A stretch of 64,000 nt of DNA from NCBI GenBank assembly GCA_963664015.2, contig CAXXLF010000002.1, forward strand, positions 1,760,001-1,824,000. The letters are read 5' to 3'. Positions within the stretch are counted from its first letter, which is position 1, and every line of letters starts with the position of its first letter. Shown in pieces: positions 1-64,000 of the stretch. The position numbers and the translations under genes are program-made. This stretch comes from Candidatus Binatia bacterium. Lineage in GTDB: Bacteria > Desulfobacterota > Binatia > UBA9968 > CAXXLF01. The notes beneath the pieces were generated by a model. It was not told the DNA's origin. It searched no databases and saw only the letters and a list, made by a program, of their open reading frames with translations.

Positions 1-76
1 TAAAGGCCGACCCCATACGGGAATGTTGAGCCTGAAAGAACTAGCGAGGCTAACCGGTTACACGGATGAGCTGTAA
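1..76 (+). CDS. 3' end of a truncated gene, possibly a thioredoxin-like/VKOR-associated C-terminus
   Basis: Frame from nt 2 reads KGRPHTGMLSLKELARLTGY-TDEL*, resembling the 'G..SL.ELA.L.GY' tail of glutaredoxin-like VKOR partner domains; only 24 codons visible. Confidence 0.3.
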   Translation, partial: KGRPHTGMLSLKELARLTGYTDEL

Positions 77-138
77 CTCCCTCAGACCATACGATTCGTA
101 CCTGCTTTCATGTGGAACCTAAGAGGAAGTCTCGTTTC

Positions 139-168
139 TTGACACTCCCCCTTGCAACCGGTTAGGAT
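139..168 (+). promoter_or_regulatory. putative sigma70 promoter of gmhA
   Basis: TTGACA (139-144), 18 nt, TAGGAT (163-168), 24 nt upstream of the ATG. Confidence 0.45.
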
Positions 169-192
169 ACGACTCCTTTAAACGAGCTGAAT

Positions 193-768
193 ATGAACGA
201 CATCATCATCAAGGTTTTCGAGGAAAGCATCGCGACGAAACAATCGTTTCTCAAAAACAACCTGGACCCCCTGGTAGCTGTAATCGAACTTATCGCTCAA
301 ACCTTTTCCAAAGGTCACAAGCTCCTGATCTTCGGCAACGGGGGAAGCGCCGCCGATGCCCAACATATCGCCGCCGAGTTCGTCAATCGCTTCCGGATCG
401 AGCGGCCCCCATTACCGGCCCTGGCTCTCACCACCGACACCTCGGCCCTAACCAGTATTGCTAACGACTACGACTACAAGGAAGTCTTCGCCAAGCAGGT
501 TCGCGCTTTGGGCAAGGAGGGCGACCTGGCCATGGCCATATCCACCAGCGGCAACGCGGCCAATGTCCTTGCCGCCATCGACGCCTGCAAGAAACTCAAG
601 ATAAAGACCGTAGGCCTTACTGGAGGCACCGGCGGAAAAATGGTAAAAAAAGCCGACCATCTTCTTTGCGTTTCCGAAAGCAAAAGCACAGCCCGAATTC
701 AGGAGACCCATATTCTCATCGCCCATGTAATCTGTGAAATGGTAGACCAAATACTCTTCCCGTCTTGA
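193..768 (+). CDS. gmhA: D-sedoheptulose 7-phosphate isomerase (SIS domain)
   Basis: GNGGSAADAQHIAAE, NDY, ISTSGN and RIQETH motifs. Confidence 0.95.
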   Translation: MNDIIIKVFEESIATKQSFLKNNLDPLVAVIELIAQTFSKGHKLLIFGNGGSAADAQHIAAEFVNRFRIERPPLPALALTTDTSALTSIANDYDYKEVFAKQVRALGKEGDLAMAISTSGNAANVLAAIDACKKLKIKTVGLTGGTGGKMVKKADHLLCVSESKSTARIQETHILIAHVICEMVDQILFPS

Positions 769-786
769 TATTTACCGCTTTGCCCC

Positions 787-1734
787 ATGCTTAAAAACAC
801 CTTCAAACCCATCGACCTTTCAAAGGTCAAAACCTATCCAGCCAAGAAACGTTTTAGCAAGGTGAAGCAAAACCTCCTGGGTAAGCGGCTGCGCAAAGGG
901 ATGCGGCTCGCGACTTTCCTCGACTCCTTGCCACACATCCTTGCTGCTAAAAGCCTCAAGGAAATTAGCCGAAGCATTGCCCACGCCCATAGTCGCCATA
1001 AGACCGTGCTTCTGGGGATGGGTGCCCACTCCATCAAGGTCGGCCTGAGCCCCTTGATCATCGACCTCATGCGGCGCGGCATATTGAGCGCCGTAGCCAT
1101 GAATGGTGCCGGGATCATCCACGATTTCGAACTCGCCTTCATGGGTCAAACCTCCGAAGAGGTGGGGTCTAGCCTCAAGGATGGAAGCTTTGGAATGGCA
1201 CGGGAAACCGGTGCCTTCTTAAACGACGCGATTACAGAAGGACATGAACACGGATTTGGAATCGGTCAGGCCGTGGGCAGCGCTATGCTCAAGAAACGAT
1301 TGCCGCATGCGCATTTGAGCATCCTTGCGGCAGCGGCGAGGCTGGGTATACCGGTTACCGTCCATGTGGCCATGGGGACCGATATCATCCACATGCACCC
1401 CAAGGCCAATGGAAAGGCACTGGGTGCCGGTAGCCTGGCGGATTTTCATACTCTGACCTCGGTCGTGACGACACTCAAGGACGGGGTTTTTCTCAATTTC
1501 GGCTCTGCGGTCATTCTTCCCGAGGTGTTTTTAAAGGCCTTGAACCTGGCTCGCAATCTGGGGCATCCCGTCACCAACCTGACCACAGTCAACCTGGATT
1601 TCCTTTCCCATTACCGTCCCCTCACCAATGTGGTTCACCGTCCCACGCTGGGAAGCGGTAAAGGATACAACCTGATCGGACACCTCGAGATCATGGCTCC
1701 ATTGCTCTTTGCTTCGGTGTTGGAAGAACTCTAA
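787..1734 (+). CDS. deoxyhypusine-synthase-like protein (GSU2086-type, function unknown)
   Basis: MGAH.IKVGL, AMNGAGIIHDFE, GTDIIHMHP, GSAVILPEVFLKAL and HYRP motifs; lies directly after gmhA. Confidence 0.7.
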   Translation: MLKNTFKPIDLSKVKTYPAKKRFSKVKQNLLGKRLRKGMRLATFLDSLPHILAAKSLKEISRSIAHAHSRHKTVLLGMGAHSIKVGLSPLIIDLMRRGILSAVAMNGAGIIHDFELAFMGQTSEEVGSSLKDGSFGMARETGAFLNDAITEGHEHGFGIGQAVGSAMLKKRLPHAHLSILAAAARLGIPVTVHVAMGTDIIHMHPKANGKALGAGSLADFHTLTSVVTTLKDGVFLNFGSAVILPEVFLKALNLARNLGHPVTNLTTVNLDFLSHYRPLTNVVHRPTLGSGKGYNLIGHLEIMAPLLFASVLEEL

Positions 1735-1768
1735 AAACAAATATTTGTAACGGCGAAGGTCTTTACAC

Positions 1769-2424
1769 ATGGAACTCTTGGGTCAGGAGTTGATGGACGT
1801 GTACCAACGTCTCTACCGATACTACGGGGACCTGCACTGGTGGCCCGGTGCCGGCCCTCTGGAGGTATCCGTCGGTGCCATCCTTACCTAAAATACCGCC
1901 TGGTCCAATGTGGAAAAAGCCATAGAGTTATTGAAGCAAGAACGGCTGCTTTCGGTCAAAGCACTGGGCCGCTTATCCCACAGCGATTTTGCACGCCACA
2001 TCAAGCCCTCGGGTATTTCAATGTAAAGGCCCGACGCCTGAAGCACTTCATCTCGTTTTTGCGGACCCGTTACCAGGGCAACTTGCAACATATGGTCCAT
2101 GAGCCCACGGCGGACTTGCGTGAAGCCCTGCTCTCGGTCAATGGGATTGGACCCGAAACCGCCGACTCGATTCTTCTCTACGCCCTCCAGATGCCTATCT
2201 TTGTTATTGATATCTACACTAAGAGAATGTTCTCATGCCACGGTTTGATTCGCTACGAGGGAAACTACGAAGAATACCAGAGGCTGTTCATGATGGCGCT
2301 TCCACCAGATGCCCCCCTAGACAATCAGTACCATGCCATGCTCGTCCACAAGGGCAAGGATTTTTGCCGGTCGCGTCCCCGGTGCGAGGTCTGCCCACTT
2401 AGCTGCCTTCGATGCCCTTATTAA
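1769..2424 (+). pseudogene. endonuclease III-like HhH-GPD DNA glycosylase, disrupted
   Basis: ATG 1769 reads ...LHWWP...VGAILT*NTAWSNVEKA with TAA 1889-1891 at the conserved Gln; frameshift at ~2011 in KPSG/YFNVKA; the rest has the GIGPETADSILLYA HhH motif and C-terminal CRSRPRCEVCPL FeS-type motif. Confidence 0.88.
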
Positions 2425-2903
2425 TGACCTCCTTCGTGCTATTGGCCCAATTGTTCCCTGGTGCACCGGTTGGATCCTACGGGTTTCATAGGCAGAATTC
2501 ACCGTTGGTTGGGTGATCTAGTCCCAGGGTCGGGTTGGCGAACCATTTTGATCACTGGCTACTGACCATTGCGCACTAGAGATCCTTGTTAATAAAAGGG
2601 ATCTCGTCTTCGTGGACTACTCCGTTCAGAACAATTACCCCACGTTCTCAGCGCCTTAACCCAAACCTCCCTTGCCCCATGCTCAAGGGAGCAACGCCTT
2701 CGGCATTGGCACCCCTTGGAACACCTTTTACTTAATCTTAAGGGCATAGAACAGGATGGAGAAACGGTCGAGAAGATTAGAAGACCAATGATTTGGGGAG
2801 TCGTGCAATTCGCTTGATGGTCCCAAAGCCCGTTCTCCGGTTTCCTTGTGCCATGTAATCATGAATCAGCTCAAACGCTCGTAGGCCGACTGGAGGAATT
2901 TAC

Positions 2904-4151
2904 ATGACCCCAAACGCGGAATTTACTTTCTCCCTGCAGCTCTTCATATACGTTCTAACGCTACCCGTATCCTGGATCCCTGCGGTTCATACGAGTATCC
3001 TGCGTTATCTTTGGGACTTCTCCAATCCGATGGATGCAACGGTAAAATCAGTGGTGTTCCTGCTTCCGGCCCTACACCTAATTGTCACCCTGTGCGTGAC
3101 CATGCTGGCCATCTACACGATCCCCTTTCGTTCCGGCCGGGGCCCATTTATCGTAGCGCTGATCACTGCCTGGTGGAACTCCGGCCGAACTATTGCCCTT
3201 TACTGGTTGGGATTCATCAGGGCTGCTTTCCCTACTCTAGGTTGGATTTGGGGGTTCATCCGGTTCGTTACCGGGGGGATTTATCTCGCCGTCGTCAAGG
3301 TGCTCATGCTTCCCCTGTCCATCGTTAAACGCGCGACCCGTAGCTCCTTAATGCCTGGTATCCCGTGGATTGCCATCGGGATGACCATGCTCTGGATCAT
3401 CCTGGAAGCGAGTCTGTTTAGCTTTACACTGCTCCCGACTGTATCCGAGATAGCCGCTGACCTCGGTGGAGTCCGCAGCAACAATGTCTTACTGCAGCCG
3501 GCACTGTTTTTCATACTCTTTATGCTCATCGCCGGTAGTTTGCCCTATATGCAAGTCATGGTGGAGTCGATTCAAACAAAAAATTACAAGGACACCGTTC
3601 AGATGGCCATGGTCGAGATTTTCGTCATGTTTGTCGAGGTTGTCTCCCTCTACCGCGAGCTCGCCGATGCCATTACTCCCGCGCTGGCCCAACAAAGCGG
3701 TGGCGAAGTCTGAATCGGTTTCTTCGGAGTACTTATGATCTCAGCGGTCGCCTGGACCGGGATACGGGGAATGACCTGGTTTCTCTTCGGAAAGTATGGA
3801 ACGCCAACTCTTCTCGCCATCATCCCGGGCCGAGGTCTTACAGAATCGCAAACTTCACCAAAAGACCAGGAGGCTTAAATCTTTCCCTGGACCAAAGAGA
3901 TGATCGGTCATGTCAAGGCCGAGATCGGATGGTTTCGAAATACCGGCAAGGAGCTGCTGGAAGCCTACGTCCTGCCGCCGCTTCAGCTCATAGCTGCAAC
4001 GATCAATTTGCTAATGGTCTTTTTTACCGGCCATCATCTGTTCCGGTTACCACTGAAATTGCTTCATGCGTTCATGAAAACCGGAGAGCTCATGAAGCTT
4101 GCCAAGATGCCAGCAGAAGGCTCCACCAGTAAGAGTAGCTCAAAATCTTAG
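2904..4151 (+). pseudogene. polytopic membrane protein of unknown function with two in-frame stops
   Basis: ORFs 2904-3713 and 3900-4151 are in the same frame; the gap reads *IGFFGVLMISAVAWTGIRGMTWFLFGKYGTPTLLAII...QEA*IFPWTKE (TGA 3711-3713, TAA 3876-3878); SD GGAGG before 2904. Confidence 0.75.
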
Positions 4152-4942
4152 ATCCTTGGAAAGATACCCCCAAAATTTACCGATTTCCAATACTGCTGAT
4201 CGTCTTTATACTCTTTACATCCGGTTGTGATTTCTTCAAACCTAAGAAAGAGAACCCGCGCCTTTCCCTTTTTATTGGTGTCGATGTCAGTGGCTCCTTC
4301 ACCAAATCGAAAAAATTTAGGGACTCCCTTCGTTTTCTTTCCTATTACATTTACGGTCACCTCCATGGTATTGGCAGCCTGGAAAAACCGAGGGCCCTAT
4401 TTGTCAGGTCCATAGGCAGGGATTCTCCCAACGAGCCCAAAGCCTTCCACCCTATACAGGAATTTGAGCGAAAGAGCGCCAAGCAAATCGGGGAGAAACT
4501 GACGAAGCTCTACAATATTCAGGGAAACTTCATGACCGACTTCAACGCCTTTTTCTTGCGCGTCTCCGAAACCGTACGGGAACAGGGCCTAGCACTGGCT
4601 CCTCTGACCATCGTTGTCGCCAGTGATGGAGTTCCTGATGTTGCAGTTGATAACGGCCGGAGGATCGTTGAGGGACTCTACGACAAGATAGACCTTTCCC
4701 CCCTGGAATACCTCGCCCGAAACGTGCCCATCCGGGTTCTATACCCGAATCCTACGGTCGCCCAGAAGTGGGAGCGAACTATCCCTCGGCAACGAGTCAG
4801 GATCTGGCCCGTCGAGGCCGTCATTATGCGAGGCTGGCACGAGCAAAGGGACAAGTGTCCAGTCATCGAGCAAGAGGAACGCTTCTGGAAGTGGGCCCAG
4901 GAAGTCGTCAATCACCGCGTACGCCGGCAAAAATTCTTATAG
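4139..4942 (+). pseudogene. VWA-like (MIDAS) lipoprotein; open frame lacking a canonical start codon
   Basis: Frame open from 4139: hydrophobic stretch and lipobox FTSG-C (Cys 4226-4228), GVDVSGS (DxSxS), later T-D and SDG; no ATG/GTG/TTG before the signal peptide, so the ORF track starts only at 4532. Confidence 0.6.
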
Positions 4943-5289
4943 TCGCTGCAATGCCATTACTCCTTCTGTGTCATTTCATCGGCGCGGGTATCCGTTAATG
5001 GCCCGACCCCTTAATCTTATCGGTCGATGGTCCCCTGGCAACGGGTGCACTCCTGTGTGTCCCGGCAATCCCCCATCCCGGAATTAAGCTATTCCCACAA
5101 ACGCGCATAATACGACGTGTCCAATAATCCTGCCTATTTGCCTCATTGTCCTCGCCCTTCGAAGTCATTACCGCAACTCCACAGGCACGGTCCTTTAAGG
5201 CCTCGGTTCGGCCGTACCCCCGCTCTCTAACGGCGAAAAGGTGCAGAACGGGGTTTACCCTAGGCAGCTTTTTAGTTAGATTCGTTCCC

Positions 5290-6081
5290 ATGGCAGAACC
5301 AAGGATCGTAACCCTGACCACGGACTTTGGTTACCAAGACCCCTTTGTAGGGATTTTGAAAGGGGTTCTCCTCGGACTTAACCCCACCCTCCGTATCGTG
5401 GATATCAGTCATGGAGTCCCGCCGCAGAGAATTTTAGCAGGGGCCTTGATTCTGAGCGGATCGGTCCCTTTTTTTCCTCCAGGCACCATTCATGTGGGCG
5501 TTGTTGATCCCGGCGTGGGCAGCGAGAGACGCCCTTTACTTATCGAGGCTGGGGGATTCTATTTTGTGGGACCCGATAACGGGCTTTTTAGTTTGGCACT
5601 GCGAGGATTGGAGGTTCAGCGGGTTATCCAACTGACTAACGACTCTTATCATTTGAAGCCAACCAGCGCGACCTTTCATGGCAGGGATATCTTTGCTCCC
5701 GTGGCGGCACACCTTTCCCTCGGCGTACCCATACAAGAACTGGGAATCCCTACCGACGCTATCACGAGATTGCCCCGGCCCGAGGTTATTCACAAGAAGC
5801 AAAAACTCCACGGGGAGATCGTCTACGCAGACCACTTTGGTAACCTGATCACCAACATTCAGGCGGAAGACCTTACGCTCTTCCCAAAGGAGTCTCTTTC
5901 CGTTAGCATAGGCGGGAGAAAAATACGTGGCCTTTCGACCCGCTACACCGCCGTAAGCGAGGGGAAGCTTGTTGCCTTGATCAACAGTTGGAGGTACCTG
6001 GAGATCGCCGTGCGGAACGGATCCGCACGGGAACTATGCCGAATCTCCCTCGGAGCCCGAGTAGTCGTTTCACAAACCTAA
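5290..6081 (+). CDS. SAM hydroxide adenosyltransferase (DUF62; chlorinase/fluorinase superfamily)
   Basis: TLTTDFG, VVDPGVGSERR, GPDNG, TFHGRDIFAP and DHFGNLITN motifs. Confidence 0.9.
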   Translation: MAEPRIVTLTTDFGYQDPFVGILKGVLLGLNPTLRIVDISHGVPPQRILAGALILSGSVPFFPPGTIHVGVVDPGVGSERRPLLIEAGGFYFVGPDNGLFSLALRGLEVQRVIQLTNDSYHLKPTSATFHGRDIFAPVAAHLSLGVPIQELGIPTDAITRLPRPEVIHKKQKLHGEIVYADHFGNLITNIQAEDLTLFPKESLSVSIGGRKIRGLSTRYTAVSEGKLVALINSWRYLEIAVRNGSARELCRISLGARVVVSQT

Positions 6082-6114
6082 CAAGGATTGATGCCGCCAT
6101 CTTTGGAGCTTCAC

Positions 6115-6576
6115 ATGAACCAACGTCTGACCTGGGACCAATACTTTATGACGATTACCCAACAGGTAGCGGAACGTTCCACCTGTCAAAGAGCCAAAGT
6201 CGGGGCCGTCATTGTACGGGACCGAAACATCTTAGCCACGGGCTATAACGGGGCCCCCGCTGGCATGCCCCATTGTACTGATGCCGGTTGCCTAATTTAC
6301 GAGTCCAAGACACCCAACGGAGACATCGAGCAGAACTGCTTTCGTACCATCCATGCGGAGATCAACGCCATCGCCCAGGCTGCCAAAAATGGATCCAACA
6401 TTAAAGACACGTCCATCTACGTCACCCACACCCCCTGCATCCACTGCCTGAAAGTCCTGGTCAACACCGGCATTCGCAGTGTTTTCTACGAGAAGCCTTA
6501 TAAGATCCATACCCTGGAAGAGATCCTGCGTAACACGCGGGTTCAGATGGAACAGGTGGAATTACCGCCGAAATGA
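6115..6576 (+). CDS. dCMP deaminase (ComEB-like)
   Basis: WDQYFM, RSTC, TGYNG, HAEINA and PCIHC zinc motifs. Confidence 0.9.
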   Translation: MNQRLTWDQYFMTITQQVAERSTCQRAKVGAVIVRDRNILATGYNGAPAGMPHCTDAGCLIYESKTPNGDIEQNCFRTIHAEINAIAQAAKNGSNIKDTSIYVTHTPCIHCLKVLVNTGIRSVFYEKPYKIHTLEEILRNTRVQMEQVELPPK

Positions 6577-6651
6577 AGCCTCCACGTGCTTACCTCCGTG
6601 GTAACCTTCTTTATCTTTGGCGGAATCCGCGGTCACACCCTCCTTGCCTAC

Positions 6652-6686
6652 TCCGCCGAAGCAGCCGCTTCGGCTGCGAAGGCGGA
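6652..6686. repeat. short palindromic (REP-like) element
   Basis: TCCGCC-GAA-GCAGCCG-CTT-CGGCTGC-GAA-GGCGGA inverted repeat. Confidence 0.55.
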
Positions 6687-6722
6687 AAAAAAAGGGCAGG
6701 GAAGCATCCCCGCCCTTTTTTT
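6686..6722 (-). terminator. Rho-independent terminator of the atp operon (probably bidirectional)
   Basis: A8-GGGCAGGGA-agca-TCCCCGCCC-T7 between convergent genes. Confidence 0.85.
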
Positions 6723-6742
6723 CTACCCACAACCGATTCTGC

Positions 6743-7069
6743 TTAGATCTTAAGCTGAAGCAGAAAGGCTATCAATAGAGCATAAATGGCAAGGGCCTCG
6801 ATGAAGGCCAACCCGAGAAGCAGAGGAGTAAATAGCTTTTCCGCTGCATTCGGATTCCTGCCGATGCTCTCCATTGCGGTGGCAGCCAGCTTGCCCTGCC
6901 CCAGTGCCGCCCCAAAGGCGGCGATGGCAATAGCGAATCCCGAGGCCAACGCAATGGCTACCTTCGCCGCTGAGTCAGTTTCACCGGTAGCTTCCGCGGC
7001 CATCGCTGTGGAACTAAAATAAACCAACCACAGGACCACGGCCGTGAAGAACGATAGTAATCTTTTCAT
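6743..7069 (-). CDS. atpE: ATP synthase Fo subunit c with N-terminal extension
   Basis: ALGQG, IGRNP and GLAFIEALAIY motifs; strong SD. Confidence 0.95.
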   Translation of the reverse strand: MKRLLSFFTAVVLWLVYFSSTAMAAEATGETDSAAKVAIALASGFAIAIAAFGAALGQGKLAATAMESIGRNPNAAEKLFTPLLLGLAFIEALAIYALLIAFLLQLKI

Positions 7070-7143
7070 CCCTTCCTCCTTTCCAGCGGAATTCTGAGCG
7101 CCACTCCTCTCTTCTCTCCTCTTCCTTGCTCATTTCCATCCGC

Positions 7144-7827
7144 TTAATGCTCATGGCTCATAGCCATGGCAACATAGATAATACTCAATATGGTAAAGAC
7201 CGAAGCCTGAATCACCGACACGAGAGTTCCCAGCAGGTAAAAGGCAACCGGAATACCTACCTTGGTCAAGCTGGTAAAAATCTCAATCACTAGGTGGTCC
7301 CCAAAGATATTGCCGAACAAACGGAGCCCGAGTGAAAGAGGACGCACCAGGTGAGAAACAAGCTCCAAAATCACAAAGAAGGGAGCCAGAAACAACACCG
7401 GCCCCATGAACTGCTTGAGGTAGCCAATCCCATTTTCTTTGAAGCCAATGAAATTGTAGGCAACAAACGAGGTCAGTCCCAATCCCAGTGTGGTGTTCAG
7501 ATTGCTCGTTGGCGGTGAAAATCCCGGTACCAATCCCGAGAGGTTGGAAAATAGAATAAATATAAAAAAGCTAGCGAACAGGGGAACATATTTCCTACCT
7601 GCTTTGCCGATAATCCCATCGCTCAATGTGATGATCAACGAGATCAGCAGCTCCATCAGATTACGGAGTCCCAGACCTTCGTTAGGAACGACCGGGTCCG
7701 TTGCCGCTAGCAGGGCGCGCCTGGCCCCGAATCCCACCACCGCAAGCCCAACAACAAGAACAACGGCGAAGAAGACATGCTGGGGTAAAAAGGGAACCAA
7801 CATATTCCATGCGAACGGATGCTCCAC
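7144..7827 (-). CDS. atpB: ATP synthase Fo subunit a
   Basis: PPTSNLN and RPLSLGLRLFGN motifs, IQA.VF. Confidence 0.95.
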   Translation of the reverse strand: MEHPFAWNMLVPFLPQHVFFAVVLVVGLAVVGFGARRALLAATDPVVPNEGLGLRNLMELLISLIITLSDGIIGKAGRKYVPLFASFFIFILFSNLSGLVPGFSPPTSNLNTTLGLGLTSFVAYNFIGFKENGIGYLKQFMGPVLFLAPFFVILELVSHLVRPLSLGLRLFGNIFGDHLVIEIFTSLTKVGIPVAFYLLGTLVSVIQASVFTILSIIYVAMAMSHEH

Positions 7828-8220
7828 TTAATTCTGCACCTCTATGGAGTAGTCCCGCCCATACCACAACCCATGGGCCACCGCCGCAACCAGGAGGCAG
7901 GAAACCCCTAGCGCAAACGACATGGCGTCCAACCCAATACGGAAGAAAAAGACCGAAATCAATCCCAACAAAAGCACCAACTTGAGCACCAGGAGAAAAA
8001 CCCCTGATCGAACCCTTCCCTTACCGGCGAAAGGTGTCAGCACCCAGCGAATACTGTACCCCAAAAGAAGGAAGTTGGCCCCCATAAACACGGCACCGGC
8101 TATCAGGCTATAGGGTTCGAGTATTCCCATGGGTACCAGTATAGAAAACAGGGATAAAACTATCACCCCGTGCCAAAGTTCGACTTGAATGATCGGTGAA
8201 CTTAATCCTGCGATTCTCAT
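7828..8220 (-). CDS. atpI: ATP synthase protein I (AtpI)
   Basis: Four-TM protein immediately upstream of atpB. Confidence 0.7.
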   Translation of the reverse strand: MRIAGLSSPIIQVELWHGVIVLSLFSILVPMGILEPYSLIAGAVFMGANFLLLGYSIRWVLTPFAGKGRVRSGVFLLVLKLVLLLGLISVFFFRIGLDAMSFALGVSCLLVAAVAHGLWYGRDYSIEVQN

Positions 8221-8474
8221 TTTTTATCGTTTGACAGTCGCCGTAGCACAAGCACTAATCGAACAAAGGCTCCAAAGAGGGCCAAGAGGGTTAGGCTCGC
8301 TACGTACCACGGAGACGTGTCGAAGTGCCTGTCCAGCAAATAGCCTAGGATGAGCCCTCCCAGGACGGTACTTGGAAATTCTACACCAATCGCTAGGTAT
8401 TGGCTGATTTTGACAAAGGCAGGAGTCTTGTCCTCCGGACCGGTCTTTCGGCGATCCGTACCGCTAGAACTCAC
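8217..8474 (-). CDS. AtpZ/AtpI-family small membrane protein
   Basis: G..LGY.LD.HF.TSPW motif; first gene of the atp cluster. Confidence 0.8.
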   Translation of the reverse strand: MSSSGTDRRKTGPEDKTPAFVKISQYLAIGVEFPSTVLGGLILGYLLDRHFDTSPWYVASLTLLALFGAFVRLVLVLRRLSNDKK

Positions 8475-8509
8475 TTACCTATTTCCTTAGCATGGGCCAT
8501 CCTAGACGG

Positions 8510-9802
8510 TCAACCGTCGCATTCGGATTGGGCCCATTCTTCAAAGCAGTGAACGGTTTGCTCGAGATCGGCCTGGCTGTGGGCCAGTGAAATAAAAGCA
8601 GCCTCAAACGGCGACGGCGGGTAGTAGATTCCGCATGCTATCATGCGATGAAAGAACCTGGCAAATCTCTGTTGATCGCACCGCCGGGCCTCCTCCGCAT
8701 GGGTGACGCTATCAACGCCAAAAAAGAGTGTCAGCATAGACCCGACTCGGTTCACCGTACCGCGGAGTCGCCACCGTTTCAGGACTTGGATCAGGGCCTC
8801 TTCCAAGTATTGTCCCTTGGCCTCTAGATCCTCATACACCCCATCGCTACCCAATACCTTCAGAGTGGCCAGTCCCGCAGCTACTGTAACGGGATTGCCC
8901 GATAGTGTCCCGGCCTGATATACGGGTCCCAGGGGCGCAAGTAGATCCATGATCACTTGCTGCCCTCCAAAGGCACCCACCGGTAACCCGCCTCCCAAGA
9001 CCTTTCCTAGACACGTCAGGTCCGGTGTTACACCGTAAAGTTCCTGGGCTCCCCCTCGGGCGACACGAAAACCCGTGATGACCTCATCGAATATCAGGAC
9101 CGCACCGTGCTTTGCTGTTACCTTACGAACCGCCGCGAGGTAGTCTAGTCTAGGCGGGATAACACCCATATTGCCACAAACGGGCTCGATGATAACCGCC
9201 GCGATGGTCTCTGAATGGGTGCTCATGAGGGATTCCAGTTGCGCCACATCATTATAGGGAATCACCAAAGTATCCTTTGTGAAATTCTCCGGAACGCCTG
9301 GTGTGTCTGGTAAGGCCAGAGTCGCCAGGCCAGAGCCAGCACGTACCAAAAGTGAATCCACATGCCCATGGTAGCAGCCGTCAAATTTAACGATCTTGGA
9401 TCGTCTGGTATAGGCACGGGCAAGTCGAATGGCGCTCATTGTAGCCTCAGTCCCGGAACTGACCAATCGCAGTTTTTCGATCGCTGGAAAATAGTCATGA
9501 ACAAGCTCAGCAAGTTCTACCTCCGCCTCCGTTGGCGCCCCAAACGACATCCCTCCCTCGATCGCCTGCTTTGCCGCCGCCACGACTTGAGCTTGGGCAT
9601 GACCTAATATAAGCGGCCCCCAGGACCCCACATAGTCAATATATCTATGACCTTCCCAATCCAGGATATACGCGCCTTGGCCATGAGCGATTATCTTGGG
9701 GTCTCCGCCGACCATCTTCCACGACCTGACAGGACTGTTAACACCACCGGGTATGCGTGCCTGCGCCCGGGCAAAAATATTTTTCATCGAGTTATTTGCC
9801 AT
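8510..9802 (-). CDS. hemL: glutamate-1-semialdehyde 2,1-aminomutase
   Basis: IPGGVNSPVR, SGTEATMSAIR, FDEVITGFR, GKVLGGGLP and YQAGTLSGNP; exact start uncertain. Confidence 0.96.
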   Translation of the reverse strand: MANNSMKNIFARAQARIPGGVNSPVRSWKMVGGDPKIIAHGQGAYILDWEGHRYIDYVGSWGPLILGHAQAQVVAAAKQAIEGGMSFGAPTEAEVELAELVHDYFPAIEKLRLVSSGTEATMSAIRLARAYTRRSKIVKFDGCYHGHVDSLLVRAGSGLATLALPDTPGVPENFTKDTLVIPYNDVAQLESLMSTHSETIAAVIIEPVCGNMGVIPPRLDYLAAVRKVTAKHGAVLIFDEVITGFRVARGGAQELYGVTPDLTCLGKVLGGGLPVGAFGGQQVIMDLLAPLGPVYQAGTLSGNPVTVAAGLATLKVLGSDGVYEDLEAKGQYLEEALIQVLKRWRLRGTVNRVGSMLTLFFGVDSVTHAEEARRCDQQRFARFFHRMIACGIYYPPSPFEAAFISLAHSQADLEQTVHCFEEWAQSECDG

Positions 9803-9849
9803 ATATAGAAATCCTCGTAACACCCCTAAGATATTCGGTCAATCTGACA

Positions 9850-10460
9850 CCTAGTTCATTAGACAAATACTCCTATTTTTCCCTTGCAAAGGATAATAAA
9901 AACGATTAATAAATTGCACCCACCACACTTTTTGTAGATGATACTCTTCATACCGTAAAAGAGATAAAAGACCCTTTATGCCGAAGCTATCATAATTGTC
10001 CGATGCCAACTCCCAGAACCTTCTTTTTTATATGCTTTCTACTCACTATAAATGACATCGTAAGAAGCCTATAAGACCTTGTAATGACAGCTAAAAAAGA
10101 ATCTCCGGATATAAGTTATCCACAGCTGTGGATAAAGCTGTTTATAAGCCTCCTATTTTGTTTCTTATAAAACAGTTAGTTATACTACATAGAAGCTGCT
10201 AGAGAGAATCAAAAGAATTACTAGCATTCTGCTGGGGAGAACCTGTGGGGCCTACCTGCACGAGTGTGAATAAGGGACCGCCCGAACGTTATGATGGACA
10301 ATGCGACTTGATACAAGAGTCAATTTCAGAGATAGCTATGAACAGTAAACACCGTGACATATCAATTTGTTCTTGAGGTTATCCCCATAATCCACAGTAC
10401 CTACTACTACTACTGATTTAAATAGATAAGATAAGAGTAATAGGGTTTAACCTCGCCAGT
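9850..10460. promoter_or_regulatory. oriC: probable chromosomal replication origin (oriC)
   Basis: AT-rich intergenic region; TTATCCACA 10116-10124, TGTGGATAA 10127-10135, TGTGAATAA 10265-10273; tandem TTATCCCCA/TAATCCACA 10379-10396, then (CTA)4 DnaA-trios 10401-10412 and an AT-rich tract; just upstream of dnaN. Confidence 0.85.
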
Positions 10461-10480
10461 TAGTAAAAGGAGCCATTTGA

Positions 10481-11587
10481 ATGGAACTCAAGGCAAAACG
10501 ACTAGAGTTTTTGGAAGCCCTGCATTGGACCCAGAGTACGGTAGAACGAAGAACTACCATGCCGATTCTTGCCAATGTATTAATTGAATTCCGCCAAGGG
10601 GATACTCGAGTCACAGCAACGGATCTGGAAATAGGGGTCAGGGCCAAACTCGAAGCGGAAGTGGTTGAAGAGGGAGCTATAACCCTGAATGCAAAGAAGC
10701 TATATGAGATTGTCCGAGAGTCTTCGGGAGATATCATTAACCTGAAACGCTTGGAAAATGATTGGGTGGAAATCAAGAGCGGGAAGTCCGTATTCAAGAT
10801 GGTGGGGTTGGACCCGAAAGACTATCCGACGTTCCCCGAGTTTAACGCGGATACTCTTTTTCCTATCCCGGCCAAGGTTATGAAGGAGATGATCGATAAA
10901 ACGATTTTCTCTGTCTCTACGGATGAGACACGGTCTAATCTTAACGGGGCATTTTTGGAGGCGGGGGAAGGGGGAAATGTGCGAATGGTGGCTACCGATG
11001 GTCATCGATTGGCAATGGTGGAAAGGCAGGTTGGGGCTTTGGGAATTACTAAGGGGGTGATTCTTCCAAGAAAAGGGTTGGCTGAATTGCGTAAATTATT
11101 AGAGGAGGCGGATGAAGGGGTGGCTCAACTGGGATTCAAAGAGAGTATGGCTCTGGTCGTCAAAGGAAAAGTGGAACTCTTTATGCGATTGGCCGAGGCT
11201 GATTTTCCAGATTATAGTAAGGTCATACCAAAGGGCAATCCGTACAACGTGAAGATTGAGCAGCATGGGTTTTTACAGGCTTTGCGACGTGTGTCCATAC
11301 TGTCGAGCGAGCGGTATAAGGGGATAAAAATTGACCTTAAACCGACGGCTATGGCGATATCTGTGAATAACCCGGATTTGGGTGAGGCCGTTGAAGAACT
11401 TGATGTCGAGTATGAAGGAAAGGCCATCTCCGTCGGGTTTAACGCTCGTTACCTGATCGATGTACTTAGTGTCTTGAAAGATGACAGTGAGGTTGACATC
11501 GAACTGAAGGACGAACTGAGTCCCGGTCTGTTTAGGCAGGGTGGGGATGAGGGCTACATGTATGTGGTGATGCCGATGAAGCTCTAG
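10481..11587 (+). CDS. dnaN: DNA polymerase III subunit beta (sliding clamp)
   Basis: PILANV, ATDLEI, VATDGHRLA, FPDY, GFNARYL and C-terminal VVMPMKL. Confidence 0.97.
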   Translation: MELKAKRLEFLEALHWTQSTVERRTTMPILANVLIEFRQGDTRVTATDLEIGVRAKLEAEVVEEGAITLNAKKLYEIVRESSGDIINLKRLENDWVEIKSGKSVFKMVGLDPKDYPTFPEFNADTLFPIPAKVMKEMIDKTIFSVSTDETRSNLNGAFLEAGEGGNVRMVATDGHRLAMVERQVGALGITKGVILPRKGLAELRKLLEEADEGVAQLGFKESMALVVKGKVELFMRLAEADFPDYSKVIPKGNPYNVKIEQHGFLQALRRVSILSSERYKGIKIDLKPTAMAISVNNPDLGEAVEELDVEYEGKAISVGFNARYLIDVLSVLKDDSEVDIELKDELSPGLFRQGGDEGYMYVVMPMKL

Positions 11588-11649
11588 GGGAGAGAGGTTT
11601 GCTAAGAAACGTTAATTAAAGTAGGAGAGACCCGGTGGAGGACGTTCCC

Positions 11650-12156
11650 ATGGCGGTGCATGAGCATAAGGAAAAGGCCCCTAATACACTTGGTCTATTT
11701 GTTATTACCATTAGTGATAGTCGTACCGAGTCAACGGACCACAGCGGTCAATTAATCAAACAGCATTTAATGTCGCTTCAGCGCCGATTTGTTGACTATC
11801 GTATTGTGCGCGATGAACCGGAGGAAATTGAGTCCTTGATTCGTGGGGCGCTGGTACGGAGGGACTTGGATGTCATTCTCCTTAATGGTGGTACGGGTAT
11901 CTCACCACGAGACGGGACATATGAGGTAGTTAATCGGATCCTGGAAAAACGCTTGGAGGGATTTGGTGAAATCTTTCGCTATCTGAGTTTTCAGGAGATC
12001 GGTTCGGCCGCCATTATGAGCCGTGCAGTGGCAGGCGTAGCGCAAGGGAAAGTGATCATATCGCTTCCTGGATCGCCGGGGGCTGTCGATTTGGCGATGC
12101 GTCAGCTAGTTCTACCAGAGCTTGGGCATTTGGTTAGCCAGGTAAAGGGACAATGA
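11650..12156 (+). CDS. moaB: molybdenum cofactor biosynthesis protein B (MogA/MoaB)
   Basis: TISDSR, GGTGISPRD, GFGEIFR, SRA.AG and SLPGSP motifs. Confidence 0.9.
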   Translation: MAVHEHKEKAPNTLGLFVITISDSRTESTDHSGQLIKQHLMSLQRRFVDYRIVRDEPEEIESLIRGALVRRDLDVILLNGGTGISPRDGTYEVVNRILEKRLEGFGEIFRYLSFQEIGSAAIMSRAVAGVAQGKVIISLPGSPGAVDLAMRQLVLPELGHLVSQVKGQ

Positions 12157-12398
12157 AAGTGACGGTGAAATTGTTTGCTGCCCTGAGGCAGCAAGTAGGA
12201 AGTGGGGAGCTTTCTAAGGAAATCGAGGAAGGGAGCACGGTAGAGCAACTTTGGGATTTTCTCCGCGAAGAATCTCCACAGCTTCCGGACATGAAAGGGA
12301 GCTTGCTTTATGCCGTCAACAGAAACTATGTGACCAGAGATCACGTCCTTCAAGATCAGGACGAGGTGGTTTTTGTTCCGCCGGTGAGCGGGGGCTAA
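12153..12398 (+). CDS. moaD: molybdopterin synthase sulfur carrier subunit
   Basis: Ubiquitin-like protein ending PPVSGG. Confidence 0.93.
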   Translation: MKVTVKLFAALRQQVGSGELSKEIEEGSTVEQLWDFLREESPQLPDMKGSLLYAVNRNYVTRDHVLQDQDEVVFVPPVSGG

Positions 12399-12401
12399 CG
12401 G

Positions 12402-12842
12402 GTGTTTAGAGTTACTTCCGAAGCGTTGAATCTACAGGAGTTGATTACTTTCGTGGGCGGCCCTGAAGCGGGAGCTATCGCTACCTTTATCGGCACGGCC
12501 CGTAATTATAACGAAGGCAGAAACGTTACGTTGCTAGAATACGAGGCCTACCCGGAAATGGCGGAACAGGAGTTGCGTCGGTTGGGGCAAGAGGCGATGG
12601 GACAATGGGATCTATGCCGCATGGCGATTGTCCACCGTGTAGGGCCGGTGCATATAGGAGAGGCCAGTGTGGTGATTGCAGTCTCCTCTGGACATCGGCA
12701 GGATGCGTTCGCAGCTTGTCGGTTCGCCATTGAAGAGATCAAGAAAAGAGTACCGATCTGGAAGAAAGAAGTATTTGAAGGGGGTGAGGTATGGATTGGC
12801 ACACAAAGTGGCCAAGCCTTCTCCCCACCATCACGAAAATAG
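12402..12842 (+). CDS. moaE: molybdopterin synthase catalytic subunit
   Basis: LEYEAYPEMA, HRVG, HR.DAF and PIWKKE motifs. Confidence 0.93.
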   Translation: MFRVTSEALNLQELITFVGGPEAGAIATFIGTARNYNEGRNVTLLEYEAYPEMAEQELRRLGQEAMGQWDLCRMAIVHRVGPVHIGEASVVIAVSSGHRQDAFAACRFAIEEIKKRVPIWKKEVFEGGEVWIGTQSGQAFSPPSRK

Positions 12843-12866
12843 CCAGGTCAGGTTAACGAACTGTAG

Positions 12867-13526
12867 TTAGGTTGACCCTCCTCCCTTAAGAACTTTTTTC
12901 CTTACCCTCCCACGAAGCCACACGATAGCGCCGATCAACAGGAGAATAATACACATTGAGATCAGGGTCTCGGTACGGTCAATTCCATGGGCGAGACGGT
13001 GGTACGTGTCACCCAGTCCCCATCCCAGGTACCCTAGGAGGAGGCAACGGGGGATGCTACCGTATAAGGTCCACAGGGTAAAAGTCACTGGTGGGAGCCG
13101 GACAAAGCCCGCGGCGGCGGAAATCAATGACAGAGGAAAAATGGGTAATGCACGAAGGAAGAAAATGGTAGCCTTGATATGGCTACCGCGCAGCCGTTGC
13201 TGAAAGGCGTCGACATCGCTCCAATCGAGACCTAGGAATCCCTTCCAGCGCTCGACCAGCGGCTTCCCGCCCCAGAATCCGATACCATATCCAATGTAGG
13301 CACCCAGCGTTGAGCCTAAGGCTCCAGGGAGCACTATCAGAAGCACGATGGGTATGAAGGCACCGGTGAAATTCAGATCAGGACTGATTAGGATAAAGCC
13401 CGCCCCCATGATCACTAAAGGGGACGGAATAGGAACGATCACCGACTCGATGATCACACCCACGAAAACGCTCCAGCCACCATATGAGCGAATAGATTCC
13501 ATGATCCAATTGAGAATTTCTCCCAT
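12867..13526 (-). CDS. DedA/SNARE-associated family membrane protein
   Basis: IES..VPIPS, GY.IG..GG and F.R..P motifs. Confidence 0.85.
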   Translation of the reverse strand: MGEILNWIMESIRSYGGWSVFVGVIIESVIVPIPSPLVIMGAGFILISPDLNFTGAFIPIVLLIVLPGALGSTLGAYIGYGIGFWGGKPLVERWKGFLGLDWSDVDAFQQRLRGSHIKATIFFLRALPIFPLSLISAAAGFVRLPPVTFTLWTLYGSIPRCLLLGYLGWGLGDTYHRLAHGIDRTETLISMCIILLLIGAIVWLRGRVRKKVLKGGGST

Positions 13527-13538
13527 CAAAACCTCCCG

Positions 13539-14978
13539 TTAAAGAACTCCGGTTTGGCTTAAGAGGTAAGCTACAGCCAGTGCCAAGTAGGCCAAACAGG
13601 ATACGGACAAGAAAAATAGACTGACATGACCGGGTCGGGTCTCTGGTGGTAGGTAACGAGGCCGCACGACGTGGTTCAGAAAAATCAACGCCACCGAGAA
13701 GAGTACCGTACCGAGCAAGCCGATCACAACAGATAAGAGAATAAGCGGACCGGGTGCGTCCAAAAGGATGGTGACAGCGGTCACGACAGTGAGAAGGAGC
13801 ACGAAGAGGAGGTACCAAGAACGTGCGGGAATCACTCGTGCCGCGGGAAAAAACCCGTAGACAAAGTCTGTATGGATTCGGCTCACCCCATTTACTGTAG
13901 CTAGCCAGGTATCCGATAGAAAGACTGCAGCCACGACCAGGAAGAGCATACGTCTCCATGCGCCCCAGCTGACCTCCAAAAAACGGCTCTGCACAACGGC
14001 CAACTCGTAATGCTCGGGGATCAATCCCGTGGGGCAGAGCAGGGCGTAGGCGAGGAGACAGGTTAGCAGAGTCGTGAGAATATTACCACCCACACCAATA
14101 TCGATGTCGCAGAGTAAGAATCTTTGCCAGTGGGGAAACTGGCGCAGCGAGGGATCAGGCTGGGGCATGAAACCGGATGTGGGTATGGCCTCCGGCTTGC
14201 CGGAAACAGGACCCGTAATGCGCCCAATATAGTGGGCCATTCCGATGCCCTTGTCTCGGATCCAGTAGGAGTACAGAAGGGTCCAGAACCCACCCCATCC
14301 GGCGAACGTGATGGCGGTTAACAGTTTGGTGGCATCATCGGGATCCCACGGTCGTGGCATGGGCAAATGGGGAACAAACAAACCGCTCAGGAACGATGGA
14401 AGAGCGGCCCGGGCGTCGGGATGAGAGCTGGCCCAAAACAAGCCGAACAGGGTAACTAGGGCCACTCCCCACATGAAGGTTTCGGCCAGGCAGTAAACAA
14501 CCCGGCTGAGAAGGATAGCGGTTAAAAACACGAACATCGAGCAATAGGCCCAGAAAAGGGTCTACGCTCGTTAGCTCCAGCCGGCTGGAAAATCGGTCAA
14601 CGCTGCAAGGGAGGTGCCGCCAGCGGCCGCAAAGGCTCCGAACCAAAGAAAAGATACTGTGATGAGTATCCAAAGAATCAACGCGAAAAACCGATTGAGT
14701 CGAATAAAACCCTGGCAGACGCTTTCCCCCGTGAGCATGGTGTAGCGGCCGATCTCGTAGATAATCGGGAATTGGAGTAAACAGGCCGGTAGAAGGAGAA
14801 AGAGAAAAGTGAGCCCATACTTAGCAACGATATAGGGCCACCAGGTAAGTTCCCCGCTACCCTGGGCCAGGGCCATGAATATGATGCCCGGTCCAAGGGC
14901 AGTGAATAGTCCGGGCCATACAGGAAACGAGGCCTTCCTGTATTGCGGGAAAGTCCCCTAGGGTGTGCGGGTCGCCAT
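13539..14978 (-). pseudogene. Nramp/YcsG-like divalent metal transporter with three in-frame stops
   Basis: Single frame from ATG 14978: LGPGII.MALAQGSGEL..WP, EIGRYT..TGES, GGFWTLLYSYW; stops TAG 14958-14960, TAA 14571-14573 and TAG 14562-14564. Confidence 0.85.
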
Positions 14979-14982
14979 CGGA

Positions 14983-15717
14983 TCAGGTTTCCTCAATACG
15001 GTGAATGGAATCCGGGGGCAAGGAGCAGAGAAACTGATCAAAGGCCTGTTTTAAATAGCTCTCCTGTTTTGATTCGAGGGTCACCTTGACCCGAAAATGG
15101 GGATTACCGATCACAGGGTAGGAGCCGAGGGAGAGCTCGGGGAAACTGGCTATCAGGTCGTTGAGCTTGGCAGCGAGAACGCCCTCGCCCTCCTTGACAT
15201 AGACGATCTTAAGGAAAAATGGGGTATCGCGGAATCTATCCTTGATGGCATGAAAACGATCCTGGAGGATCTTGGGAATACCGGGGAAGATGTAAACGTT
15301 ACGAAACTTGGTAACGGGGGCAAAGAGCGAGTCTTCAGCGATCAGTTCCGTGCCGTCAGGAACCTCCGCCATTCGAAGGCGGGCGCTGTTAATCTGCTCG
15401 CCATGGCGGTCACGGAGTCGCTGCTCGAGATCCGGGTGGCGGACGACTTGAACCTGAAATCCATGGGCGATACCCTCCATGGTGACATCGTCATGGGTTG
15501 GCCCGACACCGCCAGTGGTGAACACCAGATCCCACTGGCGGGAAAACAAGGTCGCCTCGCGACCGATGAGTTCCACGTCGTCGGGAATGACCGAGATTCT
15601 CTGGACATCTACGCCAAGAGCTCTGAGCTCTTGGCAGAGAAAATGCGAGTTGATATCCTGGGTTTTCCCAGAGAGCATTTCGTTACCGATGATGATGATA
15701 CCAGCCGTCTTGGACAT
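14983..15717 (-). CDS. CinA-N/molybdopterin-binding family protein (FAD/ADP-ribose pyrophosphatase-like)
   Basis: IIIGNE.LSGK..D.N, TGGVGPTHDDVT, FPGIP and GSYP motifs. Confidence 0.85.
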   Translation of the reverse strand: MSKTAGIIIIGNEMLSGKTQDINSHFLCQELRALGVDVQRISVIPDDVELIGREATLFSRQWDLVFTTGGVGPTHDDVTMEGIAHGFQVQVVRHPDLEQRLRDRHGEQINSARLRMAEVPDGTELIAEDSLFAPVTKFRNVYIFPGIPKILQDRFHAIKDRFRDTPFFLKIVYVKEGEGVLAAKLNDLIASFPELSLGSYPVIGNPHFRVKVTLESKQESYLKQAFDQFLCSLPPDSIHRIEET

Positions 15718-15810
15718 GGAAACGGTCCCGTCTCCTTGGAGTTCTACACACTATACCAGAAGATTTCCTGAGAGTCAGGCATTGGGGGATGCGGTGTATG
15801 GAGTGGTGGA

Positions 15811-15981
15811 TCAGGTATCGAACTCGCTGCAGCTCTGAAAATAACCGCACTGGACCCTGGGGCAGACCAACCGGCACTTGTGGTTCATGAGCTTTGAGCC
15901 GCACACAGGGCAGAATTCCCACCAGTTCTCAGGGGTCCCAGTCGCAGCAGTGGTTGCCGGGATATCTGGACGCTTTTCCAT
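15811..15981 (-). CDS. small CPxCG zinc-finger microprotein (56 aa), not in the ORF track
   Basis: MEKRPDIPATTAATGTPENWWEFCPVCGSKLMNHKCRLVCPRVQCGYFQSCSEFDT*; six Cys; GGAAAGG upstream. Confidence 0.75.
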   Translation of the reverse strand: MEKRPDIPATTAATGTPENWWEFCPVCGSKLMNHKCRLVCPRVQCGYFQSCSEFDT

Positions 15982-16099
15982 GGGGGCCTTTCCACCCGTA
16001 CTCTTGATAGCTCCGTGAGTTGGTTCGGGATGAGAGTTATTGATTTCCTACCGGGAGCTTACGGCCAAAGTCAACGACCTAAGTCTATGAAACATGGGT

Positions 16100-16678
16100 C
16101 TACTTGCGAATACGCACCAGGGTTCCAAGGGGTACACGGCGAAAGAGCTCATCGACATCCCGGTTGGTTAACGCAACACACCCGTTGGTCCAATCCATAT
16201 CACCGATTAGCCTGAGTTTAAAGTTTTCATTATCGCCGATACCGTGGATACCAAGAAAACCCCCGAGGGAAGTGTTCCAAGGTGGCTTCATCCCTTTCCT
16301 GCTTGTGTAGAGGATGTCTACCCATTGGGAAGCAGTCAGGCGACCTTCATGGTATGCGCGGTCCGCATCTTTGACATTGGGGTAATCGATGGTGATGAAG
16401 CGGTGAAATTTGCTGTTGGCGTTCTTCTCGATCACCCGGTAGTTGCCTTCCGGGGTACGATTATCACCACGTTTTATTTTATCCCCCTTGGGGGAACTGC
16501 CCAGAAAGATCCGATACATCTTGATCGGTTGATTGCCCTTGTATAACCAGAGTTGGTGTGCCTTCTTCAATACGGTCATAGAGAACTCGGCGCGAATGGT
16601 GGGGTTCACCGGTTCTTGTCCACCGACGTCTGTTACCATGATAAAAAATAAGGCTAGCAGTAGTCCTAGAATCCTCAT
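16100..16678 (-). CDS. L,D-transpeptidase (YkuD) family protein with signal peptide
   Basis: GD.RTPEG.Y, DYPN, GIHG and DWTNGCVAL catalytic His/Cys motif. Confidence 0.88.
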   Translation of the reverse strand: MRILGLLLALFFIMVTDVGGQEPVNPTIRAEFSMTVLKKAHQLWLYKGNQPIKMYRIFLGSSPKGDKIKRGDNRTPEGNYRVIEKNANSKFHRFITIDYPNVKDADRAYHEGRLTASQWVDILYTSRKGMKPPWNTSLGGFLGIHGIGDNENFKLRLIGDMDWTNGCVALTNRDVDELFRRVPLGTLVRIRK

Positions 16679-16785
16679 AACAGGAAATCATTTTACACCG
16701 AGTGGAGGGCCGGTGACAACCCAAAGGGAGCCCATTAGTAAGCCGTTGGACTTCCAGCGGATACCGTAATATATTTCACGAACTT

Positions 16786-17748
16786 ATGTCCAAGATCGTC
16801 GTTCAAATAGAAGGTCTGCGAAAGCGCTTCGGATCCGTGATAGCGCTGGATGACATTTCCTTCGAAGTCATGGAAGGCCAAATCTTCGGCCTCCTGGGCC
16901 CCAACGGCGCGGGAAAGACAACCATAATCAAGATCCTAACAACGCTAGTAGCGCCTGATAGCGGCACCGCCCGTGTCTCCGATGCCGATGTTTTTACGGA
17001 TCCGATCAAGGTTAGAAGCCTCATCGGTTATGTTCCGCAAGAGCTCACCGTGGACCCCTATCTGACCGCCCGGGAGCATTTGCAGTACTATGCGGACCTC
17101 TACCATTTGTCCGCCGGGGTGCGAGACGCTAAAGTGAGCGAACTTTTGCTGCTGCTGGGGTTGGTAGGATCGGAGGACCGGCGGGTCAAAACCTTCTCCG
17201 GCGGCATGAAGAAAAAGCTCGACCTGGCCTGCGGACTGATTCATCAACCACCGGTCCTTTTCCTTGACGAGCCCTCCCTTGGGCTGGACGTCCAGGTACG
17301 GCGCGAGGTCTGGAATTATATTCTTGGGCTGAAGGAACGGGGAACCACGATTCTTTTAAGCACGAACTATATGGACGAGGCCCAACGGCTCTGTGATGAG
17401 CTGGCGATCATTGATCACGGTAAGATTGTCGCTCTTGGAACACCGTCGGGGCTGCAGGGGGAACTCAAGAGAGACGTAGTCGTGGTTGAAATGGATCCGA
17501 CCAAGCACTATCCGGAGGAACGGTTACGTGATCTAGAACAGGCCATGCGAGACCTGCCTATGGTCCGGGAGACCCGGCAGGACGGGCCCCAACTGCGGCT
17601 TTACGTTGACGGCAATGAAACGGCGCTGCCTCAGATCCTCGAGGCTGCCAGATTGTTGGACCTAGCAATCCAGTCTATCGCACAAAGCCGTCCGGGCCTC
17701 GATGAGGTCTTTCTACACCATACGGGTCACTCCTGGAGTGTGAATTAG
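16786..17748 (+). CDS. ABC-2 exporter ATP-binding subunit (DrrA-like)
   Basis: GPNGAGKTT, FSGGM, LFLDEP; C-terminal DUF4162-like region. Confidence 0.92.
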   Translation: MSKIVVQIEGLRKRFGSVIALDDISFEVMEGQIFGLLGPNGAGKTTIIKILTTLVAPDSGTARVSDADVFTDPIKVRSLIGYVPQELTVDPYLTAREHLQYYADLYHLSAGVRDAKVSELLLLLGLVGSEDRRVKTFSGGMKKKLDLACGLIHQPPVLFLDEPSLGLDVQVRREVWNYILGLKERGTTILLSTNYMDEAQRLCDELAIIDHGKIVALGTPSGLQGELKRDVVVVEMDPTKHYPEERLRDLEQAMRDLPMVRETRQDGPQLRLYVDGNETALPQILEAARLLDLAIQSIAQSRPGLDEVFLHHTGHSWSVN

Positions 17749-17750
17749 CC

Positions 17751-18515
17751 ATGCGTGAGTTCGTTCAAGAGACCAAGGCCCAATTAGTTCGGTGGATCCT
17801 TCACCTAAAGCGTGAACCCTTCGGTATGATTTTTAATCTTGTCAATCCGGTGATTCTCCTAATCTTTATGGGAGGGGCCTTTCAAGGGTTGGCGCAAGCG
17901 TCGATGGGGGAGAGTTACCGAAGCTACATTCTGGCAGGGATCTTGGCTCTGACGGCCTTCGGTAACAGTATGGCGGGGGGTATTGCCCTGCTTTTTGATA
18001 AGGAGAATGGTTTTCTCGTTCGATTGATGAGTGCTCCCATTTCACGGGCCTCGATTCTGGTCAGTCGCTTCCTCGCTGTGAATATCAATACATTGATTCA
18101 GTGCCTGATCATTTTAGCCCTCGGGTTTGTTTTCGGTATTCGCCTGGCGACTGGAGTAGGCGGGTTCTTTGTCCTTCTCTTAATAAGCCTTCTACTCGGG
18201 TTTGGCGTGACCGTGATATCGCTGATCCTTGCCTTTGTGTTGAAGAATCATGGTGATTTTTTTGCTGTCATGGGTATTACCGTACTCCCGCTTACATTTC
18301 TCTCCAGTGCTTTTGTGCCGCTGGACGTTATGGCAGGCTGGATGAGGGCATTGGCATGGGTGAATCCGGTGACCTACGCAGTGGATGGAATGCGGGCACT
18401 GATTCTGTCTGGATGGGATGGTCCTTCTTTGCTGCGTATGCTCCTAGTGCTCGTTTGTTTTGACGTGGCCATGTTCTTTCTAGGGGCAAAAGTATTGAAC
18501 CGACGTTTAGCCTAG
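17751..18515 (+). CDS. ABC-2 exporter permease (DrrB-like)
   Basis: Six TMs, D.E.G.L..L...P motif, NP.TYAVD..R. Confidence 0.9.
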   Translation: MREFVQETKAQLVRWILHLKREPFGMIFNLVNPVILLIFMGGAFQGLAQASMGESYRSYILAGILALTAFGNSMAGGIALLFDKENGFLVRLMSAPISRASILVSRFLAVNINTLIQCLIILALGFVFGIRLATGVGGFFVLLLISLLLGFGVTVISLILAFVLKNHGDFFAVMGITVLPLTFLSSAFVPLDVMAGWMRALAWVNPVTYAVDGMRALILSGWDGPSLLRMLLVLVCFDVAMFFLGAKVLNRRLA

Positions 18516-18577
18516 TATCGGGCCCATGCAAATTTGAAAAAACGAAGCGAGAAGTACCGCTGCTGGTGACAGACGGG

Positions 18578-19168
18578 TTAGCAGGAGCGCAGGTTAAACC
18601 TGGGTTCGGTACCCGAATACAAGCGTTGGATGTTCTCCTTGTGACGCAGGATAACCAAGGTCGATAGGATTAGGCTGACCCAGAAAACAGGAGCTCCATA
18701 TGATAGGGACCACACCAGCGCGGGGGTAACGATTGCTGCCGAGATGGATGCAAGGGAAACCCACCGTGTGGTAACTGCAACGAGAGCAAAAACAACTATT
18801 AGAACGAGGACTGCCCACGGAGTGAGGGTAGCTAAAATGCCCAGGGCTGTAGCCACTCCTTTACCGCCGCGAAATTTTAAAAAGACCGGGTAAAGGTGAC
18901 CGATGAAAGCTGCCAGGCCCGCTTGAGCCTGAACCGCCAGGTCGAAATCCAATAAAATCGCAATTAAGACAGGAACAATCCCCTTGGCCATATCGGCTAG
19001 GAGAGTGAGCAGGCCAGCCTTCCATCCCACTAACCTGACCACGTTGGTCGTGCCGATATTCCCGCTTCCACCCTGACGGACATCAACCCCGGAAAGGGTA
19101 CCGAGTACCAATCCAGTCGGGATGGAGCCGAGGAGATAGGCGAAGAGCAATATCCCTACGGTCTGCAT
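18578..19168 (-). CDS. plsY: glycerol-3-phosphate acyltransferase PlsY
   Basis: YLLGSIP, GSGNIGTTN, FRGGKGVAT and RH.ENI.RL motifs. Confidence 0.95.
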   Translation of the reverse strand: MQTVGILLFAYLLGSIPTGLVLGTLSGVDVRQGGSGNIGTTNVVRLVGWKAGLLTLLADMAKGIVPVLIAILLDFDLAVQAQAGLAAFIGHLYPVFLKFRGGKGVATALGILATLTPWAVLVLIVVFALVAVTTRWVSLASISAAIVTPALVWSLSYGAPVFWVSLILSTLVILRHKENIQRLYSGTEPRFNLRSC

Positions 19169-19185
19169 GGGTGTGATGGATAGCT

Positions 19186-19881
19186 CTAGAAGCGGAGCTT
19201 GTTCCTTTCAATGCGGTCGCGGCGGAGGTAATAGTTCCCACCGAAGATCCACCCCAGCGCGAAAAGACACAAGGGGGCCACCACCCACTGCATGCTGATC
19301 CAGGAAAGGGACTTTCGAGAAGGTCGTTTGGGGGTCGGCAATGTTACTTGCATCTTATCCTCCATTATAGCAGTGGGGGGTGGGAGCTCGGACTCGGATG
19401 GGCGTGGTGGGTAGACGGTGTCTTGGACGTTGGGCACGATGGGGGGCACGCTTTCTGCGGCCTCGGCTGGGCTTTGGACCTTGGCTACTTGAGAGAAGAC
19501 CGGTGCGGTCTCCGGGGACGTTTCTGCCTGGGAGGGTTCAACGACCGGTTGCCCGGGAAGGCCCTCGGCGGCAGTACCCGGTTCACCGTTGGGGAACTCG
19601 AGGAACTCTTGGTAGATATAACCCTTTTGTCCCTGTGGTAGGGAAACGCGGTACCAGCTACCCTCGAGGGTTTCCACATTGACGGCTTCGCCGTTCTTAA
19701 TGATCGTTACAGGGGGATGGCTGATCCCCGGGCCGGAGCGCAGGTTGATATGACTTGCCCCTGAAATTCTCCCCAAGCGATTCCCTGTCGGGGTTTGTTC
19801 TTCACTGGCCAACGGGGCGACGAGAAGAAAAAGCGTAATGGTGATAACGCCAAGACTCGCGTGTATGCAGGCTGCAGCCAC
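19186..19881 (-). CDS. SH3-domain membrane-anchored protein
   Basis: Signal peptide, bacterial SH3 (NLRSGPG...W..V....G..GYI), Pro/Glu-rich linker, C-terminal TM. Confidence 0.8.
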   Translation of the reverse strand: MAAACIHASLGVITITLFLLVAPLASEEQTPTGNRLGRISGASHINLRSGPGISHPPVTIIKNGEAVNVETLEGSWYRVSLPQGQKGYIYQEFLEFPNGEPGTAAEGLPGQPVVEPSQAETSPETAPVFSQVAKVQSPAEAAESVPPIVPNVQDTVYPPRPSESELPPPTAIMEDKMQVTLPTPKRPSRKSLSWISMQWVVAPLCLFALGWIFGGNYYLRRDRIERNKLRF

Positions 19882-19912
19882 TTTAAGGCAACGTCATACG
19901 ACTGGCGAAAGT

Positions 19913-21007
19913 TCAAGACTTCTTGTTGTAAAACTTGGGGTCCATCTGGCTTTGGGTTCCGGACTTGGCCAGGTCGGCCTCGAACATTTCCCTGATGGAC
20001 GGATCCTGATCACAGTATTCAATCTGATCACCACCCGCCTTGACGTCTTTGTCAACCTTGGAGATGTCCCCAAACCCGGGGCCAAGGCTATGTTTGATAC
20101 TGCCAAAACGCAGTGGAAGATATCGGGCAGGCTCTGCTCCGGTATTGAAATGTTGGTGGAACCACATCTCAGGGGGAACAAAGACGCTTCCCTCCTGCCA
20201 ATCGCATCTCTTCACGGGCTCACCTTCCTGCCAGAGCAGAGAGTAGCCCTTTCCCTTGATGATCGTGACGTTGAATCCCGGACCGTGCCGATGGGCCTTT
20301 TTGTAGGTACCAACAGGAAACTCCGAGATATGGGCGGCCATGGTTCCATCAGCCATCTCGAGCATGACGTTTTTCCCCGCCGCACCCCGCTCGTTCCATT
20401 CATGAAGGTTGAAATTTCTAGCGTCGGAGACGAAATTGGTTTCCCAGATCCTCCCTGGAAAGGATTTACCATTACCGCTGAAATACTCGGGCTCACCATT
20501 GAAGCGATCGGTAAAATCGTAGGGCGTATTGTAAATAAAATCCGGGTTGTGAAAAATATTGAATATAATCGGCATATTATTGACGGAAAACAAACGCGCC
20601 GGAGCACTACCCTGGCCGTTGAAGTGCTGGTACCATGTGTTCAAGGGTAGTGTAATGAGGCTGCCGTCCTGCCATTCGAAGGTCTGTTTGGCGCCTTTGT
20701 CATTCCATAGGGTCGTGGCGCCACGACCGCGAACAACGTAGATAAGCTCCTCAAAGATATGCCTTTGCGGATTGGTGCTTTTCCCCGGCGCGATCTCGCA
20801 GACATAGGCGCCGGTGGCTTGGCCAGCTCCTTCCATGTTGATAAACGCAGCTTGCTGGCCCGAACGACCCCATGGTGCCAGCGGAACTTCTTTCAAATCT
20901 GGTATGAAGAAGGTTTCAATGACGGGTATACCTTCCGCTTTTTGCCATTTTTGATAATAGGGAATGTTGTCCATTAAATTTTCGACCTGCTCGGCAGGTT
21001 TGGCCAT
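19913..21007 (-). CDS. bicupin protein (gentisate dioxygenase-like fold)
   Basis: Two cupin motifs: QRH..EE..YV..GRG...WYQHFN and KAHRH...WFHQHFN. Confidence 0.8.
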   Translation of the reverse strand: MAKPAEQVENLMDNIPYYQKWQKAEGIPVIETFFIPDLKEVPLAPWGRSGQQAAFINMEGAGQATGAYVCEIAPGKSTNPQRHIFEELIYVVRGRGATTLWNDKGAKQTFEWQDGSLITLPLNTWYQHFNGQGSAPARLFSVNNMPIIFNIFHNPDFIYNTPYDFTDRFNGEPEYFSGNGKSFPGRIWETNFVSDARNFNLHEWNERGAAGKNVMLEMADGTMAAHISEFPVGTYKKAHRHGPGFNVTIIKGKGYSLLWQEGEPVKRCDWQEGSVFVPPEMWFHQHFNTGAEPARYLPLRFGSIKHSLGPGFGDISKVDKDVKAGGDQIEYCDQDPSIREMFEADLAKSGTQSQMDPKFYNKKS

Positions 21008-21165
21008 TGGAACCTCCAGCGCTGATTTTCTTTACCTCATAGCGCAGATAGTGGCCAAAAGCAAGGTGCGGTAGAAGCAAAGCATGTTGACAATGCAGGG
21101 AAACTTTACTAAATGAGTAAGCGCTCTTACACGCTAAAAAAAAGACCTGACGAGGAGATAAACCG

Positions 21166-21381
21166 TTGGTAACCTCCGTTGAAGCGCCCATGGTAGGAAA
21201 GATACTTAAGATCGAGAGAGAGGCCGGGAGTCCGGTTGAGGAAAACGATGTGGTGATCGTGATGGAGGCCATGAAAATGGAGATCCCGGTCGTCGCCCCA
21301 GTGTCCGGGAACGTCAAGGAGATCAAGGTCACGGTCGGGCAGGCAGTCGAAGCTGGCGATACGCTGGCTGAGATTGAATAG
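21166..21381 (+). CDS. biotin carboxyl carrier protein
   Basis: EAMKME biotinylation motif; SD GAGGAG with TTG start. Confidence 0.92.
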   Translation: MVTSVEAPMVGKILKIEREAGSPVEENDVVIVMEAMKMEIPVVAPVSGNVKEIKVTVGQAVEAGDTLAEIE

Positions 21382-21417
21382 CCCGCCGGCGCTTCCTTTC
21401 TTATTTCTGAGAACAAC

Positions 21418-21564
21418 ATGGGAATTTGGAGTTTTGGTGTGACGGTAGCCTTGATCGGGATGACCGGGACCATGCTGGTCCTTTGGATTATCAGCCTTCT
21501 TATCCTTCTGCTCAAAAAGATCTTCCCTGAAAATGCCGGAGGATCGAAGCCCTCTAAAGGCTAG
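21418..21564 (+). CDS. OadG/MmdD-like small membrane subunit (48 aa), not in the ORF track
   Basis: MGIWSFGVTVALIGMTGTMLVLWIISLLILLLKKIFPENAGGSKPSKG*; 'GM....L.L' single TM; lies between the biotin carrier and the beta subunit. Confidence 0.78.
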   Translation: MGIWSFGVTVALIGMTGTMLVLWIISLLILLLKKIFPENAGGSKPSKG

Positions 21565-21573
21565 GAGAGACCT

Positions 21574-22713
21574 GTGGACTCTGCAATTTCAGCTGGGACA
21601 CAAGGTCTCCTGCTCGGCCTTTCCAACCTTCAGTTGGGCCAAGTCGCATTGATCCTTCTAGGCTCCTTCCTTATCTACCTCGGTATCAAAAAGGGGTTTG
21701 AACCGTTGCTCTTACTCCCCATAGGGTTTGGAGCAATCCTGGTAAACATTCCGCAAGCGGGTTTGATGGATGAAGGCGGCTTCCTGCGCTTCTTCTATGA
21801 AGTGGGAGTTTTGACCGAGATCTTTCCGATCTTAATCTTTCTAGGGATCGGGGCGATGACGGATTTTCAGCCGCTATTGGAAAATCCCAAGATCATCCTA
21901 CTGGGAGCCGCTGGCCAGTTCGGTATATTTTTAACTCTTTTGCTGGCGTTGGCCGTTGGCTTCGACAAGCTCGATGCAGTGGCCATTTCTATTATTGGCG
22001 CGTGCGATGGTCCCACCGCTATTTATGTCAGTTCTAAGTATGCACCCCATCTCCTTGGGGCAGTTTCCGTTGCGGCCTATTCCTATATGTCGCTTGTACC
22101 ACTGATCCAGCCACCGATTATGCGCCTGCTCACCACCGAGCGGGAAAAGAGAATCGTCATGGGAGTTGAAAAGCGGCCGGTCTCCAAATCAACCAAGATT
22201 CTCTTCCCTATCGTCGTGACCGTGGCCGTTTCTCTCCTTGCGCCCAAGGGGACTCCCCTCATCGGTATGCTCATGCTGGGGAACCTGATGCGGGAGTCCG
22301 GTGTGGTGGAAAGGTTGAAGCATACCTCGGAAAACGAGATAGCGAATATTGTAACGCTTCTCCTCGGGCTGTCCATCGGGGCCACCATGGAGGCGGAGAA
22401 GTTTTTACGTGCAGAGACCCTTATTGTCCTTGCCTTGGGGCTCGTGGCTATCGGGCTGGATACAGTCATGGGCGTGCTTTTCGGAAAACTAATGTGCCTG
22501 CTTACCGGTGGAAAGATCAACCCTCTGATCGGCGCCGCGGGGATTTCCGCTTTTCCCATGGCTGCTCGCGTGGCGCAAACGGAAGGGCAGCGGTACAACA
22601 AAAAGAACTATCTCTTAATGCACGCAATGAGCGCCAATGCGGGAGGACAGATCGGCTCCATCGTCGCGGCAGCGGTAATGCTATCAGTCTTGGCGGGAAT
22701 GGGGATTGTGTAA
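21574..22713 (+). CDS. Na+-translocating decarboxylase beta subunit (OadB/MmdB/GcdB)
   Basis: EPLLL.PIGFG, GIGAMTDF, AAGQFGIF, DGPT, AAYSYM.LVP.IQPP and NPLIGAAG.SA.PMAAR. Confidence 0.95.
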   Translation: MDSAISAGTQGLLLGLSNLQLGQVALILLGSFLIYLGIKKGFEPLLLLPIGFGAILVNIPQAGLMDEGGFLRFFYEVGVLTEIFPILIFLGIGAMTDFQPLLENPKIILLGAAGQFGIFLTLLLALAVGFDKLDAVAISIIGACDGPTAIYVSSKYAPHLLGAVSVAAYSYMSLVPLIQPPIMRLLTTEREKRIVMGVEKRPVSKSTKILFPIVVTVAVSLLAPKGTPLIGMLMLGNLMRESGVVERLKHTSENEIANIVTLLLGLSIGATMEAEKFLRAETLIVLALGLVAIGLDTVMGVLFGKLMCLLTGGKINPLIGAAGISAFPMAARVAQTEGQRYNKKNYLLMHAMSANAGGQIGSIVAAAVMLSVLAGMGIV

Positions 22714-22860
22714 ACCCCGTACCAGGGTTGGCTGTCCATGGCATTTGTCCATGGTCTTTTGCGAAGGCGGATAACATTCACCCGATTTCAACTCGAGAGA
22801 CTCTTGGTCGAATGATGAGCGGCTCGCGACCAGAGGACAAGGCTAAAAGGTAAAGTAACC

Positions 22861-24417
22861 ATGGCGGCTATAGGGAGAGGCGATATTGAGAAGCGACTCC
22901 GGGATACCGAATCCCGTGTGCTTGAGGGAGATCCCAAGGCAGTAGAGAAACAACACAGCCAAGGCCTGCTTACTGCTCGGGAGAGAATCCAGGCGTTACT
23001 CGATCCAGGGAGTTTCGTTGAGGAGTTTATGCTTGCGGAAACCCAAGTCACCGATTTCGGTATGGCGAAAAAAAAACGGCCAACCGATGGAGTGGTGACC
23101 GGCTACGGGAAAATCGACGGGCGCCCCGTCCACGTTTTCGCTCAAGACCGTACGGTTCTGGCAGGTACCGTGGGTAGTGCCCACGCGGAAAAAATCGCCT
23201 ACGTGATACAAAACGCACGCCAACGAGGTATGCCCCTGATCGGTCTGTACGACTCCGCCGGTGCTAGGATTCAGGAAGGGCTCAGCGTAACGACTTCCAT
23301 CGGAAAGATCTTTTTTGAAAACAGCGTGACCTCTGGCGTGATCCCTCAGATCTCGGCCATAATGGGGCCCTGTATAGGTGTAGCTTCGTATTCGCCGGCG
23401 TTGACTGATTTTATAGTCATGGTTCAAGGAAGCAGCCAGATGTTCATCACGGGGCCGTCGGTCATCAAAGAGGTTCTAGGTGAGGAAGTCACCATGGAGG
23501 AATTGGGGGGGGCCAAAATTCATACGGAGGTTTCGGGAGTGGCGGACCTGGTCGCCAAAAACGATCAGGACTGTCTCACTCTCATTCGCAAGCTTGTAGG
23601 GTTTTTGCCCTCCAATTTCCGGTCGAGTCCCCCTGCCAAAGGTCCCCACCGTGATGCGGCGCGATTGCTGGACGGTATGGATAAGCTTGTTCCCGAGGAC
23701 ATGCGTAAAGCCTACAATGTCCTTCAGGTGATCAAGGCACTGGTGGATGATGGTAATTTTTTGGAACTCAAAGGGAAGTTCGCTCGAAACTTGGTCATTG
23801 GATTAGGCCGTTTGGACGGTCATCCGGTGGGAATTGTCGCCAATCAGCCCATGTTTCTTGCCGGGAGCCTTGATGTGGACGCTTCCGATAAGGCTTCACG
23901 CTTCATCCGCTTCTGCGATGCATTTAGTATTCCTATCGTGACGCTCATGGATGTACCGGGGTTTTTCCCCGGCAGGCAGCAGGAAGAAAAAGGGATTATA
24001 CGTCACGGAGCCAAACTTCTATACGCCTATGCGGAAGCCACGGTACCGAAGATTACGGTTGTCCTACGTAAAGGCTACGGGGGGGCTAAACAGGCCATGT
24101 GTACCCGTGAGATGGGTGCGGATCAATTTTTTGTATGGCCGGGCGTTGAACTTGCGGTGATGGGTGGAGGAGGAGCCGTTAACGTGATCTATCGCCGGGA
24201 GATTGAAGCTTCCATGGACCCGGAGCAAACCAGGCGGGAAAAGATGGAGGAGTACGCAGAGCGCTTTAGCGGTCCCTTCGAGGCCCTCTCCAAACAGTTT
24301 GCCCACGCGGCCATTCGCCCCGCCGAAACACGTGTTCGGTTAATTCAAGCGTTAGAAATCCTCAAGGAGAAAAAAGAAGAGAGACCGCAAAAAAAACACG
24401 GGACCATGCCCGTCTAA
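22861..24417 (+). CDS. acyl-CoA carboxyltransferase (MmdA/PccB-like decarboxylase alpha subunit)
   Basis: TARERI..LLD, DS.GARIQEG, MFITGP, RFIRFCDAF, DVPGF.PG..QE and KKHG..P. Confidence 0.93.
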   Translation: MAAIGRGDIEKRLRDTESRVLEGDPKAVEKQHSQGLLTARERIQALLDPGSFVEEFMLAETQVTDFGMAKKKRPTDGVVTGYGKIDGRPVHVFAQDRTVLAGTVGSAHAEKIAYVIQNARQRGMPLIGLYDSAGARIQEGLSVTTSIGKIFFENSVTSGVIPQISAIMGPCIGVASYSPALTDFIVMVQGSSQMFITGPSVIKEVLGEEVTMEELGGAKIHTEVSGVADLVAKNDQDCLTLIRKLVGFLPSNFRSSPPAKGPHRDAARLLDGMDKLVPEDMRKAYNVLQVIKALVDDGNFLELKGKFARNLVIGLGRLDGHPVGIVANQPMFLAGSLDVDASDKASRFIRFCDAFSIPIVTLMDVPGFFPGRQQEEKGIIRHGAKLLYAYAEATVPKITVVLRKGYGGAKQAMCTREMGADQFFVWPGVELAVMGGGGAVNVIYRREIEASMDPEQTRREKMEEYAERFSGPFEALSKQFAHAAIRPAETRVRLIQALEILKEKKEERPQKKHGTMPV

Positions 24418-24438
24418 TGGGTCCCTGGGCGTCGAGCT

Positions 24439-24861
24439 CTACGGTTTTTCTGACTCACCCTTGGGTTGGGTAATAATTGCCAGCCGGGTCAAGCCTGCGC
24501 TGCGCGCCTGGTCCATAACCCAAACTACCGTACCGTGGAAGACCTGTGCATCGGCCTGGATCAAAATTTGAGTTTTTGACCCGGATCGTCCCGCCTCAAG
24601 CAATTGGCTCACGAGATCTTTTCTGTCAACTTTCTTTTCGTTGAGAAAAAGCTCCTGGTTGGAACTGATGACGATCCGCAAGTCTTTTTCCTGTTGCACG
24701 ATTTCTTGCGCAGTAGATTCGGGTAGGTTTACACGGATCCCTGGTGTTGAGATGAAGTTGAGGGAGAGGGCGAAGAAGATGAGCAGATTGAAGACCGTGT
24801 CCAGGAAAGGAGCCAGATCAATAAAGCTATTTTTGCTTCTTTGCGCGTTGCGGAAGCGCAT
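24439..24861 (-). CDS. exbD: biopolymer transport protein ExbD/TolR
   Basis: IDLAP.LD.VF.LLIFF and I.AD..V..G.VV.VMD motifs. Confidence 0.88.
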   Translation of the reverse strand: MRFRNAQRSKNSFIDLAPFLDTVFNLLIFFALSLNFISTPGIRVNLPESTAQEIVQQEKDLRIVISSNQELFLNEKKVDRKDLVSQLLEAGRSGSKTQILIQADAQVFHGTVVWVMDQARSAGLTRLAIITQPKGESEKP

Positions 24862-24874
24862 ATTCTTCGCCCTC

Positions 24875-25477
24875 TCACTTTTCCTTTAACAATTCCATCA
24901 AGCGGATCGAGTGCTCTTCCATTTGAAGGATCAGAGCATTGGTCTTACTCTGGAGGTACTTGTACATGACCAGAGTGGGGATCGCTACACTTAGACCCGC
25001 ATAGGTTGTAATCAGGGCCTCGGAAATGCCCCCGGCAAGGGAGCCGGGATTGACCACGGTTTGGGCGGAGATCCCTGAGAAGATCTTAATCATGCCGGAG
25101 ATCGTTCCCAATAGCCCCAACAGGGTGCTCACGCCGGAGATAGTGCCCAATCCCTCGACAAACCGCTCCAGTGACGCGCTCTCTTGTCGACCGACCTCTT
25201 CAAGGTATTCCTTGATCACTTCTCGTTTCCGTCCGAAGTTCTTGATACCAACTAGGAGGATACGCGCCATGGATGAACGGCTACGTTGGCAAAGGGAGAT
25301 TGCGTCAGGAATCCTTTCACTGCGAATCAGGACTTCGGCCTCGTTTAGGAAGCCTGAGGGAATGACACAGTTCCATCTAAGATTCCATAGGCGCTCGGTG
25401 AAAATGGCTACGGCTATGATAGAACAAAGGAGGATCGGGTACATAAAGATCCCCCCTTTTGCAAAGAACTCAAGCAT
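24875..25477 (-). CDS. exbB: MotA/TolQ/ExbB proton channel protein
   Basis: GG..M.PI, LGLLGT..GMI..F and GISEALITT..GL.VAIP. Confidence 0.88.
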   Translation of the reverse strand: MLEFFAKGGIFMYPILLCSIIAVAIFTERLWNLRWNCVIPSGFLNEAEVLIRSERIPDAISLCQRSRSSMARILLVGIKNFGRKREVIKEYLEEVGRQESASLERFVEGLGTISGVSTLLGLLGTISGMIKIFSGISAQTVVNPGSLAGGISEALITTYAGLSVAIPTLVMYKYLQSKTNALILQMEEHSIRLMELLKEK

Positions 25478-25704
25478 AACTTACCTCGCCACATCGATTT
25501 GGAAAATGTATCTCAGGTGAATCGTTATAGCAACGGCTAAGGAGGTGATCCAGCGGTTGGTTCATCATGAATGAGCAACGCTAACCTAAAACGATCTGCA
25601 TTTTAGTTTTGCACCAACATTGATTCCGATGAATGAATAAAGATGAAAATGAAAAAAAGAGAAATTAATTTTTTTAAATATGTTTGGAAAATAATATTTT
25701 TTTC

Positions 25705-25734
25705 TTGACATACAATTTATAGTGTCCCTATAAT
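25705..25734 (+). promoter_or_regulatory. consensus sigma70 promoter with AT-rich UP region
   Basis: TTGACA 25705-25710, 18 nt, TATAAT 25729-25734; preceded by an A/T-rich tract (25640-25704). Confidence 0.8.
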
Positions 25735-25852
25735 AAAAATGTCTACAAAATGTAGGAGGGTCTTTTAGGTTATAGAATCTTCGCCTGAGCAATTAATTTT
25801 CCCTCTTTCTTTCGTAGATACCCATTTGCGGTAATCTAGAAAGGAGGTGCCT

Positions 25853-25906
25853 ATGGCAGCGAAGAAGAAGGCAAAGGCAAAAAAGAAGGCTAAAAAAAAA
25901 AGATAA
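25853..25906 (+). CDS. 17-aa Lys/Ala-rich microprotein MAAKKKAKAKKKAKKKR
   Basis: SD AAAGGAGGTG 25840-25849, ATG 25853, TAA 25904-25906; flanked by its own promoter and terminator. Confidence 0.7.
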   Translation: MAAKKKAKAKKKAKKKR

Positions 25907-25992
25907 CTAAGTTTGAGTAGCTGTGGTGTGGTGGCGATGGTTTGTACCCTCATTCATCTCAGGCGATAGGGCGGCTGTTTTGGCTGCCCAAA

Positions 25993-26038
25993 GGACAAGG
26001 CCCTTCGGTTGTAATGACCGAAGGGCCTTGTCCATTTT
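25993..26038 (+). terminator. strong hairpin terminator
   Basis: Perfect 17-bp stem GGACAAGGCCCTTCGGT/ACCGAAGGGCCTTGTCC followed by ATTTT. Confidence 0.8.
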
Positions 26039-26051
26039 GGTCTCAGTGTAA

Positions 26052-26870
26052 ATGCAGAAACGAATTGCTCACATCTCTGTTGATCTGTACCCCCCGGAAA
26101 ATCCTAAATTTAAGTCGCGTATCATTTTAGTACACGGTCTGTGGAACAGTAGTGCATGCTGGGTCCAATGGGCTACCCGTTTGTCCAACTTGGGATGGGA
26201 ATGCTGGGCTGTGAACTTGGGGGATCGGACTGCAGGTAACGCAGTGGAGATTATGGCGGGGCTGACCTTGGACCAATGTGTGGAAGAACTCAAGCACGTG
26301 ATTCGTGCGGCCGGACCGGACCCGGTGATGGTTGCCCACGGTATGGGATGGGTGCCAACGCTCAAGGCAAGCCAAGGGGAAGATCTAGCAGGGCTCCTTT
26401 TGATCTCGCCGCCGAATGCGTGGAGTGTTCCCAACGAGGCAGGGCGTCCGCTTCGGTTGCTGAGATTGAAGTATCTAGTACCTCTTTCTCTCGGTTGGTC
26501 CGTTCGCATCCGGGAAGGGGACTTCTCTCGCTACTGGCTTTCATGCCTACCGGTTGCGCGTCACGAGCAAGTTCTGAGAAACCTGGTGCCCGAGTCCAGC
26601 CATTTGATCAAGCTCCTATTTCAACCTTCGTTTATCATAGAGCAATCATCCCAGGGATGGCCAGTGCTGGTCATGGGAGGGACCGAGGATCCAGTGGCGC
26701 CGATGGTGTCCGTACGGCAGACAGCCGAATGCTTGGCTGCCGAATGCCGGGAATATTCTGGCCACGGTCACTGGTTGCTGGAAGAGGAGGGATGGGAGGC
26801 GATCGTCAACGACGCCCACCGGTGGTTGATACAGGGCCTCGGAGAGGCCGTGCTTTTGAACCCTTCCTGA
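26052..26870 (+). CDS. alpha/beta hydrolase fold protein (nucleophile Ser absent)
   Basis: LVHG.W, AHGMG at the nucleophile elbow, G.ED and GHGHW. Confidence 0.75.
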   Translation: MQKRIAHISVDLYPPENPKFKSRIILVHGLWNSSACWVQWATRLSNLGWECWAVNLGDRTAGNAVEIMAGLTLDQCVEELKHVIRAAGPDPVMVAHGMGWVPTLKASQGEDLAGLLLISPPNAWSVPNEAGRPLRLLRLKYLVPLSLGWSVRIREGDFSRYWLSCLPVARHEQVLRNLVPESSHLIKLLFQPSFIIEQSSQGWPVLVMGGTEDPVAPMVSVRQTAECLAAECREYSGHGHWLLEEEGWEAIVNDAHRWLIQGLGEAVLLNPS

Positions 26871-27027
26871 GGGGCCTCTTGGAGTGGGCGGCCATGAGCA
26901 GGCACTTTCACCCAGCATCGGTAGATGTTATTATGGAGTATGGAGGAGTCTGCCCGCCGGATTGCCGACAAATCCCAGCCGTTATCCACAGGAAAGGCCT
27001 AAAAGGCGCAAACCATCGGGTTAAAAA

Positions 27028-29069
<2,042 letters not shown>

Positions 29070-29135
29070 CTATGATCTTTGCCTTGAGTGAGCAAGGAAT
29101 TCCTAAAATGTGCTATATTCTTCACTGATCGAACC

Positions 29136-29510
29136 ATGTCTCGCTCCAAAGTATCACGATTCTGGCTTGTTTCCGCCTTGGCTCTGGTGCTTCTTGCCTT
29201 TTCGCTCTTTACGGCCTTCGGGGAGCGGGGCTTGCTCCAACTCTGGCGTTTGTCCGAAGAGAAAAAACGGTTAAGTGAAAAAAGCTTTCGTCTCCATCAG
29301 GAGAATGAAGTCCTCCGCTCGACAATTAACAGCCTCCTCCACAATGACCGCTACCTGGAAAAAAAAGCTCGGGAAGACCTACGCTTCGTGGGCCCAGGAG
29401 AGATCGTGTACCAATTTGCCTCGGAAGACTCAAGGGGCAGCAGGGACGAGTCCGTCAAGGGACAGGCTCCATCGCCTCGCCTGTCATGGGAACGAAACGA
29501 ACATCCGTAA
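29136..29510 (+). CDS. ftsB: septum formation initiator FtsB/DivIC
   Basis: TM, G..G, coiled coil, LE..ARE.L..V..GE.VY. Confidence 0.82.
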   Translation: MSRSKVSRFWLVSALALVLLAFSLFTAFGERGLLQLWRLSEEKKRLSEKSFRLHQENEVLRSTINSLLHNDRYLEKKAREDLRFVGPGEIVYQFASEDSRGSRDESVKGQAPSPRLSWERNEHP

Positions 29511-30177
29511 TGGTTTCCAACTTCACCTGCCCTTGAACTTTCCTTGCCCGTACCAGTTGCTGGGTCGTGTAGGTCTTGCCCATTGGGAGGACGATCCGTC
29601 CTCCCTCATGAAGCTGATTCCACAAGGAGTTGGGGATCTTCGCCACCGATGCCGTAACGATAATGGCGTCGAAAGGGCCCTGTTCTTGCCAACCAAAGAA
29701 CCCATCACCGGTTTTAACATGTACGTTCGTGTAGCCGAGTCGGAGAAGTATGTCACGGGCACTGTTGGCCAGGGTGGGTATAATTTCAACGGTGTAGACT
29801 TCCTCGACCAGGCCACTTAAAACGGCGGCTTGATAACCTGATCCTGTGCCCACCTCGAGGACTCTTTCCTTACCTTTAAGTTCCAGGAGTTGAGACATCA
29901 AGGCGATGATGTAGGGTTGGGAGATAGTCTGCCCCTCCCCTATGGGTAGGGGCCGGTCCCCATAGGCGAGGAAGCGGTCCCTTTCGGGGACAAAGAAGTG
30001 ACGGGGTACAGTCGCCATGGCTTCCAAAACTCGCGGATCCATGATTCCATGTCCTTTGAGGTCCTTGGCCACCATCCGCTGGCGCAATCGGGCGTAATGG
30101 GCGTCGGATTGCTCCGCAAAGAGCGCTAGTGGGGGAAATAAGAGCAGCGTTAAATAGGCCCAGAATCCAAGAAGCAT
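29455..30177 (-). CDS. pcm: protein-L-isoaspartate O-methyltransferase
   Basis: VPRH.FV, GQTISQPY, VLEVGTGSGYQAA, PFDAIIVTA and VRFVPM. Confidence 0.94.
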   Translation of the reverse strand: MLLGFWAYLTLLLFPPLALFAEQSDAHYARLRQRMVAKDLKGHGIMDPRVLEAMATVPRHFFVPERDRFLAYGDRPLPIGEGQTISQPYIIALMSQLLELKGKERVLEVGTGSGYQAAVLSGLVEEVYTVEIIPTLANSARDILLRLGYTNVHVKTGDGFFGWQEQGPFDAIIVTASVAKIPNSLWNQLHEGGRIVLPMGKTYTTQQLVRARKVQGQVKLETITDVRFVPMTGEAMEPVP

Positions 30178-30374
30178 TTAGTTGCCTAGTCTGAAAACAA
30201 ACAGATTTTGGGGATATGCTCATTACCTTATTGGCTTAAGGATCAAAAGTCGAGCACTGCTTTTTAGGGCAAGGGGGCGAAGTTTTTGACCGCTTGCCTC
30301 TCGGGGATTGAGATTGGGGGCCAGAAAGGGTATTTTAGATACTCGGATAGCTAGGGTTATGACCTTCCCTGTGA

Positions 30375-30449
<75 letters not shown>

Positions 30450-30659
30450 AATTTTCTTTCTCAGACGTTCGTTGATCGAGAGTTTCGGTCGTTCCGTCAC
30501 CGGCTTGAGTGTTATACTCACGATTACCGGTTAACATTGCCTTCCTTCTCGAGGGATGGGGGTCCCGCCGTCTTTCCATATCACCATATTGACATGACAG
30601 AGCCCGTAGGCTACTTCCAGGGTTGGTCCGTCTACACAGATGATCCCAGGAGAACCGTC

Positions 30660-31742
30660 ATGAAAGTCATCGACGCCGATGCGCACGTCGAAGAATCCGT
30701 CGCAACTTGGCAGTATCTCGAGCCACAATTCTATCCCAGGAGACCCATTCCAGTAACATTGCCGCAGGACACGAGCTGGGGGAAGTGGAACGCGGTATGG
30801 CTCATAGACAAGAAAGTGCGCCAGGCAGCGGCCAATCCAACAACGATGGAGTTGGCACAGAGCAAAGGGATCTCAGTCCCGTCTCAAGAACTCACGAGTG
30901 TACCGGCGCGGCTCGGTGATCTGGACTTATTTGGCATAGAAAAGCAGGTTATTTATCCCTCTGCTTGGCTTGGATGTCTGGCCGAGGACGTAGAGTTGGA
31001 AGCGGCCCTCGCTAAAAGCTACAACGAATTCATGTCCACCCAATGTACCCAGTCCGGAGGGAGACTCATGTACGCGGCGGTACTGCCCTTTCGGCAACCT
31101 CAAACGGCCGTCGATGAGATTCGCAATGTACGGAAAATGGGAGGGGCCGTGAGCATCTTTGTCCGGGGAATGGAGTGGGACATGCCGGTCAATCACCCTT
31201 CCTTCTTCCCGATTTATGAGGAAGCGGAACGCCAGAATCTGGCCATAGCTGTGCACATTGGATTTGGCAGTCCAGCTATCAGTCGGATGTTTGAAGGTCT
31301 CGCCGGCCTGCCAGATGAGAGGCCTTTTATACCCCCCAGAGGCCGGCTACTCGTTAGTGGCCTGCTGATCCAGTACGCCTTCAACGGGATTATCACTGCG
31401 GGTCTAATGGAAGAGTTCCCTAAACTCCGTTGGGTATTTCTTGAGGCAGGCTCCGAGTGGATGGTCCCGGCGGTCAGAATTGTGGAACGTTCGGATAACC
31501 GCCAGATCCGAAAGCACTTCGAGGAAGGGCGCTTATTTGCATCCTGTGAGCCCGATGAGAACCTGCCTTATCTGATGAACGAGTTTGGGGAGGATTGGCT
31601 CGTGGTGGCGAGCGACCTGCCCCATGCCGATGACTTTCATCACGATCGCCCGGAAGAGGTGTTTCGCCAACGGGGCGACCTCTCTGAAAGCCAGCTTCGG
31701 AAACTTCTCTGCGACAATGCTGCCCGGCTGTACGGTCTTTGA
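30660..31742 (+). CDS. amidohydrolase_2 family protein (ACMSD/LigW-like)
   Basis: IDADAH, YP, AVH, FP.LR..FLEAG..W and ASD.PH.D. Confidence 0.85.
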   Translation: MKVIDADAHVEESVATWQYLEPQFYPRRPIPVTLPQDTSWGKWNAVWLIDKKVRQAAANPTTMELAQSKGISVPSQELTSVPARLGDLDLFGIEKQVIYPSAWLGCLAEDVELEAALAKSYNEFMSTQCTQSGGRLMYAAVLPFRQPQTAVDEIRNVRKMGGAVSIFVRGMEWDMPVNHPSFFPIYEEAERQNLAIAVHIGFGSPAISRMFEGLAGLPDERPFIPPRGRLLVSGLLIQYAFNGIITAGLMEEFPKLRWVFLEAGSEWMVPAVRIVERSDNRQIRKHFEEGRLFASCEPDENLPYLMNEFGEDWLVVASDLPHADDFHHDRPEEVFRQRGDLSESQLRKLLCDNAARLYGL

Positions 31743-31789
31743 GTAACGTTTGTGTCGCCATGACGTAAATAAGGAAGGAGAGCTGCGCA

Positions 31790-32545
31790 ATGACGGGACG
31801 ACTTACTGACAAGGTGGCAATTGTTACGGGGGCTGCAAGCGGTCAGGGACGGGTGGCGGCGGAACTCTTTGCCCGGGAAGGCGCTCAAATGGTCTTGGCC
31901 GATATGGATACGGAGGGGTTGGAGGAGGTTGCGGCTAATGTACGCAAGGGCGGCGGAGATCCCCAGTTATTCATGGGGGACCTCACGCAGGAAGAGGCCA
32001 ACCGAGATATGGTTGCAGGGGCGGTAAATCGCCACGGGAGGGTCGATGTCTTATATAATGGAGCAGGTCTCGTGAGGATGGGTCCACTCCACGAAACCAG
32101 TCTCGAAAACTGGCACTTTACCCTCGAACACGAACTGACCATTACCTTTCTCGGATGCAAGCACGCCGTGCTCGCCATGCTGAAGACCGGCTCCGGCAGT
32201 ATCGTCAACATCTCGTCCGGTTCTGGAGGAGTCCGGGGTGTTCCCAACCACGCGTCCCACGCAGCCACCAAGGCAGGAATTGTCGGATTAACCCGTCAAA
32301 TGGCCGTCCAATACGGACCCCGGGGTATTCGCTGCAACGCCATCGCACCGGGCTATCTGGTTTACGCCCCGGGGCAGCGTCGGGTGGCTTCCCAAAGCGG
32401 CGAGCGCTCTCCTGAGGGAATTCCCCTTAAACGGTTCACGCGGCCGGAGGATACGGCCTACTGCGCGCTCTTCCTTGCTTCTGACGAGGCCAGCTACATT
32501 ACAGGTCAGTTATTGGTCGTGGATGGCGGGAATTCGGTGCGCTGA
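31790..32545 (+). CDS. short-chain dehydrogenase/reductase
   Basis: TGAASGQG, IVNISS, HAATK in place of YxxxK, IRCNAIAPG and ITGQ.L.VDGG. Confidence 0.9.
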   Translation: MTGRLTDKVAIVTGAASGQGRVAAELFAREGAQMVLADMDTEGLEEVAANVRKGGGDPQLFMGDLTQEEANRDMVAGAVNRHGRVDVLYNGAGLVRMGPLHETSLENWHFTLEHELTITFLGCKHAVLAMLKTGSGSIVNISSGSGGVRGVPNHASHAATKAGIVGLTRQMAVQYGPRGIRCNAIAPGYLVYAPGQRRVASQSGERSPEGIPLKRFTRPEDTAYCALFLASDEASYITGQLLVVDGGNSVR

Positions 32546-32660
32546 TTCTTTCGCCCGGTGTTTGGAAATTTCCCCATTTGTGGTTGTCCCATATGGGGAC
32601 GGGCTAACATACCGGCGGACAGGTTCTTGGCCGCGACTTTAGGCGAGAAACGTGAACCGC

Positions 32661-33668
32661 CTAGTGACCACACTTGGCGACTATTGCACTTACTCGTTGC
32701 CACTGGGCTTCGAGTTCCTTGCGGGCCAGAAGGTCGTTGGAGGCCTCCTTGACGATCTCGTCTTTGAGGGTTCTCTCGACGGAGTAGTTCGAATAGATCT
32801 CACCGGTCTGCTTCATCTCTTCGGCAATTTGCCTGAGTCCGTGGAGGGGAATGCGGCCGTCCACGGGAAGGGATCGACCCTCGAAGCCCGTGGGGGGGGC
32901 ACTTTTCGGAGGAAGCGCTCATCTTAGCTGGGGCTTGCCGGCCTGAGCCTCTTTTCCATATCGACTAAATATTCGTAGTTGTCCGGGTTTCGCTCGAACC
33001 AGAAGGCGCGTAGGATGGCCTTCATGAACCTCTTGAGATCGTCTCTATTCTGTTCAGCGAACAGGGTCGTCGCGGCAATCACACGCTCCGGCCTACCCCG
33101 GGGAAACAGCTTCTCCGTGCTGAGGAGAAGGGTGCATCCCATTTTTTCGAGATCCGATGAAAAAGGTGGGTTAGAGGCCGTACAATCTACCTTCCCGTCA
33201 CGCATAGCCTCTACGTGAGCGGGGTTGTCGTGGTAGGCAAAGATCCGATCCAGTACCCACTCGACATCCGACTTTGGTTCGAGGCCCGCCTTGCGCAACT
33301 CCTCGCCGATGATGGCGTAACGGATGCCCTCGGTTTCCCTCAGGTCGATTTTCGTACCGCGGAGATCACCGATTATTCTTAATTCCCGGCCTTGCGTACT
33401 AATTTGCGTTGGGTGCGAAGCGCTAGCCGCCAACAATCGCCAGGTCGGCCCCCCGGCTGTTGAGATAGATTACCGAACTGGCCTTCGCCCTCAACACGAT
33501 GTAAATGCCTCTTTGCTTCATGGCGGCGAAAAGGGCCGGTTTTTCCACTTGCGGAGGAATGAGGCCTTCTTCCCTGAAGATTCCCTTTTCCAAGGCTATC
33601 GTGGCTGCGGTGCTGTGCCCCACATGGTAACTGGATGTGGCAATACGAATGAGTCCCGGAGGTGTCAT
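32661..33668 (-). pseudogene. NitT/TauT-type ABC substrate-binding protein, heavily decayed
   Basis: Three fragments (A.EKG.F.EEG; G.VD...PP; F.KA.LRA); stops 33423-33425, 33399-33401 and 32924-32926; frameshifts at ~33375 and near the G8 run 32892-32899. Confidence 0.75.
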
Positions 33669-34102
33669 GGTTCCACACCGGTGGATGACTTGGGAGTGCC
33701 AAAGTGAAGTTCCAGATTGTTTCCTTCCGTATCGAACAGGTAGATGGTCCTGCCGCTTTTGCGGTCGACGCAGCGGTGAAATTTCCCGGATTGCTTTACG
33801 GTATTTAGGGCTTCATCGTACGCTTCCCAATTCATTTCGAAGGCCTGATGCGCAATGCCGTCTTCCGAGATGACGTCCCTATCAAGGGGTTGGGGTCGTT
33901 CGAAAAGAACCACCTCGTCGTCACCACACTTGAACCGGTCCAAGCGTGCACGCTTGCCATGGATCTCGGGGCTCTTGCGAGGCCAGTCGTCTCCTCCCAC
34001 TCGGCCGAGGTATTGTAACCACAGCACCTCGGTGTAAAAGTCCCGTGCCCGGTCGAGGTCATTAACTGGGATTCCCGTGTGATAGACTTTCTCTACTTTC
34101 AT
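33665..34102 (-). CDS. VOC/glyoxalase family protein
   Basis: H..I.V.DLDRA..FY, H.AF and YL.D.EGN.LEL. Confidence 0.88.
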   Translation of the reverse strand: MKVEKVYHTGIPVNDLDRARDFYTEVLWLQYLGRVGGDDWPRKSPEIHGKRARLDRFKCGDDEVVLFERPQPLDRDVISEDGIAHQAFEMNWEAYDEALNTVKQSGKFHRCVDRKSGRTIYLFDTEGNNLELHFGTPKSSTGVEP

Positions 34103-34249
34103 AAGGGAGCTCCTTTCCCAAAAACATCAGCGTCGTGTAAGGTTTCTTCGTGTCCGCCCACCAGAGCCGTTTCACTAACCACGCGGAAGTTATCAGCCCC
34201 TCAGGCAAGACGAGATAGGGGTCTAAATGAGAGAGGGTTCTATCTTTTT

Positions 34250-34726
34250 TTACTCTTTACTTTCTGGCCGAATACAAAGAACCGGGCAGACACACCGGCG
34301 TACAACCTGTTCGGTGACGCTGCCGATCAGTAGGTGAGGGATGCCCGTAATCCCGTGAGTGGACAAAACGATCATGTCTATCGCGTCGTCTTTGGCCTTC
34401 TCCACGATTTTGCGATAGGGGACTCCGACAACCACATCCTGTTTGATCTTGACATTGGGAGGAAGCTTGAAAAGGTTTTCCTTGATGAAATTAGCGATGT
34501 CGTTTTTCCGGTCCTCAACGAGTTCATTGATGGGACGGAACTCGAGAGGCATTGCGATCCAACCGTCCGGGCCCGGCTCGTACATGCCGGTCTCTTCATA
34601 TCGAATGACATGGTAGACGGTGACCTCAGCGTCATGGTTTTCCGCCAGGTCGACGGCGTAGCGAACACCGGCCTGGAACAGATCTGAGAAATCCGTGGGA
34701 GCGAGAATTGTTTTGATGGTCAGCAT
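34250..34726 (-). CDS. universal stress protein
   Basis: IL.PTDFS, D.IV.STHG.TG....LIGSV.E.VVR...CPVL; SD AAGGAGG. Confidence 0.92.
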   Translation of the reverse strand: MLTIKTILAPTDFSDLFQAGVRYAVDLAENHDAEVTVYHVIRYEETGMYEPGPDGWIAMPLEFRPINELVEDRKNDIANFIKENLFKLPPNVKIKQDVVVGVPYRKIVEKAKDDAIDMIVLSTHGITGIPHLLIGSVTEQVVRRCVCPVLCIRPESKE

Positions 34727-34856
34727 GGAAGCCTCCTTATGCGAGTCGGCGAATTCTATAATCATTTTCTATAATAGATAAGGGATCTTGGGCTTCTGGT
34801 TTGCGCTGGACGCCAGCGGGCAAAACGGATAAAGAAGAAAGGGGAGTGTCGTTATT

Positions 34857-35057
34857 ATGCCTCTTGTGGTTCCGTGTCCCCAATGCAAGATAGAAGTCAC
34901 TTGGGAGGGTAACCCCCATCGACCCTTTTGTTCTGAACGATGCGGGCTCATCGACCTAGGCGCCTGGACAGAGGAGCGGTACTGTATTCCCGGCGGAAAA
35001 CTGAAGGACGAATCGGAGGGGGAGGACCAGGACCCCGGCGACGGCCTTCACAGATAG
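34857..35057 (+). CDS. yacG: DNA gyrase inhibitor YacG
   Basis: CPQC...RPFCSERC..IDLG.W..E.Y.IP. Confidence 0.9.
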   Translation: MPLVVPCPQCKIEVTWEGNPHRPFCSERCGLIDLGAWTEERYCIPGGKLKDESEGEDQDPGDGLHR

Positions 35058-35067
35058 CTGAAACAGC

Positions 35068-35841
35068 ATGAGTATTCACCCTACTGCCATTGTAGACCCA
35101 CGTGCGGAGATTGATCGGTCAGCGGAGATCGGACCCTACGTGGTTGTCCAGGGGTCGGTCAAGATTGGGCGTGCCACGCGGGTCATGGCGCATGCGAGCA
35201 TTATGGGTTGGACCGAGATCGGAGTGGAGAACGAGATCCATGGGGGGGCGGTGATTGGGGACGCACCACAGGATCAGGCTTACAAAGGGGAGGAGAGCTA
35301 CCTCAAGATTGGCGACCGAAATATCATTCGTGAGTTTGTTCAAATACATCTCGGGACGAAACCCGGATCGTCAACCATTATTGGTAACGACAATTTTTTT
35401 ATGACGACTTCCCACGTGGCGCACAACTGTCGGCTTGGCAACCGGATCGTCATGGTCAACGGGGCGGTGTTGGGAGGATACGTGGAGGTGGGAGACCAGG
35501 CCTTCATCTCGGCCCATTGTGTTGTGCACCAGTTTATCCGTGTGGGCGAGCTTTCCATGATGCGAGGTCTAAGTGGTACCAGTCGAGACGTTCCACCGTA
35601 CTCGATCATCGACTGGCAGCACAGGGTACGTGGCGTCAACGTAATAGGATTGAAGCGCGCCGGTTACGATGACCAGCGCATCCGTCAGATCAGGGCGGCC
35701 TACCGAATCCTTTTTCGTAAAGGGCGCAATCTCTCCCTGGCTGTTCAAGAACTCATCCAAAAGACGCAACCCTCTGGTGAAGTAGCTGCGCTCCTGGATT
35801 TTATCAAATCTTCCGAACGGGGAGTCTGTTTGGGAGGTTAA
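35068..35841 (+). CDS. lpxA: acyl-ACP--UDP-GlcNAc O-acyltransferase
   Basis: IHPTA, PQD..Y.GE, IREF, HVAHNC, VHQF, DVPP and G.N.IGLKR. Confidence 0.9.
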   Translation: MSIHPTAIVDPRAEIDRSAEIGPYVVVQGSVKIGRATRVMAHASIMGWTEIGVENEIHGGAVIGDAPQDQAYKGEESYLKIGDRNIIREFVQIHLGTKPGSSTIIGNDNFFMTTSHVAHNCRLGNRIVMVNGAVLGGYVEVGDQAFISAHCVVHQFIRVGELSMMRGLSGTSRDVPPYSIIDWQHRVRGVNVIGLKRAGYDDQRIRQIRAAYRILFRKGRNLSLAVQELIQKTQPSGEVAALLDFIKSSERGVCLGG

Positions 35842-36287
35842 CCGGGCGTTGCTGAATCCGCTGTAGCTACGGGCTGAGGTGGACCCGTCATCGGAGGCGG
35901 CGGTCCCACGAAAATCACACGATCTTTTCCCTGAAGGTGATCGGGGGTGATCACGTAAGTTCCACCCACTGCTGGATGGATGATGCTCTTGGCAACGTCG
36001 GACCTTCCGCCGCTGACCACATAACCGAGCCCGCCGGTAACGACACCCAGCGCAGCGTAGGTTACCTTTAAAGGACTGTAGAGGATGCTGGCAAGGACCG
36101 AACTGATGCCCAAGCTCGCCTCTTTAGCCGTCTTTCGGGAGGGGTTATCGGCGTTGGTCTCTGAATCGTCAGCAGAGAGAGGGTTCTCGTCTGTAACGAC
36201 CTCTTGTGTCTCACCGATGCTGGAATGCCATAGGGAGAAGAGCAGTAATAACACCCATACCATTCCTTTTAGATAAGGCGCCCGCAT
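35838..36287 (-). CDS. hypothetical exported/membrane protein
   Basis: Signal-peptide-like N-terminus; Y.P.K..YA..G...GG hydrophobic hairpin and G.Y.ITP.HL.G segment. Confidence 0.65.
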   Translation of the reverse strand: MRAPYLKGMVWVLLLLFSLWHSSIGETQEVVTDENPLSADDSETNADNPSRKTAKEASLGISSVLASILYSPLKVTYAALGVVTGGLGYVVSGGRSDVAKSIIHPAVGGTYVITPDHLQGKDRVIFVGPPPPMTGPPQPVATADSATPG

Positions 36288-36345
36288 CAGGCGGGTACTA
36301 GATCAATATTCTCTTTCCCTCTCAAACCTTTTTATTTGGAAGTTT

Positions 36346-37449
36346 TCAAGATCGGGAGATGGTTGACCCAACAGCGTCGGAAACATTGGTAAAACCATCG
36401 CGGTGAATCAGTGCGAGGAGGCCCCGGTTAATGTTTTTAACGACAGTGGGGCCCTCATAGACGAAACTCGTATATATCTGAACGGCCGTTGCACCTGCGC
36501 AAATCATTTCGTAGGCATCATCGGCGTTGAAGACCCCGCCGGAACCAATGATGGGAAGCCTCCCCTCAGTGGCCTGGTAAATATGGCGGATAAAAGTCAT
36601 GGCTAGGGCTTTGAGTGGCCGGCCGCTGAGTCCACCGGGCTCATCAATGCGAGTGCGAAGGGTTTCCCTTAGGAAGGCCGTAGCGTTGGTGGCGATAATG
36701 GCTGCAACTTCGTGGGAGCGGACCACTTCGACGATCTGGTCCAAGTGGGCAAGGTCCAGGTCCGGAGCAATCTTGACCAGGATTGGTTTCGGGCTCTGGC
36801 TGGGTGCTTTTGCCAGCTCATGGTTCTTCGCCGTGATGGCCCCAAGCAGTTCTCCCAAGCGCTCTTTTTCCTGGAGCTCCCTGAGGTTGGGTGTGTTCGG
36901 CGAGCTGACATTGATGGTGAAGTAGTCACCGTAAGGAAAGAGCCTCTCGAAGGTAAAGAGATAATCCGCCACCGCGTCGCTGTTTTCCACGTGTCGGCTC
37001 CTGCCGATGTTGATACCCATAGGTACGCTCCGGTACGACTGAAGCTGCTGCCACCGCTCTAGCCTTTGCCCGATCTTCTCTGCCCCGTCATTGTTAAACC
37101 CGAGGCGATTGATCAAAGCACCGTCTTTGGGCAGGCGAAAGAGTCGCGGCTTGGGATTACCCGGCTGCCGAACCGCCGTCACGGCGCCTATCTCGTAAAA
37201 GCCAAAACCAAAGGCCGGCCATAGGGAGAGCGCTTTGCCATTTTTATCGAAGCCTGCTGACAGGCCCACAGGGTTGGCAAAGGTCAAGGGACCGAGCCGG
37301 ACCTGAAGGCGCGGATCTTGCACGCAAAGGAGTTTGGCTAGGACCCTTTCCAAAAAGTTCAGGTGGGCTAATAGGGAAAGGGTCTGCTCATGAGTCGTTT
37401 CAGGGTCTTTTAAAAAAAGAATCGGCCGAAGGAGACTTTTATAAAACAC
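36346..37449 (-). CDS. pyrD: quinone-dependent dihydroorotate dehydrogenase
   Basis: NP.GL.AGFDK, QPGNPKPRLFRL, NVSSPNTP, VKIAPD and GGLSG; start uncertain (GTG 37449). Confidence 0.95.
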   Translation of the reverse strand: MFYKSLLRPILFLKDPETTHEQTLSLLAHLNFLERVLAKLLCVQDPRLQVRLGPLTFANPVGLSAGFDKNGKALSLWPAFGFGFYEIGAVTAVRQPGNPKPRLFRLPKDGALINRLGFNNDGAEKIGQRLERWQQLQSYRSVPMGINIGRSRHVENSDAVADYLFTFERLFPYGDYFTINVSSPNTPNLRELQEKERLGELLGAITAKNHELAKAPSQSPKPILVKIAPDLDLAHLDQIVEVVRSHEVAAIIATNATAFLRETLRTRIDEPGGLSGRPLKALAMTFIRHIYQATEGRLPIIGSGGVFNADDAYEMICAGATAVQIYTSFVYEGPTVVKNINRGLLALIHRDGFTNVSDAVGSTISRS

Positions 37450-37562
37450 ATATAATCCATAGCACAGGTCCCGTGCGCCGTACCATGCGGGGTTTACCGG
37501 GTTCACTGTGACTCGTTTTTTCGTTACCGATCTTGCCTGCTCTCATAGGGCCCGGGGTGATT

Positions 37563-38357
37563 CTATTTCCAGAATCGAAAGAAGTGATGCACAGGGCTGT
37601 GGCCCGAACCTACGGAAAAGCCATTGGCGATTGCCTGGGTAATAAACCGCTTGGCTTCAGCCACAGCCCTTTCCAAGGTCTGACCCTTCGCTAGGCCTGC
37701 AACAATGGCTGCAGAGTAAGTACAGCCCGTGCCATGGGTATTGGCACTGGCTATCCTGGCAGCTCTAAACTCGCGAAATTGACGCCCGTCATAAAAGAGG
37801 TCTGTGGCAGGGCCTCGGCGATGGCCGCCTTTGATCACAACGCACCGTGCGCCCATATCGATGATCTTTTTTGCCGCATCCCGAATGGCAGATGCGCGTC
37901 TCCCCGGGATACCCGTAAGTGCTTCTGCCTCGGGCAGGTTGGGGGTCACCAGTGTGGCCAAGGGGATCAAGTGAGACCGAAGCGCGGCAATGGCGTTGCG
38001 GCGCAGCAAGGGCTCTCCTCCCTTGGCAATCATAACCGGATCCACGACCAGATTGGCAAGTCCATGTTCTCGGACCTTGTGTGCCACGACGTAAATAATG
38101 TCAATGTTTGCCAGCATACCGGTTTTGAGGGCCTGACTCCCGATGTCTTGGATCACGGAATCGATCTGGGCAGCCACCATGGACGGAGGTAAATGCAACA
38201 CCTTGGCGACACGCCTTGTATTTTGCGCAGTAATCGCGGTGATGACCGATGTGCCGTAAACGCCGAATGCGGCAAACGTCTTGAGATCCGCCTGGATTCC
38301 AGCCCCCGCTCCCGAGTCCGAGCCGGCAATGGTCAGGGCCTTGTAAACGGGATTCAT
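37563..38357 (-). CDS. thiD: hydroxymethylpyrimidine/phosphomethylpyrimidine kinase
   Basis: IAGSDSG.GAGIQADLK, TAQNT, VVDPVM, TPN.PEA and THGTGC. Confidence 0.96.
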   Translation of the reverse strand: MNPVYKALTIAGSDSGAGAGIQADLKTFAAFGVYGTSVITAITAQNTRRVAKVLHLPPSMVAAQIDSVIQDIGSQALKTGMLANIDIIYVVAHKVREHGLANLVVDPVMIAKGGEPLLRRNAIAALRSHLIPLATLVTPNLPEAEALTGIPGRRASAIRDAAKKIIDMGARCVVIKGGHRRGPATDLFYDGRQFREFRAARIASANTHGTGCTYSAAIVAGLAKGQTLERAVAEAKRFITQAIANGFSVGSGHSPVHHFFRFWK

Positions 38358-38543
38358 TGGCCCCTATATTAACCTTCATAGCACCAAAGGTCGAGAGCGC
38401 CCTGACCATCCCGGGGGATTTTTAAGAAATGATCGATGACCACCGATGCCCCATTCCGTATTGACTTGGATTGGTCGTTTACCTTATACGTGGTTCGAAC
38501 AGCTTACCAAATTTCTATTAAAATCCATTTAGAAGGAGGTCTT

Positions 38544-38936
38544 ATGATACAAACGCTGGGGTTGGTGCATTTTACGATCCCTGTAACGGATCTGGATCGT
38601 AGTGCAAAATTTTATCAGGAGCTTCTAGGAATCCGTCTTTTGCGCAAGACACCGCGGATGGCCTTTATGAAATGCGGTAACGATTATTTAGTCCTCGGCA
38701 CGAGCAAGACGCCCATCCAACTCAACGTGGAAGGTGAAACATCCATTCACCACGCCTTCAAGGTGGCGCCGGAAGACTTCGATCGCTCCACACAATTCCT
38801 GAAAGAAAAATGGATCGAGATTCTTGACATTGAGGACCGGCAGGAAGGGACTTTCCAGGGGAGATCCGCCTACTTTCACGACCCTGACGGTAACACTTTG
38901 GAGATCCACGACGCCCGTAAGATTGGCGTAGAATAG
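38544..38936 (+). CDS. VOC/glyoxalase family protein
   Basis: HFTI.V.DL.RS..FY, HHAF and YF.DPDGN.LEI; SD AAGGAGG. Confidence 0.9.
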   Translation: MIQTLGLVHFTIPVTDLDRSAKFYQELLGIRLLRKTPRMAFMKCGNDYLVLGTSKTPIQLNVEGETSIHHAFKVAPEDFDRSTQFLKEKWIEILDIEDRQEGTFQGRSAYFHDPDGNTLEIHDARKIGVE

Positions 38937-39004
38937 GGTCAGGAAAAGGGCCAGCGTTCGATTGGGATTCGACGCAGCCAGATCAAGATGTGGCATGGCC
39001 CGGG

Positions 39005-39841
39005 CTAGTTGCGGGGAGACTGGGCTGTGCGACGCCGGATAAAATTCCTTAGAACTGAAAAATAGGGCTCACCGCCGACCAGATAAGTGTCATTGTGGCT
39101 CGCGCCCTGAATCGTATAGAACTCTTTGGGCTCATGGGCGGCCTCGAAAACCTTTCTTCCTTGGGCGTAAGGGACGATGTCATCTTGGTCACCATGGATG
39201 ACCAGCACCGGTGATTTGGCTAGCGGAATGATTTTAAGTACATCGTATCGTGTCTTGAGAAAGGGGCCGAGGGGTAGGAAGGGGAAAGCCACCTTGGCCA
39301 TCTCGGCGATAGAAGCAAACGGGGTTTCTAAAATTACGGCTGCGGCGTTCTCCTGCGCGGCAAGGTGAGCGGCTACTGCGGCTCCTAAGGAGCGACCAAA
39401 AATTACCAAGTATTTTAAATCTATGTTTTTTTGCCTCTGCAAATACTGGAGGGCTGCTTGAGCATCTTGGTAGGTACCGTTCTCCGATGCCTGGCCCTCA
39501 CTTTTTCCGTAACCGCGGTAATCAACGATAAAGATATGGGTTTTTAGCTTCTCATGGACGAGTCTGAGGTTATGAAGCCGGTGGCTGATGTTTCCGGCGT
39601 TGCCGTGGAACCAGAGCAACGTAGGTCCTTCCACCGCCGAAGGGATATACCAGCCGTTTAGCCGGACTCCATCCGCCGTGGTGAAATAGATGTCCTCGTA
39701 GGTAAGATCAAACTCTTTGGGAGTCTGTACGATCTCGGCGGTAGGATGAAAAATAAAGCCCGTTTCCATTTCACAACCCCAGAGGAGGAAGAGGCCAGGG
39801 AGCAGCAATCGGCGAATACTAAGGACAAGAGGTGATGACAT
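39005..39841 (-). CDS. alpha/beta hydrolase (ABHD13/BEM46-like), possible lipoprotein
   Basis: FHGNAGN, DYRGYG.S, GRSLG, HG..D and A.HND; lipobox-like LWGC; start uncertain. Confidence 0.85.
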   Translation of the reverse strand: MSSPLVLSIRRLLLPGLFLLWGCEMETGFIFHPTAEIVQTPKEFDLTYEDIYFTTADGVRLNGWYIPSAVEGPTLLWFHGNAGNISHRLHNLRLVHEKLKTHIFIVDYRGYGKSEGQASENGTYQDAQAALQYLQRQKNIDLKYLVIFGRSLGAAVAAHLAAQENAAAVILETPFASIAEMAKVAFPFLPLGPFLKTRYDVLKIIPLAKSPVLVIHGDQDDIVPYAQGRKVFEAAHEPKEFYTIQGASHNDTYLVGGEPYFSVLRNFIRRRTAQSPRN

Positions 39842-39931
39842 TTTTCCAACGGTGAAGAGCCTCGGTTTCCGCCACCGCGCCATTTTGAATGTCCGCATAG
39901 AGAGAAGAACCGGTAGCGCGGAAACGGTTAT

Positions 39932-40447
39932 CTAGTGTTGGTGCTCCCCTCTCAGCTTCCACTCAAGGCCGTCGATAATGCACTCCACACTGGCCCTCAG
40001 AATATCCTCCGCCACTCCAACCGTGCCCCAGCTCTCCTGGCCATCGGTGAATATAGCCAGGACCCGGACCGGTGCACCGGCCATGTCTTCTTCGTCCTCA
40101 GCATCGCCATGGTGTAACAGGCGGAGATCGCACTCCAGTAAATGGACCTCCGAGAGCTGGGGGCAATGCTTTTCGAGCACCTTGCGCATGGCATGATCCA
40201 AGGCATGAACGGGGCCTCGCCCATGGCCTACCTCATGCTCCTCTGTTCCGAAGATGTCCACCAGCACCGAAGCCTCCGTCAGGCCAGTCATCGGTTCAGG
40301 GCTGCCGAAATCTACCTGGTCGTCGATTTTGCAGTGGCTCACACGGAAAGGTTTGAGATAATTCTCGGGTTTATGGATCGACATGAGTTCGAACGATGCC
40401 CAGGCTCCATCTAAGCGAAAAAACTCCTCTTTGAGATTCCTTGCCAC
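39932..40447 (-). CDS. stand-alone LeuA/CimA allosteric (dimerisation) domain protein
   Basis: ASFEL, EASV, G.GPV.ALD.A.RK.L and VRVL....DG...WGTVGV..DI..AS; SD AGGAGG before GTG. Confidence 0.8.
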   Translation of the reverse strand: MARNLKEEFFRLDGAWASFELMSIHKPENYLKPFRVSHCKIDDQVDFGSPEPMTGLTEASVLVDIFGTEEHEVGHGRGPVHALDHAMRKVLEKHCPQLSEVHLLECDLRLLHHGDAEDEEDMAGAPVRVLAIFTDGQESWGTVGVAEDILRASVECIIDGLEWKLRGEHQH

Positions 40448-40586
40448 AGGCGCCTCCTATTCCCTATTTTGGCTCCCGATATTTTGATTATATCGACCTA
40501 TTAAGAAAAGGACCAGAGATTCCGGGTGGTTGAATTAACCATGTATTCTTTTATAGTGGGGGTAGATTTTGGTATGATTATAGATA

Positions 40587-41171
40587 ATGGAAAAGCAGAT
40601 CATCGGCGATCGGATGAATACCTTTTTCCTTAAGTTAACCCGCCAGAGCTTCTGGGAGCTAGGTATCAACGATGATTCGGTTGCAGAATACGTGGCGGAT
40701 GTCCTGACGGACTTTTCCCGTATGGACAACTTGTATGGGTTCCCCGCCCAACCGGAGAAAAAATTGGTGACCGTCGTAGAAGTGTTGACGGCAAAGGAGC
40801 CAGACCCCGCGCCGGATGCGACCACGGGTAGTCCAACCCTGTTAAAGGAGCGAGAGCTTCGCAAATATCTGGGCGATTACAACCTGTTCATGAGTGGTAT
40901 GTTACGATCCCATGTGGAACACGGAGGATCTTTGAACGCCTATCTTGAGGAAAGAAGTCGGTCCTACTGGACCGTATCCGAGCTGGATTTCTCCGTTTAT
41001 CGGACCGGATTCCTTCTCTTTCAAGAGCTGTCGAACCAATTTGAATACTATTCGGGAGCCCTCGACTATATGCGCAAGGCCTATTTTGCCCATGAACCGG
41101 GCGAAGATCCCTTCAAGGGTTTTTTGAAGCAGATCGAAGGCTGGATGAAACTGAACGTCTCCGAGAATTAG
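40587..41171 (+). CDS. hypothetical protein
   Basis: Clean 194-aa ORF; V..Y.AD.L..F and R..GD..LF.SG segments look like a conserved family, function not recognised. Confidence 0.7.
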   Translation: MEKQIIGDRMNTFFLKLTRQSFWELGINDDSVAEYVADVLTDFSRMDNLYGFPAQPEKKLVTVVEVLTAKEPDPAPDATTGSPTLLKERELRKYLGDYNLFMSGMLRSHVEHGGSLNAYLEERSRSYWTVSELDFSVYRTGFLLFQELSNQFEYYSGALDYMRKAYFAHEPGEDPFKGFLKQIEGWMKLNVSEN

Positions 41172-41275
41172 TGTCTTCCATATCTCTACGGTTGCACCCA
41201 TCCGAAGGCCGTACTACTTTTTAGGGCGGTCCGTGGTTAGCAAGATTTAACCATTACAAGGTTCGGAACCCGGTT

Positions 41276-42280
41276 GTGAAGAAATTGGTCCTTGGGGCAT
41301 TGTTCCTCTCGTTTTCCTTGCTCTTGTTTATCGGCTTCCTGTTTGCATTTCTTTCCACCCCCTCCCGGGGTAACCCCGGTGCGGTAGAGTTCGCCGTCGA
41401 TCGGGGGGAGTCTTTCTCTTCAGTGGTCGACCGGCTCGAAAGGGTGGGCGTGATTTCCCATGAAAGGATCTTCACGCTTTGGGCCCGATTGTGGGCACTG
41501 GACAAAAAGATTCAATGGGGGCTTTACCGCTTTGTGTTGCCTTTGGCGCCCATCAAGGTCCTGGACCGAATGGTGCTGGGGAAGGGCCACTTCCGTCGCC
41601 TGACCATTGCCGAAGGATTGACGTTAGTTGAGATCGCGGCTCTTGTGGAGCGAGAAGGATTGGGCAGCAGCGAACGGTTCCTCGAGGAGGCGCGCAATCC
41701 AGAAATTCTTGCCCGGGTTGGTCTGCAGGACGTAGGAGCGGAAGGCTATCTTTTTCCGGACACCTATCATTTCTCCCTTTCGGCCAGCGAGCGGGATATC
41801 ATCAAGATGATAATGGATTACTTCGATGAGAGGTTTACGCCGGCCATGGAAGAACAAGCCAGGAGAGTCGGTCTCAACCGGCACCAAGTGGTTACCCTGG
41901 CCTCTCTCATTGAAAAGGAAAGCGGGGTCGATAACGAGCGGTCCATAGTCTCGGCGGTCTTTCACAACCGACTGAGGGACCGGATTCCGCTTCAGAGCGA
42001 CCCGACGGTCATCTATGGTTTGAAAAGCTTTAATGGGGATTTGACGCGCAAGCACTTGCGCACGCCGACTCCTTACAATACCTACGTCATTCGGGGCCTT
42101 CCGCCTGGCCCCATCAGCAACCCGGGTCTAGCCTCCCTTTGGGCCGCGCTCTATCCGGCCGACGTTTCCTACCTCTACTTCGTTTCCAAGAATGACGGGA
42201 CCCACTTCTTTTCCGAAACCATCGGCGAACATAACCAGGCAGTCAACCGTTATCAGCGTCGCCGCGTTAACGGACACTGA
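41276..42280 (+). CDS. mltG: endolytic transglycosylase MltG
   Basis: EGYLFPDTY, LASLIEKE, F.NRL...LQSDPT, PYNTY...GLPPGPI.NPG and YLYFV. Confidence 0.95.
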   Translation: MKKLVLGALFLSFSLLLFIGFLFAFLSTPSRGNPGAVEFAVDRGESFSSVVDRLERVGVISHERIFTLWARLWALDKKIQWGLYRFVLPLAPIKVLDRMVLGKGHFRRLTIAEGLTLVEIAALVEREGLGSSERFLEEARNPEILARVGLQDVGAEGYLFPDTYHFSLSASERDIIKMIMDYFDERFTPAMEEQARRVGLNRHQVVTLASLIEKESGVDNERSIVSAVFHNRLRDRIPLQSDPTVIYGLKSFNGDLTRKHLRTPTPYNTYVIRGLPPGPISNPGLASLWAALYPADVSYLYFVSKNDGTHFFSETIGEHNQAVNRYQRRRVNGH

Positions 42281-42528
42281 TTGGTGAGATGATAGGTTTG
42301 ACCTTGGAGCTTTTGTTGCATCGCAGAGCAGGGGCTGACCGAACCCATGATACCGCTTGGTTGATAGACACCAGGGTCCAAGGTCAAAGTCGTTTTGTGA
42401 ACCTAGCGACAATCCATGGTGACGATCAGATTCTTGAAGCCTTGTTGAAAAAGGTCCCGGGTCCATGATTCGGGTGCCCCAATTGAAAAGAATGATAATC
42501 TGCCGATAGCGTTGGTGATTACGGAGTA

Positions 42529-42990
42529 ATGATGGCTTAGAAGAAGTCTGAAAAAGCCAAAACGGTGAAAAAAGTGAAACGCAGGGGGTGGTCCCACCCA
42601 TTGAGGTGTCCGATTTACAGCGGGCAGTGGAAGAGGACGGGGGAAAGGTCCTGGGTATTTATCGGGAACCGTACGGTGGCTCTTGGGTGGCCATAGCGGC
42701 CTTGCCCATCGACCAGGTCGAGCCGACGCCTTTCCAACGCAATCTTTCGGAAGCCCACGTACGTAAGCTCGAGACCGCTATTGGCAGGCTGGGGTGCTTT
42801 TTCGACCCCATTGTGGTGGTGCGGGCCCAGGGGGCAACCGAGTCGAATGTTAAGTACTGGACACCCAATGGGCACCATTGGGCTTTGATGACGCCCTGGA
42901 ACGAATGATGAAAGCCGCCGCCAAATTCAATCCGGAGAAGATCAAGGTGGAAGATCTGGCTCGCAGTGGCGGGCCTATGGAAGAAGGCGG
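42529..42990 (+). pseudogene. ParB-N/Srx-like domain protein remnant with large internal deletion
   Basis: TAG 42538-42540 near the start; frameshift; LP.D.VEPTPFQR.LS..H...DPI....YWTPNG.H then an abrupt jump at ~42878 to C-terminal-like FDDALERM..AA.KF.PEKIK.EDLARSGG. Confidence 0.7.
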
Positions 42991-43420
42991 CTGTTCCTGT
43001 ACGTTCTCGACACCTTCTGAGCCAGTTGGCGGTGGGCGATTATCGGACGGCACTGTCCATTTCCACCCCTGGTGACTCTCCCATAGAACTGGTCGAGGAG
43101 CGAGCCAAGTCGAATTTCCCATTCCCACCTGTCGGCTATACGCTTCTCTATGATCCCGGGGTCGAAACTCCCTTTAATCATCTCAATACTCCGCTATTAG
43201 CAAAGCTGGCCCATGATTGGGGCGATGCTCCTTTTATTGATCGAAGTCTTGCTGCGTCAGTGGGGCTCCTGGAGGGGGCTTTAGGGCCTCACGATTATAG
43301 GAACAGATGCCTTTGAAGACGCTGCCGTGTTGCCGTATACTCTTTCCAGTCCACCGGGCAGAGGGGTGATGTCACGATTGAAACGTGGGCTGCTGGCATT
43401 GGATCAAAAGGAACAAGACG

Positions 43421-43723
43421 ATGGAAAAATCAGAGCATCATGGGCTGTTAGAGCTGTTTAACTTGGGGGCGAGGTTGGGCTCGTTGGAAGGCTACCTCTA
43501 TGGCGCGGCGAAAGTAGAGAAAAAGTATCTGGCCGGATGGCTGCATAATATAGACCGTGAGTTCAAAGAGCTGCCTACGGAGGTCGGTCGCCATATCGCA
43601 GAGGATTATGCGACCGTACTGGATAAGGTGCTAAAACTCGTCCAGGGACACTTTGGGGAAAATGACGTGGACACGCTACAGGTCAAGGAAATTGTGGCCA
43701 GTCTCAAAGGACTCAACCAGTGA
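43421..43723 (+). CDS. hypothetical protein
   Basis: 100-aa helical-looking ORF with AAGGA upstream; no recognised motif. Confidence 0.55.
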   Translation: MEKSEHHGLLELFNLGARLGSLEGYLYGAAKVEKKYLAGWLHNIDREFKELPTEVGRHIAEDYATVLDKVLKLVQGHFGENDVDTLQVKEIVASLKGLNQ

Positions 43724-43823
43724 GGTGGAAAACCGGAAAAGGTACTGAAATCATAGGGGGTCGGAACTTGCCATGCGCTTTTTCTTTGCCTAAGATGAAA
43801 AGTCCAGAAATCGGCTGGATCTA

Positions 43824-44429
43824 ATGATCCTGACTAAACGACAGAAAGAGATTCTTGATTACGTACAGGGGTATACGGCACAGCAGGGATACGCCCCAAC
43901 CCTTGCTGAAATCGGCCTTCACTTCGGTCTGACCTCTTTGGCCACGGTGCATAAGCACCTCACCAATTTGGAGGAAAAAAGGCTAATTCGAAGGCAGCGA
44001 AACCGAAGCCGGGCCCTTGAGGTGGTTCAAAATCTAAGGAAGAGAAGAGCTGCCGTGGAAGTCCCCCTCTTGGGTATGGTGGCAGCGGGGTCTCCTATTG
44101 AGGCCGTGGAGATAAACGACAGCCTGGCCGTTCCTGAGGAATTGGTGCGGGATAAAAATGTTTTTGTTCTCCAGGTCAAGGGCGATTCGATGATTGACGA
44201 ACAGATCCTCGACGGAGACCTGATCCTTGTACAGGCCCGATCTAGCGCGGAAAACGGGGAGACGGTTGTTGCCTTAGTCGACGGGGGTTCGACGGTAAAG
44301 AAGTTCTATCGGGAAGCCGGCGGTCAGATTCGCCTACAACCGGCCAACGAATACCTGGAGCCCATCTGGGCGCCTGAGGATCGCGTGGAAGTCCGGGGAG
44401 TTGTGGTGGCCGTGATCCGTAAGTATTAG
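43824..44429 (+). CDS. lexA: SOS repressor LexA
   Basis: LT.RQ.EI, PT..EI, VAAG.P cleavage site, V.GDSM (Ser), TVKK (Lys) and LQPAN. Confidence 0.96.
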   Translation: MILTKRQKEILDYVQGYTAQQGYAPTLAEIGLHFGLTSLATVHKHLTNLEEKRLIRRQRNRSRALEVVQNLRKRRAAVEVPLLGMVAAGSPIEAVEINDSLAVPEELVRDKNVFVLQVKGDSMIDEQILDGDLILVQARSSAENGETVVALVDGGSTVKKFYREAGGQIRLQPANEYLEPIWAPEDRVEVRGVVVAVIRKY

Positions 44430-44606
44430 GGGTGTGCGAACTTTTCCCCTTACCACCGGATTTCCCGTATACAAGTGGAGGGGTTGGATTGATAAGGCAC
44501 TCTGCAGACTAACACCGTAAAAACAAAGGGATACGTCCAAGGACCGGGGTTTACAATTGCAGGGTCAGATGCTAAGGGATTGTGAAACAATAGCCGCGAG
44601 GTGTTT

Positions 44607-45140
44607 ATGGCCGGAGAAAAAGCAGAAAGTAAAGAGCGAATCTACTTTAGGGGCCTTCAGAATATCAACTATAGCTTGATGGAGGTCATGCAACAGATGC
44701 GGGATCTCCCCCGTGTGATCAAGGCTAAAGATCTGCCCCCCCGCGATGTAACGGGTCCCCAATACTTTAACCGATGGCTCATGGAACCTGCCATGGGAAA
44801 GATGCAGAGCATCCAGTCCCACATGGTGGATCTGGCCCCAGGGGGGCGTTCCCAGAAACACGGTCACATGAACGAGGCGGTTTTCTACATCCTGGATGGC
44901 AAGGGGTACGATATACACGACGGCGAACGTTACGACTATGAGGCGGGTGACATCGTTGTGGTGCGCAACGGCTGTGTACACCAACACTTCAACTCGGACT
45001 CCAAAAAACCTCTAAAGGCATTGGTTGTCAAGAGTAAGCCAATGTATTTGTTTATGAATCTGCTCTTTCAAACGGTAGTGGAAAAAGCGCCTGGGGGGTC
45101 CCCCCCGGGGTTCGAGGGGTGGGACGCGGAAGATTTTTAA
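44607..45140 (+). CDS. monocupin protein
   Basis: KHGHMNEA..Y...GKG and GD......HQHFN. Confidence 0.85.
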   Translation: MAGEKAESKERIYFRGLQNINYSLMEVMQQMRDLPRVIKAKDLPPRDVTGPQYFNRWLMEPAMGKMQSIQSHMVDLAPGGRSQKHGHMNEAVFYILDGKGYDIHDGERYDYEAGDIVVVRNGCVHQHFNSDSKKPLKALVVKSKPMYLFMNLLFQTVVEKAPGGSPPGFEGWDAEDF

Positions 45141-45170
45141 CGAGATCAAACTCGAGGCGAGGAACTTTCC

Positions 45171-45725
45171 ATGAAACACGAAGAGGCAAAGAAATTCCAA
45201 ATTGGTAAGAAAAAGGCGCGCTATTACGACGCGAGCATCGAAGAAGTCCAAAAAAATAAAAAAGCGGACACAAAGCTCCAGGAAGTCGTTAAGGCCAAAG
45301 ATATGCCGTGGGAGGACTCTCGTCACGGGCGGCTGAAGCATATTGTGAATGAAAAAACGAAGGCCAGAGTGAAGACCGTGGATATGTATATTCAAGAAAT
45401 TCCACAAGGAGGTTGTTCTGGCAAACACCGGCACATGGCAGAAGAGTTTCTCTTTGTTCTTGAGGGAAGGGGATACGATCTCCACTGGGACGTTAATGCG
45501 CGAATCGGGGATAAGTACACCTGGGAGGTTGAGAAAGAGCCCAAACGGTACGAATGGGAGGCGGGAGACGTGATCTTTGTTCCCGTCAACACGGTTCATC
45601 AGCACTTCAACTCGGACCCGGAAAAGCCGGCGCGGTTGCTCTCTGGAATGAATCGGATCTACAAAGACATGGGTTTTCATGACCTGGAGCAGATCGAAGA
45701 TGCCCCGGAGGTCAAGGGACTGTAA
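45171..45725 (+). CDS. monocupin protein
   Basis: KHRHMAEE....EGRG and GD...P....HQHFN. Confidence 0.85.
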   Translation: MKHEEAKKFQIGKKKARYYDASIEEVQKNKKADTKLQEVVKAKDMPWEDSRHGRLKHIVNEKTKARVKTVDMYIQEIPQGGCSGKHRHMAEEFLFVLEGRGYDLHWDVNARIGDKYTWEVEKEPKRYEWEAGDVIFVPVNTVHQHFNSDPEKPARLLSGMNRIYKDMGFHDLEQIEDAPEVKGL

Positions 45726-45837
45726 CACCTCCCCATATTTCTAGGTCAATTCCTCACTTACCTCCTTAACCGGGCCTCCCATCGGTCTGTTTTTTTCTGA
45801 GGCCATCGCAGGATGGCGTTCTATAGGATGTTGGACT

Positions 45838-47886
45838 GTGCATACGAACTACCTCATTGGAGAAACCAGTCCCTATCTGCTGCAGCACGCCCATAATCCC
45901 GTCAATTGGTATCCCTGGGGGGATGAGGCACTAGATCGGGCCCAAAGGGAGAAAAGGCCGATTCTTCTCAGCATCGGTTATTCTGCTTGTCATTGGTGTC
46001 ACGTCATGGAGCATGAGTCGTTTGAAAACGAGGAAATCGCCGCTCTGATGAATGAACATTTCGTCAATATCAAGGTGGATAGGGAGGAGCGGCCGGACCT
46101 GGATGAGATCTACATGAATGCCGTTCAAATGCTGACGGGCCGCGGTGGTTGGCCTATGACCCTGTTTCTGACGCCAGAGGGGAAACCTTTTTTTGGCGGC
46201 ACCTACTTTCCACCGGAAGACCGATACGGGGTCCAGGGCTTTCCCAGTATCCTCACGGCCGTGGCCCAGGTCTATCGCGAGAAGCCCGATCAGGTAGCGA
46301 CCACCGTGGACAAGCTGGTTGACGGACTGAATCGGCTGGGGGCGGTCACCGAGAGCGATAGTATCCTTTCTTCGAATACGGTTAGAGGGGCTGCCGAACA
46401 GCTCGCCGATGCCTACGATCACGAAAATGGTGGATTGGGGCGTGCACCGAAATTTCCCAATGTGGGAGTGCTAGCCCTTTTTCTCCGCGTTTACTGGCGC
46501 ACCGGTGAAGGTCGCTACCTGGATATGATCACCCATACGCTCAAGCGGATGGCCGACGGTGGCATCTATGATCATTTGGGGGGCGGGTTCCACCGTTATT
46601 CGGTCGATGAGAAATGGATGGTCCCTCACTTTGAAAAAATGATTTACGACAATGCTCAGCTGACGCGGATCTACGCAGACCTCTATCGTGTCACGGGGGA
46701 GCCTCGATTCAAGCAAGTTGTAGAGGATAACATCGAATATCTGTTGCGCGAGATGGTGCATCCAGAGGGAGGATTTTACTCCACCCAGGATGCGGATAGC
46801 GAAGGAGACGAAGGAAAATACTATGTGTGGGATCGTGCTGAGGTGATGAGCCTGCTGGGTGAAGAAACCGGCGATATCTTCGGGCGGTTCTATGATGTCA
46901 GCGATGTGGGTAATTTTGAAGGAAAAAACATTCTCCATCCCATTCTGACTCTTGATCAGGCGGCAAGGTATTTCAAAAAGGAGCCGGCCGAAATCGACGC
47001 AGTGATCAATCGATCCAAAGCAATGCTGTTAGAGAAGAGGGAAACGAGGGGCAAGCCTTTCCGGGATGAAAAGATTCTAGCCTCGTGGAACGGCCTCATG
47101 TTGTCGGCCATGGGTGCGGCCTTGAAGATCAGCGATCAGCCGGCTCTGCGAAAAACGGCAGAACGGACCGTCGAGTTCCTTTTCACAAAGATGGTGCAAG
47201 GGGATCTGATTCTTCATACCTACAAAGATGGAAAGGGCAAAATTCCAGGGTTTTTAGATGACTACTGTTTCGTGAGTGCGGGACTTCTGGATCTCTATGA
47301 GGTGACATTGGAGACCAGCTTCTATGAAAAAGCCCGGTGGCTTGCGGACAGAATGATCGCTGATTTTTGGGATGATCAACATGGGGGATTCTTCACCACG
47401 GGAACTGCACACGATCGGCTCATCAGCCGAAGTAAACCGGCCTTTGATGGTTCCGTTCCCTCGGGTAACGCGGTAGCATGCCAAGTGCTTTTAAAACTCT
47501 ATCACTACACAGGGGAAGAACATTACCTGCACCGAGGGGAGCGGATCCTACGATTGTACTACGACGCCATGGAACAACACCCCTTTGGATTGACCGAGAT
47601 GATTGCTGCACTGGATCTCTATCTCGAAGGGTCCAAGGAGATTGTCATCGTGGGGGAGCGCCAGGACCCTGCTGTGCATGACATGTTGACCGGACTTAGA
47701 TCTTTGTACCTTCCGGACGTGACGCTGCAGTGCGCGGAGTCCGGAGTGGATCTGCTGCAGAGCGCACCTTGGCTACGAGGCAAGTCTCAAATTGACGGAA
47801 AACCAACGGCCTATGTGTGCCAGAATTTTACCTGTTCGGCCCCTGTTACGGACTGGGAAGGTTTAAAGAAATTATTGGAGAAATGA
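45838..47886 (+). CDS. YyaL-family thioredoxin-domain protein (SPATA20-like)
   Basis: [53 protein letters not shown] and DADSEG.EG. Confidence 0.93.
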
Positions 47887-47952
47887 AATCGGTGGACGGA
47901 TGGTCAATTCGAATGGATAAAAACCTAATCTTATCTAAGGACGGTGCGTATT

Positions 47953-49413
47953 ATGGTTAAAATGTTTTTCGGCGGCGAGCAACGAGATTCTAAGAGCGGT
48001 GCGGTGACGGAAATCCGAAACCCTGCCACGGGGGAAGTGGTCGATACGGTTCCCAAGGGAACCGTTGAAGACGTTCGGGAAGCCATCGATATGGCCCATG
48101 ATTCGGCTAAAGGTTGGGCTAAGATCTCGACAGCCAAGCGGGGCGCCCTGCTGTTTGAGGCCGCTCACCTCATTAAGTCCAAGGAAAAGGAACTGGCGAC
48201 CTTGCTGACTCAGGAACAGGGAAAACCTATTCGCGAGTCGGTCCTGGAAATCCGCCGATTGGTACACACCCTGGAGCACTATGCGGGGATGGCCAAGTGC
48301 CTGAGGGGCGGTTTCGTGGGACTGGATGACGGGCGTTACGGGCTGATTATGAGGAAACCCGTTGGGTTGTGCGGGGCCATTGTGCCGTGGAACTTTCCCG
48401 TTGCTCTTATGGGAAACAAGATCGGACCCGCACTTCTGGCGGGTAACCCCATGGTAATCAAACCCGCGGGGACAACCCCTTTAACGGGCGTTCGCTGCGT
48501 AGAACTCATCCACCAGGCGGGACTGCCCAAGGGTGTCATTAATATCATCACCGGACCGGGCAGCGTGGTCGGAGAGGAAATTCTCCAACACTCCAAAGTT
48601 AGGAAGGTCGGGTTCACAGGTGAAACCGGAACAGGGAAGCATGTCATGGAAGTCGCTTCCAAAGAGGTCAAGCATGTCACGTTGGAACTAGGCGGCAGCG
48701 ACCCCATGATTGTGTGCGACGATGCTGACCTCGACCGGGCCGTAAGCGCAGCATCGGTGGGCCGTTTTTTCAATTGCGGGCAGGCCTGTTTGGCCGTCAA
48801 GAGAGTTTACGTCTTTGACAAGATCGCGGACACCTTCATAGAGAGGATCATCGAAAAGGTCAAAAAGCTACGCATTGGAAATGGAATCAAGTCCGATACC
48901 CTTATCGGTCCGCTTCACACGGCGGCGCAGCGTGAGGAAGTCGAAGAGATGGTCGAGGACGCTGTCAAGCGAGGCGCCAAGCTGGTCCATGGGGGAGTGC
49001 GTCCCAAAGGTGATGAGTTTAATCAGGGCAATTATCTCCTTCCCGCCCTTTTGACGAACGTGGATCTGGACTCCCGTATCCTTGTCGAGGAGTGTTTTGG
49101 ACCGGCTCTGCCAATCGTGCGAGTGCGTAATCTTGACGAGGCCCTCACTCAGGCTAATCGTTCGATCTTTGGTCTCGGTTCATCCGTTTGGACCAAAGAT
49201 ATCAACAAGGCCATGCGAGCCGCGGAACATCTCGAGGCCGGTTACACCTGGGTCAACTCGGCACAGATCATATATGACGAATTGCCCTTTGGCGGGGTCA
49301 AGCAAAGTGGACTCGGCAAGGAGCACGGGAGTGAGGCCATCGACTTTTACACCGAGACCAAATCGGTCGTGATCGCCACGGACGTGCAGACCGAGGAGGT
49401 AGGGGGAGAATAG
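47953..49413 (+). CDS. aldehyde dehydrogenase
   Basis: PWNFP, FTG.T..G, LELGG, GQAC (catalytic Cys), EE.FGP and PFGG.KQSG. Confidence 0.94.
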   Translation: MVKMFFGGEQRDSKSGAVTEIRNPATGEVVDTVPKGTVEDVREAIDMAHDSAKGWAKISTAKRGALLFEAAHLIKSKEKELATLLTQEQGKPIRESVLEIRRLVHTLEHYAGMAKCLRGGFVGLDDGRYGLIMRKPVGLCGAIVPWNFPVALMGNKIGPALLAGNPMVIKPAGTTPLTGVRCVELIHQAGLPKGVINIITGPGSVVGEEILQHSKVRKVGFTGETGTGKHVMEVASKEVKHVTLELGGSDPMIVCDDADLDRAVSAASVGRFFNCGQACLAVKRVYVFDKIADTFIERIIEKVKKLRIGNGIKSDTLIGPLHTAAQREEVEEMVEDAVKRGAKLVHGGVRPKGDEFNQGNYLLPALLTNVDLDSRILVEECFGPALPIVRVRNLDEALTQANRSIFGLGSSVWTKDINKAMRAAEHLEAGYTWVNSAQIIYDELPFGGVKQSGLGKEHGSEAIDFYTETKSVVIATDVQTEEVGGE

Positions 49414-49429
49414 AAACCCGGAGAGACCA

Positions 49430-50977
49430 ATGAGAGTTGAGTTGCCAGATATCTATAACGCCGCCACCACTTTTGTCGATGAGAATATAAAGGCGGGCCG
49501 GGGCGGCAAAACCGCTATCTATTACCAGGATCAACGGATCACCTATCAGGACCTTTTCGAGCGGGTCAATCGGACCGGTAACGCTCTCAAGTCCCTTGGT
49601 CTGGACATCGAGCAGAGGGTGCTTTTGGTTTTACCCGATAGCCCCGACTTTGCCTTCGCATTCTTCGGGGCCATGAAAATCGGGGCCGTGCCCATTCCCA
49701 TCAATCCCTGGATGGCGGCAAAAGATTATGAGTACTTGCTGACTGATAGCAAGGCGAGGGTGTTGATCCTTCACGAATCCGTCGTCCCCGAGATGCAAAA
49801 GATATGGGACCGGGCACGTCACTTAAGACACGTGCTGGTGGTAGGAAAACCCGTGGGTCGTGCAAAATCCTTTGACACGGTGGTTTCCCAGGCTGCGAAG
49901 GAGCTAGATGCCGAGCCAACCCAGCCGGAAGACGTCGCCATGTGGCTCTATACCTCGGGCAGCACAGGCTTTCCCAAGGGGGCCGTCCATCTCCATCGTG
50001 ACATGATCACCATCACGGACCTGTTCGTCAAACCCGTGCTTGGAATGGGTGAAGACGACATCTGCTTTTCGGCCTCTAAACTCTTTTTTGCCTATGGGTT
50101 GGGGAACTCCCTTTATTTTCCTTTTCGCTTCGGTGCCTCCACCGTCCTGTGGCCGGAGCCCCCCGACCCGGAGAAGATCCTCCAGGTCATCGATCGGTAC
50201 CGTCCGACCTTTTTCTTTTCCGTTCCCACGCTCTTCAACCGCCTCCTGCGCGTGGAGAAGAACTACGACCTCAAGTCGCTCAGGATATGCCTATCATCGG
50301 GGGAGCCCCTTCCGCCGACGCTTTTTAACCAATGGAAGGAAAAGTTCGGACAGGAATTGTTGGACGTGGTGGGCTCGACGGAAGCCACCCATGATTTTCT
50401 TGCCAACCGGCCGGGCAAGGCGAAGCCTGGGAGCAGCGGTCAGGTGACTCCGGCCTTCGAAGCCAAGGTTGTTGATGACGAGTGGCGGGAGGTGCCGGTG
50501 GGAGAGGTCGGTCACCTCATGGTCAAGGGGGACGCCAACGCCCCATACTACTCGAACAAGAGCGAGCAGACCAAGAGGACCATGCTGGGAGAATGGCTGA
50601 AAACCGGTGATACCTATTACCAGGATGAGGAAGGTTATTTCTGGTATTGCGGGCGTTCCGACGACATGCTGAAAGTGGGAGGGATGTGGGTCTCTCCCAT
50701 CGAAGTCGAGAATACGCTCATGGAACATCCGTCGGTCCTGGAGGCCGCGGTGACGGGGCACCTGGACGGGGACGGACTGATCAAGCCCAAGGCCTTTGTG
50801 GTGTTAAAAGGCGAATACACGGCGGGGGAACCGTTGAAACAAGAGCTCCAAACCTTCGTCAGAGACAAGCTGATTCCTAACAAGTATCCGCGCTGGGTGG
50901 AGTTCGTAGAGGAACTTCCGAAGACCGCGACGGGGAAGATCCAGCGCTTCAAACTCAGACAGAAAGCCGAAAACTAA
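49430..50977 (+). CDS. benzoate-CoA ligase family protein
   Basis: WLYTSGSTG.PKG..H, SKLFFAYGLGN, GSTE, TGD, GRSDDM.KV.G.WVSP.EVE and LPKTATGKIQRF. Confidence 0.92.
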   Translation: MRVELPDIYNAATTFVDENIKAGRGGKTAIYYQDQRITYQDLFERVNRTGNALKSLGLDIEQRVLLVLPDSPDFAFAFFGAMKIGAVPIPINPWMAAKDYEYLLTDSKARVLILHESVVPEMQKIWDRARHLRHVLVVGKPVGRAKSFDTVVSQAAKELDAEPTQPEDVAMWLYTSGSTGFPKGAVHLHRDMITITDLFVKPVLGMGEDDICFSASKLFFAYGLGNSLYFPFRFGASTVLWPEPPDPEKILQVIDRYRPTFFFSVPTLFNRLLRVEKNYDLKSLRICLSSGEPLPPTLFNQWKEKFGQELLDVVGSTEATHDFLANRPGKAKPGSSGQVTPAFEAKVVDDEWREVPVGEVGHLMVKGDANAPYYSNKSEQTKRTMLGEWLKTGDTYYQDEEGYFWYCGRSDDMLKVGGMWVSPIEVENTLMEHPSVLEAAVTGHLDGDGLIKPKAFVVLKGEYTAGEPLKQELQTFVRDKLIPNKYPRWVEFVEELPKTATGKIQRFKLRQKAEN

Positions 50978-51005
50978 ACCACAGATTGAAACAGAGGGGA
51001 AACGA

Positions 51006-51704
51006 ATGGAGACTGAAGAGTTAAGAGAAAAAGTTGCCAGCGCGTGCAATATCCTGGCCCTGGAGGGCCATTGGGACAACATCCTGGGCCACGTTTCCGC
51101 TCGAATAACGGGGGAAGAGGCCTTCTTAATGAAGCCTCATAGTTTTGGTTTCGAGGAGATTAGGCCTCAGCATCTGATCGTTTGCAACTTTGACGGGGTG
51201 AAGATCAGGGGGGAAAATGAGCGCCACTCGGAGATTTTTATCCACTCGGAGATCTACCGGGCCCGACCCGACGTAGGTGCGGTGGTTCACAGCCACCCCC
51301 CTTACGCTGTTGCCTTTGGATCTCTACGCACGCCGCTACGACCCATCGGCCACGAAGGCTCCGTCTTTTGCGATGGCCTGCCCCTGTTCGACTATACGAC
51401 AGCGTTGATTCGGACCCCGGAACTGGGTGTTAAAGTAGCCGAGTATTTGGGAAACCATCGGGGGGTTCTGATGAAGAACCATGGATCTACGGTGGTGGGG
51501 GAATCGGTAGAGGTCGCTACGCTCTATGCGGTATTTCTAGAAAAGGCTGCACGCCTCCAGCTCCTGGCCATGGCTTCGGGCGATCCCTCTTGGAGCAGCG
51601 ACGAAGAGGCCAAGTTGAAATACGAACAGATCTATACTCCGCACCGTCTGACGTCCATGTGGGACTATTTCGTCCGGCGGGCGAAGAAATTAACGAAGGA
51701 CTGA
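51006..51704 (+). CDS. class II aldolase/adducin family protein (possible decarboxylase)
   Basis: GHVSAR, SE..IH..IY..RPD..AVVHSH and NHG Zn ligands. Confidence 0.88.
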   Translation: METEELREKVASACNILALEGHWDNILGHVSARITGEEAFLMKPHSFGFEEIRPQHLIVCNFDGVKIRGENERHSEIFIHSEIYRARPDVGAVVHSHPPYAVAFGSLRTPLRPIGHEGSVFCDGLPLFDYTTALIRTPELGVKVAEYLGNHRGVLMKNHGSTVVGESVEVATLYAVFLEKAARLQLLAMASGDPSWSSDEEAKLKYEQIYTPHRLTSMWDYFVRRAKKLTKD

Positions 51705-51746
51705 TTCGTAGCGGATAAGCTAATCACCGTCCGGTTGGAAGATTCA

Positions 51747-52739
51747 ATGGCTAAAAAGCTCCAACTAACCTTGGCCACGGGTGACTACGAAATTGTCCGG
51801 GCCCTCAAAGAGGGAGTTGTTCAGCCCGATGGGATTGAACTCACGGTCCTCACTGGAATGGACTCACCCACGCGCCATTGGCGTATGGCGCGGAACCGTG
51901 AATTTGATATCTGTGAATTTTCCTTCTCCATCTTTCTCTTGGGCAGAGAGAGAACAGCCGACCTGACAGCGATCCCGGTGTTTCTCCATCGGAGATTCCG
52001 CCACGGGTTTGTCTATATCAACTCGCAAAAAGGAATCCAACAACCCACCGATTTGATCGGCCGGAATGTGGGGCTAAAGAATTTCCAAGCGACGGCCCTG
52101 GTCTGGATTCGAGGAATCTTGGAAGACGAATACGATGTACCGCACAGAAAGATTTTTTGGAAGGCGGAAAGGGAGGAAGACGTGCCCTTTACATCGCCTC
52201 CAGGTTTGAGTCTCGAGCGTATCCCAGTAGGGAAGAGAGTCGAAAATATGCTGGCCGAGGGTGAGTTGGATGCCGTCATCCATCCGGATATTATCGGTCC
52301 GATTCTAGACGGGGACCCCAGGGTCAGGCGCCTGTTTGGAAATCATAAAGAACTCGAGATGGCCTATTACCGGAAGACCGGTTTCTTTCCCATCATGCAC
52401 ACGACAGTGATTAAACAGGAGATCGTCGATCGTTACCCATGGGTTCCCATGAACCTTCAGGTGGCCTTTGAGCGTTCCAAGCAAATCGCTTATGGGCAAA
52501 TGGAGAATCCTCGAAAAGTGCCCCTGGCCTGGTTTCGGGAGGCCCAAGAAGAGCAGGAAGCTGCCCTGGGCAAAGACCCCTGGATTTATGGTCTTGGCGA
52601 AACTAATCGGAAAAACCTTGGTGCGCTGATTCGGTACTCCCATCACCAGGGGATGATCTCCAGAGAATACTCGGTGGATGAATTGTTCGACAAAACCACT
52701 TGGGGCGAGGAGTGGAAGCTTCCCGTGGGGCGGGGATAA
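51747..52739 (+). CDS. 4,5-dihydroxyphthalate decarboxylase-like (PBP-fold) protein, copy 1
   Basis: L.LA.GDY, FD.CE.S, A.PVF..R.FRH, W.RG.L, GE.DA, FPIMH and DPW.YG. Confidence 0.8.
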   Translation: MAKKLQLTLATGDYEIVRALKEGVVQPDGIELTVLTGMDSPTRHWRMARNREFDICEFSFSIFLLGRERTADLTAIPVFLHRRFRHGFVYINSQKGIQQPTDLIGRNVGLKNFQATALVWIRGILEDEYDVPHRKIFWKAEREEDVPFTSPPGLSLERIPVGKRVENMLAEGELDAVIHPDIIGPILDGDPRVRRLFGNHKELEMAYYRKTGFFPIMHTTVIKQEIVDRYPWVPMNLQVAFERSKQIAYGQMENPRKVPLAWFREAQEEQEAALGKDPWIYGLGETNRKNLGALIRYSHHQGMISREYSVDELFDKTTWGEEWKLPVGRG

Positions 52740-52842
52740 GATCAGGCGCCACGTTTCTGGCGAACACTTTTCGGAAACTTTTCATGCTTCGACCCATGGG
52801 TTGGTGGTCTAAGATGCTCACGCACACAGGGGGAGAGGTTTT

Positions 52843-53835
52843 ATGTCCGAGAAACTCCGCCTCACTTTAGCAACAGGCGACTATGAGATCGTTCGCGCCG
52901 TCAAAGAAGGGAGTGTTGAGCCTGACGGCATCCAGTTGACCCACCTCACTGACATGGACTCGGGGACGCGGCATGACCGGATGGTGCGCAACCGGGAATT
53001 TGATATTTGCGAGCTGTCCGGTTCTTCGACGCTGATGGCAAAGGACCGCGGCTACGACTTGGTTGCGATCCCCGTGTTCCTCCACCGGCGTTTTCGCCAC
53101 GGGTTTATCTTTATCAACTCAAACAAGGGGATCAAGAAGCCCACGGACCTGATCGGGCGGAAGATCGGGCTCGGTACCTATCAGAGCTCCGCGCTCCTCT
53201 GGATCCGGGGAATCCTGGAAGACGAGTTCCAGGTCCCGCATAAGAAGATCCACTGGAAAGTGCAAAACGAGGAGGAACTGCCTTTCACACCGCCCCAGGA
53301 TCTAGACCTCCAGAGAACACCTGGGGGCAAAAACGTGGAATTCATGCTTGCCGAGGGTGAGCTGGACGCCGTCATTGCTCCTAATCCCGTCGCGCCTTAT
53401 GTCCATAAGGACCCGAGGGTCAAACGCCTTTTCGAGAACTATCAGGAGTTGGAGGTCGATTATTACCGGCGAACCGAGATCTTTCCCATCATGCATATCA
53501 TGGTGATTAAGGAGGAGATTGTAAAAAAGTATCCGTGGGTTCCACTGAGCTTGTTGGTGGCATTTGAGCGGGCCAAGACGGTTGCCTATAGAAATATGAG
53601 GAATCCCCGCAGAGTTCCTCTGGCCTGGTTTCAGTATACACAGGAAAGACAGGAGGAGCTCATGGGGCCCGATCCCTGGGCCTACGGCGTCAATGACGCC
53701 AATCGGAAGGTCGTCGGAACTATGATTCGGTATGGCTATGGACAGGGTATCATCTCACGAGAACTATCGGTGGATGATCTGTTTCATGAATCGACCTTGG
53801 GCGAAGAGTGGAAAATTCCCACCTCCCGGGGGTGA
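52843..53835 (+). CDS. 4,5-dihydroxyphthalate decarboxylase-like (PBP-fold) protein, copy 2
   Basis: Same motifs as copy 1; tandem paralog. Confidence 0.8.
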   Translation: MSEKLRLTLATGDYEIVRAVKEGSVEPDGIQLTHLTDMDSGTRHDRMVRNREFDICELSGSSTLMAKDRGYDLVAIPVFLHRRFRHGFIFINSNKGIKKPTDLIGRKIGLGTYQSSALLWIRGILEDEFQVPHKKIHWKVQNEEELPFTPPQDLDLQRTPGGKNVEFMLAEGELDAVIAPNPVAPYVHKDPRVKRLFENYQELEVDYYRRTEIFPIMHIMVIKEEIVKKYPWVPLSLLVAFERAKTVAYRNMRNPRRVPLAWFQYTQERQEELMGPDPWAYGVNDANRKVVGTMIRYGYGQGIISRELSVDDLFHESTLGEEWKIPTSRG

Positions 53836-53928
53836 AGGACCACTGCTATTCTCAGCTTCAGGGGATTTGAGTTCCCAAGGTTAAATCCAGTTTGTGCGTA
53901 TTTAGATTTTTTCCCTATCTCTGCAGGG

Positions 53929-54984
53929 CTACGAGCCCATCGGGAGGGAAACCATAGCCTGGCCGTGTGCGGCTTCCGCGCGAGGATTCTGGACCGAAAT
54001 CTCCAGGTGGACCCGACCTTGGTTGTCGACCACCTCTTTGTTCACCACCCTGGCGCTGCAGGTCAATGTGTCTCCCGGGTGGCTACTCTTCACCATGCGA
54101 AAGGGGCCGAGCTTTCTGAGCCGCCCGTCCAGCCCAATCCACCGGCGCAGTGTAATTTCCAAAACCATTTCATAGCCCCGGGTGTTGAAAATAATATCAT
54201 CAAGGCCGCCGGCACGGGCGGCGTCGCGGTTGTGATGGTTGGAGCCCCACATGCGATCAACGGCGACGCTCATCACGATCCGCTGGTAGTTAAACCAGAT
54301 GCTGTAGGGTGGGACCTGATCCCCGACGTTCACGTCTTGAAAGGTGATTTGCCGGTCCCAATCGACGGGTGCGTTGTTTTTCTCCGATCCCAGCTCGTTG
54401 TGTGTCCCCTGCTCTTGCGCCGCCGATTTGCGAGCGTCGGGGCCCTTGGGGTGTGGATTGTACCGGTATCCTGTATTGCGTTGGGTGGATACCAACTCAC
54501 CGGTCTGTTTGGTCAATCTGGTCTCAGAGGTCAAAAATACCCCGTCACCCAGGCGGGTCCGCTTGGGATTAATCTCGACGAGCTTCGCCGTGCCGCGCAA
54601 CCGGTCGCCCGGATAGAGTGGCTCGAAGTGCTCCACCTCGGCGGCACCGTTGAATCCCTTGGAAAAAGGTGTCGGGATGTCCAGCCGGAAGCTGCCGTTT
54701 TTCTCGCGTAGGTTTGGGGCGAAGATCGAGGGCTCACCGGGGGACCAATACGGAGGCATGGCCCACAGTGGCGTCATGGCCGCCGGAGCGATGATGGTGC
54801 GGTACCCGTGGGCCCGGGCCACGGCCTCGTCATAGTGCAGCGGACAGTCGAAGCAGTACACCTCGAGCTTGCGCCGGATGTCGTTCCAGCTAACCTCGTC
54901 AACTCCCTCATAGTTCGACTCTCGCCCCAGCCACTTCCGGGTTTCTTCCAACAAGTCGCTCTCGGGGCCGGGTTCATGATCCAT
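53929..54984 (-). CDS. double hot-dog MaoC-type acyl-CoA dehydratase
   Basis: N-terminal MaoC_dehydrat_N-like (PL.YDE..A...G....IAP, PGD.L) and C-terminal D....HH...AR..GL, PGDTL. Confidence 0.8.
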   Translation of the reverse strand: MDHEPGPESDLLEETRKWLGRESNYEGVDEVSWNDIRRKLEVYCFDCPLHYDEAVARAHGYRTIIAPAAMTPLWAMPPYWSPGEPSIFAPNLREKNGSFRLDIPTPFSKGFNGAAEVEHFEPLYPGDRLRGTAKLVEINPKRTRLGDGVFLTSETRLTKQTGELVSTQRNTGYRYNPHPKGPDARKSAAQEQGTHNELGSEKNNAPVDWDRQITFQDVNVGDQVPPYSIWFNYQRIVMSVAVDRMWGSNHHNRDAARAGGLDDIIFNTRGYEMVLEITLRRWIGLDGRLRKLGPFRMVKSSHPGDTLTCSARVVNKEVVDNQGRVHLEISVQNPRAEAAHGQAMVSLPMGS

Positions 54985-55136
54985 TATGCGGCTTCCTAGC
55001 CGTTGCCTCTGACGTCGGCCGTTAGCATATTCACTTCATTCCCTGGATTCAACCCATCGTTGCCCGGAGATAGGGGCAGGGTCATTGTTTTCCGACCTTT
55101 CTTTTCCCAAGCGGTCCGCGGTGCTATTGTAACCCC

Positions 55137-55907
55137 ATGCCCTTTTCGGAACTTCCCGGGGTACGTCTCTGGTATAACGACACGGGTGGCAGCGGCGCTC
55201 CCGTGGTGTTCATGCACGCGTTTACGGGAAACAGCGAGAGCTGGGAGCACCAGCTGCCCGAATTTGTTGGAGCAGGTTACCGCTGCGTCACGTACGACCG
55301 CAGGGGGTGGGGTCGTACGGAGCTTGATCCCAACGGAGAACAGCCGGGCTATATCACTGACGACCTGCAGGGTATCGTAGAGTATTTGGGACTGCCTAGG
55401 TTCCATTTGGTTGGGACTGCAGGCGGTGCCTATGGCAGTATCGATTACGCTCTCACTTACCCGGCAAGGCTCAGGTGCCTGGTGGTTGCTTGTAGCGGTG
55501 GGGGGATCCAGGACGCAGAGTACCAGGAAACGACGCGAAGAAACCGTCCCCCAAACTTTCAAGAGTTGCCAGCGGAACAGCGTGAGGTGAGCCCCTCTTA
55601 CCGGGCGGTAAGCCCCGACGGTTCCCGCCGCTGGATCGACATCGAGCACGAAAGCCGGCAGGAGCCCCGGGTCGAGCAGCGGATGCGAAACCAGGTCACC
55701 TTCCCGCTGCTTGAGACCTTGCGGGTTCCCACACTCCTCGTTGCCGGTGAGGCCGACCTCTTGGCACCCCCGCCGCGAATGCGACATCTAGTGGACCGGA
55801 TTCCCGGTTGCCAGTTTGCAACCCTACCGGAGGCCGGGCACGCTGCCTTTTGGGAGCAACCGGAGGCCTGGAACCGAATTGTCTTGGACTTTTTGCGCGG
55901 CCACTAA
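55137..55907 (+). CDS. alpha/beta hydrolase
   Basis: YDRRGWG, LVGTAGG, G..D and AGH...WEQP. Confidence 0.85.
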   Translation: MPFSELPGVRLWYNDTGGSGAPVVFMHAFTGNSESWEHQLPEFVGAGYRCVTYDRRGWGRTELDPNGEQPGYITDDLQGIVEYLGLPRFHLVGTAGGAYGSIDYALTYPARLRCLVVACSGGGIQDAEYQETTRRNRPPNFQELPAEQREVSPSYRAVSPDGSRRWIDIEHESRQEPRVEQRMRNQVTFPLLETLRVPTLLVAGEADLLAPPPRMRHLVDRIPGCQFATLPEAGHAAFWEQPEAWNRIVLDFLRGH

Positions 55908-56172
55908 GCTGTGCAGAAACAAATGGTTGTCTTCGTCCGTCCTGCCACATGGGGATTCCCCCGGTGGTGAGGAATGTTTACCCTCATTAGTCGCGGATTA
56001 TCCTGGCGGTAGGACACAATAAGCTCAAGGACCAAGGTATTTTCAGTAAAATTCGGCGATCCGTTGAATGACGGTCTCTTGTTGCCCGGGGGTTAATTCG
56101 GGATACATGGGAAGGGTGACTGGACAGAGAGCTGAAGAACTGGGTAGGTTTAATCGACTTGGAGGAAACAAC

Positions 56173-57012
56173 ATGACCTTGATCACCTATAATCACGTTC
56201 CTATTCCTTCTTTTATGTATGGCACGGCTTGGAAAGAAGAGGCGACTACTGAACTGGTGCAATTAGCAGTAGAGTCAGGCTTCACGGCCATCGACACGGC
56301 CAATCAACCGATCCATTACCAGGAAGCGCTGGTAGGCGAAGCCTTACAGTTACTTGAAAAGAAAGGAATTAAGCGAAATACCCTGTTTCTCCAAACCAAG
56401 TTTACCCCGGTCGGAGGCCAAGGGCATCAACCACCCTACAATGCCTCGGCTGACCTCACCACCCAAATTAGACAGTCTTTTGATAGCTCGTTGACGCACC
56501 TATGTACCGAGTATGTGGACTCCTATGTTTTACACTCGCCCCTTTCGCGGGGAGGGTTGGGGGAAGCGGATTGGGAGGTGTGGGCGGCTATGGAAGGGCT
56601 CTATCAATCAGGGAAAACCAAAATGATTGGCATCAGCAATCTCACGGCTGGACAACTCAGACAGCTGTGTGAACACGCCAACCATAAACCCATGGTTGCG
56701 CAAAACAGGTGTTTTGCTGCACTCGGATGGGACAAAGAGGTTAGGGATATTTGCCAAGCCCATGGCATCATCTATCAAGGCTTTTCGCTGTTAACTGCCA
56801 ATAGAGAAGTCCTTGCTGATCCAAAAATTCAAACAATCGCCAAACGATTAGATACGGGTTCCCCACAGATCATCTTTCAGTTTGCCATGCAGATTGGGAT
56901 GCTCCCGTTGACCGGAACCACGAGCCCACAACATATGAAAGAAGACCTACTAGTGGACCAGTACACACTCTCCAGCGAGGAAATCCAACAGATTGAAACG
57001 ATCGCACTGTAA
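56173..57012 (+). CDS. aldo/keto reductase
   Basis: YGTAWK, IDTA....HY.E, QTKF, D.Y.LH and IG.SN; SD GGAGG. Confidence 0.9.
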   Translation: MTLITYNHVPIPSFMYGTAWKEEATTELVQLAVESGFTAIDTANQPIHYQEALVGEALQLLEKKGIKRNTLFLQTKFTPVGGQGHQPPYNASADLTTQIRQSFDSSLTHLCTEYVDSYVLHSPLSRGGLGEADWEVWAAMEGLYQSGKTKMIGISNLTAGQLRQLCEHANHKPMVAQNRCFAALGWDKEVRDICQAHGIIYQGFSLLTANREVLADPKIQTIAKRLDTGSPQIIFQFAMQIGMLPLTGTTSPQHMKEDLLVDQYTLSSEEIQQIETIAL

Positions 57013-57163
57013 ATAGAACACCCTGGAGTAATTGGCGTTACGGAACTATTTTGAATGTGAATTCGGGAATAAAGGTTATGTCTACGTTGGTTCGTTAAAA
57101 AAACGAAAATTCGGTTCGGTCCGGACGAAACCCCGTGGTAGGTGTACCGGTTTTGAGGACCAC

Positions 57164-58375
57164 CTATTCCCGGTAAAACTCAGCAATTCTTTGAACTACA
57201 ATTCCTTGCTGGTCTGCAGTGAGTTCCGGATACATGGGGATAGCCAGGGCCTGTGTGCACAGTAGCTCGGCATTGGGGAAATCCCCCTTTCGGTAACCCA
57301 GATCGGCGAAGCATGGCTGGAGGTGTAACGGTAGGGGATAGTAGATTAGAGTCTGTATCCCGTGTTTATCAAGGTGAGCCTTCAAATCGTCTCGCTGCTC
57401 CGCGCGGATAACGTAGTAATTGAAAACATGGGACCGCCCCGAGCTGGGGGGAGGTGGGATCACCATGCGGTTCTTCACGAGGTCAGTTGCTGTCAAGAGA
57501 CGATGATAGAGGTCGGCCCGTTGGATTCTCTCATCACACCATTGCTCCAAGTAGCGTAGCTTGACCGTTAACACCGCTGCCTGGACGACGTCCAGTCGCG
57601 AGTTGATTCCGATTGTTTCATGGTGGTATTTGCTTCCCTGTCCATGCACCCGGAGCATTCTAATCCTTTCAGCTAAGGCGGGGTGATTCGTCGCCACGAG
57701 CCCGCCGTCGCCGATGCCGCCCAGCATCTTGGTCGGAAAGAAAGAAAAGCAACCTAGGTCTCCCACGGTCCCTGCCCATTGCACTCCATCGCCATCGAGT
57801 TGCACATGGCTTCCAAGAGCCTGGGCTACATCCTCCACTACGTGGATTTCGTGACTCTTGGCAAGGGAGAGCAGTGGTGCCATGGTGCAGCTTTGACCGA
57901 AGAGATGAACGGGCAAGATGACCTTGATATGGGTTCGTTTACTCGGGCTCGGCCTTCTTGTCTTGGACCGTCGCCGGTCGGGGGCTTCTAGCAGAGCCTC
58001 GACCTCATGTGTATCGATCAATCCGTTCTCGAATTCGATGTCCGCAAAGATGGGAACGGCCCCCACTCGGGTGGCGCAGGCCACAGAGGAGAAAAAGGTG
58101 AAGGGGGGAACTATGACTCCGTCCCCGGGTCCGACGCCGAGGGCCATGAGAGACAGCAGGAGGGCATCGGTTCCAGAGGCGACGCCAACGGCAGCGTCGC
58201 ATTTCAAGTAGTCGGTGACCGCTTTCTCAAAACGTTGAACCACGGGGCCAAGAATAAAGGCCTGGTGGTCCAAGACCTCCGTCACGGCTTGCCTGATTTC
58301 CGCCCCGATTCTTTCGTATTGTGCGCGGAGATCTAAAAAAGGAACTCTATGCGAGGACTCGTTAGATGTTGTCAT
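57164..58375 (-). CDS. DegT/DnrJ/EryC1/StrS aminotransferase
   Basis: SGTDAL, PVHLFGQ, ED.AQA.G, SFFPTK.LG..GDGG, NSRLD..QA and YYP.PLH.Q. Confidence 0.93.
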   Translation of the reverse strand: MTTSNESSHRVPFLDLRAQYERIGAEIRQAVTEVLDHQAFILGPVVQRFEKAVTDYLKCDAAVGVASGTDALLLSLMALGVGPGDGVIVPPFTFFSSVACATRVGAVPIFADIEFENGLIDTHEVEALLEAPDRRRSKTRRPSPSKRTHIKVILPVHLFGQSCTMAPLLSLAKSHEIHVVEDVAQALGSHVQLDGDGVQWAGTVGDLGCFSFFPTKMLGGIGDGGLVATNHPALAERIRMLRVHGQGSKYHHETIGINSRLDVVQAAVLTVKLRYLEQWCDERIQRADLYHRLLTATDLVKNRMVIPPPPSSGRSHVFNYYVIRAEQRDDLKAHLDKHGIQTLIYYPLPLHLQPCFADLGYRKGDFPNAELLCTQALAIPMYPELTADQQGIVVQRIAEFYRE

Positions 58376-58405
58376 GAAGGTTGCAGCGGAGACGGATAGC
58401 TACCG

Positions 58406-59842
58406 TTATTGAGCGGCTTGACCGCTCGTCCTTTCTTTTAAGGTCCTCTCGGCTGTTTCGGAGAGTACCAGGTCGTTCTCGTGGTCGAGGGCGAAAACCC
58501 GGAACTGAACCACTTTCGATGGAATAAATTCGAACAGGTCAGCAAGGGATTCTTTGGCGATTTCTCGGGTGGTGGGGTCGAAGATGTAAATCTGCTTCTT
58601 TCCCATGGCAAAGGGACTTTCGGGTCTTGGGTCCTGTGTTGCCAAGTCGACGCGGAAGACGAGATCCCGGAGGGTATCCGGGAGGGCGTCACGAATGAGT
58701 TGAGTCCAGTCGGTTTGTTCCACAAGGCTCGATTCACCACCGAGTTCGTTCAGCGATAAGGTCCGTTCAAAGGCCATCTTCCATTTGACGTCACGGTCCA
58801 GGATTCTCCCCCATTCTAGAGCCAACTCCCTACGGCTGCTGTTATCCCTGCGCCAGCGGGAGACCTCTTCTAACAAGGACCAATCGGTAAGGAAGAGGTA
58901 TTGGTTCATGTGTTCCAACGGATTCCCGGGAAAAATCTTGTGGATCGTTTCCGAGAAGATCTCTCGCAGGTGGAGATCGATGGCACGGGTGGTTCGGTGG
59001 TAGTAGACATTGGTGTAAAGATAGAGCCGAGCGTTCAGAAACATCGTCAGGGCGGCGTTGCCTGCCCGGTGGAGGGTGAACCCTTTGGGAGACAGGAAGG
59101 TGTAATGAATCAGTCGCTCGCGGTCAATGGGCCCCACGGCGATCCCGCACATGTATGAATCGCGGAAAACATAATCAAGGTTGTCGAAGGTATAAATACC
59201 GTTGGTGAGAGGTTCGAGGAGTCGGAGCCACCTGGGTTTGGTTTTATCCTCCTTACCGCTTTTTTTGATCGGGAAGGCGATCTCCTCGGGGTTGAGTTGT
59301 TCCCCAGGAGCAAAGGGGCCGCTGGGACTACGGCGCAGTTCACCTATGAGGTCACCAAGCTTGTCCCGGATAATCGCCTGGCTGATATCCTCGTGAATAA
59401 TATGGAAGTCTTCGAGAAAATTGTGATCGAAGAAATGGCCAAAGGGACCATGGCCGACGTCGTGTAGAAGCCCCGTGATGCGAAGATATTCCTCTATGAA
59501 TGGAGCCGAAGGGCACTCGTCTCCAAGGAGGCCTTTGAGCGAGGGGTAGAGACTTTTGGCGAACTCTCCTGCCAGGTGCATCGCTCCCAGAGAATGCTGG
59601 AACCGGCTATGCTCAGCCGAGGGATAAACCCAGCGGGCGCTTTGCAACTGGTTGATACCACGGAGCCTTTGTACCCAGGGAGAATCAATGATCTGTTTTT
59701 CTGTAGTCTCGCCTTTTTTTTGCGGTACCGTAAACTGGATATAACGATGGATTGGGTCAGCGAAGAGGGCTGTTTCCTCATACTTCTGATCCAGACCAGA
59801 ATCAGACTTCCTTAGATCTCGAATGTTGCCTGTCCTGTCCAT
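58406..59842 (-). CDS. HD-domain phosphohydrolase (dNTP triphosphohydrolase/SAMHD1-like)
   Basis: DPIH.YI, QRLR.I.QL, HSRF.HSLG, LLHDVGHGPF.H, D..DY..RD and VYYH. Confidence 0.9.
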   Translation of the reverse strand: MDRTGNIRDLRKSDSGLDQKYEETALFADPIHRYIQFTVPQKKGETTEKQIIDSPWVQRLRGINQLQSARWVYPSAEHSRFQHSLGAMHLAGEFAKSLYPSLKGLLGDECPSAPFIEEYLRITGLLHDVGHGPFGHFFDHNFLEDFHIIHEDISQAIIRDKLGDLIGELRRSPSGPFAPGEQLNPEEIAFPIKKSGKEDKTKPRWLRLLEPLTNGIYTFDNLDYVFRDSYMCGIAVGPIDRERLIHYTFLSPKGFTLHRAGNAALTMFLNARLYLYTNVYYHRTTRAIDLHLREIFSETIHKIFPGNPLEHMNQYLFLTDWSLLEEVSRWRRDNSSRRELALEWGRILDRDVKWKMAFERTLSLNELGGESSLVEQTDWTQLIRDALPDTLRDLVFRVDLATQDPRPESPFAMGKKQIYIFDPTTREIAKESLADLFEFIPSKVVQFRVFALDHENDLVLSETAERTLKERTSGQAAQ

Positions 59843-60231
59843 TGATCTCCGGTCTTTCCCAAGCGGCACTGGTGAATGAGGACGCCAATGAATTCACGTC
59901 GGATTTCATGCCGGTCCGGATCGAAAGTTTCTCCACTTCCCTCGGCCCGAACGACAGAGCCATGGGTTTCTTGTACTTCGAATTCCTTGAGGATGTATCC
60001 GCTTCTCTGGAAAAGATAGAGCAGTTCCCTGATCCAGTTGGCCATCAATTCGTCATCAACTCCTTCAACCTCGACGGAGATCTTTTCTTTGACTTCAACT
60101 TTGTCCAAGTCCGTCATCAGGTCAAAGAGGGCGAAGGCTGAATTGATGAGGACCTCCGATTGTGTTTTACCGGAAACTTTAACGGCCAAGTCGGAAGAAC
60201 GTTCTACGGTCTTGTAAGTCGGACGGTTCAT
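59812..60231 (-). CDS. archease family protein
   Basis: Archease-like: D.....G, L..W..ELLY, GE.FDP.RH; canonical HTAD and KA.T.H motifs are degenerate. Confidence 0.8.
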   Translation of the reverse strand: MNRPTYKTVERSSDLAVKVSGKTQSEVLINSAFALFDLMTDLDKVEVKEKISVEVEGVDDELMANWIRELLYLFQRSGYILKEFEVQETHGSVVRAEGSGETFDPDRHEIRREFIGVLIHQCRLGKTGDQWTGQATFEI

Positions 60232-60272
60232 CGTGGTACCCTCTCAGCCGAAATGATTGGTAACGTGTTTTG

Positions 60273-61025
60273 CTAATTTGTGCGATTAATCAGACTCGCA
60301 GCAAAACCGGCACCGAAACCGTTATCGATGTTGACCACCATCACTCCGGCAGCACAAGAATTCAACATTCCCAATAGGGCTGAAAGACCGTGAAAACTCG
60401 CCCCATAGCCGATACTGGTTGGAACCGCGATCACCGGTTTATCGACAAGTCCGCCAACAACACTGGGTAGGGCGCCTTCCATACCGGCAACGACGATCAG
60501 CACAGATGCGGCCAAGAGCTTTTCCCGGTTCTCCAAAAGACGGTGAATGCCCGCGACCCCGACGTCGAACAGGTGCTCTACGCGGTTGCCCATCATCTCA
60601 CCTGTGAGGGAAGCCTCTTCAGCGACGGGAATATCCGAGGTCCCCGCTGAAATCACAAGGATCTTTCCTTTTCCCTTGATCGGAATCGGCTTCCCAACCC
60701 ACGTTGCCGCACGGGCGTTGCGATGATATCGGAGACCCTTGATTTGCTTGCGTAAGGCATTCATCTTTTCGGGCGATAAGCGGGTAATGAGTACGTTGGA
60801 GCCCTGTTTTTTAAGGGATCGCGTAATCGCGGCGAGGGACTCTGCCGTCTTTGACTGACCCATGATCACCTCGGGAACCCCTTGTCGTAACGCCCGGTGA
60901 TGGTCGACCTTAGCAAATCCGAGATCCTCGTATGGCAAGTGGTTTAATCGGTTGAGTGCGCTAGCTACCGTTACCTTGCCCTTACGTACGCCGTCAAGGA
61001 GTTTCGAGAGTTTTTCAGTGTCCAT
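60273..61025 (-). CDS. larB: nickel pincer cofactor biosynthesis protein LarB
   Basis: [47 protein letters not shown] and VNIDNGFGA. Confidence 0.93.
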
Positions 61026-61085
61026 TTTCTATCTTCCCGTCGGTATCCTTAGGGCAGTGCCAACACGGTGATTATCAATGGGGCA

Positions 61086-62117
61086 TTAGGCTTTGATCGA
61101 GCGAGAATTCAAAGGAGCCCGCCGCAACGGGAGGCCCTTGAAATGGTCGTAACCCATTTGGGAAAGAGATAGAGAGGTTCCTTGACTAGTGGTTACGGTA
61201 ATGCCGTGGCGGGCCGGGAGGCATTTACCGATGTGGGTAATCGGAACCCCCAATCGGTTCTGGATTTTTTTTAGACGCTTATGATCGCGGGCACGGACGG
61301 AAAAAAGTAGTTCATAGTCTTCCCCACCTGCTAGCGAATAGTGAGCGCGATTTACTCCAGCCAGGCGCCGGTAGGGCGGTGACAAAGGGATCGCCTCTTG
61401 CCAGATTTCCGCGCCCGTTCCACTCGATTTGCAGAGGTGACCCAGGTCCTGCACCAGGCCGTCGCTGATGTCGATCATTGCCTTAGCGAGTTTTTCCTTT
61501 GCCAGGATGGACCCTGCCTTCAAGCGGGCTTGAGGAAAGAGATGGCGGGAAGTTAAATAGGCAACTTCCTTACTTGTACCTATTCTTTTTCGCTTCTTCA
61601 AAAGATTCAGTCCCAAGAAAGAGTCCCCTAGGGTTCCAGTCACATATAGATCGTCCCCGACTCTCGCGCCGCTCCGTTTAACGGGACCATAAGGTGCATG
61701 CCCAACCAGGAAGGCGCTGGTAAAAAAGCACTTCGAAGCGCAAGTATCTCCGCCCACCAGGCTGACACCGGTCTGAGAGGCCAGCTGGCCGATTCCACGA
61801 TAAAATTCTTCTATGTCTTTTACCTTAAAGTCAACCGGTAGTCCCAGGGACAACAATAGGTATTCGGGTGTTCCTCCCATAGCGGCCACGTCGCTCAGGT
61901 TGACGGCAAGAGTCTTGTAGCCGAGCCCGTAAAAGGACGCCCAACGACGATCAAAGTGTACCTTGTCAATTAGGAGGTCTGAGGTGAGGAGCAAATTCCC
62001 CTTTGCTCTCGTCCACGCGGCATCGTCTCCAATGCCCAAATAGACTCCTTGGCCCGTTGAGGTGGCCTTTTGGATTTTGTCTATAAGGGCGAATTCCCCC
62101 AGTTGTTTCAGTCGCAT
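61086..62117 (-). CDS. thiL: thiamine-monophosphate kinase
   Basis: GEF.LI, GIGDDAA, NLSD.AAMG, GGDT, D.SDGL..DL and GGEDYEL.F. Confidence 0.95.
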   Translation of the reverse strand: MRLKQLGEFALIDKIQKATSTGQGVYLGIGDDAAWTRAKGNLLLTSDLLIDKVHFDRRWASFYGLGYKTLAVNLSDVAAMGGTPEYLLLSLGLPVDFKVKDIEEFYRGIGQLASQTGVSLVGGDTCASKCFFTSAFLVGHAPYGPVKRSGARVGDDLYVTGTLGDSFLGLNLLKKRKRIGTSKEVAYLTSRHLFPQARLKAGSILAKEKLAKAMIDISDGLVQDLGHLCKSSGTGAEIWQEAIPLSPPYRRLAGVNRAHYSLAGGEDYELLFSVRARDHKRLKKIQNRLGVPITHIGKCLPARHGITVTTSQGTSLSLSQMGYDHFKGLPLRRAPLNSRSIKA

Positions 62118-64000
62118 CTAGGGTCTGAGGGGAGCATACCTCTCGCGCTGCACCTTGGCTGGGATCTTCCCCCCCTTTTTTAACTTTTTTCCTCTGCTTG
62201 GCGTTGCCTTCTTTGCCTTCGCAGTAGAGCGGGAGGTGCGGTGTCTCTTGGGCAGGAGCGCTTTGTCCAGTACATCTGACATGGTTCGCGCGAAGACAAA
62301 ATTGAGCCGGCGTCGCAGCGGCTTGGGTATCTCATCCAAATCGTTTTTATTGCGGTCAGGAACAATGATGGTCTTGATCCCAGCCCGATAGGCTGCCAGA
62401 CATTTTTCTTTGAGGCCGCCTACCGGCAATACCCGCCCTCGCAAGGTGATTTCACCGGTCATAGCCGTGTCCCGGTTCAGCGCTCGTTTGGTCAATGCGG
62501 AGATCAAGGCGGCGGCCATAGTAATTCCCGCTGAGGGTCCATCCTTGGGAATAGCACCGGCGGGCACGTGAATATGGATGTCCAACTTTTGATAGAAATC
62601 CTGCTCGATTCCCAGTTCCTTTGCCTGTGAGCGGGCGTAGCTCACCGCTGCCTGGGCCGACTCCTTCATCACGTCTCCAAGCTGCCCGGTCAGGGTCAGG
62701 CGTCCTTGTCCCTTGGATAGAGAGGCTTCTATGTAGAGGAGTTCCCCCCCGGCAATGGTCCAGGCAAGGCCAGTGGCGACGCCGATTTCGTTCTGTTCCA
62801 CTTCCAGCTCCGGGAGAAACTTCGGTGGGCCAAGAAAAAGGTGCAGGTTGGCCCGTGTCACTCGAGTGAGTTCTTTTTTCCCTTCGGCAACCTTGCGCGC
62901 CACCTTACGGCAAACGGCAGCGATCTCCCTATCTAGATTTCGTAGTCCCGCCTCCTTGGTATACTGGGCGATAATGCGAAGGATCGCGTCATCGGAAATC
63001 TCGAGATGGCTAGTGGAAATTCCGTTCTCTTCCCATTGCTTGGGGACAAGGTACTTGAGTGCAATCTCCAGTTTTTCCTCGTTGGTATAACCGGAGATGT
63101 GAATGACCTCCATACGATCCCGAAGGGTGTGTGGGATGGAATCGAGAAGGTTGGCCGTACAGATCATCAGAACATTCGATAGGTCAAAGGGGAGATTCAG
63201 ATAATGGTCGCTGAAGGCGTAGTTCTGTTCGGGATCCAAGACCTCTAAAAGTGCCGCCGATGGGTCACCACGAAAGTCCGCGCCGATCTTATCAATCTCA
63301 TCAAGCATGAAAACAGGGTTTTTGGAGCCTGCTTGTTTGATTCCCTGGATAATTCGACCCGGTAGAGCTCCTACATACGTACGTCGATGCCCCCGAATCT
63401 CCGCCTCGTCGCGGATGCCTCCAAGAGATACGCGAGTGAACTTCCTTCCTAAGGCACGGGCGATAGACCGTCCCAGGGAGGTTTTTCCCACCCCCGGGGG
63501 CCCCACAAAACAGAGAACCGGTCCCTTGATCTTTTTCTTGAGCTTGTGGACGGCGAGATATTCCAGGATACGCTCCTTGATCTTTTCCAAGTCGTAATGA
63601 TCCTGATTGAGCACGTCCTTAGCCGTCTGAATGTCCAGATTGTCTTTGGTCTGCTTGCTCCACGGGAGATCCACGATCCAATCGAGATAGGTTCGCACGA
63701 GAGAGGCCTCTGAGGACTCGGGATGCATTTGTTCCAAACGTTTGAGCTGCTTCTCGGCTTCTTTTTTAATCTCCGAGGGCATCTTGCCCTTTTCGATCTG
63801 ATTCTTGAGCTCATTGACCTCTTCCGTGCGCTCGTCCCCCTCGCCCAGTTCCTGATGGATTTGCTTGAGCTGTTCCCTTAGAAAATACTCTCGCTGGGTC
63901 TTGCTCATTTCCTCTTTGGCCTGATTTTGGATCTGGGCCTGCATGGTTGAAAGTTCCAGCTCTCGGCTGAGTAGCTCGTTGACCTTTTTCAATCGTTCGA
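62118..64000 (-). CDS. lon: Lon protease (5' part outside the window)
   Basis: [32 protein letters not shown] (Ser) and GGLKEK (Lys). Confidence 0.97.

Follow-up and report, generated by a model that had tools for sequence, protein, structure and literature searches.

What is encoded by a stretch of about 300 nucleotides into which a near-perfect promoter, an extended Shine-Dalgarno (SD) sequence, an open reading frame of only 17 codons and an intrinsic terminator are packed? The question is raised by a locus in a Candidatus Binatia genome, within a window (the whole stretch of DNA that was analysed) of 64,000 nucleotides. A gene of 12-19 codons is invisible to gene callers and ORF tracks, and the same signals might belong to a translated gene, a regulatory RNA, the leader of the genes that follow or a toxin module. 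In our assessment, the best explanation of the unit as a whole, at a probability of roughly 55%, is a translated, lineage-specific polycation micro-gene with closure of its mRNA. The features on which the argument turns are collected in Table 1.

Table 1. Predicted features of the unit, in window coordinates
Feature	Position	Strand	Remarks
UP-like A/T-rich tract	25683..25704	+	immediately 5' of the -35; consensus TAAAAT-N3-ATTTTTTTC
Sigma-70-type promoter	25705..25734	+	TTGACA 25705-25710, 18-nt spacer, TATAAT 25729-25734; 12/12 matches
Predicted primary transcript, about 300 nt	25741..26038	+	start placed from the -10, end from the terminator
5' element CUACAAAAUGUAGGAGGGUCU	25743..25763	+	family consensus CCUACAAAAUAUGGGAGGGUUU; invariant or near-invariant columns in alignment A2
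P1 5' strand TCGCCTGAG (RNA UCGCCUGAG)	25781..25789	+	half of long-range inverted repeat
Extended SD AAAGGAGGTG / AAAGGAGGUG	25840..25849	+	10-nt complement of the genome's own 16S 3' end
Micro-ORF, 17 codons + TAA, product MAAKKKAKAKKKAKKKR	25853..25906	+	ATG 25853, TAA 25904-25906
G/U-rich tract UGUGGUGUGGUGGCGAUGG	25922..25940	+	conserved block in alignments A2 and A3
CCCUC(C) anti-SD-like element	25946..25952	+	near-invariant; family consensus AAACCCUCCUUA
P1 3' strand CTCAGGCGA (RNA CUCAGGCGA)	25958..25966	+	CUCAGGC invariant in 67/67 copies
Hairpin P2, GGGCGGC / GCUGCCC	25969..25989	+	strands 25969-25975 and 25983-25989; conserved loop
Intrinsic terminator	25993..26038	+	stem 25993-26033, 17 perfect bp (19 pairs with G-U), A-UUUU tail

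Every element that the first-pass annotation listed is present where it had been placed. The annotation had put an AT-rich UP-like tract and a consensus TTGACA-N18-TATAAT promoter upstream of the reading frame, and both are there, with a full match to the two hexamers, and conserved. Among 66 distinct upstream regions (56 parsed by regular expression and 10 read by eye), all carry TTGACA and 42 carry TATAAT, with near variants in the rest; most of the 22 positions of the UP-like tract are held by one base in 53-56 of the 56 parsed regions. Perfect TTGACA-N17/18-TATAAT sites occur only five times in the 3.5-Mb genome, and the promoter of the unit is among them. The 301-nt RNA folds with a z score of -4.99 against 100 shuffled sequences, none of which folds as well, and the covariation score of the whole structure is reached by none of 500 shuffles. 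The unit is not a chance arrangement, because it is conserved in 67 distinct copies. It is a real unit, conserved and served by a very strong promoter.

The 67 copies, which make up alignment A2, are what is left of 82 collected loci after removal of 10 that are identical over the transcript to another and 5 that are cut by the end of the locus. DNA matches to the ~300-nt unit are found in 21 of 41 relatives, including 4/4 genomes of the window's own family (f1), 16/18 of a sister family (f2) and 0/18 of a third family of the same order (f3). A covariance model of the 3' domain matches 30 of 61 genomes (f1 4/4, f2 25/28, f3 0/28), with one strong match per matching genome. Within f3, KKKAKKK occurs in 0 of 5 genomes and nothing of the kind lies near ccdA in three genomes, so that neither a replacement nor a fused form was found there. 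In a phylum sample of 401 genomes, a pattern built on P1 and the SD matched eight; the unit itself is held by just two of these, G000 and a further genome from its order, and the other six share only the fixed letters of the pattern. A pattern built on the ORF, outside which the f1 version falls (G000 and one other f1 genome were sampled), matched eight of the 151 genomes in a class sample, all of them f2 (8 of 9 f2 genomes), and gave no match across the other 18 families sampled. Sequence-pattern matches come from 67 named species genomes, most of them bearing the label Candidatus Binatia or Deltaproteobacteria, and a Lys/Ala ORF is encoded in 67/67 of the matches, although the pattern fixed only ATGGC of the ORF. 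According to the record titles, the organisms carrying the unit are known from metagenome-assembled genomes only. In the window's genome, neither a second copy nor a similar micro-ORF elsewhere was found.

The unit is thus a lineage-specific, single-copy micro-gene, kept across two families of uncultured Binatia-like bacteria. Conservation of the SD, the ORF and the flanking helix in relatives, on which the first-pass annotation had made its proposal depend, extends to the whole unit in the 67 distinct copies. Rfam release 15, searched over window positions 24800-26800 with E up to 10, returned only miRNA hairpin-like matches on the terminator and a wrong-strand Phe_leader (E 8.4), and no match at the gathering score was obtained in the loci of seven relatives. 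The portions of the literature covered, which were searched with literal peptide strings as well and exclude subscription journals, contain nothing on such a peptide or RNA. With one match per genome, the 64-position RNA model would provide a compact marker for the two Binatia-like families. The locus is among the best-conserved of the whole uncultured lineage, and probably among the best-expressed too.

A transcript had been predicted from the promoter, and RNA libraries contain contigs from four studies that cover this unit only. In metatranscriptomes (four runs from four studies), whole contigs of 184-217 nt lie inside 25754-25972, and contigs from a relative's copy reach a depth of up to 74; from such contigs neither the strand nor the ends nor the abundance of the RNA can be read, and DNA may be present in RNA libraries. 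No RNA contigs were found on the exbB or hydrolase sequence to either side or on 25973-26040, a result that says nothing on read-through or the 3' end.

If the unit is transcribed, is its reading frame translated? The 3' end of the 16S rRNA of the same genome, ...CACCUCCUUUCU, pairs over 10 nt with the SD of the unit, which the first-pass annotation had called near-ideal, and AAGGAGG, followed by 5 nt to the ATG, is invariant in 67/67 copies. Translation from the ATG gives the expected 17-residue product composed of Met, Ala, Lys and Arg. Among the 67 copies, the ORF has 12, 13, 15, 16, 17 or 19 codons; therefore, an in-frame stop is kept in every copy. The 947 codons of these copies comprise 676 for Lys (71%; AAG 379, AAA 297), 248 for Ala (GCC 102, GCA 73, GCT 61, GCG 12), 10 for Arg, 10 for Thr, 2 for Val and 1 for Pro. 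Only 23 of 947 are non-Lys/Ala codons, so non-synonymous change is nearly absent while synonymous variation is free. Codons for Glu, Asn and Gln, each a single substitution away from Lys, are absent from all 947, and no acidic or amide residue is encoded. The Ala positions and an N-terminal MAA are conserved as well. Because Lys and Ala are kept, the third position is free and acidic and amide residues are missing, the micro-ORF carries a clear signature of coding selection. A canonical distance from SD to start, a conserved frame and a pattern of purifying selection are thus found together, and it is quite probable that the unit is a real, expressed and translated micro-gene.

The composition of the peptide also bears on the first-pass suggestion of a likeness to type I toxin mRNAs, which typically enclose a tiny ORF in a long-range helix between their 5' and 3' parts. 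The antisense of the ORF does read as a Phe/Leu/Ala-rich hydrophobic frame. However, an ATG upstream of this frame occurs in no more than 5 of 67 copies, a promoter scan detected no promoter-like site on the minus strand of the unit, and the sense peptide, limited to Lys, Ala, Arg, Thr, Val and Pro, has no hydrophobic residue. The likeness is therefore rejected, and a type I toxin-antitoxin-like module, like a set of chance signals without function, which conservation in so many copies contradicts, can hardly be entertained.

The preferred reading, a translated micro-gene, must also account for the untranslated parts, which are about as conserved as the ORF (alignments A2 and A3). The first-pass annotation had listed several helices and suggested that their covariation be tested; the outcome supports P2 and the terminator and yields one compensatory pair in P1. 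The GGGCGGC/GCTGCCC hairpin (P2) is present and covarying: two-sided changes affect 7 of its 8 pairs, and pairing is kept in 96.8% of cells, whereas the loop letters GU..U.G are invariant. In the terminator, two-sided changes occur at 8 of the 11 scored pairs; the perfect 17-bp stem exists as described (17 perfect of 19 pairs scanned), and the structure has the form of an intrinsic (Rho-independent) terminator, in which the U-run in the window is short, with four U after an A. The 9-bp inverted repeat said to bracket the ORF is likewise present and conserved, with seven pairs of P1 invariant in 67/67 copies and one pair that changes on both sides (C:G 57, U:G 5, U:A 3). Although the window has the small hairpin at 25743-25755, relatives do not preserve the structure: pairing is found in only 74% of cells, and the covariation does not exceed that of shuffles. 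What is conserved at these positions is the sequence, not the hairpin. A small CCC/GGG leader hairpin was unsupported in the covariation test. Beyond P2 and the terminator, an all-against-all search for covarying columns gave only scattered pairs that resemble clade-linked transitions, and these were left unused.

An SD-like GGGAGGG inside the 5' element is the complement of the 3' CCCUCC element. Pairing between the two is possible in 91.8% of cells, with no compensatory changes, and CCCUCC can pair either with this GGGAGGG or with the SD, each in more than 90% of cells and neither with covariation support. Since the columns hardly vary, this pairing potential is no evidence either way. In nested folding, P1 and the pairing of the 5' element with CCCUCC are mutually exclusive, which is why a pseudoknot is proposed, which P1 and this crossing helix might form. 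A local leader stem that would sequester the SD was also considered. Its mean pairing probability is 0.86, barely above the 0.78 of shuffled sequences, and in only 10 of 67 copies do at most 5% of shuffles reach as high a value; the stem is not a specific helix.

Conservation of the untranslated parts, which equals that of the ORF, raises the possibility that the effector is the RNA itself, acting in trans as a small or dual-function RNA through single-stranded motifs that contact mRNAs or a protein, with the micro-ORF secondary or a device that controls folding. The CCCUCC element, the G/U-rich tract and the P2 loop, invariant on its covarying stem, would be the candidate motifs; the covariance model of the 3' domain alone recovers every copy (E 1e-7 to 1e-22), and the architecture, about 300 nt between a strong promoter of its own and a terminator, is that of a small RNA. 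On the other hand, selection on the ORF at the amino-acid level is strong, unlike that expected of a mere spacer, and the SD is the strongest possible for the 16S rRNA of this genome. It should be noted that no target can be named and no Rfam family matches. In addition, Hfq (PF17209) and CsrA (PF02599) gave no match in the 97%-complete genome, both being detected in control genomes, which removes only the usual partners of such RNAs. A primary role of the RNA as riboregulator is thus rather unlikely. Across the order, Hfq was detected in 0 of 41 genomes, and the idea that the unit replaces Hfq was dropped because the protein is missing from f1, f2 and f3 alike.

The translated micro-ORF might also serve as a sensor for the genes downstream. 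These encode an alpha/beta-hydrolase (with no specific NCBIfam assignment, all matches being far below the cut-off), a resA-like protein (AhpC/TSA-thioredoxin), a ccdA-like protein (DsbD_TM) and folE (GTP cyclohydrolase I). In 72 of 82 loci, the hydrolase gene and/or ccdA follows the unit on the same strand, and no other arrangement occurs among those found. The genes upstream differ between loci, with a divergent exbB next to the unit in just 11 of 82. The first-pass statement that no larger gene uses this promoter cannot stand: the hydrolase ORF begins 14 nt past the T-run in the window, and in the 34 relatives in which the hydrolase is next, the median distance to its extrapolated first residue is 36 nt. 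Such a short gap leaves no room there for a promoter of the hydrolase gene's own, and the gene probably depends on read-through where the gap is short. In general, the next gene often begins 25-42 nt past the terminator; hence, the unit may not be fully self-contained.

Same-strand synteny and a short gap to the hydrolase fit the role of a leader peptide as well. The Lys-rich ORF, with its predominance of Lys codons, would then sense lysyl-tRNA or poly-Lys pausing, and the ribosome would govern read-through of the terminator, whose U-tract is short and interrupted, into the hydrolase, resA-like, ccdA and folE genes. In alignments, consensus folds and the covariation scan, read by eye, neither an alternative partner for a terminator arm nor a pairing able to compete with the GC-rich terminator of 17-19 bp was seen. 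Moreover, 42-59 nt (median 46) separate the stop codon from the 3' strand of P1 and about 90 nt separate it from the terminator, which places it beyond the reach of a stalled ribosome, and the conserved Ala positions and N-terminal MAA would be needless in a pure codon sensor. Nothing links the downstream genes to lysine metabolism, and the hydrolase is not next in 30 of 64 scored loci, where the extrapolated gap to the first residue of the resA-like protein is mostly 100-170 nt (range 54-373). The lysine-sensing or pausing leader offered as an alternative in the first-pass annotation is therefore disfavoured, and we regard it as quite improbable.

Within the reading of the unit as a translated micro-gene, the following course of events can be envisaged. 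The near-perfect sigma-70 promoter and the UP-like tract would drive an RNA of roughly 300 nt, on which the 10-nt SD and the ATG at fixed spacing would start translation of the 12-19-codon ORF. The product would be a polycationic peptide of (A)KKK repeats, with Ala at about every fourth residue, and would be the main product of the unit. As a small polycation, it would act on nucleic acid, with the ribosome or RNA as its likeliest target and the nucleoid second. The 5' GGGAGGGUUU element, P1, the CCCUCC element and P2 would close the mRNA around the SD and the ORF, and this closure might set stability or translation, possibly through feedback by the peptide. The terminator is probably leaky, in which case the unit would also head the hydrolase, resA, ccdA and folE genes. 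Binding to ribosomes, RNA or DNA as the peptide's mode of action is put forward tentatively, at somewhat less than even odds. The mode of binding to the nucleoid or ribosome proposed at the outset, like that of histone H1 or a protamine, is a conjecture drawn from composition. In this respect, the opening MAAKKKAKAK resembles MAAKKKKAKK, the N-terminal tail of the genome's own SWIB-domain protein; thus, Lys/Ala tails on a likely DNA-binding protein are in use here. Owing to low complexity, the likeness is weak evidence of common descent.

A bolder proposal, drawn by analogy with L20 autoregulation and decidedly unlikely, is that the peptide would be a lineage-specific ribosomal or ribosome-associated protein, at 12-19 residues the smallest known, which would feed back on its own mRNA through P1, a crossing GGGAGGGUUU:AAACCCUCC helix (the pseudoknot) and P2. 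If so, feedback would tie synthesis of the peptide to the pool of free rRNA. When the RNA of the unit was compared with the genome's own rRNA operon, only chance 8-13-mers were shared, and therefore there is no sign of rRNA mimicry or complementarity. If the ORF is translated, its product would rank among the shortest conserved bacterial proteins and would be a natural poly-Lys/Ala polycation, the level of which is set by an elaborate mRNA fold. Two questions would then arise: to what use cells put free polycationic peptides, whether the partner is the ribosome, RNA or the nucleoid, and what makes efficient translation of poly-Lys stretches possible.

Several known systems share parts of this design. 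The attenuator leaders of his, trp, leu and thr and the mycobacterial polycysteine sORFs are amino-acid-rich leader peptides, and they share with the unit a very short ORF dominated by one residue, located 5' of a terminator and of genes on the same strand. However, no antiterminator is seen in the unit, its ORF ends far from the terminator and residues other than the dominant one are conserved too. Dual-function small RNAs such as SgrS/SgrT, RNAIII/delta-haemolysin and SR1/SR1P likewise combine a promoter and terminator of their own with a micro-ORF beside conserved non-coding structure, whereas for the unit no base-pairing target is known and neither Hfq nor CsrA was found in its genome; its peptide is also far smaller, with a trivial composition. 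Closure of an mRNA over a long range is exemplified by the L20 pseudoknot of the infC-rpmI-rplT operon and by type I toxin mRNAs such as hok. The unit similarly pairs distant sequences around its SD and start, P1 spanning about 170 nt; it differs in that a single compensatory pair is seen in P1 and none in the crossing helix, and in that it lacks a recognised regulator and a toxin-like hydrophobic peptide. Lys/Ala-rich tails occur on nucleoid proteins such as the histone H1-like Hc1 and HU, and these tails, like that of the SWIB-domain protein, have the same composition as the peptide of the unit, which is free-standing, without a folded domain.

Tiny polybasic ribosomal proteins offer a further comparison. 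Thermus bTHX and eukaryotic eL41 belong to this group. In mycobacteria, bL37 is described in one report as a protein of 24 residues, found in actinobacteria only, whose N-terminus forms an alpha-helix buried in a pocket of the rRNA; a second, eL41-like protein, 'uL41' (later bS22), occupies the eL41 site (PMC5876184). Although the peptide of the unit is shorter (12-19 residues), variable in length, composed almost of Lys and Ala alone and known here from sequence only, it resembles these proteins in being very short, highly basic, missed by annotation and restricted to one bacterial branch.

The approximately 300-nt unit is best explained as a micro-gene that encodes a free polycationic peptide, with conserved structure joining the two ends of its mRNA. 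The promoter, SD, ORF, inverted repeat (P1, the long-range helix around the ORF), second hairpin (P2), and terminator listed in the first-pass annotation are all present in the window. Within the 3.5-Mb genome, a genome-wide count found just five perfect TTGACA-N17/18-TATAAT promoters, and a genome scan returned this SD-led Lys-rich micro-ORF as the single one of its kind. The SD is complementary over 10 nt to the 16S 3' end of the same genome, and folding of the 301-nt RNA gives z = -4.99 relative to shuffled sequences. Outside the window, a tandem repeat of approximately 41 nt (G000:C2:1217937-1218060, plus strand; at least three copies in the context viewed) carries a perfect promoter of the same form in every copy.

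Elements of the micro-gene in the window
Feature	Position	Strand	Remarks
-35 TTGACA	25705-25710	+	promoter scan, 12/12 together with -10
-10 TATAAT	25729-25734	+	18-nt spacer from TTGACA
SD AAAGGAGGTG	25840-25849	+	
Micro-ORF	25853-25906	+	translation MAAKKKAKAKKKAKKKR
P1 5' strand TCGCCTGAG	25781-25789	+	upstream of ORF
P1 3' strand CTCAGGCGA	25958-25966	+	downstream of ORF
Hairpin P2 GGGCGGC/GCTGCCC	25969-25989	+	
Terminator stem	25993-26033	+	17 perfect pairs, A-TTTT after stem

In an alignment of 67 distinct copies, from which 10 duplicates and 5 truncated loci were left out, the SD-to-ATG spacing is the same throughout, and the ORF comprises 12, 13, 15, 16, 17 or 19 codons closed by TAA (56 copies) or TAG (11 copies). 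Lys accounts for 676 (AAG 379, AAA 297) and Ala, with all four codons, for 248 of the 947 sense codons past the ATG, the others encoding Arg (10), Thr (10), Val (2), and Pro (1). The first and second positions of the Lys codons are nearly fixed and the third are free to vary; Glu, Asn, and Gln codons, though one substitution away, occur 0 times among the 947. Judged from the aligned codons, this periodic pattern is a matter of purifying selection on the peptide, not of a purine-rich RNA motif. ORF length varies without downstream compensation, the distance from stop to P1 3' strand being 42-59 nt throughout. The most frequent peptides are MAAKKKAKKKAKKKKK (19 copies) and MAAKKKAKKKKKK (11 copies), and Ala at positions 3, 7, and 11 would make one helix face. 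A 62-aa Phe/Leu/Ala-rich ORF lies antisense to the Lys/Ala ORF (25765-25953, minus strand) and arises as a consequence of the purine richness of the sense strand, with an upstream ATG in just 5 of the 67 copies. The likeness to type I toxins remarked on in the first-pass annotation does not hold, since such a toxin is ruled out by the Lys/Ala composition and because no antisense partner is conserved.

The untranslated parts are, in the alignments, about as conserved as the ORF. Two-sided changes occur at 7 of 8 pairs in P2, the loop of which is invariant, and at 8 of 11 pairs in the terminator, and P1 combines seven invariant pairs with one compensatory pair (C:G 57, U:G 5, U:A 3); the small 5' hairpin that had also been proposed is not kept as a structure in relatives. 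The covariation score of the whole structure was reached by 0 of 500 shuffles, and the paired share is 94.7%, compared with 39-57% in slid controls. Moreover, a conserved 5' element with GGGAGGGUUU is complementary to a conserved AAACCCUCC directly 5' of the P1 3' strand; together with P1, this helix would make a pseudoknot closing the mRNA. Nested folding gives P1 or the GGGAGGGUUU:AAACCCUCC pairing, never both, and the columns of the latter are nearly invariant, with 0 compensatory changes in the 67 copies. The CCCUCC of this pairing could bind the SD instead, where the columns are equally uninformative, and SD sequestration by the pyrimidine-rich leader does not exceed the level expected from composition. 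Conservation of the 3' domain would also suit a riboregulator in which the RNA itself is the effector. However, neither a target nor a usual chaperone was found, Hfq (PF17209) occurring in 0 of 41 genomes of the order (that of the window and 40 others) and CsrA (PF02599) giving no match in the window's genome, with both models matching control genomes, and this explanation is unlikely.

Genes upstream of the micro-gene differ among loci; in 11 of 82, exbB-exbD is the immediate neighbour and points away from it. Downstream, an alpha/beta hydrolase and/or ccdA-like gene is present in 72 of 82 loci, without exception on the same strand, in a cluster that also includes an AhpC/TSA-thioredoxin (resA-like) gene and folE. 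In the window, genes for OAD_beta (oxaloacetate decarboxylase beta subunit) and a carboxyltransferase adjoin at 21574-24417, upstream of exbD-exbB; two loci from relatives (L025, L052) likewise have this pair next to the unit. The hydrolase gene of the window (26052-26870), which matched no specific NCBIfam family, starts 14 nt past the T-run, and the median distance, extrapolated to residue 1, is 36 nt in the 34 distinct loci with the hydrolase next. Such a gap is too short to hold a promoter for the hydrolase gene alone; therefore, the terminator is probably leaky, the hydrolase gene probably depends on read-through, and the transcript, although it has its own promoter and terminator, is not as strictly self-contained as first described. 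This short gap and the downstream synteny might also be expected of a Lys-sensing attenuator controlling the downstream genes, but no antiterminator was seen in the alignments or the covariation scan, the ribosome would not reach the terminator, and no link to lysine was found among the downstream genes, which makes attenuation quite improbable.

When 411 nt around the unit were searched against 41 related genomes, 21 gave a match at 65-83% identity (4/4 in the window's family, f1, and 16/18 and 0/18 in f2 and f3, two other families of the order), and promoter, SD, ATG, and Lys/Ala ORF are kept in all 15 fetched loci. Scanning 185,579 species genomes with an exact pattern that fixed just the two P1 strands, the SD, and ATGGC yielded 67 stretches, each with an M-A-(A/T)-K-rich ORF of 12-19 residues. 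Their record titles, which are submitters' labels on metagenome-assembled genomes, read Candidatus Binatia (26), Deltaproteobacteria/delta proteobacterium (29), Syntrophobacter/Syntrophobacteraceae (7), Verrucomicrobiia (2), Chloroflexota (1), Thermodesulfobacteriota (1), and Eisenbacteria (1). The combination of SD, ATG, Lys/Ala micro-ORF, and flanking helix singled out from the window is conserved in related genomes, as the alignment of 67 distinct copies shows. A covariance model built on the 64-nt 3' domain gave a single strong match per genome in 4/4 f1 and 25/28 f2 genomes and matched 0/28 in f3; the three f2 genomes lacking a match are 78%, 87%, and 98% complete. One f2 genome holds a weak second match (G019:C46:6187-6243, minus strand; E 2.5e-4, 26 bits), which could represent a decayed extra copy of the unit or a chance hit. 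Outside the order, nothing similar was found in a class sample (151 genomes, 19 families, besides the copy in the window's own genome) or a phylum sample (401 genomes).

Four metatranscriptome runs from four studies, taken from runs sharing words with the stretch, each contained one whole contig of 184-217 nt within 25754-25972 at 95-100% identity; other contigs (one at depth 74) match the SD/ORF start only and then read as a relative's copy. This is a hint of abundant expression rather than proof because contigs are blind to strand, ends, and level, and RNA libraries can contain DNA.

The composition of the peptide suggests what it may bind. In autoregulated ribosomal-protein operons, a conserved mRNA fold lies around the SD, and the unit is like them in this respect. 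Given this resemblance, and because tiny, polybasic, lineage-restricted ribosomal proteins exist that were long missed by annotation (PMC5876184), ribosome or RNA binding would be an attractive possibility, although a comparison with the genome's own rRNA operon found no rRNA-like stretch in the mRNA; nucleoid binding would be the second option. A SWIB/MDM2-domain protein of 121 aa, encoded elsewhere in the genome (PF02201, E 3e-28; G000:C2:1604778-1605143, minus strand, beyond the window; 179-544 of locus L096), has an N-terminal 45-residue Lys/Arg-rich tail starting MAAKKKKAKK, near-identical to the opening of the micro-peptide.

No Rfam family matches the unit, literature searches over listings and abstracts gave no match for such a peptide or RNA, and no accessible protein family covers it, the peptide being below the minimum length for protein searches; on this basis, the unit is a new family. 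What is unusual is the union of an extremely short peptide of trivial composition with an elaborate conserved mRNA, which places the unit, in kind, between small basic protein genes and dual-function small RNAs.
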